Shown here piece by piece: positions 1 through 40,422 of a stretch of DNA of 40,422 nt; the first letter of the stretch is position 1; every line of letters starts with the position of its first letter. Under the pieces are notes generated by a model. It ran no database searches, was not told the origin of the DNA, and was given only the letters and a program-made list of their open reading frames with translations. Location: IMG/VR virus record IMGVR_UViG_3300029822_000026, positions 1-40,422 of that record; one strand, 5' to 3'. The position numbers were made by a program, and so were the translations under genes. This DNA comes from a virus (lineage: Duplodnaviria > Caudoviricetes).

Positions 1-719
1 TATCCAGTAGCTTCAGCAAGATTTTGATACTTACTATCTCGACCATGAACCCTATAAATCTTGCCCTGCCATTCTGCGTGTTCTGGACGCGCTCCCCAGT
101 GTGACGATACCTCCATCAGTTCCGCGCCCCACTCATCCGCACGCGCCATTTGTAACTTCCCAGCGCTTTCTGCACTAGTAGTAAGTATCATCTGACGAAC
201 AGCTACTTCAGGAGTCCGTCGAATTATCTTACCAGCAGCTGTTGCATATGTTATCCCTGTGATACCTTGATCTGCTAGCTCACGTGTAGCTTTCCACACA
301 CTATCTTCGTATGAATAAATCCCTACACTTGTTTCAAGGTACACCTGGTTCACAATCTTCAAGAACCCAGTGTTTGCACTTTCCAGTGCTGTGGTATTAA
401 CCAAATTCAAAACGCTTTTTGCGTTATCGACGGTAGCCTGCAGTATTTGCTGAATGACCGGCGAAGCTGTTAACGGCATAGCTTGATAAATCGTCAAACC
501 AGCCTTTTGAGCATCCAGGTAAATACTTTCAGCTAAATCAAGCGATCGATAACCAGCTTCACGCATAATGCGTTCAACATCCTTCAGCGCCTTACCAGAC
601 ATCTTAGCTATCAAAGCTAAGTTTTCACGACGCAATCCACCAACCTCTTGAAGCTTACTTGCAAACCAGTCGAAATCGTCCGTTACAGTTGGCAAGCCTT
701 GTTGAAACTTAATTGCTAT
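1..719. repeat. Imperfect terminal overlap, copy 1 (matches 39704..40422)
   Basis: Colinear and gap-free match to the window end. About 37 substitutions by manual count (~95% identity). The first 77 and last 77 bases are identical. Confidence 0.97.
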
Positions 720-803
720 ATTGTGCAGCAAATCTGCTTCAAGCTGACCATACAAAGAAAGTAGGGGTTCTGCTAACAGCTCTACCTGCTCAGGAGTAAT
801 CAT
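1..803 (-). CDS. Minor capsid/head morphogenesis protein (Phage_min_cap2-like), 5' part; continues across the circular junction into 39703..39388 (~372 aa total)
   Basis: ATG at 803 overlaps the portal stop (ATGA). Reads MITPEQVELLAEPLLSLYGQLEADLLHNIAIKFQQGLPTVTDD..., in frame with the 39388..40398 ORF. Absent from the ORF track because it runs off the window. Confidence 0.9.
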   Translation of the reverse strand, partial: MITPEQVELLAEPLLSLYGQLEADLLHNIAIKFQQGLPTVTDDFDWFASKLQEVGGLRRENLALIAKMSGKALKDVERIMREAGYRSLDLAESIYLDAQKAGLTIYQAMPLTASPVIQQILQATVDNAKSVLNLVNTTALESANTGFLKIVNQVYLETSVGIYSYEDSVWKATRELADQGITGITYATAAGKIIRRTPEVAVRQMILTTSAESAGKLQMARADEWGAELMEVSSHWGARPEHAEWQGKIYRVHGRDSKYQNLAEATG

Positions 804-2188
804 TCGATAATCACATCCTCTTCAGTGGTAGGAGCTGCAGTTGCACGAGCAACAATCCTGTCAACTAGCTTAATAGCATCTGCCTCTTTCAAACCATATA
901 CATCCATATGATACTGAACAGCATCTATCAATCCAGAGCTAAACTCAAGTAACTTCTGACGCTGCAGAGCATCCGGATCGTTGATGACACTATCATCCCA
1001 CTTAAAAGTAACTGTGGGAGCAGTCGTACCTAACAAAAACGCAATAGCTAACACAAAATCTTCAAGCGCAACCTGCAGCGCTTTTTGCGTATCTGCAATC
1101 GTAACATAGGAACGTTGCTTACTACTTTTGATCTCTGTAGCTGTCTTTTCAACTACCTGCGGATCGCTAATGGTACCATATGCCAATCCTGACACATACT
1201 CTATCATTTTTAACTGATTCTGGAATCCGCTGTAAATTGACGAGTCACGAATTTCAGGACTGTAGGGATCAATCAGAGGTTTGTCAGTAGCACCTACGTT
1301 ATAGTCAAAACTAAGATACAATCGCTCTCTATTTTGCGGATAGATTGTATTACCAGCATCGTCTATTTTAAGCAAACTCGATGCAATATGGATGGCAGCT
1401 TGCTTAGCCTCGTACTCCCAACACAGATTACTGTAACGATAATCCGCTTCCTTGATAAGATCAACCGCTCTTGCGAAAATCGAAACACCCAAAGGAGAGT
1501 CAGGCTCAAATGTGTTTGCAAGAGGCATCTTAAAATACCCAAATGGTAGTTTCGTGACACCAGGGTATGATGCCTCTGGCAAAAACTCAACCCATTGCGG
1601 AACCTCATCAAGAGTTATCTGCGTACCCAGCCCAGCAGTACTTTTACTGCCTCTAAAGGCTAAGTTATAGATCATAAGTCCAGCAGGTTCAAGCAAATGC
1701 ACTTCAAGCCGAGTGTAAATCTCAGACCCAACAAATACTTGATCCATCAACACACACTGACTCATATTCCGTGAAGCATCAAATGCAAGTGGGAAGAATC
1801 TATCAGCACGGATATACTGAGTAGCAATTCTACTTTGAGAGTCAAGATAAGGCTTAAGCAGCACGCCACCCAAGGCACACCCGAACTCAACAGGTATTCG
1901 AATCTCATCAATAGCACGCTGATAAATTTTGTTTATTTCAGCATTATTTACCTCTGATTTCATCTCAAAAGTAACCAACCGTGCTAGCTCAGAAGAAATA
2001 GCAGCCGGTATACCAGCGGTATAAACACCTTTAGCACAATCTTTCCAAGAAGGTTCATCGGCATAAAGTGCAGACCAATCGCTGATTCGCCTAGACATCT
2101 CAAAATTGACACAAGGCTTAAAATCAACGCCAAGTGCATCTTTGAGAGCCTTCATCACAGACTCGAACGCGATGGAGTATTCTAACAC
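800..2188 (-). CDS. Portal protein (A118/SPP1 gp6-like)
   Basis: 462 aa directly downstream of terL. Motifs SPLGVSIF and KTATEIKS are typical of A118-type portals. GGAGG RBS and GTG start. Confidence 0.9.
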   Translation of the reverse strand: MLEYSIAFESVMKALKDALGVDFKPCVNFEMSRRISDWSALYADEPSWKDCAKGVYTAGIPAAISSELARLVTFEMKSEVNNAEINKIYQRAIDEIRIPVEFGCALGGVLLKPYLDSQSRIATQYIRADRFFPLAFDASRNMSQCVLMDQVFVGSEIYTRLEVHLLEPAGLMIYNLAFRGSKSTAGLGTQITLDEVPQWVEFLPEASYPGVTKLPFGYFKMPLANTFEPDSPLGVSIFARAVDLIKEADYRYSNLCWEYEAKQAAIHIASSLLKIDDAGNTIYPQNRERLYLSFDYNVGATDKPLIDPYSPEIRDSSIYSGFQNQLKMIEYVSGLAYGTISDPQVVEKTATEIKSSKQRSYVTIADTQKALQVALEDFVLAIAFLLGTTAPTVTFKWDDSVINDPDALQRQKLLEFSSGLIDAVQYHMDVYGLKEADAIKLVDRIVARATAAPTTEEDVIIE

Positions 2189-3459
2189 TATGCCACCTCC
2201 GTTCTAATTAACAGTCCAATCAGTCGTTCAAAAGTATATTCAAAGCCATCCAATGTATCAATGTCGCTAGTACCGTCATCCAAACGCTCATCGTCGGTTT
2301 CGTTTTTAGGATTCCACAAAGCTTCCAAGAAGGCGTTTTCTAGAGTTTCACAATCCTCTTCGACGTACCTAAACCTGCTTTGAGCCATCAAGCGCACTGT
2401 CGCTCGAATCCTATCATTGATCACTGTCTTAAGTGCATTACCGATCTTCAACCATCCTAGTCCAGCTCGTTTAGCTGCTGTACGTAATCCTGCAATCAAT
2501 GTCTGCTCGGCACTATCACAATACACGTGACTAATCATGCCATATTTATCTAACACATCCTGACAAAACTCTATGAATAGTTGCCCAAGCTTCTCAGGAT
2601 CGATTTCAGTTCTCTGGTTACTACGCACATATCTTTTCGATTTAAGACCTACTAACTCACGATATCCTAGCGTAATACCAGTAGCTACAAATGCATGACC
2701 CGACTTGCCACCTCCAAAGTCTACACCTATGTTTATCTCGATAAACTGTCGAGGATGCAACTTATCCTTAACCTGGAAGCGCTTACGATTATCGGCAAAT
2801 ACCTGATAAATCGCACCTTCAGCTGCTACCCAGAGACCGCGAACCATACGATCGTAGAATACCCCGGTAAACATCTCTTCCAGCGAACGACGATATTCCT
2901 CTGTCAAATTCGGATTATCGTCAAGTGTAAAGTGCCAAACTTTTTTGTTAGTAATCTCATTATTGAGAATAACGTTTCGATAAAACCAGTGGTTTGGATT
3001 ACCAGGATTGCACGTTGCAAAACACATTGCGCCTGAAACTGACAAACGAGTCATCAGCATATCCCAAAAGCTTTGCGGGTACAAGCTTACCTCATCACAC
3101 AAGGCTCCAGCAAGCGTAGCACCACGGATCTTACCTTCAGCATCCTCCGAGTGTGCACCCACTAAATGCACACGCCTACCCAACAGTAACAACTCGCCTT
3201 GCTGTCGATTGATCCACTTGTAATTTCTAGGACCAATCGTATCGAAAATATCATTGAGCACGTTTCGACGCAACGTGGCTAGCGTCTTACCAACCATTAT
3301 CAAGTCGCCAGGAGGACCATCTAGGCAATACATGATCCATCGCACATCACAACTTGACGTCTTCGCGCTTCGAACTGCACCATGCGCTATGTTCAATCGC
3401 GCATCAGAGTTAAAGATAAAATCTAACGACTTTGGTGAAAACTTATCCCAGTTTATCAT
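2188..3459 (-). CDS. terL: Terminase large subunit (PBSX-family-like)
   Basis: Walker A-like GAVRSAKT, Walker B LCDEV, TCNP coupling motif, nuclease acidic motifs GVDFG, CDSAE and DTLD. Likely start is MINWDKFS at 3459. Confidence 0.95.
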   Translation of the reverse strand: MINWDKFSPKSLDFIFNSDARLNIAHGAVRSAKTSSCDVRWIMYCLDGPPGDLIMVGKTLATLRRNVLNDIFDTIGPRNYKWINRQQGELLLLGRRVHLVGAHSEDAEGKIRGATLAGALCDEVSLYPQSFWDMLMTRLSVSGAMCFATCNPGNPNHWFYRNVILNNEITNKKVWHFTLDDNPNLTEEYRRSLEEMFTGVFYDRMVRGLWVAAEGAIYQVFADNRKRFQVKDKLHPRQFIEINIGVDFGGGKSGHAFVATGITLGYRELVGLKSKRYVRSNQRTEIDPEKLGQLFIEFCQDVLDKYGMISHVYCDSAEQTLIAGLRTAAKRAGLGWLKIGNALKTVINDRIRATVRLMAQSRFRYVEEDCETLENAFLEALWNPKNETDDERLDDGTSDIDTLDGFEYTFERLIGLLIRTEVA

Positions 3460-3958
3460 TTTGTATAGCCCTAGATAGCGAGCTAAACAGCAACGCAATC
3501 CCCGAATTCGGATCGTTCTTAGGACCATCCATCTGGATCTTCAACTCAACCAAAGTCTTCAAGGTAGCACGTAACTCACCACCGGTGCCTACATAAAGGT
3601 CAACTAGAGGCTTAGTCAGCTTTCTAGCAAAGCTAAACTCATCCTCTAGTGCCATAGTCTGTATAGAACGACCAACAGCCTTCAATGTCACCAAATAATC
3701 AGCCGCAACAGTCGCTAGCATATCAGCCTCACGAAGCTTCAACTGCTTCGCAATCGATGGGATCTGTTCTTCTTCTCCAGACACAACATCAATCGCTATT
3801 GGAGAGTGAAACAATGCATGCTTCTGAAGGTCACCTACTTCGACTTCAAATGCTTCAGCGATCTGATCTAACGTATGAAAGTCTGTCTGGCCTATACAAA
3901 GGAGAGCATTTTCAATCTCAAACCTTTCTGCACTATCACATATCGCACAATTAGCCAA
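3443..3958 (-). CDS. Putative terminase small subunit (CxxC + HTH-like)
   Basis: Immediately upstream of and overlapping terL. N-terminal CAIC plus a helix-turn-helix-like segment ending in HxxxH. AAGGAGG RBS and TTG start. Confidence 0.65.
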   Translation of the reverse strand: MANCAICDSAERFEIENALLCIGQTDFHTLDQIAEAFEVEVGDLQKHALFHSPIAIDVVSGEEEQIPSIAKQLKLREADMLATVAADYLVTLKAVGRSIQTMALEDEFSFARKLTKPLVDLYVGTGGELRATLKTLVELKIQMDGPKNDPNSGIALLFSSLSRAIQNDKLG

Positions 3959-4023
3959 GAAACTGCACCTCCTTCAGTTCAAATTTGAGTGCTTAAAAAT
4001 ACTGTGGATTATCCTCTACTTTT

Positions 4024-4063
4024 ATTATATAATATATGTGTGGATATATCAAGTGCACTGATA
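4024..4063 (-). promoter_or_regulatory. Promoter for packaging/structural operon (TTGATA-17-TATAAT) with upstream TATCAGTGC box
   Basis: Minus strand: -35 TTGATA at 4052..4047, 17-bp spacer, -10 TATAAT at 4029..4024. Confidence 0.75.
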
Positions 4064-4105
4064 GAAAAACTTTTAGAACAACCTAACTATTTTTAAGGAG
4101 TTACC

Positions 4106-4435
4106 ATGAGCATAATAAAAGATCCAACTCTCTTTCAACATCTTGCCATACAAGGACCAGTAGGAATCGTTCTTCGCGACCTTGTCGAGAAACATTGGGA
4201 TTCTTGGGAGACAAGATTCACTGCCCTCTGCTCTCACTCACACTACACCGCAGAACAGGTATTCATACAAGCTGTATGGTCCATAGGATTGTACAACAAT
4301 TGGTACCCATGGATCGAATACCGATTCGGATATGGTATGTGTCAAGAGATTTTCGTACTGCAACAATGGTTGCAGGAACTTTGCTTAAAAAGCGGCTTTC
4401 TCAAACCTACCGAAAAAAAGATCAAAACTTTTTGA
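4106..4435 (+). CDS. Hypothetical protein (109 aa)
   Basis: AAGGAG RBS, ATG start, fills the intergenic gap. No recognised motif. Confidence 0.6.
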   Translation: MSIIKDPTLFQHLAIQGPVGIVLRDLVEKHWDSWETRFTALCSHSHYTAEQVFIQAVWSIGLYNNWYPWIEYRFGYGMCQEIFVLQQWLQELCLKSGFLKPTEKKIKTF

Positions 4436-4443
4436 AAAAAGTG

Positions 4444-4472
4444 TTGCACTTTAGCGCCATAACCGCTATAAT
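4444..4472 (+). promoter_or_regulatory. sigmaA-type promoter
   Basis: TTGCAC (4444-4449), 17-bp spacer, TATAAT (4467-4472). Confidence 0.8.
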
Positions 4473-4517
4473 AAGATTATAGAGGACCACACCTCACAAA
4501 GGAAAGGAGATCCAAAA

Positions 4518-5012
4518 ATGTCAAAGAAAGTCAACACCAAGTCCGCCGTGACGACCGATGCGACCACGACCATCAGCCTGCAGATCAACCTCGAGCAGCA
4601 CAAGAACGTCAGCCTGCGGAAGCTGGCACAGGCAACCGAAATCAGCTACCCCCGCTTGCTGAAGGCTAGCAAGGCTCCCATCGCCGGCCAGCCGTACGAC
4701 CCCGAAGCAATCAACTACACCGCGTTGACAGAAGTCCTCGCTGACAAGCTCGATCAGATCAACTGGGCTGAACTCAATCAGCCGACCAATCAGCCGAACA
4801 GCTTCCTGATCAAAGACATGCAGCAGTTCGAGATCGGCACCAAAGTCTACCTTAGGCGTAACAACAAAAGGGGGTACGTAATCGCGTACAAGACCAACGA
4901 GCAGATCGTGCTTCAACTCGAAGGCACCGAAGAGCTCCTCTGCTGGCACCACAAGACATTCCTGCTGAACGGGCCCGCGCTCGAGCCGCGCGTAATTGCG
5001 GAAAAGAAGTAA
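4518..5012 (+). CDS. Putative HTH DNA-binding protein; paralog of 6340..6996
   Basis: AAAGGAG RBS. HTH-like segment VSLRKLAQATEISYPRL and a beta-rich C-terminal domain. Has its own promoter and terminator. Confidence 0.7.
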   Translation: MSKKVNTKSAVTTDATTTISLQINLEQHKNVSLRKLAQATEISYPRLLKASKAPIAGQPYDPEAINYTALTEVLADKLDQINWAELNQPTNQPNSFLIKDMQQFEIGTKVYLRRNNKRGYVIAYKTNEQIVLQLEGTEELLCWHHKTFLLNGPALEPRVIAEKK

Positions 5013-5029
5013 CGCCCCGCCAGACCGAG

Positions 5030-5052
5030 AGCCCCCGACCAGGGGGCTTTTT
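5030..5052 (+). terminator. Intrinsic terminator
   Basis: AGCCCCC-gacca-GGGGGCT hairpin followed by a T run. Confidence 0.8.
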
Positions 5053-5119
5053 CATGTCTGAACGTGGAGCGCGTTTCTGCGCTTAATTGCGGAAATAGGG
5101 AGTCCAAGCTCCCCGCAGA

Positions 5120-5529
5120 TTGAACTTAAATGGACCGGATCCTAACTGATACAGCTCTGAATTGTATCAAAGCAAGCACAACGTTTCGAACCCATCTATA
5201 TATATATAACTGGGTTTTTGAACCGACTAATAGGTGTTTTTTGAGCGACTGACTGTTAGCTATCTTTTGAGTAATTCATTACTTTATTATTACTTATTAT
5301 TATTATATTATTATTATATATAAATATATATAAAAAAATGAGAAACAATGAATATAGAAGAATGTATAGAACAGACTAACTAACTATAATGAGATATGTG
5401 GGGATAGATGCTTTTAAGTTCAACTTGAAATCTATCAGTCGGTTCATGGATACAGTTTTATATATATATATGGGATTCAAACGTTGTGCTTGCTTTGATA
5501 CAAGTCGTACTATCAGTTCTACCAGTTCA
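5120..5529. other. Candidate replication origin: ~70-bp imperfect inverted arms around a very AT-rich core
   Basis: Perfect 25-bp inverted repeat 5162-5186/5479-5503, extended by (TA)n tracts and a 14/15 inverted repeat 5219-5233/5432-5446. Non-coding, with a nearly pure A/T core near 5270-5340. Confidence 0.6.
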
Positions 5530-5541
5530 TTAAAGTAACGC

Positions 5542-5570
5542 TTGCATTTCCCTAAAATTTATTATATAAT
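5542..5570 (+). promoter_or_regulatory. sigmaA-type promoter
   Basis: TTGCAT (5542-5547), 17-bp spacer, TATAAT (5565-5570). Confidence 0.8.
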
Positions 5571-5598
5571 AAAAGAAAAGAGAGGACCTAAAACTACC

Positions 5599-6249
5599 AT
5601 GGAAGACACTCATCTGCCACCCCAGTTACCGTACGCTAATGCTACCAAACCGCGGTGCTGTTTTGGGGTTCATCCTACTCCGCAACAACTCGACCTTGAT
5701 GAGTACATCCAAGAAGCACTCAAAGAAGGTTGGGATTTAACTCGCCTCCCGACAGACGTCGATGTATACACCGCACGCCTAGCACTGAGAGAACTAATTC
5801 CTTTCCGTCCGCTGACCTGTAGTTACTGCCCAATGATGTGTTGTGGCATGTGTGGTAGACCTTGCAAGGTACGATGTGTTCAAGATTTACTGCACAAGAC
5901 AAAATTCATGAACTCACTTCAACTCGATGACGACAAGCTCGACACCTTCAAAAAACTCAGTACTAACCCCACGATCACATACACACAACTTCAACAGCTT
6001 TTTTGCAACACATATCCATCAATGCACAACAAGCGTCGAAACAACCCATTTACACTGGATTATGCTCCAAAGTACAAAGGGATCACGCGAACGTCGAAAG
6101 GCGTTCAGAAACGCTCATTCGATCCGATCACTGGACAAGCCGCAATTTATGAGTGGCCAGAAACTGGCTTGTGTCCATATTGCTTACCTGAGGTATCGGC
6201 AACAGTTACAAGTAATGCTAATCAACGTCGATATCGTAAACCAAAGTAA
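5599..6249 (+). CDS. Cys-rich putative metal-binding protein of unknown function
   Basis: Start moved to ATG 5599 (GAGGA RBS, downstream of the promoter). Motifs CCFGVH, CSYCPMMCCGMCGRPCKVRC and CPYC. Confidence 0.65.
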   Translation: MEDTHLPPQLPYANATKPRCCFGVHPTPQQLDLDEYIQEALKEGWDLTRLPTDVDVYTARLALRELIPFRPLTCSYCPMMCCGMCGRPCKVRCVQDLLHKTKFMNSLQLDDDKLDTFKKLSTNPTITYTQLQQLFCNTYPSMHNKRRNNPFTLDYAPKYKGITRTSKGVQKRSFDPITGQAAIYEWPETGLCPYCLPEVSATVTSNANQRRYRKPK

Positions 6250-6287
6250 TACACTCAACTTTTCCTATTAGTCAGACAAAATAACTC

Positions 6288-6316
6288 TTGCAATTTCCCA
6301 AGATCTATTATATAAT
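6288..6316 (+). promoter_or_regulatory. sigmaA-type promoter
   Basis: TTGCAA (6288-6293), 17-bp spacer, TATAAT (6311-6316). Confidence 0.8.
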
Positions 6317-6339
6317 TAAAGAAAAGGAGGCTCGAAACC

Positions 6340-6996
6340 ATGACAAAAACTGAACTTAACCCCCTGCAGTCGGCAACATCCCTCTTGGGGGAACCGTCAC
6401 TGAAAGCGATTGCTGCGGTCTTTGATCTGAATCCGGTTCGAATCTACACCGTTGCAAAGCAGCCCAAAGAGGGCGAGATCTACGACCGCAATGTGTTCAA
6501 CTGGGATGCGATCCACAGGTTCGTCGAGAAGCGTCTTGATGCAGAAAAAGGTCTTGTCACCTTCGAAGATGTCGTGCGCAAGGCTTTGGAGCTGGATGAA
6601 GAGTTTAAGGCGAGTGATGGTCGCAAGCGGAGTTCCAGCGGCGCTAAGCCCAAGAACTTCATCCAGGTCGACGGCAAGGCAATCCCCGAGCGGCGATTCC
6701 CGAACTACGAACAGTCGGCTGACGAGCCCGTCGCACTCAAGGGCGATGCCAGTGTGTATCGCATCGTGATGCAGACTCAGAGCCACACGATCCTCAGACC
6801 TGTCGACGAGAGTGGCGCATTCATCGGTGAGCGGCTTGAGGTCGCATCCAACGGCAAGCTGAACTGGAAGGCTGCGCGGCCCGATGAGCTCAAGAAGGCA
6901 GTCGCCGATCGATTCAGTGGCGAGTACGCGAAGCAGCTGGCCGAGGCCGCCGAAAAGGCGACCAAGCAAGCGCCCACCGAAGACAAAGCCGAGTAA
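6340..6996 (+). CDS. Putative HTH DNA-binding protein; paralog of 4518..5012
   Basis: AAAGGAGG RBS. HTH-like segment PSLKAIAAVFDLNPVRI. GC3-rich codon use. Confidence 0.7.
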   Translation: MTKTELNPLQSATSLLGEPSLKAIAAVFDLNPVRIYTVAKQPKEGEIYDRNVFNWDAIHRFVEKRLDAEKGLVTFEDVVRKALELDEEFKASDGRKRSSSGAKPKNFIQVDGKAIPERRFPNYEQSADEPVALKGDASVYRIVMQTQSHTILRPVDESGAFIGERLEVASNGKLNWKAARPDELKKAVADRFSGEYAKQLAEAAEKATKQAPTEDKAE

Positions 6997-7023
6997 CACC
7001 TACCACCAGGTAAGTCTGGCACT

Positions 7024-7128
7024 ACAAGTCCCTTAGTACTTTATTAGTTCCAAAGACCACGCGGAGTTAAGGCAACGAAGCCACAACTCGCCCGAACTGA
7101 AAAGCTAATGCAGTACTAAGGGACTTGT
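7024..7128 (+). ncRNA. Candidate structured RNA/long hairpin
   Basis: Perfect 17-bp inverted repeat 7024-7040/7112-7128 enclosing nested stems ATTAGTT/AGCTAAT, GAGTT/AACTC and GGC/GCC. Confidence 0.5.
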
Positions 7129-7157
7129 TGCTAATTAAAAATGAAAGGAGCACTACG

Positions 7158-7373
7158 ATGACTATCAAATGCACGCGATGCGATACCGAGCAGCAAGGTG
7201 AGTTACATAATTTCGAAGGCTGGGAGCTTTGGGAGGGTCAGCCGATCTGTCCGAGGTGCGTAGCTTCAGCCAAAATCAGCAAGTTCACTCAGGACATTGT
7301 TGAAGAAACGTCCCGGAAAATGGCCGCTGTCGCGGGGTTGACTCCTCCGCAATCAAGCGGGGAATCCAAATGA
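7158..7373 (+). CDS. Small Zn-finger-like protein
   Basis: AAAGGAG RBS before ATG 7158. Motifs CTRC and CPRC. Confidence 0.65.
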   Translation: MTIKCTRCDTEQQGELHNFEGWELWEGQPICPRCVASAKISKFTQDIVEETSRKMAAVAGLTPPQSSGESK

Positions 7374-7546
7374 GTAGCCCCAGTTTGGTACAAATGAAAC
7401 ACTTTCTTCTGCAACGCTATCAGGGAGAAAAATGGCGACAAAAAGTAGAGAGGATGTCTAACAACCAGATAATGGCGATCTATTTCAGATTAGTAAAGGA
7501 GGAATCAAAATGCACGGCAAAATCCAAATCCATGTTCAAGATATGA
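7370..7546 (+). CDS. Small hypothetical phage protein (58 aa, below ORF-track cutoff)
   Basis: ATGA overlap with the upstream gene. Reads MSSPSLVQMKHFLLQRYQGEKWRQKVERMSNNQIMAIYFRL.... Confidence 0.6.
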   Translation: MSSPSLVQMKHFLLQRYQGEKWRQKVERMSNNQIMAIYFRLVKEESKCTAKSKSMFKI

Positions 7547-7767
7547 AGACCACCAACAAGATCGATATCAGGACTGAGTTGGAAAATGTAGATCCTCTTG
7601 GACGCTACCAGTTGATTGTAGCCTTGATGGAGTCATTGCAAATGTCAAGAACGATGTTCGATATCATCGATGCGATGCTTGGTGAGCAAATTCAGAAGCA
7701 CTCAATTTCATTTAGCGGCGAAGAAGCGAGAGCGCGTCGCGGTAAGGAGTTCATGTATGAAGATTAA
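7510..7767 (+). CDS. Hypothetical protein; paralog of 7915..8160
   Basis: AAGGAGG RBS, 85 aa. Confidence 0.7.
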   Translation: MHGKIQIHVQDMKTTNKIDIRTELENVDPLGRYQLIVALMESLQMSRTMFDIIDAMLGEQIQKHSISFSGEEARARRGKEFMYED

Positions 7768-7918
7768 CTTCAATGCAGAAAAAATTAGTAGTGCTATCGA
7801 AATGCTATTGCGAGGCGCTGCTAGCAAGGTTGACGTTGATAGGCAAACAAAAGTTTATCTCTGTAAGAACATCGTTCGAATCGATATTAAAATACCGTCA
7901 GAAGGGGAAGGTAATTGA
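7757..7918 (+). CDS. Small hypothetical protein (53 aa)
   Basis: AAGGAG RBS before ATG 7757 (MKINFNAEK...). Confidence 0.65.
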   Translation: MKINFNAEKISSAIEMLLRGAASKVDVDRQTKVYLCKNIVRIDIKIPSEGEGN

Positions 7919-8160
7919 ACATGGGTAACCAAGCCATGCTTCAGGGTACGATCCACATCGAGGTTATTCCCGATGAGGAAAATGAGGGCGTGACGATCGC
8001 AGTAGATACTAAGATCATTCATTGCGATATGATCGACAAATATCGCCTTTGCACAACATTGCTGGAAGCGCTGAAAAGCGATCTGGATGAGATGCTAATG
8101 ATCCACATGATGCTCGGGCCTAAGCTCAAAGCCGACAGAACCAGACTCAAAGTCCAGTAA
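7915..8160 (+). CDS. Hypothetical protein; paralog of 7510..7767
   Basis: Overlapping operon arrangement. The start may be ATG 7921. Confidence 0.65.
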   Translation: MNMGNQAMLQGTIHIEVIPDEENEGVTIAVDTKIIHCDMIDKYRLCTTLLEALKSDLDEMLMIHMMLGPKLKADRTRLKVQ

Positions 8161-8438
8161 TGTTTCTCGAGGATATGACAATCGGGATGCGCGTTATACC
8201 TATCAGTCGAACCATCTTAGTTCGTGGGGAACCTGAGGTACGTAATTTGCATACAAGCATCGCATACCAGTTGATGATGCAACACTTAATAATTTCTAAG
8301 TTTGATTACGAGACTGGTAGGGTAATGTGTCATCCCGAAAACTTTCCTGAAAAGGGAGACTGGTTCATGGAATACGACTTAAAGGAGTTTGAAAGTGAAG
8401 ACCGTGTGCCGATAAACCAGGACATTATCACTATGTAG
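8160..8438 (+). CDS. Hypothetical protein
   Basis: TAATG coupling to the upstream gene, 92 aa. Confidence 0.6.
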   Translation: MFLEDMTIGMRVIPISRTILVRGEPEVRNLHTSIAYQLMMQHLIISKFDYETGRVMCHPENFPEKGDWFMEYDLKEFESEDRVPINQDIITM

Positions 8439-8552
8439 TTTTAGTCTGAAAGGAGTTACCCTGCTAGTGTTTCCAGGTATGCGATACTTTGCCTATGATC
8501 ATTCAGGTAATGAACGAGCCTGCGGAAAACCAACTATAAAGGAGTAGTAAAA

Positions 8553-8876
8553 ATGCAAACTAAGATTTTAGAAATTCGTGATCGTGCTACATTTATTCCT
8601 GTTTTAGCAATCGAGATGCGAGCTGAGACAGAGGAAGAGCGTTACTACTTGCGTCGCACGGGCTTCGGTCAAGATGATCCATTAGTGCTGGTTTCTAGGC
8701 TAACCGATGCTAAATCGACTGCCTGGGATCCGTACTCCTGGGGTGATCGTACTATGCATGTTGCACATAAGTACATTACAGAGCATTTCAAAGAACTCAA
8801 AACAGGCGACGTGGTGGATGTAGAATACATCCTAAATGAAAAAACCAGTCCCAAGTACAGCGAAAGATATACCTAA
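8553..8876 (+). CDS. Hypothetical phage protein
   Basis: AAGGAG RBS, 107 aa, globular composition. Confidence 0.7.
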   Translation: MQTKILEIRDRATFIPVLAIEMRAETEEERYYLRRTGFGQDDPLVLVSRLTDAKSTAWDPYSWGDRTMHVAHKYITEHFKELKTGDVVDVEYILNEKTSPKYSERYT

Positions 8877-8892
8877 GAAGGAGGAATAAATC

Positions 8893-9120
8893 ATGAAATG
8901 TCCGAAATGTGGTAGTACTGATTTCGCAATTGTTTCCGAAACCAGCGGCAAGGTAAGGGGACGAGGCTGTCTGATGACATGCATTCACATTTTTCTTGTG
9001 ATTGCGACTGTAGGTTTGTGGTTGATCGTGCCGTTGCTGAAAAGCGGTACGAGAGGCAAAATCAAAACGCAAACAGTTGCAGTCTGCAAGCAGTGTGGCA
9101 ACAAATGGAAATGGAAGTGA
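8893..9120 (+). CDS. Zinc-ribbon membrane protein
   Basis: CPKC and CKQC flank a hydrophobic segment IFLVIATVGLWLIVPLL. AGGAGG RBS. Confidence 0.75.
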   Translation: MKCPKCGSTDFAIVSETSGKVRGRGCLMTCIHIFLVIATVGLWLIVPLLKSGTRGKIKTQTVAVCKQCGNKWKWK

Positions 9121-9126
9121 GATAAC

Positions 9127-9450
9127 ATGGACGTCGATAATGTTCAAAGAGATATGTTACGTCTGCTAACTAGCGTACATCGGGCTGAGGGCTCTGCAAA
9201 GCCTATTCTTACTGGTGAAACCAACTTAACCTTGACTAAACAAGCTTTAATAGACAAGGTTTTGGAAAACGAGGATGGTCAAGCTTACCTCAATGTAATG
9301 ATGCTTGAAGCTCCCATACTAATTAGGCAACAGCTATTTGTGGGATACATTGAAGATGGTCAGGTATTGTTTGATATACCTGATTGGGATATGTTTATAA
9401 TGTCCGTAGATGTATTCAACGTTAGCTATAAACCTGCACCGGAGGAGTAA
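9127..9450 (+). CDS. Hypothetical protein
   Basis: 107-aa ORF tightly packed in the operon. Confidence 0.6.
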   Translation: MDVDNVQRDMLRLLTSVHRAEGSAKPILTGETNLTLTKQALIDKVLENEDGQAYLNVMMLEAPILIRQQLFVGYIEDGQVLFDIPDWDMFIMSVDVFNVSYKPAPEE

Positions 9451-9453
9451 GTT

Positions 9454-9657
9454 ATGGCAGATCAAGAGCTTCGATGGGTTTTTAATGAGATAGAAGAGAT
9501 ATGCAAGAAGCATAATCTCTCCATTGGTCATGAAGATACGCATGGTGGCTTTCAAATACACCCATATCATCCTGCATATCTCAATTGGCTGCGTGATAGC
9601 GAACAAGTTTTATACGAATACAATCAACGAAACTCAACATTCGATAAAATAAACTAG
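9454..9657 (+). CDS. Hypothetical protein
   Basis: GGAGG RBS, 67 aa. Confidence 0.65.
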   Translation: MADQELRWVFNEIEEICKKHNLSIGHEDTHGGFQIHPYHPAYLNWLRDSEQVLYEYNQRNSTFDKIN

Positions 9658-9667
9658 GGGGTATATC

Positions 9668-10591
9668 ATGATTAGAGTAGACGTATCTGAAATCAAGTCA
9701 TTTAGAGGTTGTAAGCGCGAATGGGAATTATCCAGTCGCAATCGAATGCACTTGACACCTCGAGTATCTGCAAGCCATTTTGCTTTTGGAAACATTTTTC
9801 ACGAAGCATTACATCAGCTTTATCTCGGTCAACCAGTGGATAAGGTAATGGAAATGGTTCGCAAAGAAATGGATCCTTCAACCGATGCCGCCTTACTGGC
9901 TATGATCCCAGGGTACGCAAAAAATGTGCTGCCTGGAGACTTAGACAGGTTTACAGTCTTAGAAATCGAACATAGGTTTCAGATAGTAACACCTATTTCA
10001 GAACTCGAATTGACGGGGTCGATCGATATGATCGCACTGGAGGATGCTACTAACGAAATTTGGGGCTTTGAGCACAAAACAACCAAAAGCTTTCGCGAAG
10101 CAACATACTTGTGGATGGATGAACAGCCACGAGTATACACTCAGGCTTTACTTGATTACGTAGACAGGTTCAATCGAGCGCGATATGAGAAATGGGAAAA
10201 CGATTGCGCATCATTGCGAGAGGGTGACCCCTTTCCTGATGAACCAGTTCCATATAAGCTCGGTGGCATCTACATTAACGAGGTAAAAAAGCTGCTTCGC
10301 GATTTTCAGTATCGACGAACCGCATGTCAGTACCCGAGAGACGATTTGGTGCGGTTCATGACACAGCTTTACGGTACCGCTCACGAGCTTATCATGACTG
10401 TTCAGCACGATCTGTCAGTCACTCCTAGCCCAAGTTTCTTTCAATGCCAACTGTGTTCGTTCAAAACTATCTGTTCGACATATATGTATTCAACCTTGAA
10501 CAAAGATGAAATCGTTCAAGAGTTTGAGGAGGAATTTAAGGTGCGTGAGGTTGACCATCTTGACGAAAAACAGGAAAGGAGTAATACATAA
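9668..10591 (+). CDS. PD-(D/E)XK Cas4-like/RecB-family exonuclease
   Basis: N-terminal Cys (GCKR), FG..FH..L, GSID...EHKT, QxxxY, and C-terminal CxxCxxxxxC (Fe-S staple pattern). Confidence 0.85.
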   Translation: MIRVDVSEIKSFRGCKREWELSSRNRMHLTPRVSASHFAFGNIFHEALHQLYLGQPVDKVMEMVRKEMDPSTDAALLAMIPGYAKNVLPGDLDRFTVLEIEHRFQIVTPISELELTGSIDMIALEDATNEIWGFEHKTTKSFREATYLWMDEQPRVYTQALLDYVDRFNRARYEKWENDCASLREGDPFPDEPVPYKLGGIYINEVKKLLRDFQYRRTACQYPRDDLVRFMTQLYGTAHELIMTVQHDLSVTPSPSFFQCQLCSFKTICSTYMYSTLNKDEIVQEFEEEFKVREVDHLDEKQERSNT

Positions 10592-10980
10592 TGGGATTCT
10601 GGGATAAGGTAATGGGGTATTTGGGTTTTATTGAAGATGAGGCAGCTGGGGAAATTCCGCAAAGCTATCGCGAGAAGCGCAAGTGGCGATCCGTACCTGA
10701 AGTCTCGATTGATAATGCTCTGCTTGAGTTGGCGAAAGCGATGCTTCAAGGTATGGCGCAACTTCTTGAGGAAGCCGAAAGGTACACCGAAGACAGCAAG
10801 AAGCGTCGCGATACGCTTGACGATTTTCAGATGATGGGATCTATCGTAACAGGTATCCTGGATAGCTGTAGCAACTTGCTCGACACGCCATTTGGCGACA
10901 AAAATCTTCGCGATACGTTAGGTTTAATCTCAACTCAGCAAGTCCAACTGTTAATGCGAAACCCCAACATTCAAGAGTAG
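10591..10980 (+). CDS. Hypothetical helical protein
   Basis: AAAGGAG RBS, TAATG coupling, 129 aa. Confidence 0.65.
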   Translation: MGFWDKVMGYLGFIEDEAAGEIPQSYREKRKWRSVPEVSIDNALLELAKAMLQGMAQLLEEAERYTEDSKKRRDTLDDFQMMGSIVTGILDSCSNLLDTPFGDKNLRDTLGLISTQQVQLLMRNPNIQE

Positions 10981-10991
10981 TTCTAAAAGGG

Positions 10992-11061
10992 GAGCACTGA
11001 TATTTGAACTCAAAATTTTTATATCAGTGCTCTTGATATTTTTCTATATATACTATATAAT
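10992..11061 (+). promoter_or_regulatory. Promoter of the replication/modification operon with adjacent 12-bp inverted repeat
   Basis: GAGCACTGATAT (10992-11003) / ATATCAGTGCTC (11021-11032) abuts TTGATA (11033-11038), 17-bp spacer, TATAAT (11056-11061). Confidence 0.75.
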
Positions 11062-11105
11062 AATAGTATAATCATAGTATTCTCATTGAATAAAAGGAGA
11101 TAATA

Positions 11106-11876
11106 ATGAAAGTTCTTAACCTTGGTGATACCCAAGAAGGCAGAATTTTTGCCTTGATCTACGGACCTAGCGGCACAGGCAAAACTCACTTCGTGGGTAC
11201 TTTAGGCGCTCTAGGATCGGTGCTAGTAATAGACATTGATCAGGGCGCTACTACTCTAAAAACTGCTAAAGACCTAAAACCATATCTAAAAAATATCATT
11301 GCATGCGACTTCAAGCTGTTCAAAGATTTGAATTCTGCTGCACAGCTTATTGACGCAAATGATCCAAAAAGATGGAACGCGCACTTTAATCAGGGAGTTT
11401 CCGCAACCCAGCAGCGCGAATGGGTTACGAAGCCTTTTGATTGGATTGCGTGGGATACTTGGTCTGAAATTCAGTGGTACATGCTTGAAGAATTACGCTC
11501 TAAGGACACCGAAATGCGAGGTTCTGGTCTGGATTTCAGAAAGAACATTCAAATTCAACATTGGGGAATGATGACAGATCTTAATAAATTAGCAGTTCAA
11601 AATCTGCGGTCTTGCGAAGTAAACCAGCTGTTTGTTATGCAAGAAAAAGCAGACAAAGACGAGGTCACCGGTGCACGCTATGGTGGGCCTGCAATTCACG
11701 GTAAGATGGTTAACGAAATGCCTACATTTTTTGATGTAGTGATTCATAGTGGTACAGATTTACAAGGACAATTCGTAGCTACTACAAAAGCAAAAGGCTT
11801 GTGGCCAGCAAAAACCAGACTTGGCGAAGGGAAGGAATATAAGAATCCTACCGCCAAACTCGTTTTTGGTATATAG
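11106..11876 (+). CDS. Sak4-like ssDNA-annealing ATPase (AAA_24)
   Basis: LIYGPSGTGKT Walker A, IDIDQG, WDTWSE and FDVVIH. Sits between a Cas4-like nuclease and a DUF669 gene. Confidence 0.8.
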   Translation: MKVLNLGDTQEGRIFALIYGPSGTGKTHFVGTLGALGSVLVIDIDQGATTLKTAKDLKPYLKNIIACDFKLFKDLNSAAQLIDANDPKRWNAHFNQGVSATQQREWVTKPFDWIAWDTWSEIQWYMLEELRSKDTEMRGSGLDFRKNIQIQHWGMMTDLNKLAVQNLRSCEVNQLFVMQEKADKDEVTGARYGGPAIHGKMVNEMPTFFDVVIHSGTDLQGQFVATTKAKGLWPAKTRLGEGKEYKNPTAKLVFGI

Positions 11877-11880
11877 TGGA

Positions 11881-11916
11881 GGCTGTCACGGAAAACCAGC
11901 CAGAAAGGAAAACCGT
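11881..11916 (+). promoter_or_regulatory. Candidate preQ1-I riboswitch (H-type pseudoknot overlapping the RBS of the transporter)
   Basis: P1 GGCUG/CAGCC, loop UCACGGAAAAC, A-rich tail AGAAAGGAAAA, then CCGU complementary to loop ACGG. AUG follows immediately. Confidence 0.6.
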
Positions 11917-12609
11917 ATGTCTATTCCTAATGAACTGTTGTTGATCCTTACTCTACCAGTCTACTATGGGATGGCGGTGCTAGCGTACCGATTACTAGGA
12001 CGAGCAGGCATTTATGCCTTCACCGCATTCGCAACAATCGTCGCAAACATCGAGGTGCTAGCACTTGTCGAGGCCTTCGGGCTTCAAATGACTCTCGGAA
12101 ACGTTCTTTTTGCAACTATCTTTACTTGTTCGGAGATTCTGTGTGAAATGGAAAACGAGAAAGCTGCAAAGTTAACGGTTCCAATCAGTGCAGGAGTTAC
12201 AGTATTATTTGCAATCCTTGCACAATCTTGGACATGGTACACGACTGATGCTAGTACTACTATCCTAAGCTCATTCGCCAATGCTCCTAGAGTACTGATT
12301 GCTAGTTTGCTTGTAAACGTAATTTCTCAGTATGTTCAAATTTGGGTTTATGAGAGAATTTGGACAGTACAAAAGCGTTCCTTGGCAGGATTGTGGATAA
12401 GGTCTAATGGTGCTACACTAATTGCGCAGCTTGTAAATACTATACTATTCACAGTATTTGCATTTGCGGGCATCTTCGATACAACCACGCTTTGGCAAGT
12501 GATGCTAACAAGCTACACTATCTTTATTGTTACGTCCCTATTCGATACTCCTGTTCTCTATTTCACTCGGTGGCTCGAGCGCCGCTGGCCGAAATCAAAA
12601 GCGGCTTAA
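11917..12609 (+). CDS. yhhQ: Queuosine-precursor (preQ0/preQ1) transporter, YhhQ/VUT family
   Basis: 230-aa polytopic membrane protein with ANIEV, TLGNVLFATIF..SEIL.E, PRVLIASL, LWIRSNGATLIAQLVNT..F..FAF and DTP motifs. Start moved to ATG 11917. Confidence 0.9.
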   Translation: MSIPNELLLILTLPVYYGMAVLAYRLLGRAGIYAFTAFATIVANIEVLALVEAFGLQMTLGNVLFATIFTCSEILCEMENEKAAKLTVPISAGVTVLFAILAQSWTWYTTDASTTILSSFANAPRVLIASLLVNVISQYVQIWVYERIWTVQKRSLAGLWIRSNGATLIAQLVNTILFTVFAFAGIFDTTTLWQVMLTSYTIFIVTSLFDTPVLYFTRWLERRWPKSKAA

Positions 12610-12640
12610 TCATATACCGGCTGCCTCTATGGCAGCCCCA

Positions 12641-12700
12641 TGTCAGCTAGCATCGGATGCAATGCACAATAAGTAGTAAGTTCGACTCTTACAGCTGACA
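12641..12700 (+). ncRNA. tRNA-like element lacking an anticodon arm
   Basis: 8-bp closing stem TGTCAGCT/AGCTGACA, D-like arm GCAT-cggatgca-ATGC, canonical T arm GTAAG-TTCGACT-CTTAC. Only ~10 nt lie where the anticodon and variable arms would be. Confidence 0.55.
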
Positions 12701-12793
12701 CTAGCCCAAACTGGGCGCAAAAATAAAAGTCGACGGACTCTAAGCGTAGAGGCTGACACCGGCGTAATCGGGTTTAACCTCGGAAGGATGGTA

Positions 12794-13150
12794 ATGATCA
12801 ACATTGACTTTTCTAGCGTACCCAGTCGCGAAGCACTTCCTGAAGGCATCTATTCGCTTCAGGTTGCTGCAGTTGAGGAAACTATTTCCACTACCGGCAA
12901 TCCCATGCTGAAGGTTACCTTTGATGTCCTGAATGTCGAAGGTGGCCGCAAGCTTTGGGACAACTTCGTCCTGATCGAAAGGTCACTTTGGAAACTCAAA
13001 GAGTTCTTTGATGCCATGGGAATCGACACTTCGGAAATCGTCGAAATGGACGTCCAGGAAATCGTTGGGTACGAGGTTCAAGCCAGAGTGACTCAGGAAG
13101 AGTATCAGGGGACTATCCAGAATCGCATCAAAAAGATTCTGCCTGCCTAA
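12794..13150 (+). CDS. DUF669-like single-stranded DNA-binding protein
   Basis: LPEGIY, TGNPMLKVTF, GRKLWDNF, WKLKEFFDA and EEYQG...NRIKK pattern. Confidence 0.8.
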   Translation: MINIDFSSVPSREALPEGIYSLQVAAVEETISTTGNPMLKVTFDVLNVEGGRKLWDNFVLIERSLWKLKEFFDAMGIDTSEIVEMDVQEIVGYEVQARVTQEEYQGTIQNRIKKILPA

Positions 13151-13173
13151 AAAATCAAAAGCGTCGTATGGGG

Positions 13174-13197
13174 TAAGGGGGCTTCATTGCCCCCTTA
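13174..13197 (+). other. GC-rich hairpin (attenuator/processing site; no U-tract)
   Basis: TAAGGGGGC-ttcatt-GCCCCCTTA between the SSB and primase-helicase genes. Confidence 0.5.
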
Positions 13198-13222
13198 GAT
13201 TACTGGGTGGGAGGTATGTTCC

Positions 13223-15904
13223 TTGATATATGATGATTATGTAAGATGGGATCATCAAGACGATACGCAATTATATGCATGCTGTCCGTTGCACATGGAA
13301 AAGACACCATCATTTACAGTTAATAAAGAAACAGAGCAGTGGTATTGCTTTGGTTGTGATAAGGGTGGTACCGCTAAAGAGTTCATTCAAGCATACTATG
13401 ATGTAAACTCTAAGGTAGCTAAGCATGCTATAGAATACTACGAGCGAAAAGGTTCCCTACCTTTTCCTACAGAAGATCAAATCGAATACTGGCATAATAA
13501 GCTGCTCGGCAGCTCGCGAGAGCTTGCAGCTGTAAAGGTTTTTGGCTTTACAGAGGAACAAATCAAGGCGCTTAAGCTTGGATTAGATGATTTGAGAATT
13601 ACCATACCCATAAAATCTCGAACAGGAGAGTGGGTTAACGTTAGAAAATACTTGCCACCGCATCATAGAACTACCGGTGAAAACAGCCCCAAATGCATTA
13701 ACATCAAAGGACTAGGGCAACGCAGATATTATCCATATGAAGCGTTTGATAACCCGCAAACGATTGTAATCGTTGAGGGAGAAAAAGATTGCATCGCAGC
13801 TCGTTCGCAGGGCCTGAATGCTGTTACAGGGACTGGTGGTAGTGCAATACCTTATGATGAAATCAGTTTGTTTCAAAATAAGGATGTTGCAATTATGGTT
13901 GATACTGATGCTGTAGGTCTTAAATCCGTAAAAACATATACGCAATTGCTAAAAAGCGTTGCGCAATCACTACAAATAATTACACTACCCGATAAGGATT
14001 TTGTAGATTACTTTGAACGAACAGGTAATGCAGATATCTGGCAATATGCTGTTAAGTACGAGGAGTATGCTGAGGAAATTGCGCAAGGTGAAGCTCAAGA
14101 CGTTAGCTTACTCAAAAGCGAATTCACCGAAAATCTTAACGTATGGGTAAAGCTAAGATCGATGAGCGTTATCGGCGTAGAGCCAAGAATCTATACAATA
14201 CCTCAAAAGCTTAAAGTGAGTTGCAACAATCCAAAATGTACTCGACCGTGTCCTGTAGCCTGTAACTCGAGTAAAAATAGACTAGTAATGGATGTTGAGC
14301 CAAGACAAATGCTACAGTTTATAGATGCATCAGACTCCAGTATGGATTCATACGTCCGAAAAATTTTTGGATGTCGTTCTGTAAGTGCTGAAGGAGCAGA
14401 TTTTATTAACATACAGAAATTGATTTTTCAGGAAAGCGCATCGTTCATTGATGGACTGGATGAAGCGACATTCGAAAACAGATTTGGAATTTACATGTAC
14501 ACAGACTACCGTCTATCAGCAACCTTAAAGTATGACTTTGAAGCATGTAGAGTTACAGACCCACGAACACAACAAAACTACTACGTAATTCGGAATGCTG
14601 AAAATGTTACGGTATCAAACATACGACTGCAAGAGATGAACCTGTCTCGCTTTCAGCGGGTTGCGGAGGAGAAAACTAGCGCAGCGCAACTTTTAGAACA
14701 CTACTATGATGAATGGCTCCCGGTGCTAGGTATTGAGGGGCGTGTAGATTTGTTCGGTGCGATCTTGCTTTCATACTGTTCGGTAACTGAAATACCGTGG
14801 CGAGGTGGCCTGCTAAAAGGCTGGCTTGACTCGATGGTGATCGGCGACACGAGAACAGGTAAGTCGCAGATGGCGCAACGATTTATCAAAACGCTAGGCA
14901 TGGGTTCATACATAAATGGAGAAAACGCTAGACGAACTGGAGTCATTGGAGGTGTGCAACGTTTTGGAGATTCGTGGGTAGTAACTTGGGGCGCAATTCC
15001 GATGAATGATCGAGGGCTTCTGATCATCGATGAAGCGTCAGGCTTAGAGGTGGATGACATTAAAGATCTATCGTCTACTAGAAGTAGTGGAGCGGTTACA
15101 CTAAACAAAATTGTGCGAGGTGAAGCTCGAGCGCGCACAAGATTGATTTGGTTATCTAATCCTCGCAGTGGTCGAAATCTATCTGAGTTTTACTGGAAAG
15201 GTTTCGGTGCATTTCAAGAATTTATTCCCATTATGGAGGATCAGGCCCGATTCGATTTAGTAGTTACTGCTGCGCAAGAAGACCTGGAAATACCGCTAGG
15301 AATAGACTCGAACCGCAAACCAAGAATCTCTGATTGGACTGCGTTGATAAGCCTAGCTTGGTCTCTCGAGGCAGATTCAATTATTATTCAACCGGAGTTA
15401 CGCAATCAGCTTCGAGCAATAATCAGCCAGCTGACAGCAGACCTCGGTGGGAGCTCGCTAGTAGTAGGAGTTGCGGTTCACGAGAAGCTATTGCGGCTTG
15501 CATGCGCATTTGCAGTTCTAAGCGGTGCATTTGATGCGGCTGGTAAACTAGTTGTAACCTTACGACACTTGGAGTACGCAGATGAGTTTTTGCGGTCGAG
15601 TTTGAATAAGCCGTCGTTTGGTTATGGAGACTACATTCGGGAATTCAAGCGCGCTCAGATTAAACGATCCGAGAACTTAACGTTTATTCGAACCTTAGTT
15701 GTCGCAAATCCCGCAATCAAAGCGTTACTAACAGCTAATTCCTTCAAGGGTTTTCAGTTCCAGGAGATCATGGGAATCGATAGATCGGATAGCGCAAAGA
15801 TGATATCAGAACTAATTACTCGAGGACTACTACGCACGGGCGCAAATGCTTCATACATACCAGATAAGTTATTGATGGAATTAGCAAAGCAGATGGAGGT
15901 ATAA
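13223..15904 (+). CDS. DnaG-type primase (CHC2 Zn finger + TOPRIM) fused to MCM-family helicase
   Basis: Primase motifs CPLH..EKTPSF..WYCFGC, IVEGEKD and DTD. Helicase motifs GDTRTGKSQ, IIDEA, SNP and ARFDL arginine finger. C-terminal winged-helix-like domain. Confidence 0.88.
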   Translation: MIYDDYVRWDHQDDTQLYACCPLHMEKTPSFTVNKETEQWYCFGCDKGGTAKEFIQAYYDVNSKVAKHAIEYYERKGSLPFPTEDQIEYWHNKLLGSSRELAAVKVFGFTEEQIKALKLGLDDLRITIPIKSRTGEWVNVRKYLPPHHRTTGENSPKCINIKGLGQRRYYPYEAFDNPQTIVIVEGEKDCIAARSQGLNAVTGTGGSAIPYDEISLFQNKDVAIMVDTDAVGLKSVKTYTQLLKSVAQSLQIITLPDKDFVDYFERTGNADIWQYAVKYEEYAEEIAQGEAQDVSLLKSEFTENLNVWVKLRSMSVIGVEPRIYTIPQKLKVSCNNPKCTRPCPVACNSSKNRLVMDVEPRQMLQFIDASDSSMDSYVRKIFGCRSVSAEGADFINIQKLIFQESASFIDGLDEATFENRFGIYMYTDYRLSATLKYDFEACRVTDPRTQQNYYVIRNAENVTVSNIRLQEMNLSRFQRVAEEKTSAAQLLEHYYDEWLPVLGIEGRVDLFGAILLSYCSVTEIPWRGGLLKGWLDSMVIGDTRTGKSQMAQRFIKTLGMGSYINGENARRTGVIGGVQRFGDSWVVTWGAIPMNDRGLLIIDEASGLEVDDIKDLSSTRSSGAVTLNKIVRGEARARTRLIWLSNPRSGRNLSEFYWKGFGAFQEFIPIMEDQARFDLVVTAAQEDLEIPLGIDSNRKPRISDWTALISLAWSLEADSIIIQPELRNQLRAIISQLTADLGGSSLVVGVAVHEKLLRLACAFAVLSGAFDAAGKLVVTLRHLEYADEFLRSSLNKPSFGYGDYIREFKRAQIKRSENLTFIRTLVVANPAIKALLTANSFKGFQFQEIMGIDRSDSAKMISELITRGLLRTGANASYIPDKLLMELAKQMEV

Positions 15905-15906
15905 AA

Positions 15907-16227
15907 ATGGATAGACAATTAGTAGAAAAGTATCTAGACAAGTATCCAAAGTTTGAGCATTTCATAGGTGCTGGAACTATCAGCCTTAGAATGTCGAGAG
16001 AGATTTTGGATATCGACAGGTATTTAATGTATGATATTTTTAAGGAATTAGTAGTTGCAGGAGCTGTCACTGCAGTGGGTGGTAGTGCCTGGAGAGCTAC
16101 TAAGGAACTTAAATTACTATTAACAGATAGGAGGAACAAAACGCGTGGATTTAGATCTGATGCAAGCGGACATAAAAGCGCAGATAGCGCAAAGTCCAGT
16201 CCTAGCTCGACTGTCCAAAAACAGTAA
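15907..16227 (+). CDS. Stand-alone winged-helix-like protein
   Basis: GGAGGT RBS. Resembles the C-terminus of the upstream helicase. Confidence 0.6.
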   Translation: MDRQLVEKYLDKYPKFEHFIGAGTISLRMSREILDIDRYLMYDIFKELVVAGAVTAVGGSAWRATKELKLLLTDRRNKTRGFRSDASGHKSADSAKSSPSSTVQKQ

Positions 16228-16459
16228 ACTGCAACATGCGGTCTCAGGCTTGACGGAAGAGACTGGAGAGGTTGCGGGATTGTTAAAGCGCCAATGCTAT
16301 AAGCATCAAGAGATACCTCTCGAGCGTTGGGTCGATGAGCTTGGAGATGTGCTGTGGTATTGGTTAGCGACATGTGACGCACTTAATATCAATCCTAGTT
16401 CTGTATTCACTCACAATAGACTTAAATTGGAGGAGCGTTATGGACCATTTAGAACGTGA
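16145..16459 (+). CDS. MazG-like nucleotide pyrophosphohydrolase
   Basis: GLTEETGEV...DELGDVLWY...N..KL..RY. AGGAGG RBS and GTG start. Confidence 0.88.
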   Translation: MDLDLMQADIKAQIAQSPVLARLSKNSKLQHAVSGLTEETGEVAGLLKRQCYKHQEIPLERWVDELGDVLWYWLATCDALNINPSSVFTHNRLKLEERYGPFRT

Positions 16460-16853
16460 TTCGAAAAATGTTGTAGCATACGAAGGCGGCTCTTTGCGCG
16501 AACGCGTCCCTGGTAGAGGTGTGTATTCATGCATGCCGGCATGCAGCTTACGACGCCTAGCTCAGCAGTATGAGTATGGTAAGCTAAAGTACGGTCGCAA
16601 TGGCGAAGCATATACGGATGGCCTTCCAGTGAAAGACTGCATCGACAGCATGTTCAGGCATTTGGTAGCATACCTCGATGGTGATAACACAGAAGATCAT
16701 ATGGCTGCTATTGCATGGGGTAGTTTCGCAGTAATGTTTATGGAGGAGCACAAACCGCAATTCCAGGATGTCGTAGGTCGTAAGCGACTAAGCGCAAAGA
16801 GAGGCGATTTCAATTACATCCAGAAGAGATTAAAGGATGGTAAGCTAATATGA
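16440..16853 (+). CDS. dATP/dGTP diphosphohydrolase-domain protein (DUF5664)
   Basis: YG..KYG.N, DS.FRHL, EDH.AAIAW. Start moved to ATG 16440 after GGAGGAG. Confidence 0.82.
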   Translation: MDHLERDSKNVVAYEGGSLRERVPGRGVYSCMPACSLRRLAQQYEYGKLKYGRNGEAYTDGLPVKDCIDSMFRHLVAYLDGDNTEDHMAAIAWGSFAVMFMEEHKPQFQDVVGRKRLSAKRGDFNYIQKRLKDGKLI

Positions 16854-17614
16854 TTAAAAGATTTCACGAAGCTCCAAAAAGCATCTTCAAAGACGTGCAG
16901 CTACTAACTGATGGAGATTATGCATTAGTGCATCTATTTGAGACTGACCCGGAATACTTCGACATGTTCAAAAAAGCAGTCGCGATGGGTCGTGAAGTAA
17001 TTCTCGATAACTCGATTTTCGAGCTCGGTGAGGCGTTCGAGTCAACTCGATTCGTTGATTGGGTACTGAAGTTGTTACCTACATGGTATATTGTTCCTGA
17101 CTGCTTAGACAATATGGAACAAACGATTTACAATATGGTGGATTTTGTTCTCAATTACGGGACCTTACCTAGTAAGCGAATCGGCGTGGTCCAGGGTAAG
17201 ACCGAACAAGAGTTACGTGAATGTTATCGTGCGCTGCATCCGTACTGTGACATGATTGCATTTAGCTTCAACTCGATTCCATTTGGAGAAACTGTGCAGC
17301 AGCAAGCCTTGGAACGTCCGAGATTCATATTCAGAATGGCAGCTGATGGCATCTTAGATCCTCATATGCCACATCACCTGTTGGGTTGCGCATTACCTCA
17401 AGAGATGCTTTCGTACAGACATCCATGCATCTATTCTATGGATACCAGTAATCCAGTGGTGCATGGATTGAAGGGTATTTCGTATAATCAGTATGGACTG
17501 GATCGAAAAGAAAGCGAGAAGCTTTGCGATCTGATTGATGCAGTACCAACACACCTAGAATGGCAAATTATCAGATATAACATAAGCGCCTTTAGGAGGT
17601 TCTGTAATGAGTAG
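16850..17614 (+). CDS. dpdA: TGT-fold 7-deazaguanine transglycosylase (DpdA-like, probably DpdA3 type)
   Basis: TGT-like motif series ILDNS.FE, VPD, GVVQG, HHLLG and SMDTS, supported by context (yhhQ, formyltransferase, dNTPases). Confidence 0.75.
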   Translation: MIKRFHEAPKSIFKDVQLLTDGDYALVHLFETDPEYFDMFKKAVAMGREVILDNSIFELGEAFESTRFVDWVLKLLPTWYIVPDCLDNMEQTIYNMVDFVLNYGTLPSKRIGVVQGKTEQELRECYRALHPYCDMIAFSFNSIPFGETVQQQALERPRFIFRMAADGILDPHMPHHLLGCALPQEMLSYRHPCIYSMDTSNPVVHGLKGISYNQYGLDRKESEKLCDLIDAVPTHLEWQIIRYNISAFRRFCNE

Positions 17615-18131
17615 ATGGATTGCGCTGTACTCACAGACTGGCGATGAATTGCGGAAATTGCAAAAGCTATTAAACGGAAGAGCGCCAGATATGGTACTGA
17701 CTACCAATCCAAAAAAATATGTAGATTGCACACGAACTGCGCGAGAGTTACACTATCAAGTTGAGGCAGTACTGTTGGAGCAACTGCGGCCTGGTGATAT
17801 TGTTACTCTGCATGGATATCTGTTCATACTAAGCGATAAGGTGTTATCTATTCCTGGCGTAAAGTTTTACAACGGCCATCCAGGACTAGTAACTCTGTAT
17901 CCTGAATTAAAAGGTAAAGATCCACAGCAAAAGATATTCAATAGTTTCTATCCAGTTGTTGGATGCATTATACATGAAGTTACCAGTGAAGTTGACTCCG
18001 GTCCTATTTTAATGACCTCTCAAATTACTGTAGATTTCGGATTTTATACGCGTTCGTTTGATCAAGTAATTAACGACATCAAATACATTTCACTCGGATT
18101 GTGGCGAGTATTTCTGGAAGGAGTATTATAA
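17607..18131 (+). CDS. PurN-like N10-formyl-THF formyltransferase (DpdN-like)
   Basis: TLHGYLFIL, NGHPG, ELKGKDP and IHEVTSEVDSGPIL carry the formyltransferase N/H/D catalytic residues. Overlaps the dpdA stop. Confidence 0.82.
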   Translation: MSRWIALYSQTGDELRKLQKLLNGRAPDMVLTTNPKKYVDCTRTARELHYQVEAVLLEQLRPGDIVTLHGYLFILSDKVLSIPGVKFYNGHPGLVTLYPELKGKDPQQKIFNSFYPVVGCIIHEVTSEVDSGPILMTSQITVDFGFYTRSFDQVINDIKYISLGLWRVFLEGVL

Positions 18132-20359
18132 TGCTTGAGAGATTAGTAAAGGCTGCAGCGCCTAATATGCCTAGAGACAGGCGAGTCGAATCCAGGCGAG
18201 ATCCTGCCATCTGGTATCAGATAGGTGGTATTATACCTACACTATTCGTTCCGCCCGAACACATCTTGCGCATGAACGTGATTGAATTAGACAGCTTTAT
18301 CGAAGCAGTCAATGCTTTTGCTAAAGCTGATCTGAGCGCTCCTAAGTACATTTGGGACAAATCAAAGCTCACTCTTGAAAATTACTCCGGGGAGGCTGCC
18401 GCAGTTGCGCTTCACGATCTCCGCAATCTCTTGCTGAAACGCGATCCAGAAGATCGCATAATTGCATGCGATATTGAAACGAGGCGAATTGAATGGGAAG
18501 ATAACTATCTGTTGGCTATTGGGTTTGCATATGAAGACAATGCTTGCTTAGCTATTCATAGATTGCAAAATAATAAAATGCAAATGGATGAGCAAGTTCG
18601 TGAAGCGGTACAAGAATTCTTATTAGAACCAAGCTTTACATTTATTTGGCATAACGGTAAGTTCGACTGTGGTCGTCTTAAATATTTATGCAATATCGAT
18701 GCTAGAGTTGATGAAGATACGATGCTACAACATTATGCTCAAATCAATGAGCGTAGAGGTACTCATAGCTTAAAGCAGCTTGGACCTCTTTACCTACAGG
18801 CTCCTCATTGGGAAGAAGAGTTAGAGGCGTTAAAAAAGAGTTGGTGTAAAGCTCATAAGCTCAAACTTGAAGAGTTTATGTATGATTATGTTCCGCTCTC
18901 TCAATTGGTACCATACATGCAGATGGATTGCATTGCAACTCGAAGATTATGGTCGCTATTTAAGCAATTAGCTCGACCGGATTCAGAATTTATTTATCGC
19001 AAGCTAATTGAAGCTTCAAATGTGTATAAGCAAGTTGAGTTAAACGGTCAGCGACTCGATTTTGATTATATGGAAGATCTAGAATACGAGTTGGATTGTA
19101 ATATTCAAGCAGCTACAAAAAAGCTGAATGAGGTATCTGCTAAGGTTTGGAATCCTAGACTGTATCAACAAATGACAGGTGCACGAACGGTACCTAACGA
19201 ATTTAATCCTAAATCTCCAAAGCAGCTTAAATGGATGCTAGAAGAGGTTCTGGGACATAGTATACCATCAACAGATCAAAATCAGATGGCATACTTACTT
19301 GAACAGATGGAAGCAGGACGCATTACTAATCCTCTGGCAAAAGAATTCTTAGAAAGCATCGGCGAACTGCGTAAGTACACAAAGTATATGGATACCTTTG
19401 TTCAAGGCATGCGAGAGGTGGTATGTCGAGATCACCGTATTCGTTGCGTATTTAATTTGCATGGAACCGAAACCGGTAGGCTATCATCGTCTTCTCCCAA
19501 CATGCAAAACATTCCTCGCAATAAGACCATTAGAAATTTACTAGTTGCAACACCTGGATATAAATTACTACAATTGGATTATAGCCAAGCTGAATTGCGA
19601 GTACTTGCGATGTTATCAGACGATGATCACTTAATTCAGATATACACTGATGGTAAAGATTTGCATGATGCGATAGCGGAAAGCATGTTCGGACCAAACT
19701 TTGATAAAGAACAGAGAAATCTAGCTAAGACAATCAATTTTGGGATTGCATATGGTCGAGGTCCGAGTTCAATTTCTGAAAAATTTGGCAAGTCAATTGC
19801 GGAATCTAAAGAGATAATCGCAAAGTGGTTCGCGCCAATGCCTAAGGTTAAGTTCTATTTAGATGAGAGACGTCGAATGGCGTTGAAGGGAGAACCCTGT
19901 ACAACGCCGCTGGGTCGTTCTCGACATTTTGTGATTACATCCGAGGATATGAATCACATTCAAAACGAATATATAAACACACCAATCCAGTCACTTGCAT
20001 CTGACTTTACTATGCTCTCACTTTTAGAGATAGCAAAGTATCTTGATCAACTTGAGCCAGGCACTGCTCGTATTACCACTAATGTACATGATTCAATTAT
20101 GTTAGAGGTACGTGATGGCGATGAGGAGTTGTTAAAAGGTATTGCTCGAAAGTGTGTAGAAGTAATGAAAGAAACTCCCCAGCAGTTAATGGCAGGATTT
20201 ATAAAACCATTTTATACCACGCTTACGCTTCCCGGTGCACGGGAGCAAGCGAGACAAAAATGGCTAGAAAATCCTCAAGTAATCGGATGCAGAGTACCAT
20301 TCAAAGCTGACGTTGAAGTTGGATACAAGTGGGGAGAATTAGAAAAACTAGCGCTATGA
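18131..20359 (+). CDS. polA: Family A DNA polymerase with 3'-5' exonuclease
   Basis: Exo motifs DIET, HNGKFD and YMQMD. Polymerase motifs TGRLSS..PNMQNIP, DYSQAELR (A), R..AKTINFGIAYG (B) and VHDS (C). Start at ATG 18131. Confidence 0.96.
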   Translation: MLERLVKAAAPNMPRDRRVESRRDPAIWYQIGGIIPTLFVPPEHILRMNVIELDSFIEAVNAFAKADLSAPKYIWDKSKLTLENYSGEAAAVALHDLRNLLLKRDPEDRIIACDIETRRIEWEDNYLLAIGFAYEDNACLAIHRLQNNKMQMDEQVREAVQEFLLEPSFTFIWHNGKFDCGRLKYLCNIDARVDEDTMLQHYAQINERRGTHSLKQLGPLYLQAPHWEEELEALKKSWCKAHKLKLEEFMYDYVPLSQLVPYMQMDCIATRRLWSLFKQLARPDSEFIYRKLIEASNVYKQVELNGQRLDFDYMEDLEYELDCNIQAATKKLNEVSAKVWNPRLYQQMTGARTVPNEFNPKSPKQLKWMLEEVLGHSIPSTDQNQMAYLLEQMEAGRITNPLAKEFLESIGELRKYTKYMDTFVQGMREVVCRDHRIRCVFNLHGTETGRLSSSSPNMQNIPRNKTIRNLLVATPGYKLLQLDYSQAELRVLAMLSDDDHLIQIYTDGKDLHDAIAESMFGPNFDKEQRNLAKTINFGIAYGRGPSSISEKFGKSIAESKEIIAKWFAPMPKVKFYLDERRRMALKGEPCTTPLGRSRHFVITSEDMNHIQNEYINTPIQSLASDFTMLSLLEIAKYLDQLEPGTARITTNVHDSIMLEVRDGDEELLKGIARKCVEVMKETPQQLMAGFIKPFYTTLTLPGAREQARQKWLENPQVIGCRVPFKADVEVGYKWGELEKLAL

Positions 20360-21879
20360 AAATTTTAGAGCATGGTAAAAAATTCTTATGTACTCCAGAG
20401 TGCGATGATGATACCTTCGTGCTAACTGGATTATGCCTGCAGGGAAAAAAGCATCCTAATGGTAGTTATAGCGTTCCAGATTTACTTGTAAATCGGGTGG
20501 CTCTAGAACAGGCGATTTCTATTCCGCAACCCCCGCAAGTTTCGCGGGGGATTGCGGAAATAGTTCCCGAAGGGCATTTTTTACGGGATTACCAGATTAG
20601 GGATCACGAGAAGCTTATTCAGTTACGCGCCTCGCTTAACGCCAATAGACCTGGATATGGTAAAACTATTGAAGCGTTGTTGTATGCTAAGGCTATAGGT
20701 GCAGAACGAGTCCTCGCTTTATGTCCGAAAATTGCCAGATTACAATGGAGTAATCAAGCTAGTAATTGGCAGTTAGGATTATCATCTGAGATTGCTTCTA
20801 GGTTGCCTCAGTATCAGAAATCGAGACTAGCTATTGATAATCTTGAGCAGCTTTATAATGACAAGGTGTTTCAGCTGTATAAGGGGACGCATTGGGATTT
20901 GCTGATTGTAGATGAGATTCATCGCATCAAAACTGGCGGCAAGCGAGCGGCTCAAATTACTACGCGAGTAAAAAGTTTACCTGGAGTCTGCCGTATGGGC
21001 TTGACTGGCTCTCCAATTTTAGACAGGCCAAGTGATTTATGGTCAATTTGTGATTTCTTAAATCCGTGGTATTTTGGTTCTAGTTTTAGATCTTTTCAAG
21101 AGCGGTTTTGTGAATTAGAGCAGAACTACTATGGTTCTCGCTTCAGAGGCTTGCATCCTGATTTAAGAGTTCAGCAGCTGTTGAAAACTACCCTAGAGTT
21201 ATTCACGGTACGCAATCCTAAGAACCTTGTTGGTTGTGGAATGTTAGAGCAGAATGTCATCCTGGAAATGGCGCCAAAGCAGCGTAAGGTTTATAACGCC
21301 ATTGCACAGCTCGCATTTAAGGAGCTTGATAGATTAGGAATTACAGTAGCAAATGCCATGGCACAAGGCATAAGACTACAACAGGTTACGTCTAATCCCG
21401 GTAAGTTTGATCTGGATGCTAATCCTAAGTTTGATTGGATTGAGGATTTTCTATCTGACTCGCAAGAGAAGCTGGTTGTGTTTAGTAATTTTCGAGAGAC
21501 AATTCTAGCATTAAACCAGACACTAGGAGCGCAGGTGAGTACTATTCATGGCGGTATCCGAACGCGTGATAGAGAATTTTCAAAAGAGCGATTTATAGAA
21601 GATCCCAATTGCAAAGTACTAACCGGGACTATTGGTGCTATGGGTGAATCACTGGATGGCTTGCAACAGGTATGCCATGATGTGGTACTAATAGATAGGA
21701 GCTGGTCACCGGAAGTAAATGAACAAGCAATTGATAGAGTCGCACGCTTTGGACAAGAATCGTTTGTCAATGTTTATAATTTAGTTATGAACAAATCTAT
21801 AGACCAAAAAGTAGGAAAGGTAGTGTTTGAGAAGGCGGAAGATATTAGGAGAATATTTGAAGATGATTTTGGTATTTGA
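20356..21879 (+). CDS. SNF2-family helicase/ATPase
   Basis: PGYGKT, DEIH, LTGSP, WSP...QAIDRVARFGQ. ATGA overlap with polA. Confidence 0.9.
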   Translation: MKILEHGKKFLCTPECDDDTFVLTGLCLQGKKHPNGSYSVPDLLVNRVALEQAISIPQPPQVSRGIAEIVPEGHFLRDYQIRDHEKLIQLRASLNANRPGYGKTIEALLYAKAIGAERVLALCPKIARLQWSNQASNWQLGLSSEIASRLPQYQKSRLAIDNLEQLYNDKVFQLYKGTHWDLLIVDEIHRIKTGGKRAAQITTRVKSLPGVCRMGLTGSPILDRPSDLWSICDFLNPWYFGSSFRSFQERFCELEQNYYGSRFRGLHPDLRVQQLLKTTLELFTVRNPKNLVGCGMLEQNVILEMAPKQRKVYNAIAQLAFKELDRLGITVANAMAQGIRLQQVTSNPGKFDLDANPKFDWIEDFLSDSQEKLVVFSNFRETILALNQTLGAQVSTIHGGIRTRDREFSKERFIEDPNCKVLTGTIGAMGESLDGLQQVCHDVVLIDRSWSPEVNEQAIDRVARFGQESFVNVYNLVMNKSIDQKVGKVVFEKAEDIRRIFEDDFGI

Positions 21880-22258
21880 TCCTGGAGAGAGCACAGGTTG
21901 GGTTAATTGGGATCCTAATAGATTGCTACTAGGAGGCACCTGTGGAAAAAATCACACAGAGGTTGCTAGAAAGATAGAGTTATATCGACCAAAGGTTATT
22001 GTCTTAGAACGATTTAATCTCTATCCTAGCATGGCTAAAAGTTTAGTTTGGAACAGCTTTTACCCATGCGAGGTAATTGGAGTACTTAGATATCTAGCAT
22101 GTGTATACCAAGCGAAACTTGTCGAGCAAGCTCCCAGCGTGAAGAAGTTCAGCGGTGGATTAGACGAGGATTGGGTTGGTCTGCGAAGGAGGTGTGAGGT
22201 AAGTGAGCACACAAAAGATGCATTTTTGCACTTAAAATACTATCTACGGAACCACTAA
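21863..22258 (+). CDS. RuvC-like Holliday junction resolvase
   Basis: ILVFDPGESTG, IVLERF and H.KDA form an RNase H-fold acidic pattern. Confidence 0.75.
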   Translation: MILVFDPGESTGWVNWDPNRLLLGGTCGKNHTEVARKIELYRPKVIVLERFNLYPSMAKSLVWNSFYPCEVIGVLRYLACVYQAKLVEQAPSVKKFSGGLDEDWVGLRRRCEVSEHTKDAFLHLKYYLRNH

Positions 22259-22272
22259 CGGAGGAGGCAGTT

Positions 22273-22383
22273 ATGAGAATCTGGAATTACTTAAAGCGAC
22301 GGTGTGTACAGAGTACAGCTTTTTGCTATGTGTTACTTTTGATAGTCGTAGCACTGATGTGCTTAATAGCATTCTATAAATAA
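22273..22383 (+). CDS. Small single-pass membrane protein (36 aa)
   Basis: GGAGGAGG RBS. Reads MRIWNYLKRRCVQSTAFCYVLLLIVVALMCLIAFYK. Confidence 0.55.
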   Translation: MRIWNYLKRRCVQSTAFCYVLLLIVVALMCLIAFYK

Positions 22384-22391
22384 CAGAACAG

Positions 22392-22423
22392 ATACCTCAG
22401 CTAGTCTGAGGTATTTTTTTTTT
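22392..22423 (+). terminator. Intrinsic terminator ending the replication operon
   Basis: ATACCTCAG-ctagt-CTGAGGTAT followed by a long T run. Confidence 0.9.
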
Positions 22424-22434
22424 ACAGAAACTAG

Positions 22435-22463
22435 TTGCACTTTGTTTCAGTTTACTATATAAT
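22435..22463 (+). promoter_or_regulatory. sigmaA-type promoter for a small accessory operon
   Basis: TTGCAC (22435-22440), 17-bp spacer, TATAAT (22458-22463). Confidence 0.8.
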
Positions 22464-22492
22464 ATAAGTATAAAGAGAAGGAGGTAAGCACA

Positions 22493-22678
22493 ATGAAGAA
22501 GCAGGAGGGAAAGACCATGACCAGAGCCGATGAGCTGAGAATCAAGCTAGAGCAAATCAGAGCAGCCAACGCAGCAAAGGCCGCCGACAAGGCGACCGCA
22601 ACCTATTATAGTAACCTGGGCATCAGCTACACCAACGCCGGCAGGATGTACGACAGGCGCGGGAACGAAATTAAATAG
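22493..22678 (+). CDS. Small hypothetical protein (alternative start 22517)
   Basis: Two in-frame ATGs, each with a strong RBS (AAGGAGGT; CAGGAGGG). Confidence 0.65.
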   Translation: MKKQEGKTMTRADELRIKLEQIRAANAAKAADKATATYYSNLGISYTNAGRMYDRRGNEIK

Positions 22679-22680
22679 CC

Positions 22681-22992
22681 GCCGCCAGTACCCACACCAG
22701 CGACGACACCACCACCAAAACAGGAGGGAAAGAACAATGAAATCGGCAATGAACGAATTGTGGGCAAACCTATATTTACAGAATCATGCAGAGATTAACG
22801 GCAGAAAAGTTTTTCACTATCTTATTCAAACGGCAATTGGAAACATTAGCATTGTTGAGTATGAAGAGCCATCAAAGCAACTCAAGCGTTTTATGTACGG
22901 GGAAGATTACGAAGCCGCCGAGCGAAAATTCAAAGCCTGCTGTAAGTGGGTGATGATGGGGAAATAAGCCGCCAGTACCCACACCAGCGACG
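22681..22992 (+). repeat. 25-bp direct repeat pair GCCGCCAGTACCCACACCAGCGACG (22681-22705; 22968-22992)
   Basis: Identical copies, each just after a stop codon. Confidence 0.9.
22737..22967 (+). CDS. Small hypothetical protein flanked by direct repeats
   Basis: CAGGAGGG RBS, 76 aa. Confidence 0.7.
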   Translation: MKSAMNELWANLYLQNHAEINGRKVFHYLIQTAIGNISIVEYEEPSKQLKRFMYGEDYEAAERKFKACCKWVMMGK

Positions 22993-23027
22993 GCCAGCAA
23001 CCCGGACGAATGAAAGGAGCATAAACA

Positions 23028-23260
23028 ATGAAAAGAATCCAGTGGACAGAGGATGAATTGCAATCAATCAACCTGCAATGAATGCCCTCTTAAAGCTTAC
23101 GGATAGAGCGGATCGCGATTTCGAGATCGATGTGAAGTTAGGAGTGTTAAAGGGAGAAAGGTTAGAACGGGAAGCAGCGATTCTGAAGATGATGCGTTTA
23201 ACTTTCGAAAATGAGGCAAGGAGACACGAAGCATTCAAAGCAGAACTTAAGGCACTGTAA
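23028..23260 (+). pseudogene. Small gene apparently split by a 1-nt frameshift (17-aa + 60-aa parts)
   Basis: AAAGGAG RBS precedes ATG 23028. That frame stops at 23081, overlapping the RBS-less ATG 23078. The offset is 50 nt. Confidence 0.45.
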
Positions 23261-23262
23261 GA

Positions 23263-23293
23263 TAAAAAAAAGAGGCCATCAGGCCTCTTTTTA
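23263..23293. terminator. Bidirectional intrinsic terminator at the convergence of the two genome arms
   Basis: A-run-GAGGCC-atca-GGCCTC-T-run. Confidence 0.9.
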
Positions 23294-23300
23294 TGTACAA

Positions 23301-23573
23301 TTATTTTCCGCTCAAACGTTGCACACCGGAGTAACCACCGTTGGCTGCGAGGGAAACCACAACAGCGTTAACAACGGCCAGTGCACCTGCTTCCCAGGTT
23401 AGCTGGCCCGTGAAGAATGTAGCCAGCAGAAGGATAATCAGTGCAATGAAGTAGCTGAGAATTTGCGTAGGAAGCTTTGCAAATATCCCCTTCAACCATT
23501 GCGTAATTAAACCTGTGGCGATAGTTGCGCCTGCATAGGTAGCCAGCAGCGCCCAGCTGAAAAAGTCATCCAT
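23301..23573 (-). CDS. Holin
   Basis: 90 aa with 2-3 hydrophobic helices. Last gene of the lysis cassette. Confidence 0.8.
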   Translation of the reverse strand: MDDFFSWALLATYAGATIATGLITQWLKGIFAKLPTQILSYFIALIILLLATFFTGQLTWEAGALAVVNAVVVSLAANGGYSGVQRLSGK

Positions 23574-23856
23574 GATTAGGTACCTCCCCTTTTTCTAAAC
23601 GGTCGATGCGTTTGTGAGCGAGGTCTACGCGTTCCTTAACGCCAGCAACACACACCGATAGTTCATCTAATTTCTGATCTTGACCTTTCATTTCGCCTTT
23701 GATCTCGTCGATACCTTTTCTGATATATTTTAAGTCTGTTTTTAACACCCCTTCCTCTACGCCCTCCTCTTTGATCGATCGAGTTTTTGCGGACCAGCCT
23801 AGAATAATGCCGCTTACTCCTGCCAGGATACCAACCACTACGCCAATCCATTCCAT
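23566..23856 (-). CDS. Holin-associated membrane/coiled-coil protein (XhlA-like)
   Basis: N-terminal TM helix plus coiled coil ending AHKRIDRLE. Confidence 0.7.
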   Translation of the reverse strand: MEWIGVVVGILAGVSGIILGWSAKTRSIKEEGVEEGVLKTDLKYIRKGIDEIKGEMKGQDQKLDELSVCVAGVKERVDLAHKRIDRLEKGEVPNHG

Positions 23857-23860
23857 ACAC

Positions 23861-25675
23861 CTACGCCCTCCTTAAATATTTATCGGAGCACCACCCCCGG
23901 ACGATTGGAGCTTGATTATGCAGTACTGTATCTACCCATCCATTGTTAGAGTCTAGTACGATACATTCTTCACCCGCAGATAGTTTTCCAATAGATACGA
24001 AAGAGGTTCCAGGACCTTCGCGTACATTAGTGTAGCTTGCACCTGCATATTTGTAAATTGCAGGAAGATAAGTTTCCGGCTCAGGCTCGGGCTCCGCTGG
24101 AGGAATAGGTTCCGCAATTAAGCCGCGCAATGAGTCCCAGATATATTCGTCTACGATACCATTGATCGTAACGCCTATACTCATCTGATAAGCACGCAAA
24201 GCCATATCAGTATTTGGACCAAATGAGCCATCAATTTTTCCAGGACTAAAACCTTTTTCCAGAAGTAATCCTTGAAGTTCTTTGACATCATCTCCCCGCA
24301 TTAGCGGATCAGCGAGATGCAAAACTCGCTGGCTAGGTTGCGGAATCTCTACCTCCCCAAGAAGAGCCGCCCGGAAATAATTCATGTCTATACTGGGGCA
24401 AAGTGTGGGGTAAAGCTTCCCAGTCGGCTTACCATTCGAGTATAAGGGGACCTCATTGTGGCCGAGTACATTCTTAGGCTGCAAATTGTACATTGCCATC
24501 AGGTCCTTTGTAAGACGAATCGCTGCCTGGAATTGCTTGGTGGTAGGGAGATCGCTGTTACGCATATCTCCATCTAATGCGATCGAGATGCTCCTTTGAT
24601 TTGCATTGTTAGTTGTACTGTCCTTCACAGCACCATGGCTATAGTTATATCCGCGTCCAAGATAGATTGTACCATCTTGGAGCACGAGATACGAATATCC
24701 GACGCCCTTATGTCCATCTTTTTCAATCTTGCTTTTTTGCAACGCTGCCCACTTTGCAGGAGTACCGTAGTTACCCACAGTGTGATGTATTTGAATATGA
24801 TCGGTTGTTTTACGAATATTACCTTTTCCTTTAGGCCAAACAAGACCCGTATCTATAGCGTAAGCTACCTCTTTCATGGATAAACTCTCCTTTGGTTTGA
24901 TTTGTAAGAAACCCCATCCAGTATGTGGATCAAAGCCTACTGGAGTTAAATCCTGTGCAAAACTTTTTAACTTAGTAAATAAGTCTGGTTCAGATAATTG
25001 CAAATTTTGAGATAGTACAAGTGCCGCTTTTCCTGCTACATTAGGTTGTGCCGCAGACGTGCCATCGTATAGAGCGGGTTTTCCATCCAAACCTATCACA
25101 TCTACATCACGCCCTAAATCCGCAAAGTCCATTTCGTTATGCCAAGTAGAAAAATCAGCCGTTGTACCATCACGATTTAAAGCTGCAACACAGATAGGTT
25201 CAGGCCAGCATCCAGGATAACGATTCAAGCGTTCCTCGCCATCATTGCCAGCAGCTACTATGACAGGTACGTTTAGAGCAACAAGTTCTTTGATAAGAGA
25301 ATGAGTTTCTTCGATACCAGCACACAGATATGACATACTAACAATGTATCTATTTGCAGTATCGATTTTTACTCTACGTGTTATGTCTGCAAGTATCCAG
25401 TTTATCATAGGTCCTTGAACGCTTAAATCTTGCGTATATCCATTATACACTAAAATTTTGGCCTCCGGACACCACCAGTTAAGCACCGAAGCTGTTTTAG
25501 TTCCATGAGAATCGATAGGCATTAGAGCATTAAAATGCCCAGAGATTAGCTGTGAACCAAAGGGCACCAGCGTGGACACGCCCGTGTCAATAGACGCAAT
25601 AATTATATTTTGTCCTTTGATACCTTGTGTATGGAAGGAGTCTTTGATCTGTTGATTAGTTATTTTAATATCCAT
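23861..25675 (-). CDS. Endolysin: S8 subtilase + amidase_2 + PG-binding + SH3b
   Basis: S8 motifs IDTG, HGT, AAGNDG and GTS. Amidase motifs IHHT, GY.Y, SI.IAL.G, GHNE and CP. PG-binding GDDVKELQ..L...GF..G.IDG.FG..T. SH3b NVREGPGT. Confidence 0.88.
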   Translation of the reverse strand: MDIKITNQQIKDSFHTQGIKGQNIIIASIDTGVSTLVPFGSQLISGHFNALMPIDSHGTKTASVLNWWCPEAKILVYNGYTQDLSVQGPMINWILADITRRVKIDTANRYIVSMSYLCAGIEETHSLIKELVALNVPVIVAAGNDGEERLNRYPGCWPEPICVAALNRDGTTADFSTWHNEMDFADLGRDVDVIGLDGKPALYDGTSAAQPNVAGKAALVLSQNLQLSEPDLFTKLKSFAQDLTPVGFDPHTGWGFLQIKPKESLSMKEVAYAIDTGLVWPKGKGNIRKTTDHIQIHHTVGNYGTPAKWAALQKSKIEKDGHKGVGYSYLVLQDGTIYLGRGYNYSHGAVKDSTTNNANQRSISIALDGDMRNSDLPTTKQFQAAIRLTKDLMAMYNLQPKNVLGHNEVPLYSNGKPTGKLYPTLCPSIDMNYFRAALLGEVEIPQPSQRVLHLADPLMRGDDVKELQGLLLEKGFSPGKIDGSFGPNTDMALRAYQMSIGVTINGIVDEYIWDSLRGLIAEPIPPAEPEPEPETYLPAIYKYAGASYTNVREGPGTSFVSIGKLSAGEECIVLDSNNGWVDTVLHNQAPIVRGWCSDKYLRRA

Positions 25676-25696
25676 ACTATGCTCCTAAGTTTGATT

Positions 25697-27034
25697 TTAC
25701 AAATCTGTCCATGCCTCACCGTTCAGGCGCTTTTTAACCCCTGTCACAGGCACAAGCGTACCGGAAGGGGAAAAATATACCGAACGCACCCCTGTTTTCA
25801 GATAGAAAACGGGCACGTCGCAAAGGACGATTTGCGGGGAAGCGGTTCTTTGCGTGATCACAAGCGTACCGATATCGGACGGTTGCCCGATAACGACAAG
25901 TTTCGACGCGTCGTAATTGTTGTTCGTTTCCCGCTGCCGATGGAAATTTATGATTTTATTCACAAATGCCGCCAATACAGCGGGCCTGGTTGCTGATGCG
26001 GTGCTTGTTGCTGAACCCATAAATCGGCGCATGGGGTCCGTTATCGTGGAAGATGCGGCCAAAACAGTGTCCATCGCGAAGGTATCCACATGACCACAAC
26101 AAAGTGCCATGTTCGCTACCGTACTCCCTCTTATGAAATAAAAAGAATCTTCCCATGCAACGGGATATTGAACGATCGCGGAGTTAATTGAAACACTGAC
26201 CGAAAAGGTCAGCTGTGTAAATGTTTGCGTATCAACGTCAAACAGAAAATTCGATTGGTTTATTGCAGTAGTTAAACTACCGCTTGCGGACGTAGCCCCA
26301 TAGCCCAGGTAAAAAATTTTCCCGTTCAGATTCAAAAGGTGCCCATCTCTTGCATATGGATTTGTTGTCGAAGTATTTACAATGGTACTCCATGTGTTAG
26401 TAGCCGGATTATATACGCGGAACGACGGAAGCCAAGTATCTGATGCAACTTCACCGCCATAGAAATACACAAGCCCCCCTACCTCAATGGCGGTACTCTG
26501 TCTGAAATTATTGCTCGGCATATCCGCAATCCTTTGAGAAGTGCCCGTGCTTAAATCCAAAATGCCAGCTCTATTGGATCGAACCCATTCTGTGCCAGAG
26601 GAATTCAAATACCACCCACCGACAAAAATCAGTTTATTGTTAAAAATTCCACAAGAAAATCTGTCGGAATAATAATCTGACGCGGTGGTGTGCACTACCT
26701 GACTATACGTATCTGTCGCAATGTTATAGATATCGACGGTAAAAGTAACCGCACGCGGGGTTCCTTGTGTCCCGGAGGCCAGGGAAGCGGCTACCCAATA
26801 AATCCTTCCATTGTTAAAAGTGGCGTAAATCGTGCTGGTGCGCGTGGTGATGTTGCTGATATCTTCATCAATGGCAACGTCCCCCGCGCCTAAAGCAATG
26901 GGGGTAATCGCCACTTTCGTATATCCGGAAATCGGCACAAAAAGGCCCTCCGGCTGACTTTCGGGAGGCTCCTCGCCAGTGAAAATCTTAAAGGCAACGC
27001 CCCCGCCGCCCGTAATACAATTTACACGGCCCAT
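25697..27034 (-). CDS. Putative receptor-binding protein with Kelch-like beta-propeller
   Basis: Repeats NKLIFVGG, GLVYFYGG..YNPATNTWS and GKIFYLG..FDVDTQTFT. Last tail gene. Start ATG 27034 is coupled to the upstream TAA. Confidence 0.72.
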   Translation of the reverse strand: MGRVNCITGGGGVAFKIFTGEEPPESQPEGLFVPISGYTKVAITPIALGAGDVAIDEDISNITTRTSTIYATFNNGRIYWVAASLASGTQGTPRAVTFTVDIYNIATDTYSQVVHTTASDYYSDRFSCGIFNNKLIFVGGWYLNSSGTEWVRSNRAGILDLSTGTSQRIADMPSNNFRQSTAIEVGGLVYFYGGEVASDTWLPSFRVYNPATNTWSTIVNTSTTNPYARDGHLLNLNGKIFYLGYGATSASGSLTTAINQSNFLFDVDTQTFTQLTFSVSVSINSAIVQYPVAWEDSFYFIRGSTVANMALCCGHVDTFAMDTVLAASSTITDPMRRFMGSATSTASATRPAVLAAFVNKIINFHRQRETNNNYDASKLVVIGQPSDIGTLVITQRTASPQIVLCDVPVFYLKTGVRSVYFSPSGTLVPVTGVKKRLNGEAWTDL

Positions 27035-27858
27035 TAGAATACCCTCACTTTCTTCAATATTACGGATGCCTCTGGAATTGACGTTGCGTAAATATAAATC
27101 CCGCCAGCGTACTCGTCGCACGTCGGAGCCATGTTGCCGGGGTCTGTATCCGGGTCCACGTCAGCGTCAACGAACGCCGCCGCTGTTACGCCCGTCAAAG
27201 GCACTGTTGCACGATAGGGCCAATCTTCATAGGTCAGATCGGAAGCCCAATCTCCCACCTCAATTTCCACATCTTCAAACCGCAGCGCAGCAGCCGCAGC
27301 GCCGGATATGTCATCTACGGCAAGCACAACAGCGCCAGTTTTTCCTGCCACAGATGTAACAGCGTTCACCTGTGCCCCTTCATCCACCCCCGCCAGCTTT
27401 TCCTTTTCATCGGTGGTATAGTCCTCGGTGGAAAGGCTTTTGCCGGGTATAGGAACAACATAATCGGTGTCACCTATAGCTATCTCAACACCACTACCGT
27501 TACCCTTTAAGATGCCGTCAAAAAGTGTTTCTGTATTACTGTCTAAGATGGAGGGAGCCAACAACTGGCCGATATCTACCCAAGCCAGAGCTTCTATATC
27601 CCAAATGTAGATAGTTAATGTAGGAGATACACCAACAGAATATGCATCACCTGCTGCTCCTGTAGGATGGGCTAGTTGCAAAGCTTCTAGGGAATCATAA
27701 TGGCCTAGTATGGTAAGCGCATTAGTCATGCGTACTGCTAAGCTATGCAAAGCAGCATCTATCAAGGTGTTATCTTGATTGAAGTCCACCTTTTTAGGCT
27801 TATCACCGCCTAGCCACTGATTCAATTTATAGTGCAAGGTCTTAAAAGAACTAGGCAT
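27034..27858 (-). CDS. Tail fibre/baseplate adaptor protein
   Basis: T.HYKLNQW...D...DFN.DN..ID N-terminus, GKSLSTEDYTTDEKEKL and VTSVAGKTGAV fibre motifs. Start at 27858. Confidence 0.72.
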   Translation of the reverse strand: MPSSFKTLHYKLNQWLGGDKPKKVDFNQDNTLIDAALHSLAVRMTNALTILGHYDSLEALQLAHPTGAAGDAYSVGVSPTLTIYIWDIEALAWVDIGQLLAPSILDSNTETLFDGILKGNGSGVEIAIGDTDYVVPIPGKSLSTEDYTTDEKEKLAGVDEGAQVNAVTSVAGKTGAVVLAVDDISGAAAAALRFEDVEIEVGDWASDLTYEDWPYRATVPLTGVTAAAFVDADVDPDTDPGNMAPTCDEYAGGIYIYATSIPEASVILKKVRVF

Positions 27859-27859
27859 G

Positions 27860-28105
27860 TTAGACCACCTTCCCGAGTATAATGTAAGTGCCGCCATCAT
27901 CGCTTCCAATTCGTGCTGTTAGGACTCTATCACCAGGAGTCGGTGTGTAGCTATCCAGCCTACCGTATGGTTGCTCCCGTGCCTCAATATCGCCCGCGAA
28001 CTGTAAGTAGGTACCAGTTTCATCTGCCCTATCAACCGTAGCCATCCTAAAGGTAGCTACAATATTTAGTTCATGCGTTTTACCATTAACGTCTCTGAAT
28101 CTCAT
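27860..28105 (-). CDS. Small baseplate/tail-tip protein
   Basis: YTPTPGDRVL...YIILGKV OB-like pattern. Position after the hub gene. Confidence 0.65.
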   Translation of the reverse strand: MRFRDVNGKTHELNIVATFRMATVDRADETGTYLQFAGDIEAREQPYGRLDSYTPTPGDRVLTARIGSDDGGTYIILGKVV

Positions 28106-29346
28106 GCCATCACCACCAGACGCCGTGCTTCATGTTTCATCCGACCATCGTACCGTAAAGGTAAAGTCCAATTGCTTTCTATGAATATGCCTGAGATATC
28201 GGGATGTCGAATTTCCAATACTTCTGCACGTTCGTGCAAGGGATTCAATGCTGTATTAAACGTTAAATGCTCGTAGCGGTTATTGGTTACCTCTATGGCG
28301 TAGCGTTTGATATAAGCATCTAGCGCCGCTTGCGAGGAAATTGCGTCTGGCTGATAAATATCACTCGTGATATTGCGGCCCCTCTGTATGGTAGAGAACA
28401 TAGATGCAGGATTATCGTTTATCCAAACACTGACATAGCTTTCCTCCATATCCGGATTGTCACACACCGCAATGAAAACGTTAGGCGTTTTGTAGTAGTC
28501 AACTTCACTTTGCGTATCCCGTTCGATAATTGAAAGGTAGTCATCTCGGTATACGCCTGTCACGACAGATGCACTAGGTTCTGTATATGCCGATATGATG
28601 AAATTACCATCTGCATCGCAATAGATGCTATCGAAGTTAATTTCACTCAGTAACTTGTTAATGATACTGCGCTTACTGGTTCCAATTTCAAACGTCCTGT
28701 TAGAAGGCAGTACAGTAGTTACGGTATCACGCATAAACACATTCGTTATACCGGCTCCAATCAAGATAGTACCAATTGCTTCTAAGTACGGTGTATCCTT
28801 CGGAATGAATAGCGGAGCAACTATGCAATCTTCCTCGAGGATGATTGTATGATCATATGCTTCCACATCCCAGGTATTGCTTCCGTTTTCGCTGCTACGT
28901 TGCGGAGTAGAGAGAACGAATACCCCGAGGGGAAATTCTGCCCAAGTTGGTTCCCGTTCTTCCTCGAACAGAATACCGTCATCTAGCTCGTCCCAGGTAA
29001 GGTCTAAATCGTCCCACTGTTGAAAAGTGAAATCAAGAAGATCACGCTGATCCCAGGTTTCAATTATCTTAGATAAAATAGAAATCTCATCCTCCATACG
29101 CAATAACATGTACGGCTTAACTTCTTCATTCAACCAATCTAATGGTTCGGTAAACGAAAAGCGTGCTGTGCGTTGAATATTCGCAAACCTATTGAGAGAG
29201 ACTTCGCCCTCAGCAGCTACAGAGCGTACACGTGCTCCATTTCGCAAAACATCGTAACGAAATGCTACACGAATTACACCAGACTTACCGTATAACGCGT
29301 CTAGTATCTGCTGTTCAGTCCAATGCTCTCGTGCTGCTACTATCAT
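28102..29346 (-). CDS. Baseplate hub/Tal-like tail protein
   Basis: FPLGVF, VEAYD and IYCDADG.F. Second gene after the tape measure. Confidence 0.7.
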   Translation of the reverse strand: MIVAAREHWTEQQILDALYGKSGVIRVAFRYDVLRNGARVRSVAAEGEVSLNRFANIQRTARFSFTEPLDWLNEEVKPYMLLRMEDEISILSKIIETWDQRDLLDFTFQQWDDLDLTWDELDDGILFEEEREPTWAEFPLGVFVLSTPQRSSENGSNTWDVEAYDHTIILEEDCIVAPLFIPKDTPYLEAIGTILIGAGITNVFMRDTVTTVLPSNRTFEIGTSKRSIINKLLSEINFDSIYCDADGNFIISAYTEPSASVVTGVYRDDYLSIIERDTQSEVDYYKTPNVFIAVCDNPDMEESYVSVWINDNPASMFSTIQRGRNITSDIYQPDAISSQAALDAYIKRYAIEVTNNRYEHLTFNTALNPLHERAEVLEIRHPDISGIFIESNWTLPLRYDGRMKHEARRLVVMA

Positions 29347-31694
29347 TCATCCCACCCCAAAACTGATGTGCTACTTGCTTGTTTACCTTCAAGCATCATG
29401 CTTTTTCTTTCTATCGACAGGGGTTCTTCTTCCTCTTCTGGAGGTATCCAAGGAGCTGCATATTCGATAGCCTCAACAAAATCCGCCCTATTAAACATAA
29501 ACGTGAAGATAATCATATTCTGTTCTTGTGTATGCGTGATCGAAGTAATCGTACCATACATACGATTACCAAGCATATCACGATACAAAAGGGTTTGCCG
29601 CCTATCAATTAAAGCGTCCAACCTGGCAAATTCAGCTACACTAGTGTAGTAGTATGCTATTGAGTAACCCTCGTCCTCAAATTCGCTGATACTATGTATG
29701 GGGTACTTTCTACCTGCATAGTGTCTCGACACAGATAAAATGTTACGTTGTCTAGTCAGACCAGGCTGGCCTAGTGCCTTCTTGTTCATACGAATAATGT
29801 CTGACAGATCATCTATCGGGGCAAGTATTGCGCAATTCACGACAACCAATACAGACGCTTCATTACTATCTGCAAAATTATCTTCTTCATCCACAACACG
29901 TACCACATACACCACTCCACTAAGAGGGCTGTAATCCGTGTACGAGTTTACTCCAGTAATATCTGCAATAGCAATTCCATCACGCAATAAATATGCACGG
30001 ACTATACCTTCTGCATATGGAGTAATAGTAATCAACGCTCCATCTGTAATAGCTACTGCGGTAATGGTAGGCACCGCTGGTTCTACAAAATCAACAGTGA
30101 AAGCTGCTGCGGTCCAAGCACTCCAGAACTGTGAGGGATTGATTACTCGTAGGCGTGCAGTATACGATCCTGTCGACAAGAAGATAGGTATCCTTCTGGA
30201 TTTTACAATCCCAGCAGTTGCATCGCTATCCCAAATCAACGTGGTGCCAGATAAGATTTGCAATTGATAGCCGCTTTGATCGATACTACTCCAGGAAATC
30301 GTAGGACGCGCATGACTAGTTACCGTCAGAATAGACGGCGTAGGCGGTGCACCAACTCCCATGAATGAAACAGGAGCGCTCCAATCACCAGCAATATCAT
30401 CCTGGTTATATGTACGAACTCTCCACTGAATCTGTCCGGTTATGAGCGTATTTGCAGGTATGGTCGCAGATAACGCAGGTCCTATAATTGTAGCAAGTGT
30501 TAACCAATCTCCACCTGTCAGCCGGTATTGCAGATCAGCCTTACTTTGCGGAGTACCCGAATCGATATTATGCTGCCAAGAAAACACAATATCTGATGAG
30601 ATGGACAAGTAGTTATTGATGGGCGCGATGGGAATAGCTACCAGTGGCAATGCGTCATCAAAACTAAACCCGGTCATGATGCCAGTAAAGTTAGGGTCAA
30701 CAACATTAGGAGGCACACTTGTAGATGTCCCCAATACCGCATGTCGTTGATCATCAAAAAAACTAATAGTCATTCCACGATTAGGCAATGACGGCAAACC
30801 AGCGGGAACAGCTTGCTTAATAAAGTTATCACCAGAGCGTATATATATGAAAGCATTAGGTACACTTAAAAACGCAATACCAAAATACACACCACTACCA
30901 GAAAATGCGATACCCCGAATATGTGGAGATGGCGTTGGCTCAGAAAAATCTGGCTGAATGGGATCAGGTAATTTCGTAAAGGTATCATCTACACGCTTGT
31001 ATACTATAAAATACGGCAAGGTTGCGGAATAAGTAGTTACTACCAGATGAAGATCATCCGGACTAAATAAGCACCGATAAACCATGGAATGAGGTTGCAC
31101 AGCTAAATTTGGTAAGCCTGTAAACGTATCCCCGCTACGCTTATATATTCTAAGAAATGGTGCTGTACTTCTGCCTACAACGAGATATAACGCGTCAGAA
31201 GAGAAGCAGACACCACTACTCCCTTCGCCCATATCTCCAATAGCGGGAGTCGGATTAGCCAAGCGTGCGAATGCATCACCTGTACGCTTATATACGGATA
31301 AGTAAGGACTATTAAAGTGACGCAACGCCAAGTATACACCATCCCGAGATAATGCAACTCCAGCTACAACACCACTAGGCAAACCACCAGTCGGATCAGC
31401 GAGTTTCGCAAAAGTATCACCAGTGCGTTTGTAGATGGTAACAAATGGTGTACCGGTATGGCCAACTACAAGGTATATAGCATCCTCATCGATTGCGCAA
31501 TCGTAAGACTTGCCATTTGTACCAGCAGGCGGCAATGTAGCTGGATCAGCAAGTTTCGTAAAGTCTTCTCCACTACGCTTGTAGAATGTCACAAATGGTG
31601 AGTAGTAATGAGATACCATCAAATACAAGCCATCATCTGATATTTTGGCTTGCGTTGGCATACCTGTTACGTTCACATCAAATGTTATAGCCAT
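29343..31694 (-). CDS. Distal-tail-position protein: N-terminal beta-propeller + FN3/Ig-like domains + Dit-like C-terminus
   Basis: Six ~46-aa YKRxGDxFxKLxDP repeats, WRVRTYN...WS FN3 motif, GRKYP and LLYRD..G C-terminal motifs. Directly after the tape measure gene. Confidence 0.7.
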   Translation of the reverse strand: MAITFDVNVTGMPTQAKISDDGLYLMVSHYYSPFVTFYKRSGEDFTKLADPATLPPAGTNGKSYDCAIDEDAIYLVVGHTGTPFVTIYKRTGDTFAKLADPTGGLPSGVVAGVALSRDGVYLALRHFNSPYLSVYKRTGDAFARLANPTPAIGDMGEGSSGVCFSSDALYLVVGRSTAPFLRIYKRSGDTFTGLPNLAVQPHSMVYRCLFSPDDLHLVVTTYSATLPYFIVYKRVDDTFTKLPDPIQPDFSEPTPSPHIRGIAFSGSGVYFGIAFLSVPNAFIYIRSGDNFIKQAVPAGLPSLPNRGMTISFFDDQRHAVLGTSTSVPPNVVDPNFTGIMTGFSFDDALPLVAIPIAPINNYLSISSDIVFSWQHNIDSGTPQSKADLQYRLTGGDWLTLATIIGPALSATIPANTLITGQIQWRVRTYNQDDIAGDWSAPVSFMGVGAPPTPSILTVTSHARPTISWSSIDQSGYQLQILSGTTLIWDSDATAGIVKSRRIPIFLSTGSYTARLRVINPSQFWSAWTAAAFTVDFVEPAVPTITAVAITDGALITITPYAEGIVRAYLLRDGIAIADITGVNSYTDYSPLSGVVYVVRVVDEEDNFADSNEASVLVVVNCAILAPIDDLSDIIRMNKKALGQPGLTRQRNILSVSRHYAGRKYPIHSISEFEDEGYSIAYYYTSVAEFARLDALIDRRQTLLYRDMLGNRMYGTITSITHTQEQNMIIFTFMFNRADFVEAIEYAAPWIPPEEEEEPLSIERKSMMLEGKQASSTSVLGWDE

Positions 31695-33778
31695 TCGCTA
31701 CCTCCTGCGCGACCCACCTGTCGCGCTCGATCTGTATCCTCAAGCAACGCTAGAATACGTGCATAGTCTTTACTATCAGGATAAACATTTATAGTCCCAA
31801 TGCTTTGTGTGCTTGTCAAATTACTTGTACCAGGGGTTGCGGATAAAATCTTTGCAGACACATCGGCAGTATACAAACGCGATATGGATGAGAGCGCCAA
31901 GTCTTCAAGCGTGGTTGAATTATTCCTAAACCTACCACCACGAATATTCAAACCTGCATTCACGTAGAAATCTGTAGGAATTGCATCACGCATATCATCA
32001 CCAACATGCTTCATAGCGCGCTCGAAACCCACGCCAATACCTTCCCCTAAATCAGATCCAATCTCCGCAAACAAGGTAGATGGAGATTTAATTCCAAAAA
32101 AGTTTTTGATGCTATCGACAACGCCACCAAAGAATCCGCTTATCTTTTCTCTCAGCCAAGCACCAGCATCGGAAATACCTTGCCACAATCCCTTGATGAG
32201 ATCGTTACCAACCTCAGACATCTTGCCCCAAAACTCAGCAAAGCCACTAACGATTGCTTCAATAATTTTCGGAATGGCTTTAACAATCTCAACGATGATT
32301 GCGGGAAGATTTTCTATCAATGCAACAAATAGCTCTACACCAGCTTCGATGATCTTATCGATGCTACCAATAAGAGCGGTAACAATTCCATCAATGATCT
32401 GCGGAATAGCTTCAACAATTTGTGCAATAATTTGAGGTAACGCTTCTATAATTGCGACAAAAAGCTGAATACCGACATCGATAATTTGCGGCACTGCATC
32501 CATAAAGAATTGCAACAGCGCATCAATAATACCAGGCAAAGCTGCAAGCAATTGCGGAATCGCATCAAGAAGCCCCTGCGCCAACCCCATAATTAGTTGC
32601 AGACCTGCATCCAAGAGCAGGGGGAGATTTTCGATTAAACCATCAACAATGGTTAAAATTGCCTCAATAGCAGCAGGTATAAGCTCAGGTAGAGCATCAG
32701 TAAGCCCCTGAATTAAGGTAGCTACTAGCTGTACTGCTGCATCTACAATCAGAGGGAGATTCTCTATAACTGCATCGACAATAGTTAAAATAGCATCTAC
32801 AGCTACAGGAATCAATTCCGGTAACAGAGAAACTAATGTACCTAATACCTTAGTGAATAGAGTGGTTGCAGCATTGAGAAGTGTCGGCAGTAAAGAGGTT
32901 AGCGCACCAGCAATACCATCAAACAGCTTAGGTAAAGACTCAACTATATTTTCAATAACCGGAGTTATATTTTTGATAACGTTTTCGAGAGATTCAATTA
33001 CAATGTCTAGCAACGCATCAACATCAGCGTTGGCATCACCAAGACCAACTTTCAAATTTTCAAAAGCTGCTCCAAGTGTGGAGATTGAACCGCTAATTGT
33101 TTCAGTCGCTTCAAGTGCTGTAGTCCCAGTAATGCCTATCTCGGTCTGAATAACGTGAATAGCTTGCATCACATCAGACAGAGAAGAAATGTCATACTTT
33201 ATGCCAGATAGCTTTTGTGCATCTGCAAGCAATCTTTCCATCTCGGTTTTAGTACCACCATAACCGAGTTTAAGATTATCCAGCATGGTGTAATTCTGCT
33301 TAGCGAAGCCTTGGTAAGCATTTTGGATAGACTCCATACTGCTTCCCATTTTGTTGGCGTTATCTGCCATATCGATGATCGCCATATCCGCAATCTTTGC
33401 GGCAGCAGCGGTATCACCGCCAAGAGATTGCAGCAGACTTGCGGAAAAGCCAGTGACTGTAGTCATGTAGTCATTGGCCGACAGCCCAGCAGTTTTATAG
33501 GCAGTAGCAGCGTATTCCTGAACAACATCAGCAGATGTCTTAAACAGTGTCTCAACACCGCCAATAAGCTGCTCATATTCAGCATAAGAGGCAACAACAT
33601 CTTTAGCAAGCTTATATGCAGCTGCACCCGCAGCCACGGCTGCAGCACCAATACCAGCAGCTATCTTACCAGCCGCCGATCCTAGCTTACCAAGCTTGCC
33701 TTCAGCTTCTTTGTTTGCGCTATCTATACCAGATGTATCGCCAACATACTTAAATGTTACTTTGCCATCGTCCGCCAT
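31685..33778 (-). CDS. Tape measure protein
   Basis: 697 aa Ala/Ile/Leu-rich helical repeats. YEQLIGGVETLF, NYTMLDNLKLGYGGTK and GIKSPS motifs. Confidence 0.95.
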   Translation of the reverse strand: MADDGKVTFKYVGDTSGIDSANKEAEGKLGKLGSAAGKIAAGIGAAAVAAGAAAYKLAKDVVASYAEYEQLIGGVETLFKTSADVVQEYAATAYKTAGLSANDYMTTVTGFSASLLQSLGGDTAAAAKIADMAIIDMADNANKMGSSMESIQNAYQGFAKQNYTMLDNLKLGYGGTKTEMERLLADAQKLSGIKYDISSLSDVMQAIHVIQTEIGITGTTALEATETISGSISTLGAAFENLKVGLGDANADVDALLDIVIESLENVIKNITPVIENIVESLPKLFDGIAGALTSLLPTLLNAATTLFTKVLGTLVSLLPELIPVAVDAILTIVDAVIENLPLIVDAAVQLVATLIQGLTDALPELIPAAIEAILTIVDGLIENLPLLLDAGLQLIMGLAQGLLDAIPQLLAALPGIIDALLQFFMDAVPQIIDVGIQLFVAIIEALPQIIAQIVEAIPQIIDGIVTALIGSIDKIIEAGVELFVALIENLPAIIVEIVKAIPKIIEAIVSGFAEFWGKMSEVGNDLIKGLWQGISDAGAWLREKISGFFGGVVDSIKNFFGIKSPSTLFAEIGSDLGEGIGVGFERAMKHVGDDMRDAIPTDFYVNAGLNIRGGRFRNNSTTLEDLALSSISRLYTADVSAKILSATPGTSNLTSTQSIGTINVYPDSKDYARILALLEDTDRARQVGRAGGSEWL

Positions 33779-33785
33779 TTGACTC

Positions 33786-34418
33786 TCACCGCCTTTGCCG
33801 TGGTTTACTTGCTCGTGCTGCCAACCCAGCAGCCAATCGATCCACGCCCCGCTGAAAGGCTATCTCTGCTTCGGTTTCAGTAAATCGTAAGGCATAAAAT
33901 GTCTTAGCTTCAATCAACGCTTTTATCTGTGCTGCATTATGCTTTGTTGATTCAGGTATAGGACGGCGACGAATATGCATAATTTCTTTAATTTTAGTAT
34001 CATCTGGCAACCCCATAAACAATGCTATGAACTGTCGCCAATCTAATCGTGCACGTCGTCTCGGTCCATACCCTGCCATCTTATACAAATCTAATCCATA
34101 TACAGATAAAAACGCTGCATAGATATAGGGTGCATCTTGCTCAAAATCTAACAATTTAGGCTCATTCGTCTCTCGACCCTCGCCAACTATCATACTAAGA
34201 GCCTCTTCAACAAACTGGACCTGACTCTCAATATCTAGTTTTGCAGCACGCTTTCCAGCTAAGATTTCAGCAGTAAGCGTAATGCGCTGAGTAGGTGTAA
34301 ATAATTCATCTCGTTGCAATGCAAATACTCGCAGTACCGTGTCAAACGCGGTATTGATTCTGTAGCGTCGCCCCATGAATTCTAATTCACAAGGCAATTG
34401 CATAGATAATGAAATCAC
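33786..34418 (-). CDS. Gp15-like tail assembly protein (A118 gp15 family)
   Basis: DFEQDAPYIYAAF...YGLDL...LDW..F.ALF.GL.DDT.I..IM.IR. Confidence 0.85.
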   Translation of the reverse strand: MISLSMQLPCELEFMGRRYRINTAFDTVLRVFALQRDELFTPTQRITLTAEILAGKRAAKLDIESQVQFVEEALSMIVGEGRETNEPKLLDFEQDAPYIYAAFLSVYGLDLYKMAGYGPRRRARLDWRQFIALFMGLPDDTKIKEIMHIRRRPIPESTKHNAAQIKALIEAKTFYALRFTETEAEIAFQRGVDRLAAGLAARASKPRQRR

Positions 34419-34852
34419 CTAGCTCTAAAGAGCTTGCCGCTTTTAGCCCAGCTCTTACCCTGCTTGCCCTTGCTATAAGCAGTGTGCGCCTGCTCACGCA
34501 TTTGCGCAATCATGCTATTCATCTGCGGCTGAATTACCTCCTGAATAAACGGGAAAATCATCAGCAGCAACTCGATATAATTCTCCTCGTAGAACGCTAC
34601 CAGCTTATCGGTATTTTCCTTACCGATTAAAACAACCAGCAAAGTAACGATAGCCTCACCCAAGGCCTGAACCTCTTTTTCCGTTACGCCAGTGGCCTTT
34701 GCCGCCTTAACAGCCTCGCGCGCAAGAATCAGCTGTGTTGCGGCTTGCTGATACTCCTGAACGATATCCAAGGGCGCAATTTCGATAACCAAGATCTCGT
34801 CTCCCAGTTTCAACTCTTCACGAATTTTCTGTTGACGTTTGACCTCGTACAT
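34415..34852 (-). CDS. Tail assembly chaperone
   Basis: Helical 145 aa protein between major tail and gp15-like genes. GGAGGT RBS. Confidence 0.7.
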   Translation of the reverse strand: MYEVKRQQKIREELKLGDEILVIEIAPLDIVQEYQQAATQLILAREAVKAAKATGVTEKEVQALGEAIVTLLVVLIGKENTDKLVAFYEENYIELLLMIFPFIQEVIQPQMNSMIAQMREQAHTAYSKGKQGKSWAKSGKLFRAR

Positions 34853-34876
34853 ACTAACTTACCTCCCTTTTATCTT

Positions 34877-34904
34877 AGAGGGCGGCCTTAAACCGCCCTC
34901 TTTT
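34877..34904. terminator. Hairpin after the major tail gene; U-tract lies on the + strand
   Basis: AGAGGGCGG-ccttaaa-CCGCCCTCT-TTT. Confidence 0.55.
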
Positions 34905-34914
34905 ATTGAACTAG

Positions 34915-35655
34915 TTAGTTGCCTCCGCCACCCTCGACTACATACACACGAGCGCTTCCCGCCTTCTGCGCTGCATTGGTAGCTGTAATGACTTCAGCAA
35001 CCGTTACGATCTGACCCTGTATCGCGAGGATAGAATCGTTGCCATCCCACGCAGTCCAACCAGTTGTGAGCACCTCATCCTTTGCAGGAATTACGGGCAC
35101 GCTACCAAGTTGGTACTTGTAGCTGTGACTCGCCCCGATGGGCGGATTGACAAACAACGAAGTCTCGCCTTCCGTACCCACAGCAAGCGAAACAACTACC
35201 AAGGGATCCAAATAGGTATCTGTTTGAATTGTCGGAGCACCGTTGCCGTGAATTGCGACAGAGATTGCGGAGGGCTGATTTGCATCTCCGCCGGAGATCG
35301 TGATGTTTGCAAGCGTTACAGGCCACAGAATGATTTCACCATTCGGACGAGTAAGCCGCAAAGTGGTTTTTCTTGCCTCACCCCAGGCATGCATCACAGC
35401 ATCACTAAAGATGTAATCCTGCGCAGCATTGTTGAAATACCGCACACCAGTCAGCGTACAGATATACTGCCCGCCAGTTACCTCGGTGCTACCCCAGCCA
35501 GCATCGCAAAGAAAGGAAGCTTGATAAAGCACCTCATTGAGCGATTCAGCCAGGTTAGCAAATCCCTTACAGATTTGCGCCCACGTGGGCGAGCCTGCTT
35601 GCGGAGTGATATCGATCTCCAGCAAATTGTTGTAGTTCAAACTAATCTCCGGCAT
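34915..35655 (-). CDS. Major tail (tube) protein with C-terminal Ig-like extension
   Basis: Position; TEVTGGQ...LTGVR...AQDYI; C-terminal SYKY...GWTAWDG domain. Confidence 0.85.
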   Translation of the reverse strand: MPEISLNYNNLLEIDITPQAGSPTWAQICKGFANLAESLNEVLYQASFLCDAGWGSTEVTGGQYICTLTGVRYFNNAAQDYIFSDAVMHAWGEARKTTLRLTRPNGEIILWPVTLANITISGGDANQPSAISVAIHGNGAPTIQTDTYLDPLVVVSLAVGTEGETSLFVNPPIGASHSYKYQLGSVPVIPAKDEVLTTGWTAWDGNDSILAIQGQIVTVAEVITATNAAQKAGSARVYVVEGGGGN

Positions 35656-35656
35656 T

Positions 35657-36058
35657 TTAGCAATCCCCCTTAATGTAAATTTTTACACGAAACATACTAC
35701 CATACAGCCACTGTCGCGTTCCGCTTTCTTCTCGATCTAAATAATTAGGCGGCACTAGAGTTTCAATGTTCAAAATACTCCACTGTGTACCTTCGGAGTA
35801 TATTCGTGCTTGAGTTAATCCAATGTGCACAGCACTCATACTAGTAACTAATGTTTGTAAGTTAGAATGCTTCCCATTGAACACAACATAAATATCATAC
35901 TCACCACCCTTATCAAAGTGCATCTGTGTATTGTATCCAGGACCCATAAACATCGCAAGACCATTCTCAACCGGCATAGCACCGTGTTCAACTGTGGTGT
36001 ATGGCGCAGCAAAGCTTTGCGCTTGGTTGCGGATGTCTTGGATGATTTCATAGAACAT
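35657..36058 (-). CDS. Tail terminator (Minor_capsid_3-like)
   Basis: 133 aa, immediately upstream of the major tail gene. Confidence 0.65.
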   Translation of the reverse strand: MFYEIIQDIRNQAQSFAAPYTTVEHGAMPVENGLAMFMGPGYNTQMHFDKGGEYDIYVVFNGKHSNLQTLVTSMSAVHIGLTQARIYSEGTQWSILNIETLVPPNYLDREESGTRQWLYGSMFRVKIYIKGDC

Positions 36059-36062
36059 CAGT

Positions 36063-36416
36063 CTACCCCCGGCGTTTAGCTGCTACTTTACGAATAATTT
36101 CTCGATACTTCTCAGCATTCTCAGCATATGCTCTGTGTGCCCACAAAAGCGATGCATTTGGATTTACAGCCGTTAAAGCTTTTCCAGTGTAGTAAATGCG
36201 TCTGACGTAAGGCGTTCTCCACTCGAGCGTCGCCTCCTTAAAGTTACTAGCTTGAATGGACGAACGAATTGTTTCACCGCTTAGCTGTCGAGCGTAAAAG
36301 TTTGCGTCTTTTAGAGCTTCAGTTCCAACCTGCTGCAATCCCTCATCCATTGAATCGTCCATGGACTTCATTAGCTTTATCTTATCAAATTGTACTGTCA
36401 CTACAATCTGGCTCAT
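36063..36416 (-). CDS. Neck protein (Minor_capsid_2-like)
   Basis: W.TPY.RR.YY and NPNA..LW motifs. Confidence 0.75.
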   Translation of the reverse strand: MSQIVVTVQFDKIKLMKSMDDSMDEGLQQVGTEALKDANFYARQLSGETIRSSIQASNFKEATLEWRTPYVRRIYYTGKALTAVNPNASLLWAHRAYAENAEKYREIIRKVAAKRRG

Positions 36417-36751
36417 ACTAATCCAATCTCTTGATGATGTAATGTGTTCTGATCATATAAATATTCAACATCAACAACCCTAAATGCTCTGTTATGCCAA
36501 ACGATACAATCACCAGTCTTAAATCTTACACTTGCAGGTCTGCTGTTTACCTGATCATAAAACATAATCATCGAAAGTCTAATCTCGGTATTGGAGCTAG
36601 TTGTAATCATTTTTTTTGAAGGTTCAAACCTAATTTGAGTTAGCTGTCGAGATAGAGGCCAGCTCTCATTGCCGTCATCATCCCGAACCGATTTGCCGTA
36701 CTGCTGCTCTGCGCTATGAATTAACAGATGTCGTGGAATAGGTTGCATCAT
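36413..36751 (-). CDS. Head closure protein (Minor_capsid_1-like)
   Basis: PIP..LLIH N-terminus and HH.EI.LV C-terminus. Start at 36751. Confidence 0.75.
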   Translation of the reverse strand: MMQPIPRHLLIHSAEQQYGKSVRDDDGNESWPLSRQLTQIRFEPSKKMITTSSNTEIRLSMIMFYDQVNSRPASVRFKTGDCIVWHNRAFRVVDVEYLYDQNTLHHQEIGLV

Positions 36752-37131
36752 CGACACCTCGCCCTCAGACCAGTATAGGTTAATCCAGGACAGCATGCTA
36801 AATAGCCTCTAACTAAACCTGATAATGGAATACCATAAATGGAATCTGAATTTGATGCGCCACTATTCGAATAGCTGAACTTCCCTAGACTAACGCTACT
36901 CATCATTTCTCCACCTGTAGTAGCTAAAGTTAACAATTGCGCTGCTGTTGCTTTACGAACAGCCTCTGCACAATGCTCTGATAGTGCACCAATGCCACCA
37001 GCTTTCTTGATTCTGCAAAAAGTGAGCATGTCAATGACATCGCTTGCACGCCCGATCCACTCATCGAAGAGCGCCTCGTTCAAGGTGTTCGGAGCGTAAT
37101 CTTGGAAATACTCCCAGTCAATGTATGACAT
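36748..37131 (-). CDS. Head-tail connector/adaptor
   Basis: MSYID..Y, RAS..ID..T, SVSLGKFSYS and GL.Y.G. Start at 37131. Confidence 0.8.
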   Translation of the reverse strand: MSYIDWEYFQDYAPNTLNEALFDEWIGRASDVIDMLTFCRIKKAGGIGALSEHCAEAVRKATAAQLLTLATTGGEMMSSVSLGKFSYSNSGASNSDSIYGIPLSGLVRGYLACCPGLTYTGLRARCR

Positions 37132-37161
37132 GCTCACTTCCTCCACTACTCGATGGTACGG

Positions 37162-37566
37162 CTAATTCGACTCCGAATCAGCGACGATCCCCGCAGCGCG
37201 CAGCGCCGCAAGCAGCCCGTTGAAATCCGTAACAAGCCCCGCAAGTTCGTCAGCCTCGCTGTCGGCAACCGCCGCAGCTTGTGGAATCGCACTTGCGATT
37301 GCAACCGCAATGGCCCCCTCCTGCTCAAGCTCACTGGCGATCACGGTATGAATTGCGGTGTCCACCGTTCCGTCCGGCTCCACCGATGCGTCAATTGCAT
37401 CCGCAACCGCAACGGTAATGGCCCCTTCCTCCCCCAGCGCGGCAGCAACAGCCGCCGCGCCGTCCGACACCACAAGCCCCTCTAACTTTTCGATAGCCTC
37501 AACGATGCTACCGGAAGAGGTTTCCGTTCCGCTAAGAACGTCAATCGCGTTTGCCACCGATGCCAT
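37162..37566 (-). CDS. Head fibre/decoration-like protein
   Basis: C-terminal AAAVAD...LVTDFNGLLAALRAAG motif. Very acidic and Ala-rich. Directly after the capsid gene. Confidence 0.65.
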   Translation of the reverse strand: MASVANAIDVLSGTETSSGSIVEAIEKLEGLVVSDGAAAVAAALGEEGAITVAVADAIDASVEPDGTVDTAIHTVIASELEQEGAIAVAIASAIPQAAAVADSEADELAGLVTDFNGLLAALRAAGIVADSESN

Positions 37567-37586
37567 GAATTAACCCTCCCTTTCCG

Positions 37587-38768
37587 TTACGCTTTGATCG
37601 GCAACGTAATGTTTACACTTACCGGGCTAGTGGTAACGGTTGCCGTGGAGTTAGTCGTAGTGTAGCCAGACTTCTTAGCCTGGATTTCGTAGCTACCAGC
37701 CTGCAGCTTGAATATCGCATTACCATCTGAGCCTGTTACTTTGCGAACAGAGCCAATTTCAACCGCAACACCAGCAACGTTAGCAGGCGTATTTGCGTTG
37801 TCTTTGACGTTGATCGTTACAGTTTGAACGGTGAACGGAGTAGCCGCTTCAAGATATGCAAACGGGAAAGCCACTCGAGTCGTATCCAGGCGGGTTGCGG
37901 GATTAGGAAGAGCCCAGCCCATCCGGAATACCACACGCAAGGCAATCATATCCTGCTGCGGGAGGTTGTAGATGATGTTACCCTCGCTATCAGAAATGAC
38001 ACCCTGGTCGAGAATCTTGACTGTGACATCCTGACGAATGGAGTAGACAGCCTTTGTCCAATCACCGACAATCAACGCAGCATATGTAGTGTCGAAGCCG
38101 CCATTCGTGGGAATGAATAGCGGAGTGCCGTCGACAGCATACGGAGTGCTGGCAGCCTTCATGTCTGTAGTAAACAACGGCTGACCGATTTCAGTGCGGA
38201 GCCCACGCAGTTTGGCTTTGAAGCCGGGTTGCGCAATCGCCCCAGTTACCGCATAGCCCTTGCTTTCGATCTTATCCCAAACTCCATCAGTTGCCAGCAG
38301 ATCGGCATACAAATCAGAGGTCGGGGTGACATTATTACCGGCCTGCAAAGCAGCAGGCACAATGCCCATGCGCCAACTTGCAGGACGACCAACGTCGAAG
38401 ATCGCTGCCAGATCGATAAGCTGGTAGATTGCCTCACGAAGACGCGGGCTAACCTGACCAAAAATATCGAATTCGGCATCATCGAGAACTGCCTCAGGAA
38501 TGGGAACAATGACCGCCAGCTCCTCAGCGTTCATAAACACATTATCCCAAGCCGCTTCAGTCGTCTGCTTAAGACCCATGTCCCCATTTACCCAGTACGC
38601 GATAGGCAAGATGTCAAGCACCCTCATACGCGTCTGGTTGGAGGTCATGTTCGGCAGACGCCGAGCCATTGAAAGGAACGTAGAGCCTTGAGGTTGATCC
38701 TGAAAGATCTCCCCCATTACCTGCTGAGCGATAATCGCTTCAGCTTTTTCGCGATTGATTACAGCCAT
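37587..38768 (-). CDS. Major capsid protein (HK97 fold) with C-terminal Ig-like domain
   Basis: AYWV, AEELAVIVPIPE.VLDD, GDW and NL.QQDM.ALR. The last ~80 aa are beta-rich (TGSDG.A.F.L..GSYEI.AKKSGY). Confidence 0.93.
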   Translation of the reverse strand: MAVINREKAEAIIAQQVMGEIFQDQPQGSTFLSMARRLPNMTSNQTRMRVLDILPIAYWVNGDMGLKQTTEAAWDNVFMNAEELAVIVPIPEAVLDDAEFDIFGQVSPRLREAIYQLIDLAAIFDVGRPASWRMGIVPAALQAGNNVTPTSDLYADLLATDGVWDKIESKGYAVTGAIAQPGFKAKLRGLRTEIGQPLFTTDMKAASTPYAVDGTPLFIPTNGGFDTTYAALIVGDWTKAVYSIRQDVTVKILDQGVISDSEGNIIYNLPQQDMIALRVVFRMGWALPNPATRLDTTRVAFPFAYLEAATPFTVQTVTINVKDNANTPANVAGVAVEIGSVRKVTGSDGNAIFKLQAGSYEIQAKKSGYTTTNSTATVTTSPVSVNITLPIKA

Positions 38769-38772
38769 AATC

Positions 38773-39306
38773 TTAATCTCCTTTTCCTAATGCTGCACGA
38801 AGTGCCATATTTGCGGCGGCCGTTTCGCCTTCCTTTGCAGGGGGCGCCTGAGGCCCGGCCGTGGGGCCCGTGGGTTTACCGACCGTTTCAAACAAGTATG
38901 TGTGTTCCTTCTTCACCGCTTCCAGTGCCGCAACGATATCGGTCTGCTGATTCTTGCTCTCTTTCAGCTTATCGACATCCAACAAAGCCATCACAGCCTT
39001 ACTGCTTTTCGCCTTAGCACTGGTCACCGCAGTCTCGAGTGTCCTAGAAAACTCAATCTCTGAAAGCTTTTTTTGGTACTCTTGATCCTTTGCGCTCAAA
39101 TCGGTTGTTAAAGTTTTAACCTGTTTCTGGAGCTCAGCAACATCGATACCCTCGAAACCCTTCAGCTTCTCTTGAACCTCTTTGAGCGAGTCCTCAAAAC
39201 CTTTTGCCTTGTCTTTTTCAGTCTGGATGTCTTTGCCGTTCTCCGCCATAATTTTAGCAATTACATCTTTATCGAGTCCCAGCTCTTCCAAAAATTTAGT
39301 TTTCAT
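38773..39306 (-). CDS. Capsid scaffolding protein (Phage_GP20-like)
   Basis: MK..FLE.LGL....I.KIMAENGKDI, coiled coil, KAV.ALLD...L and YLF. Confidence 0.88.
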   Translation of the reverse strand: MKTKFLEELGLDKDVIAKIMAENGKDIQTEKDKAKGFEDSLKEVQEKLKGFEGIDVAELQKQVKTLTTDLSAKDQEYQKKLSEIEFSRTLETAVTSAKAKSSKAVMALLDVDKLKESKNQQTDIVAALEAVKKEHTYLFETVGKPTGPTAGPQAPPAKEGETAAANMALRAALGKGD

Positions 39307-39325
39307 TTTTCCTATCTCCCTGCTA

Positions 39326-39384
39326 AGTTTTTTTAAGTGGTTACTGCCACTCGCAGTGCCTATTTGTAAGTCTTAGGCTTGACT
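39326..39384 (-). promoter_or_regulatory. Structured leader of the scaffold gene (tandem hairpin/pseudoknots)
   Basis: Minus strand: AGUC-aagccuaa-GACU-uacaaa-UAGGC, then AGUGG-caguaa-CCACU-uaaaaaaa-cu. Confidence 0.45.
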
Positions 39385-39387
39385 AAA

Positions 39388-40422
39388 CTAAGCAATGTTT
39401 TCACGCGCACGCTGTCTAACCATGCCAGTACGTTTTATCAGCTCACGCATCTCGCGACTCTTCTCCGCAATCTTCTCGCGAGCTTTGCGCAATTCTGTCT
39501 CTTTACCTTCAGCTTCAGCAACCACTTCTCGTCTCTTTTGTTTGCGTAATTCACGTTCAATAGCACGCTGCTGCTGAGACTCATTGTATCGACGTTCGTT
39601 CTCTCGCAGGTCGTATGGGTGATAACGCTGTTCGCTAATCCCAGGCCAAAATGGATACATCACATGCCTGCAATTATAACCACACAATCCCTCTCCAGTG
39701 CCATATCCAGTAGCTTCAGCAAGATTTTGATACTTACTATCTCGACCATGAACCCTATAAATCTTGCCCTGCCATTCTGCATGTTCTGGACGCGCTCCCC
39801 AATGGGACGATACCTCCATCAGTTCCGCGCCCCACTCATCCGCACGCGCCATTTGTAACTTTCCAGCGCTTTCTGCACTAGTAGTAAGTATCATTTGACG
39901 AACAGCTACTTCAGGAGTCCGTCGAATTATCTTACCAGCAGCTGTTGCATACGTGATTCCTGTGATACCTTGATCTGCCAGTTCACGTGTAGCTTTCCAC
40001 ACACTGTCTTCGTATGAGTAAATCCCTACACTTGTCTCAAGATACACCTGGTTCACAATCTTCAAGAACTCAGTGTTTGCACTTTCCAGTGCTGTGGTAT
40101 TAACCAAATTCAAAACGCTTTTTGCGTTATCGACGGTAGCTTGCAGTATTTGCTGAATGACCGGCGAAGCTGTTAGCGGCATAGCTTGGTAAATAGTCAA
40201 TCCAGCGCGTTGCGCATCTAGGTAAATACTCTCAGCCAAATCAAGCGATCGGTAACCAGCTTCACGCATAATGCGCTCAACATCCTTCAAAGCCTTACCA
40301 GACATCTTAGCTATCAAAGCTAGATTCTCACGACGCAGACCACCGACCTCTTGAAGCTTACTTGCAAACCAGTCGAAATCGTCCGTTACAGTTGGCAAGC
40401 CTTGTTGAAACTTAATTGCTAT
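39388..40422 (-). CDS. Minor capsid protein, 3' part (second allele; true start lies at 803 via the circular junction)
   Basis: VSSHWGARPEHAEWQG, GLCGYNCRH and QR..ER..R..KR motifs. Open to the window end. Confidence 0.9.
   Translation of the reverse strand: MAIKFQQGLPTVTDDFDWFASKLQEVGGLRRENLALIAKMSGKALKDVERIMREAGYRSLDLAESIYLDAQRAGLTIYQAMPLTASPVIQQILQATVDNAKSVLNLVNTTALESANTEFLKIVNQVYLETSVGIYSYEDSVWKATRELADQGITGITYATAAGKIIRRTPEVAVRQMILTTSAESAGKLQMARADEWGAELMEVSSHWGARPEHAEWQGKIYRVHGRDSKYQNLAEATGYGTGEGLCGYNCRHVMYPFWPGISEQRYHPYDLRENERRYNESQQQRAIERELRKQKRREVVAEAEGKETELRKAREKIAEKSREMRELIKRTGMVRQRARENIA
39704..40422. repeat. Imperfect terminal overlap, copy 2
   Basis: Matches 1..719 at ~95% identity without gaps. 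Confidence 0.97.

Follow-up and report, generated by a model that had tools for sequence, protein, structure and literature searches.

A putative salvage-fed DpdA3/DpdN guanine-modification system with a predicted preQ1 riboswitch in a 39.7-kb phage genome

Overview

The window (the whole 40,422-nt stretch of viral DNA that was analyzed) encodes predicted orthologues of DpdA3 and DpdN and a predicted queuosine-precursor transporter, and recognizable genes for 7-deazaguanine synthesis were not found in it. In the reading that we prefer, at somewhat under even odds (about 0.45), these genes form a salvage-fed system with riboswitch-gated import, exchange at the nucleotide level, and formyl-preQ1 in place of most guanine. 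The phage YhhQ would import preQ1, or queuine that is cleaved to preQ1 by a host lyase, and preQ1 build-up would act on a preQ1-I riboswitch to stop translation of the transporter. DpdA3 would exchange the base on free nucleotides, and the phage PolA would then copy the analogue into DNA, with formyl-preQ1 replacing most guanines. The MazG and PF18909 proteins would shape the dGTP/dGMP pool.

Genome organization

Within the minor capsid gene, the two ends of the window overlap by 719 bp (94.9% identity), in agreement with the initial annotation, which treated the genome as complete. It is effectively complete at 39.7 kb and closes on itself; the source record classes it as linear, with 94% completeness (CheckV). 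The GC content is 0.44, with ∼17,500 guanines per genome. All of the genes named in the initial annotation were recovered on the plus strand at the positions in Table 1, and the last five of them overlap end to end by 20, 4, 8 and 1 nt (MazG to PolA). The proposal of a single operon stood in part: one transcript across the replication and modification genes is plausible, given promoter-like and terminator-like consensus matches, but 3,535 bp with the DUF669, primase-helicase and 106-aa reading frames separate yhhQ from the five-gene overlapping block. Pfam and PHROG searches with the 106-aa product gave no match. We discarded 11821 as a start of yhhQ: the longer form would run over part of the AAA gene, and the 230-aa form is that of the protein collection.

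Table 1. Features of the replication and modification region
Feature	Position	Strand	Basis
Promoter-like site, 11/12 consensus bases, before replication operon	11033..11061	+	consensus match only
Predicted preQ1-I type II riboswitch	11881..11916	+	pseudoknot, comparison with relatives
YhhQ/QPTR queuosine-precursor transporter (predicted), 230 aa	11917..12609	+	PF02592; TIGR00697
DUF669 SSB-like replication gene, between yhhQ and modification genes	12788..13150	+	
Primase-helicase: CHC2 zinc finger, Toprim, MCM-type P-loop	13223..15904	+	
Small conserved ORF (106 aa), same place across phage family	15907..16227	+	homologues
MazG-like nucleotide pyrophosphohydrolase (predicted)	16145..16459	+	PF03819 E 4.7e-7
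PF18909/DUF5664 protein (dATP/dGTP diphosphohydrolase N-terminal)	16440..16853	+	domain match
DpdA3 guanine transglycosylase, compact TGT barrel, 254 aa	16850..17614	+	homology, fold
DpdN-type formyltransferase, PurN superfamily	17607..18131	+	PF00551, orthology
PolA, family A DNA polymerase with 3'-5' exonuclease domain	18131..20359	+	domain match
Terminator-like hairpin, after SNF2 helicase and resolvase-like genes	22390..22416	+	consensus match only

DpdA3 and DpdN

By sequence comparison, the window DpdA3 and DpdN are orthologues of the proteins of Flavobacterium phage immuto_2-6A, the sole phage in which fdPreQ1 has been measured; fdPreQ1, DpdA3 and DpdN were reported there by Cui et al. 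2023 (PMC10516641), in line with the initial annotation. The two DpdA3 proteins share 130 of 262 residues (50%). Identity to Campylobacter phage DpdA3 is 38–39% (CP220 38%) with full-length homology, and a quick tree of 42 rows placed the window protein inside a 33-row clade with immuto and CP220. The proteins of the DpdA+YhhQ-only phages of Hutinet et al. 2019 are of the DpdA1/DpdA2 type, to which the window transglycosylase does not conform, and the 27 phage records recovered by tblastn with window DpdA3 do not include 9g, CAjan, CDKM15 or phiLM21. Sequence profiles gave no link between DpdA3 and TGT, and hhalign against five TGTs produced no alignment. The initial annotation had made its case depend on a TGT fold here, and such a barrel is present in the predicted structure (pLDDT 94.6), for which the best structural match was arcTGT (Z 18.3, rmsd 3.0, 234 aligned residues), followed by the DNA insertase DpdA 7ui4 (Z 17.7) and bacterial TGT (Z 16.7); Foldseek against TGT gave E 2e-10 and TMq 0.72. 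D53, D84 and D198 are invariant in 42/42 alignment rows and may correspond to the catalytic aspartates Asp102/156/280 of TGT.

Window DpdN is 37% identical (69/187) to immuto DpdN (YP_010114479), and the core stretch NGHPG..YPELKGKDPQ is the same in both. It is a PF00551 protein encoded beside a DpdA. The gene is intact, and its translation is coupled to that of dpdA3 and polA. A search of 50,697 phage records with DpdN matched four, all immuto phages. Fig. S14 of PMC10516641 lists 23 conserved residues for the four true DpdN proteins; the window protein is identical at 15 of these and has conservative changes at 4 more, and other homologues score 15–22. The function of DpdN is itself only predicted in Cui et al. 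(PMC10516641).

Precursor import and the missing synthesis genes

In agreement with the initial annotation, which had recognized no folE, queD, queE, queC or queF, our searches for these genes were all empty. For profiles of QueD, QueE, FolE and QueF, built from 66–111 phage homologues, no match among the 1,165 six-frame segments of the window went below E 0.03, and QueC (PF06508) had none at E≤1. The annotation had held that que genes among the hypothetical reading frames would refute its reading; 44 further window ORFs contained no que family when compared with Pfam. The transporter scores 113.5 bits with TIGR00697 (cut-off 50.95; YhhQ/QPTR family, COG1738), its nearest named proteins are from Clostridia, and all 17 listed differences from one related contig are synonymous. 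Separate searches with the window YhhQ and its leader pattern recovered no viral contig.

In a set of 36 related loci (20 primase clusters at 90%; 34 informative and 2 short fragments), QPTR is present in 31, and QueD, QueE and FolE occur together in three, which are without QPTR. All 17 loci with DpdN have QPTR and no que gene, the co-occurrence that the initial annotation had proposed to survey. Within one primase cluster, L248 has QueC and QPTR and L249 has QueC, QueD, QueE and FolE. Searches for QueF, QueC and QueD in five whole records of relatives were negative. Judged from gene content, import and synthesis modules alternate in the family (34 informative loci). Among genomes of the class sample, QueA is found in 295/300, QueF in 25/300 and QueC in 34/301; few seem to make preQ1, and the probable hosts are likely salvagers. 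This alternation and these counts independently support salvage, and extensive 7-deazaguanine substitution fed by it is very probable. Two candidate signals were discarded: QueA in 19/19 is uninformative against its background of 295/300, and mutual exclusion of SDR and QueL-like genes (0/19) lacks significance, the background being 24/300.

The imported compound bears on the identity of the modified base. QPTR substrates vary between species (PMC11130926), and YhhQ may carry either preQ1 or queuine inward. It is improbable, though worth weighing, that guanine is replaced only partly or by another base that enters through QPTR, such as unformylated preQ1, preQ0 or queuine (possibly N-formylated). 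In 6/9 bacterial loci the window-type QPTR follows a radical-SAM queuine-lyase-like gene, while the window has neither this gene nor the SDR gene of 16/17 DpdN relatives, and the 15 identical signature residues of DpdN would also suit such a base. However, the intact and coupled dpdN gene argues for formylation, L245 likewise combines QPTR and DpdN with no SDR, and a lyase-like gene, QueC and QueF are all missing from 3/8 bacteria with a QPTR of this type (genomes may be incomplete), in keeping with direct uptake of preQ1. Nitriles do not undergo N-formylation, and formylation requires the amine of preQ1, which speaks against preQ0. Formyl-preQ1 is the likely replacing base.

A predicted preQ1 riboswitch precedes yhhQ

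The leader lies immediately 5' of yhhQ inside the plausible transcript. P1 (11881–11885/11897–11901) is closed by a G-C pair, and its 11-nt loop begins with U and ends with AC. L3 (11902–11912) is A-rich and contains the Shine-Dalgarno-like AAAGGA, and P2 (11888–11891/11913–11916) stops one base 5' of the start codon. The G-C closing pair, U6, the AC before the P1 3' strand and the L3 adenines are among the preQ1-I type II features given in a review (PMC11625349). According to that review, the elements of T. tengcongensis and B. subtilis share the G-C-closed P1, the following U, the AC, the A-rich L3, the H-type pseudoknot and the position in the leader of a precursor transporter. The window element differs from them in being phage-borne, in having the ribosome-binding site in L3, in the one-base distance of P2 from the start codon and in its sub-threshold Rfam score.

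In eight related elements P1 is paired throughout (8/8, 100%), with double changes in four of its five pairs; P2 is 72% paired, with two double changes (window vs L059/L246), as counted in these 8 sequences only. G8, T9, A18, C19 and C20 are invariant in 8/8. A model from the seven relatives, with the window left out, gave the window element an E value of 3.3e-5; that of the next match was 0.99. The commonest elements of the relatives have two P2 pairs only and are without the last L3 adenine, and model R1 did not recover the more divergent leaders of 34 other loci. In Rfam scans (RF00522) the leader fell below the gathering score, with no preQ1 match, and the preQ1-I-like leaders of 20 bacterial loci likewise gave no matches. 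The stability of the leader does not exceed that of shuffled sequences (z 0.18). A hand-written pseudoknot descriptor found only the element at 11881 in the window (0.5–1.2 matches per shuffle), and carries little weight because it was drawn up after the element had been seen. An RF00522 match at 39318–39356 (E 4.3e-4), below the cut-off and inside GP20-b, was set aside. The covariation in P1 and the left-out model sustain the candidate riboswitch despite the silence of Rfam, and we consider it probable that the leader works as one. The initial annotation had the riboswitch tune the whole modification system; predicted control of yhhQ is retained, whereas the remainder would lie beyond its reach.

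Restriction-site signature of modified guanine

TTTAAA occurs once in the window genome (16.0 expected) and ATTAAT never (7.1 expected); among 2,080 hexamer classes, these two show the strongest depletion. After synonymous-codon shuffling, ATTAAT, TTTAAA and TTATAA were the three lowest of 64 palindromes. Avoidance in the window is limited to G/C-free restriction palindromes, whereas eight controls that lack DpdA3 avoid G/C-containing ones. The observed/expected ratio of the latter is 0.88–0.98 in eight DpdA3 carriers and 0.52–0.69 in the eight controls, although the carriers are mutually related, 7/8 controls have higher GC and four controls are partial stretches. ATTAAT and TTTAAA are not avoided in the examined immuto stretch or in G309. 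This pattern points indirectly to modified guanine in DNA, as initially proposed, and does so independently of gene content.

It also bears on the idea that the transporter and riboswitch are host-derived aids to tRNA queuosine, with DpdA3 and DpdN acting on tRNA or drawing on host-made preQ1 only. The 3.5-kb separation of yhhQ and dpdA3 would suit this idea, and Hutinet et al. 2019 (PMC6884629) saw no tie between YhhQ and any group of phages. It is nonetheless highly improbable given the restriction-site pattern, the interchange of transporter and synthesis modules, the scarcity of preQ1 makers in the class sample and the failure to find a tRNA gene in the window.

Level of exchange

The dGTP purge and analogue polymerization of the initial annotation hold only if exchange acts on free nucleotides, which we favor modestly; MazG and the PF18909 protein would then shape the pool of dGTP and dGMP. 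Of 30 family loci showing DpdA3, MazG is present in 29 and DUF3310 or PF18909 in all. The latter two swap in one gene slot; comparison showed no homology between them, so their alternation is not orthology. DUF3310 has been linked to nucleotide kinase activity (PMC10700055), and a kinase-like gene is found in 115/172 other DpdA3 loci. Cui et al. saw the ADG nucleoside in the cytoplasm of infected cells, and DpdA3 was not testable in their E. coli plasmid model (PMC10516641).

A less likely arrangement, which we would still take seriously, is a salvage-fed formyl-preQ1 system in which DpdA3 and DpdN act on finished DNA, MazG and PF18909 are unrelated pool cleaners, and dGTP is kept. Cui et al. 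proposed that every DpdA acts post-replication and modelled a DNA-binding face on DpdN (PMC10516641). The DpdA3 model resembles DpdA 7ui4, and no kinase was recognizable in the window. Assuming a burst of 50 in 1 fL, guanine demand is ∼1.4 mM, a level that scavenging would hardly supply and that would make a dGTP purge risky; exchange on finished DNA would cope with a scarce precursor, and modification would scale with supply. Against it are the steady linkage to MazG, DUF3310/PF18909 and PolA, the kinases of other DpdA3 loci, and full replacement, which would be easier at the pool level. DpdA3 is also compact and acidic (pI 5.4, net charge −10; five bacterial TGTs have pI 6.4–6.8), a weak difference.

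Relation to known systems and significance

In immuto_2-6A, DpdA3 and DpdN are likewise encoded near a family A polymerase, but its 160-kb genome has FolE, QueD, QueE, QueC, QueF and a thymidylate-kinase-like gene, all missing from the window, which alone has MazG, PF18909 and QPTR with a predicted riboswitch. All four 'true DpdN' phages have the full synthesis pathway (PMC10516641). With these five synthesis genes missing, the window system would work like the immuto type of fdPreQ1 system and is not a member as defined. Campylobacter CP220 (dADG) and Cellulophaga phiST (dDG) have DpdA3-family enzymes with complete G replacement reported (PMC10516641), but carry FolE, QueD and QueE (plus QueC or DpdL) and no DpdN. 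Clostridium phage CDKM15 and Sinorhizobium phage phiLM21 resemble the window in having a transglycosylase and YhhQ and no que genes, and Hutinet et al. 2019 suggested uptake of an outside precursor for DpdA+YhhQ phages; these two differ in that their transglycosylase is listed under DpdA rather than DpdA3; the listing has no column for formyltransferases, and 'riboswitch' does not occur in the main text (PMC6884629). The novelty seen in the initial annotation is thus narrowed: since DpdA with YhhQ and no synthesis genes is in print for two phages, the new part is only the form with DpdA3, DpdN and a predicted riboswitch. We found no description in the literature of DpdA3 and DpdN in a phage lacking synthesis genes.

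The described DpdA3+DpdN phages all make their own preQ1, and imported supply poses a problem at the guanine content of this genome. With its four genes, the core is so far the smallest set for testing two questions of Cui et al., whether DpdN is a formyltransferase and whether the substrate of DpdA3 is DNA or nucleotides. The family also provides natural import-for-synthesis swaps (L248/L249), predicted phage-borne preQ1 riboswitches that Rfam misses, and a sequence-only signature of G modification. A broader and rather doubtful extension is a widespread family of small lytic phages of anaerobic Clostridia with formyl-preQ1 at all guanines, nucleotide-level exchange, scavenged precursors and their own riboswitch; in most members an undescribed NAD-dependent SDR would cleave queuine to preQ1, replacing the radical-SAM lyase QueL; the SDR is a candidate new enzyme for bacterial queuine salvage. 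With the precursor imported and not made, a complete-replacement enzyme would tie anti-restriction to a shared, scavenged micronutrient. If this is true, phage restriction resistance would track a micronutrient from the community or the diet, and the queuosine supply of the host would be depleted during infection.

Gene order and genome completeness

The system in the window is real and conserved and has good indirect support, and its chemistry is predicted; we consider salvage-fed replacement of guanine of some kind to be very likely (probability about 0.9). The window, a single phage record, is 40,422 bases long. Its two ends share a 719-bp overlap (94.9% identity) within the minor capsid gene, so that the unit genome is ~39.7 kb and, as had been stated, effectively complete, even though the record itself is listed as linear and 94% complete. 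The overlap contains 37 mismatches, which suggests that the assembled DNA came from a mixed population or that its minor capsid gene is recombined. Among sequencing data sets, a fermentation metagenome gave the best match and may be where this DNA originated. The nearest capsid matches belong to Clostridioides, Faecalibacterium and Acutalibacter phages and the named homologues of the window YhhQ are mostly from Clostridia, so the host is probably clostridial.

The plus-strand order is AAA_24, leader, yhhQ, DUF669, primase-helicase, a 106-aa ORF, MazG, PF18909, DpdA3, DpdN, PolA, SNF2 and a resolvase-like gene. In the single operon proposed in the initial annotation, the overlaps from MazG to PolA are confirmed (20, 4, 8 and 1 nt), but yhhQ lies 3,535 bp upstream of MazG. 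No que genes were found in the window by six-frame profiles, PF06508 or Pfam on 44 further ORFs, in line with the absence first noted.

Features of the window and of other loci (L-handles). QPTR, YhhQ-type queuosine-precursor transporter; SDR, candidate queuine-to-preQ1 enzyme.
Feature	Position (strand)	Description
Terminal overlap	1-719 / 39704-40422	
Inverted repeat	5159-5233 and 5432-5506	~75 bp (86%), non-coding
Leader	11881-11916 (+)	5-bp P1, G-C-closed; 11-nt loop, U to AC; A-rich L3; 4-bp P2
Stable structure 3' of yhhQ	12619-12700	z -4.5 for 12610-12700; tRNA-Gln/Leu genes near this place in relatives
GC-rich hairpin 3' of SSB gene	13175-13197	tRNA-Gln/Leu genes near this place in relatives
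DpdA3	16850-17614 (+)	
DpdN	17607-18131 (+)	
Direct repeat	22681-22705 and 22968-22992	exact, 25 bp, non-coding
Endolysin	23861-25675 (-)	N-terminal subtilase (S8) fused to amidase, peptidoglycan-binding and SH3 domains
GP20-b RNA motif	39324-39384 (-)	Rfam RF03003, above gathering score; upstream of scaffold gene
Short-loop (7-nt) preQ1-I-like pseudoknots	L240:7089-7136; L241:10952-10999; L244:10972-11019	upstream of queC or QPTR; relatives with divergent DpdA3
QPTR versus QueD-QueE-FolE	L248:10936-12371 versus L249:10936-13315	QPTR leader loop ends AAG, not AC
~107-aa ORF adjoining QueC and QPTR	L240:7828-8163; L241:11722-12042; L258:9357-9683	CP..DY pattern recalls QueF-like T-folds; no que family match in Pfam
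Weak PTPS/QueD-like ORF (E 6e-4)	L255:10680-11156	precedes QPTR; phage has DpdA3 but no DpdN; may be DpdL-like
QPTR+SDR pair	L053:3880-5291; L197-L215; L095:6359-7853	Clostridia and two unrelated DpdA3 phage types; fusion in L213; often under preQ1-I-like leaders

DpdA3 and DpdN

DpdA3 has no match in Pfam or NCBIfam; 3,830 homologues were found, and its identity is 50% to DpdA3 of the Flavobacterium phage immuto_2-6A and 38-39% to that of Campylobacter phages. The TGT fold expected of this protein is present in its structure model (pLDDT 94.6), for which arcTGT, DpdA and bacterial TGT ranked highest among 48,161 chains. Residues D53, D84 and D198 are invariant (42/42 rows) and may correspond to the TGT catalytic aspartates; profile alignment of DpdA3 to TGT gave no match. 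DpdN is 37% identical to its immuto counterpart; in a set of 50,697 phages its matches are confined to four immuto records, and it retains 15 of the 23 residues given as conserved in true DpdN proteins. According to the portion of Cui et al. consulted (PMC10516641), DpdA3 could not be tested in E. coli, complete replacement by formyl-preQ1 (fdPreQ1) was measured in immuto, and DpdN was a prediction; this agrees with what the initial annotation stated of a Flavobacterium phage carrying both genes.

Restriction-site pattern

If guanine is protected, G-containing sites need no avoidance and G/C-free ones should be avoided. Of 2,080 hexamer classes, the two most depleted are TTTAAA, the DraI site (one occurrence against 16.0 expected, p 2e-6), and ATTAAT, the AseI site (none against 7.1 expected, p 8e-4), whereas p<0.01 was not reached by any of the 56 palindromes that contain G/C. 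When synonymous codons were shuffled across 30,942 bases of coding sequence, ATTAAT, TTTAAA and TTATAA ranked lowest among 64 palindromes; TTATAA is the PsiI site in the consulted part of PMC6884629. Observed/expected ratios of G/C palindromes were 0.88-0.98 in eight DpdA3 carriers, which are related to each other, versus 0.52-0.69 in eight controls with no DpdA3 match, seven of which are GC-richer, four partial stretches and some temperate. A/T sites were not avoided in the examined immuto stretch or in genome G309. Taken as indirect evidence, the pattern suggests that guanine in the window DNA is modified.

A predicted preQ1-I-type leader precedes yhhQ

The leader, whose P2 ends one base ahead of the yhhQ AUG, has the features of type II preQ1-I as given in the consulted part of PMC11625349, and similar elements lie upstream of the transporter in relatives. 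P1 is fully paired in all eight elements, with double changes at four of its five pairs, and P2 is 72% paired, with two compensated pairs between the window and the related loci L059 and L246; only two P2 pairs are retained in four relatives. A model of seven relatives, built without the window, matched the window element at E 3.3e-5, the next match being at 0.99 (rough E-values). Rfam gave no match here, nor for preQ1-I-like leaders in 20 bacterial loci, and the stability of the leader is not unusual. Because the element is internal to the operon and its L3 holds the ribosome-binding site, its effect would be restricted to translation of yhhQ; of the proposed riboswitch tuning of the system, the leader itself is supported by the relatives, but its reach is narrower. 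The AAG-ending loop of the QPTR leader in L248 (Table) may represent a riboswitch with an altered ligand (CDG or ADG?).

Probable replacement of synthesis by import across the family

The window gene order occurs in 14 of 186 DpdA3 loci, and que genes were seen on the fetched stretches of none of these versus 139 of the 172 others. A second search by primase, independent of DpdA3, gave 49 loci, of which 42 with long matches were tabulated and seven short-match rows left out; the profiles used for the table were derived in part from the same loci, and Pfam confirmed the families. Among the 36 loci with primase identity of at least 36% (20 clusters at 90%, many near-identical strains), QPTR is found in 31 and QueD, QueE and FolE without QPTR in three, the other two being short fragments; DpdA3 is visible in 30. 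All 17 loci with DpdN (six clusters) carry QPTR and none a que gene, and an SDR gene follows the transporter in 16. None of the QPTR, que, DpdA3, DpdN and SDR genes was seen in six distant loci (L261-L266). Within one primase cluster, QueC+QPTR in L248 stands against QueC+QueD+QueE+FolE in L249. When relatives were searched as whole records, QueF, QueC and QueD were not detected in any of five, nor was QueF in five more. Since QPTR and que modules replace each other, import appears to stand in for synthesis. All 17 listed differences in yhhQ of a related contig, itself of low depth, are synonymous.

The configuration had been thought undescribed. However, CDKM15 and phiLM21 are listed with DpdA and YhhQ and no synthesis genes (PMC6884629, consulted in part), and so share with the window a transglycosylase and YhhQ without synthesis. 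In the part of data set S1 of Cui et al. consulted (91 phages; PMC10516641), every row with DpdA3 and DpdN also has FolE to QueF, unlike the window, and there is no entry in the YhhQ column. A literature search that covered few subscription papers found no synthesis-free DpdA3+DpdN phage, phage preQ1 riboswitch or QPTR-SDR pair; only the synthesis-free DpdA3+DpdN form with the predicted riboswitch would be new.

Proposed pathway and precursor supply

In the pathway that we propose, the phage transporter would import the precursor with feedback on its own production, bases would be exchanged on free dG nucleotides and then formylated, and PolA would incorporate the modified nucleotide into DNA; for this complete chain the odds fall slightly short of even. 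A nucleotide-level step is suggested, weakly, by the compact, acidic DpdA3 and, mainly, by gene linkage: among the 30 family loci with DpdA3, MazG is present in 29 and DUF3310 or PF18909 in all, and a kinase-like gene occurs in 115 of 172 other DpdA3 loci. The absence of a visible kinase from the window instead favors exchange after replication, as proposed in the consulted part of PMC10516641, which contradicts exchange on nucleotides. Within the nucleotide-level pathway, purging of dGTP is the weakest link because ~17,500 guanines per genome would have to come from scavenging.

Precursor supply was considered in a class sample drawn around G007, a Lachnospiraceae MAG. Of 300 genomes, 295 were found to have QueA and 25 to have QueF, and QueC was found in 34 of 301, so that in most cases a host would depend on salvage. 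The window-type QPTR, found in 9/300, lies behind a radical-SAM gene in six of nine loci (weak RaSEA match in the four scanned), and this gene may be QueL-like. The SDR of the relatives occurs in 20/300 genomes, one of which is a phage-like contig; the remaining 19 have it behind QPTR (18) or fused to it (one), and preQ1-I-like leaders were recognized by pattern or eye at ten of these loci. QueC, QueF and the QueL-like gene are absent from the 19, which is not significant against background. The QPTR+SDR pair is a candidate for converting queuine to preQ1 independently of QueL, a reaction that on chemical grounds could proceed by oxidation-elimination. As neither the SDR nor the QueL-like gene is present in the window, the phage would require outside preQ1 or a host lyase.

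Follow-up and report, generated by a model that had tools for sequence, protein, structure and literature searches.

A 36-nt RNA element with every signature of a type II class I preQ1 (preQ1-I) riboswitch that can be tested by sequence occupies positions 11881–11916 of the 40,422-nt stretch of phage DNA analysed here (the window). The element probably forms an H-type pseudoknot with the pocket bases of that aptamer type, and would most plausibly serve as a translational OFF switch acting on the YhhQ importer alone. From its sequence and surroundings, we infer both preQ1 as the ligand and OFF as the direction of control.

The sak4 stop codon (11874–11876) is separated from the yhhQ AUG (11917) by a 40-nt gap, 11877–11916. 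The initial annotation had described this gap as filled almost completely by GGCUG–loop–CAGCC–L3–CCGU and then the AUG, and the sequence is as described; the 5-bp P1 closed by G-C, the loop beginning with UC, the A-rich L3, and the 4-bp P2 that it listed are likewise all present (Table 1). The loop between the two P1 strands, UCACGGAAAAC, spans 11886–11896, with C11896 as its last base. The Shine–Dalgarno sequence (SD), AAAGGA at 11904–11909, lies inside L3, 7 nt from the AUG. This placement, together with a P2 ending just before the AUG, had been flagged as atypical; the layout is real and is one of three expression platforms found in the family. The yhhQ start is supported by homologues, which begin at the same NELL motif.

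Table 1. Features of the window discussed in the text
Feature	Position	Strand	Remarks
Sigma70-type promoter-like site TTGATA-17-TATAAT, upstream of sak4	11033–11061	+	11/12 consensus matches; consensus only
sak4-like ssDNA annealing protein	11106–11876	+	PHROG 124, E 1.4e-27
P1 5′ strand GGCUG	11881–11885	+	G11885 is the pocket-floor G (G5 equivalent)
L1	11886–11887	+	U11886 is the invariant U6; C11887 is C7, equivalent to Tte C7 (A, G, or U in relatives)
P2 5′ strand ACGG	11888–11891	+	CCAG in most relatives; CCGG in L096
L2 AAAA plus C11896, the predicted specificity base	11892–11896	+	AC before the P1 3′ strand is a type II signature
P1 3′ strand CAGCC	11897–11901	+	
L3 AGAAAGGAAAA, with SD and terminal AAAA run	11902–11912	+	11 nt, purine-rich
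P2 3′ strand CCGU	11913–11916	+	Final base immediately precedes the AUG
yhhQ/QPTR queuosine-precursor transporter, 230 aa	11917–12609	+	Pfam Vut_1, 97.5 bits; TIGR00697, 113.5 bits (cut-off 50.95)
UUCCU, codons 3–4 of yhhQ	11924–11928	+	Predicted weak hairpin with AGGAA 11906–11910, about −3 kcal/mol (ViennaRNA)
DpdA3 DNA guanine transglycosylase homologue	16850–17614	+	49.6% identity over 253 aa to Flavobacterium phage immuto_2-6A DpdA
DpdN-like formyltransferase	17607–18131	+	Pfam Formyl_trans_N; 37% identity, E 1e-35, to YP_010114479.1

The promoter-like site upstream of sak4 is likely to start the sak4–yhhQ transcript, and no terminator-like site was found on the plus strand between 9500 and 13400; a mid-operon position for the element is therefore plausible. 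Several further features were observed around it. Downstream of yhhQ, at 12642–12700 (+), lies a tRNA-like mini element with a 7-bp acceptor-like stem and a T-arm carrying a UUCGACU loop, the two being separated by 27 nt. Neither ARAGORN nor Rfam calls this element, which is possibly a processing signal; similar minis occupy the same slot in the sibling phage loci L323 (ending ACCA) and L341, and many siblings have a true tRNA-Gln or tRNA-Leu. The leader of the ssb gene (DUF669), at 12726–12793 (+), contains two hairpins followed by GGAAGGA, is conserved by eye in L324, L338, L341, and L325, and has no convincing Rfam match; it is a candidate cis-regulatory RNA. Elsewhere in the window, an endolysin-like ORF (23861–25675, −) fuses a subtilase (S8) to amidase, peptidoglycan-binding, and SH3 domains.

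Scans of viral contigs with YhhQ retrieved no relatives. Sibling phage loci (n = 29) were instead retrieved via Sak4, at 50–65% identity, and represent about ten lineages rather than independent samples. A Vut_1/YhhQ gene lies between sak4 and ssb in 21 of the 29, and Pfam confirms Vut_1 in all eight of the sibling proteins scanned. The model search described below finds a homologous aptamer in 19 of these 21 loci and in none of the other eight. Before Vut_1, L343 (10718–10777) and L344 instead show, by eye, a 7-bp hairpin with a longer loop, an A-rich tail, and an SD, an arrangement that the model does not match. Among the eight loci with no Vut_1 gene in the slot, five have one further downstream, with no model match there, and three have QueC, QueD, QueE, and FolE. 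The aptamer sits before three separate Vut_1 clades and has thus been kept through transporter replacement. The sak4 stop codon precedes P1 by 4 nt in the window and by 5 nt in L322 and L325; where the spacing extends to 117–268 nt, the element stays with Vut_1 and not with sak4. Two other features of the sibling loci were observed. A short-chain dehydrogenase gene, a candidate salvage enzyme, follows Vut_1 in 16 of the 21 loci (for example, L325 9282–9941) but does not do so in the window. Downstream of sak4 in L326 (7760–7870), L330, L331, and L335 lies a conserved non-coding stretch of about 100 nt that is GC-rich, with no Rfam match in L326, L331, or L335.

The window YhhQ groups with bacterial proteins of 53–57% identity (100/100 support). 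Three of the nearest bacterial loci were read: L014 and L096 (56–57% identity) carry the same aptamer family, and L097 lacks it. In clostridial yhhQ operons at a greater distance, type I aptamers occur in 18 of 27 loci.

Type II preQ1-I aptamers are characterised by AC before the P1 3′ strand, a G-C floor, and an A-rich L3 (PMC11625349). In the window, A11895–C11896 stands before the P1 3′ strand, P1, at 5 bp within the 5–6 bp of the type, is closed at the pocket floor by the invariant G5–C17 pair, U11886 directly follows the P1 5′ strand, and P2 supplies a G-C ceiling through an invariant G11–C pair; the gene downstream is a queuosine-salvage gene, as is usual for the type. AAAA precedes P2 in all 24 elements, and L3 of the window is A-rich, though its 5′ part holds the GG of the SD, which is atypical. 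Across 11 distinct sequences, G5, U6, C9, G11, A15, C16, and C17 are invariant. The window also has the C7 equivalent, a base that in Thermoanaerobacter tengcongensis (Tte) forms a C7-G11-C30 triple with the G-C ceiling (PMC11625349, Fig. 2 legend). Type I aptamers have UU after P1, UC before the P1 3′ strand, and a C interrupting the A-tail (PMC11625349), whereas the window has UC, AC, and an uninterrupted AAAA. It also lacks the type III signature: UU at the start, a short loop rich in pyrimidines, and an AAGG SD paired in P2 (PMC11625349).

In the alignment of the 11 distinct sequences, every one of the 99 helix cells is paired (55/55 in P1, 44/44 in P2). Two-sided changes occur at five of the nine pairs—three of five in P1 and two of four in P2, the P2 variation coming from the window and L096 alone. 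No shuffle out of 500 matches this pairing and covariation and slid registers pair at 5%–51%, albeit in an alignment that was cut to end at P2 and hence leans toward structure. Compared with the commonest form, the window differs at two P2 pairs, and both differences are compensated (C-G to A-U and A-U to G-C). Covariation, which the initial annotation had named as a check for the regions upstream of homologous phage yhhQ genes, is found in both helices, and its aptamer-type reading is supported by conservation, by compensatory changes in P1 and P2, by the tie to sibling Vut_1/YhhQ genes, and by the type II pocket bases.

The Rfam PreQ1 model, named as another check, went the other way: RF00522 gives no match at E ≤ 10 within 11700–12100, the 39-bit threshold not being reached. 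The test is insensitive here, since RF00522 also misses the canonical sibling L322, the bacterial L014, and 15 type I-like aptamers found by descriptor in the 20 loci scanned. Pair probabilities for P1 are 0.64–1.0, varying with the flank included, and the folding energy is unremarkable (z = −0.73) in ViennaRNA, whose model has no pseudoknots. A type II descriptor that specifies 4 bp for P2, written with the element already known, matches exactly once over both strands of the window, whereas 200 dinucleotide shuffles give 0.01 matches per window. A covariance model trained on eight relatives, with the window excluded, ranks 11879–11917 top in the window (17.9 bits, rough E 8e-4). A second match to this model, at 4609–4633 (−), was set aside because it has neither the AC-C nor the A-tail. 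A weak RF00522 match at 39318–39356 (−) was likewise rejected as a preQ1 site, because no U follows P1, the loop is 8 nt long, and the site stands before the scaffold gene. The sole Rfam match in the window at gathering score is a GP20-b RNA at 39324–39384 (−), before the scaffold gene (41.6 bits); against the PreQ1 model, its 3′ hairpin together with the A-tail reaches 22.8 bits, a likeness of two families that may be superficial.

A general descriptor applied to 500 query-enriched loci (3.55 Mb) yields 12 distinct sequences, all before Vut_1 or a radical-SAM–Vut_1 operon. A pattern for the long-L3 form described below gives 20 matches, of which 11 have an intact P1, all upstream of the clade's Vut_1 gene, and nine do not; in bacterial genomes, the same pattern gives 3 of 401 versus 8 for reversed-pattern controls, none with P1. 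A canonical pattern recovers G5, U6, and a full P1 in 3 of the 120 matches listed (about 1100 estimated), and both matches to an exact-like pattern are unrelated. The covariance model matches in 7 of 151 bacterial genomes, comprising the training element and six chance-looking matches, and finds nothing in the GenBank phage loci phiFN37, CDKM15, MS1, and immuto_2-6A or in the nine loci searched of 12 with DpdA3. A type I pattern has a paired P1 in 9 of 120 viral-contig loci among the matches listed; by eye, five of the nine resemble tRNA ends, three resemble type I aptamers, two of these three beside integrase-like genes, and one is unclear. Type I preQ1 aptamers on viral contigs at L179 665–705 and L205 (about 1500) adjoin the 3′ ends of ORFs judged by eye to be integrase-like, an arrangement that suggests integration beside a host riboswitch.

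The family combines one aptamer with three expression platforms. Each of the 24 elements has, once within 70 nt of P1, an A-run and directly after it a perfect complement to loop nucleotides 8–11, an arrangement found at 0.7% of random window positions. In the canonical platform, present in 10 sibling loci and L014, L3 is 8–13 nt long and P2 ends in the GG of GGAGG, the SD following P2. In the window platform, L3 is 11 nt long and contains the SD, and P2 runs up to the AUG; this layout is seen in one sequence, to which a relative, P0002, is 87% identical. The long-L3 platform, with an L3 of 31–38 nt, occurs in 9 of the 19 sibling elements, in the pattern-found L351 and L359, and in the bacterial L096, where the element precedes a radical-SAM gene upstream of yhhQ and P2 is CCGG/CCGG. 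The long L3 encloses the SD, the AUG, and a predicted start-codon hairpin of 4–6 bp (in all eight elements folded), and the A-run and P2 strand are read as the codons Lys-Thr-Gly, 16–25 nt into the reading frame. An SD spacing of 6–8 nt and the frame argue that the enclosed AUG is the true start. A reading in which these elements have lost P2 was rejected, because both the A-run and the complement lie within the ORF. In the known type II platform, either the first SD bases lie in P2 or a terminator follows; 10 of the 19 siblings and L014 have this arrangement and the window does not, and its element is thus a variant.

The proposed mechanism runs as follows. When preQ1 is low, P2 and L3 would be loose, and the 30S subunit could load on AAAGGA–7 nt–AUG. 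When preQ1 is high, the ligand would pair with C11896 and stack between the G11885–C11897 floor and the G11891–C11913 ceiling, where U11886 and A11912 would read it. The ligand-bound knot would then pin L3, and with it the SD, along P1 and lock the spacer between SD and AUG into P2, blocking yhhQ initiation and leaving the replication genes on the same transcript unaffected. In long-L3 siblings, SD and start codon alike would end up within this knot, which would close on the Lys-Thr-Gly codons. The Can preQ1-I pseudoknot is reported to repress as a steric block even with as much as 24 nt between it and the start codon (PMC10018353); a knot in contact with the AUG should therefore block initiation, if formed. 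Several points count against an OFF switch. The sak4 stop codon is 4 nt from P1, and terminating ribosomes may therefore melt the aptamer. The predicted hairpin between the SD (AGGAA) and codons 3–4 (UUCCU) would compete with L3 and P2, and so with the knot. In addition, five sibling Vut_1 genes located elsewhere have no model match, L097 lacks the element, and the precise layout of the window occurs in one sequence.

The imported base would have a use in phage DNA. DpdA3 is described as replacing all guanines, and immuto_2-6A DNA as holding fdPreQ1; YP_010114479.1 is DpdN of that phage, the proposed formyltransferase acting on preQ1 (10.1101/2023.04.13.536721). The DpdA3 homologue of the window has full-length homology to the DpdA3 proteins of immuto_2-6A and a Campylobacter phage, and a TGT-like fold: its AlphaFold model (pLDDT 83.6) matches TGT/DpdA folds (E 2.7e-10), a single-sequence fold being poor (pLDDT 44) and a PDB sequence search blank. 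It is the likely consumer of the imported base. The phage would import preQ1 or take it from the host, DpdA3 would insert it into phage DNA, and DpdN would formylate it to fdPreQ1, as in immuto_2-6A. Neither QueC, QueD, QueE, QueF, nor FolE was found in the window, by Pfam over 81 ORFs (of 125 listed, the remainder being mostly short overlapping frames) or by tblastn over its whole length; the record is about 94% complete, and que genes could thus lie in the missing part. Of the 21 sibling loci, 17 contain DpdA3 and the remaining four end earlier; the stretches examined contain no que genes. Phages with DpdA but no synthesis genes are known, some with YhhQ (PMC6884629). Given these precedents and the presence of DpdA3 and DpdN without que genes in the window, we infer that preQ1 for DNA modification is supplied by salvage. 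MazG and dATP/dGTP diphosphohydrolase genes lie directly before dpdA3 (16145–16853, +), beside what would be a post-replicative guanine-replacement system.

For the clade of ~40–45 kb phages as a whole, we lean slightly towards a broader proposal: that a working preQ1 riboswitch subfamily meters import of the base that DpdA3 and DpdN write into DNA, with the translation start moved into the aptamer. The window has the SD in L3. The siblings with a long L3, like one bacterial operon, have the start codon there as well, so that the pocket would be completed by Lys-Thr-Gly codons and the aptamer would overlap its own reading frame.

Other readings of the same evidence can be weighed against a preQ1-dependent OFF switch. 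It is unlikely, albeit conceivable, that the fold senses another ligand (preQ0, queuine, or a related 7-deazaguanine) or has another output, namely ON control through removal of the competing SD hairpin, or else an action through polymerase pausing. In favour of another ligand, the Tte type II aptamer prefers preQ1 over preQ0 only 17-fold (PMC10622847), and QPTR substrates differ between species (PMC11130926). All pocket bases fit preQ1-I type II, however, and DpdN is proposed to formylate preQ1 (10.1101/2023.04.13.536721). As to output, the ligand-free fold pairs the window SD with UUCCU, and an AUG hairpin is predicted in each of the eight long-L3 elements tested; ON control nevertheless fits poorly, since the knotted state holds the SD–AUG spacer, or the AUG itself, inside the pseudoknot, and no terminator-like site follows the element. 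That the element merely resembles a preQ1 aptamer by chance is scarcely credible. The absence of an Rfam match and the unremarkable folding score are what such a resemblance would give, but so few descriptor matches arise in shuffled windows, and the top rank in the leave-one-out model and the covarying homologues also speak against it.

A translational pseudoknot that needs no ligand—a fixed brake, a device coupling yhhQ to sak4, or a binding site for a phage protein such as DpdA3 or Sak4—would suit an element abutting both the sak4 stop and the yhhQ start, yet it is improbable: the unpaired pocket bases (U6, A15, C16, and the A-run of L3) vary little or not at all, the window has a single copy of the element, and it is found only before queuosine-salvage genes, bacteria included, staying with Vut_1 and not with sak4 at the longer spacings. 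Similarly improbable is a relic, that is, a host riboswitch captured along with yhhQ that no longer switches in this phage. Bacterial relatives of the window YhhQ do carry the same aptamer family, the five sibling Vut_1 genes mentioned above manage without it, and throttling import looks costly, given that a DpdA3 replacing all guanines would need about 18,000 bases per genome copy. Against decay stand the intact pocket, the compensation of every P1 and P2 change in the window, and the persistence of the aptamer across three transporter clades in one genomic slot.

The modification genes most resemble those of immuto_2-6A, with DpdA3 (49.6%) and DpdN (37%) encoded near a family A DNA polymerase; unlike that phage, the window has no synthesis genes and has YhhQ behind an aptamer, which predicts a salvage-only route to fdPreQ1. 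Among phage riboswitches, c-di-GMP-I riboswitches have been described from C. difficile prophages, glutamine aptamers from cyanophages (PMC5473149), and a glutamine riboswitch from phage Melnitz (PMC9004378). The window element would be, like these, a metabolite-sensing RNA on a phage genome; they have other ligands and folds, and the accessible text of those reports ties none of them to the provision of a precursor for DNA modification (PMC5473149, PMC9004378). The present family would link RNA-level metabolite sensing to anti-restriction DNA modification. A limited literature search found no published phage preQ1 riboswitch and no form with the SD or AUG in L3, although the alignments of McCown et al. 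2014 could include some of the sequences, and the accessible part of a review of preQ1 riboswitches does not mention phages (PMC11625349). Surveys describe metabolite riboswitches as rare in phages (PMC5473149, PMC9004378); this family escapes Rfam, and that rarity may therefore be partly a detection artefact.

The E. coli yhhQ type III riboswitch (PDB 8fza; PMC10622847) controls yhhQ translation, as the window element would, and shares with it AC at the specificity base, an SD within the fold, and a variable L3. Type III starts with UU and has a short loop rich in pyrimidines, the first A of its SD reads the ligand, and the remainder of the SD forms P2 (PMC10622847). The window element instead starts with UC, its loop is 11 nt long and purine-rich, and its SD comes before the terminal A-run. 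The translational Tte type II riboswitch (PDB 3q50; PMC11625349) is likewise an H-type pseudoknot with a 5-bp P1 closed by G-C. It too has a U directly following P1, AC ahead of the 3′ strand of P1, an A-rich L3, and a G-C ceiling with the C7 equivalent, and it too precedes a queuosine-precursor transporter. In Tte, the first two SD bases lie in P2, after L3, and P2 has two canonical pairs only. The window P2, in contrast, has four Watson–Crick pairs, contains no SD, and ends at the AUG, with the SD in L3; moreover, the element lies on a phage, between two genes, and 9 of the 19 sibling phage elements depart further from Tte, with an L3 of 31–37 nt in which SD, AUG, and a small hairpin all lie. 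The family thus offers a natural series built on one aptamer—SD after the knot, SD inside it, and both SD and AUG inside it—against which steric-block and SD-pairing models of preQ1-I repression can be set.
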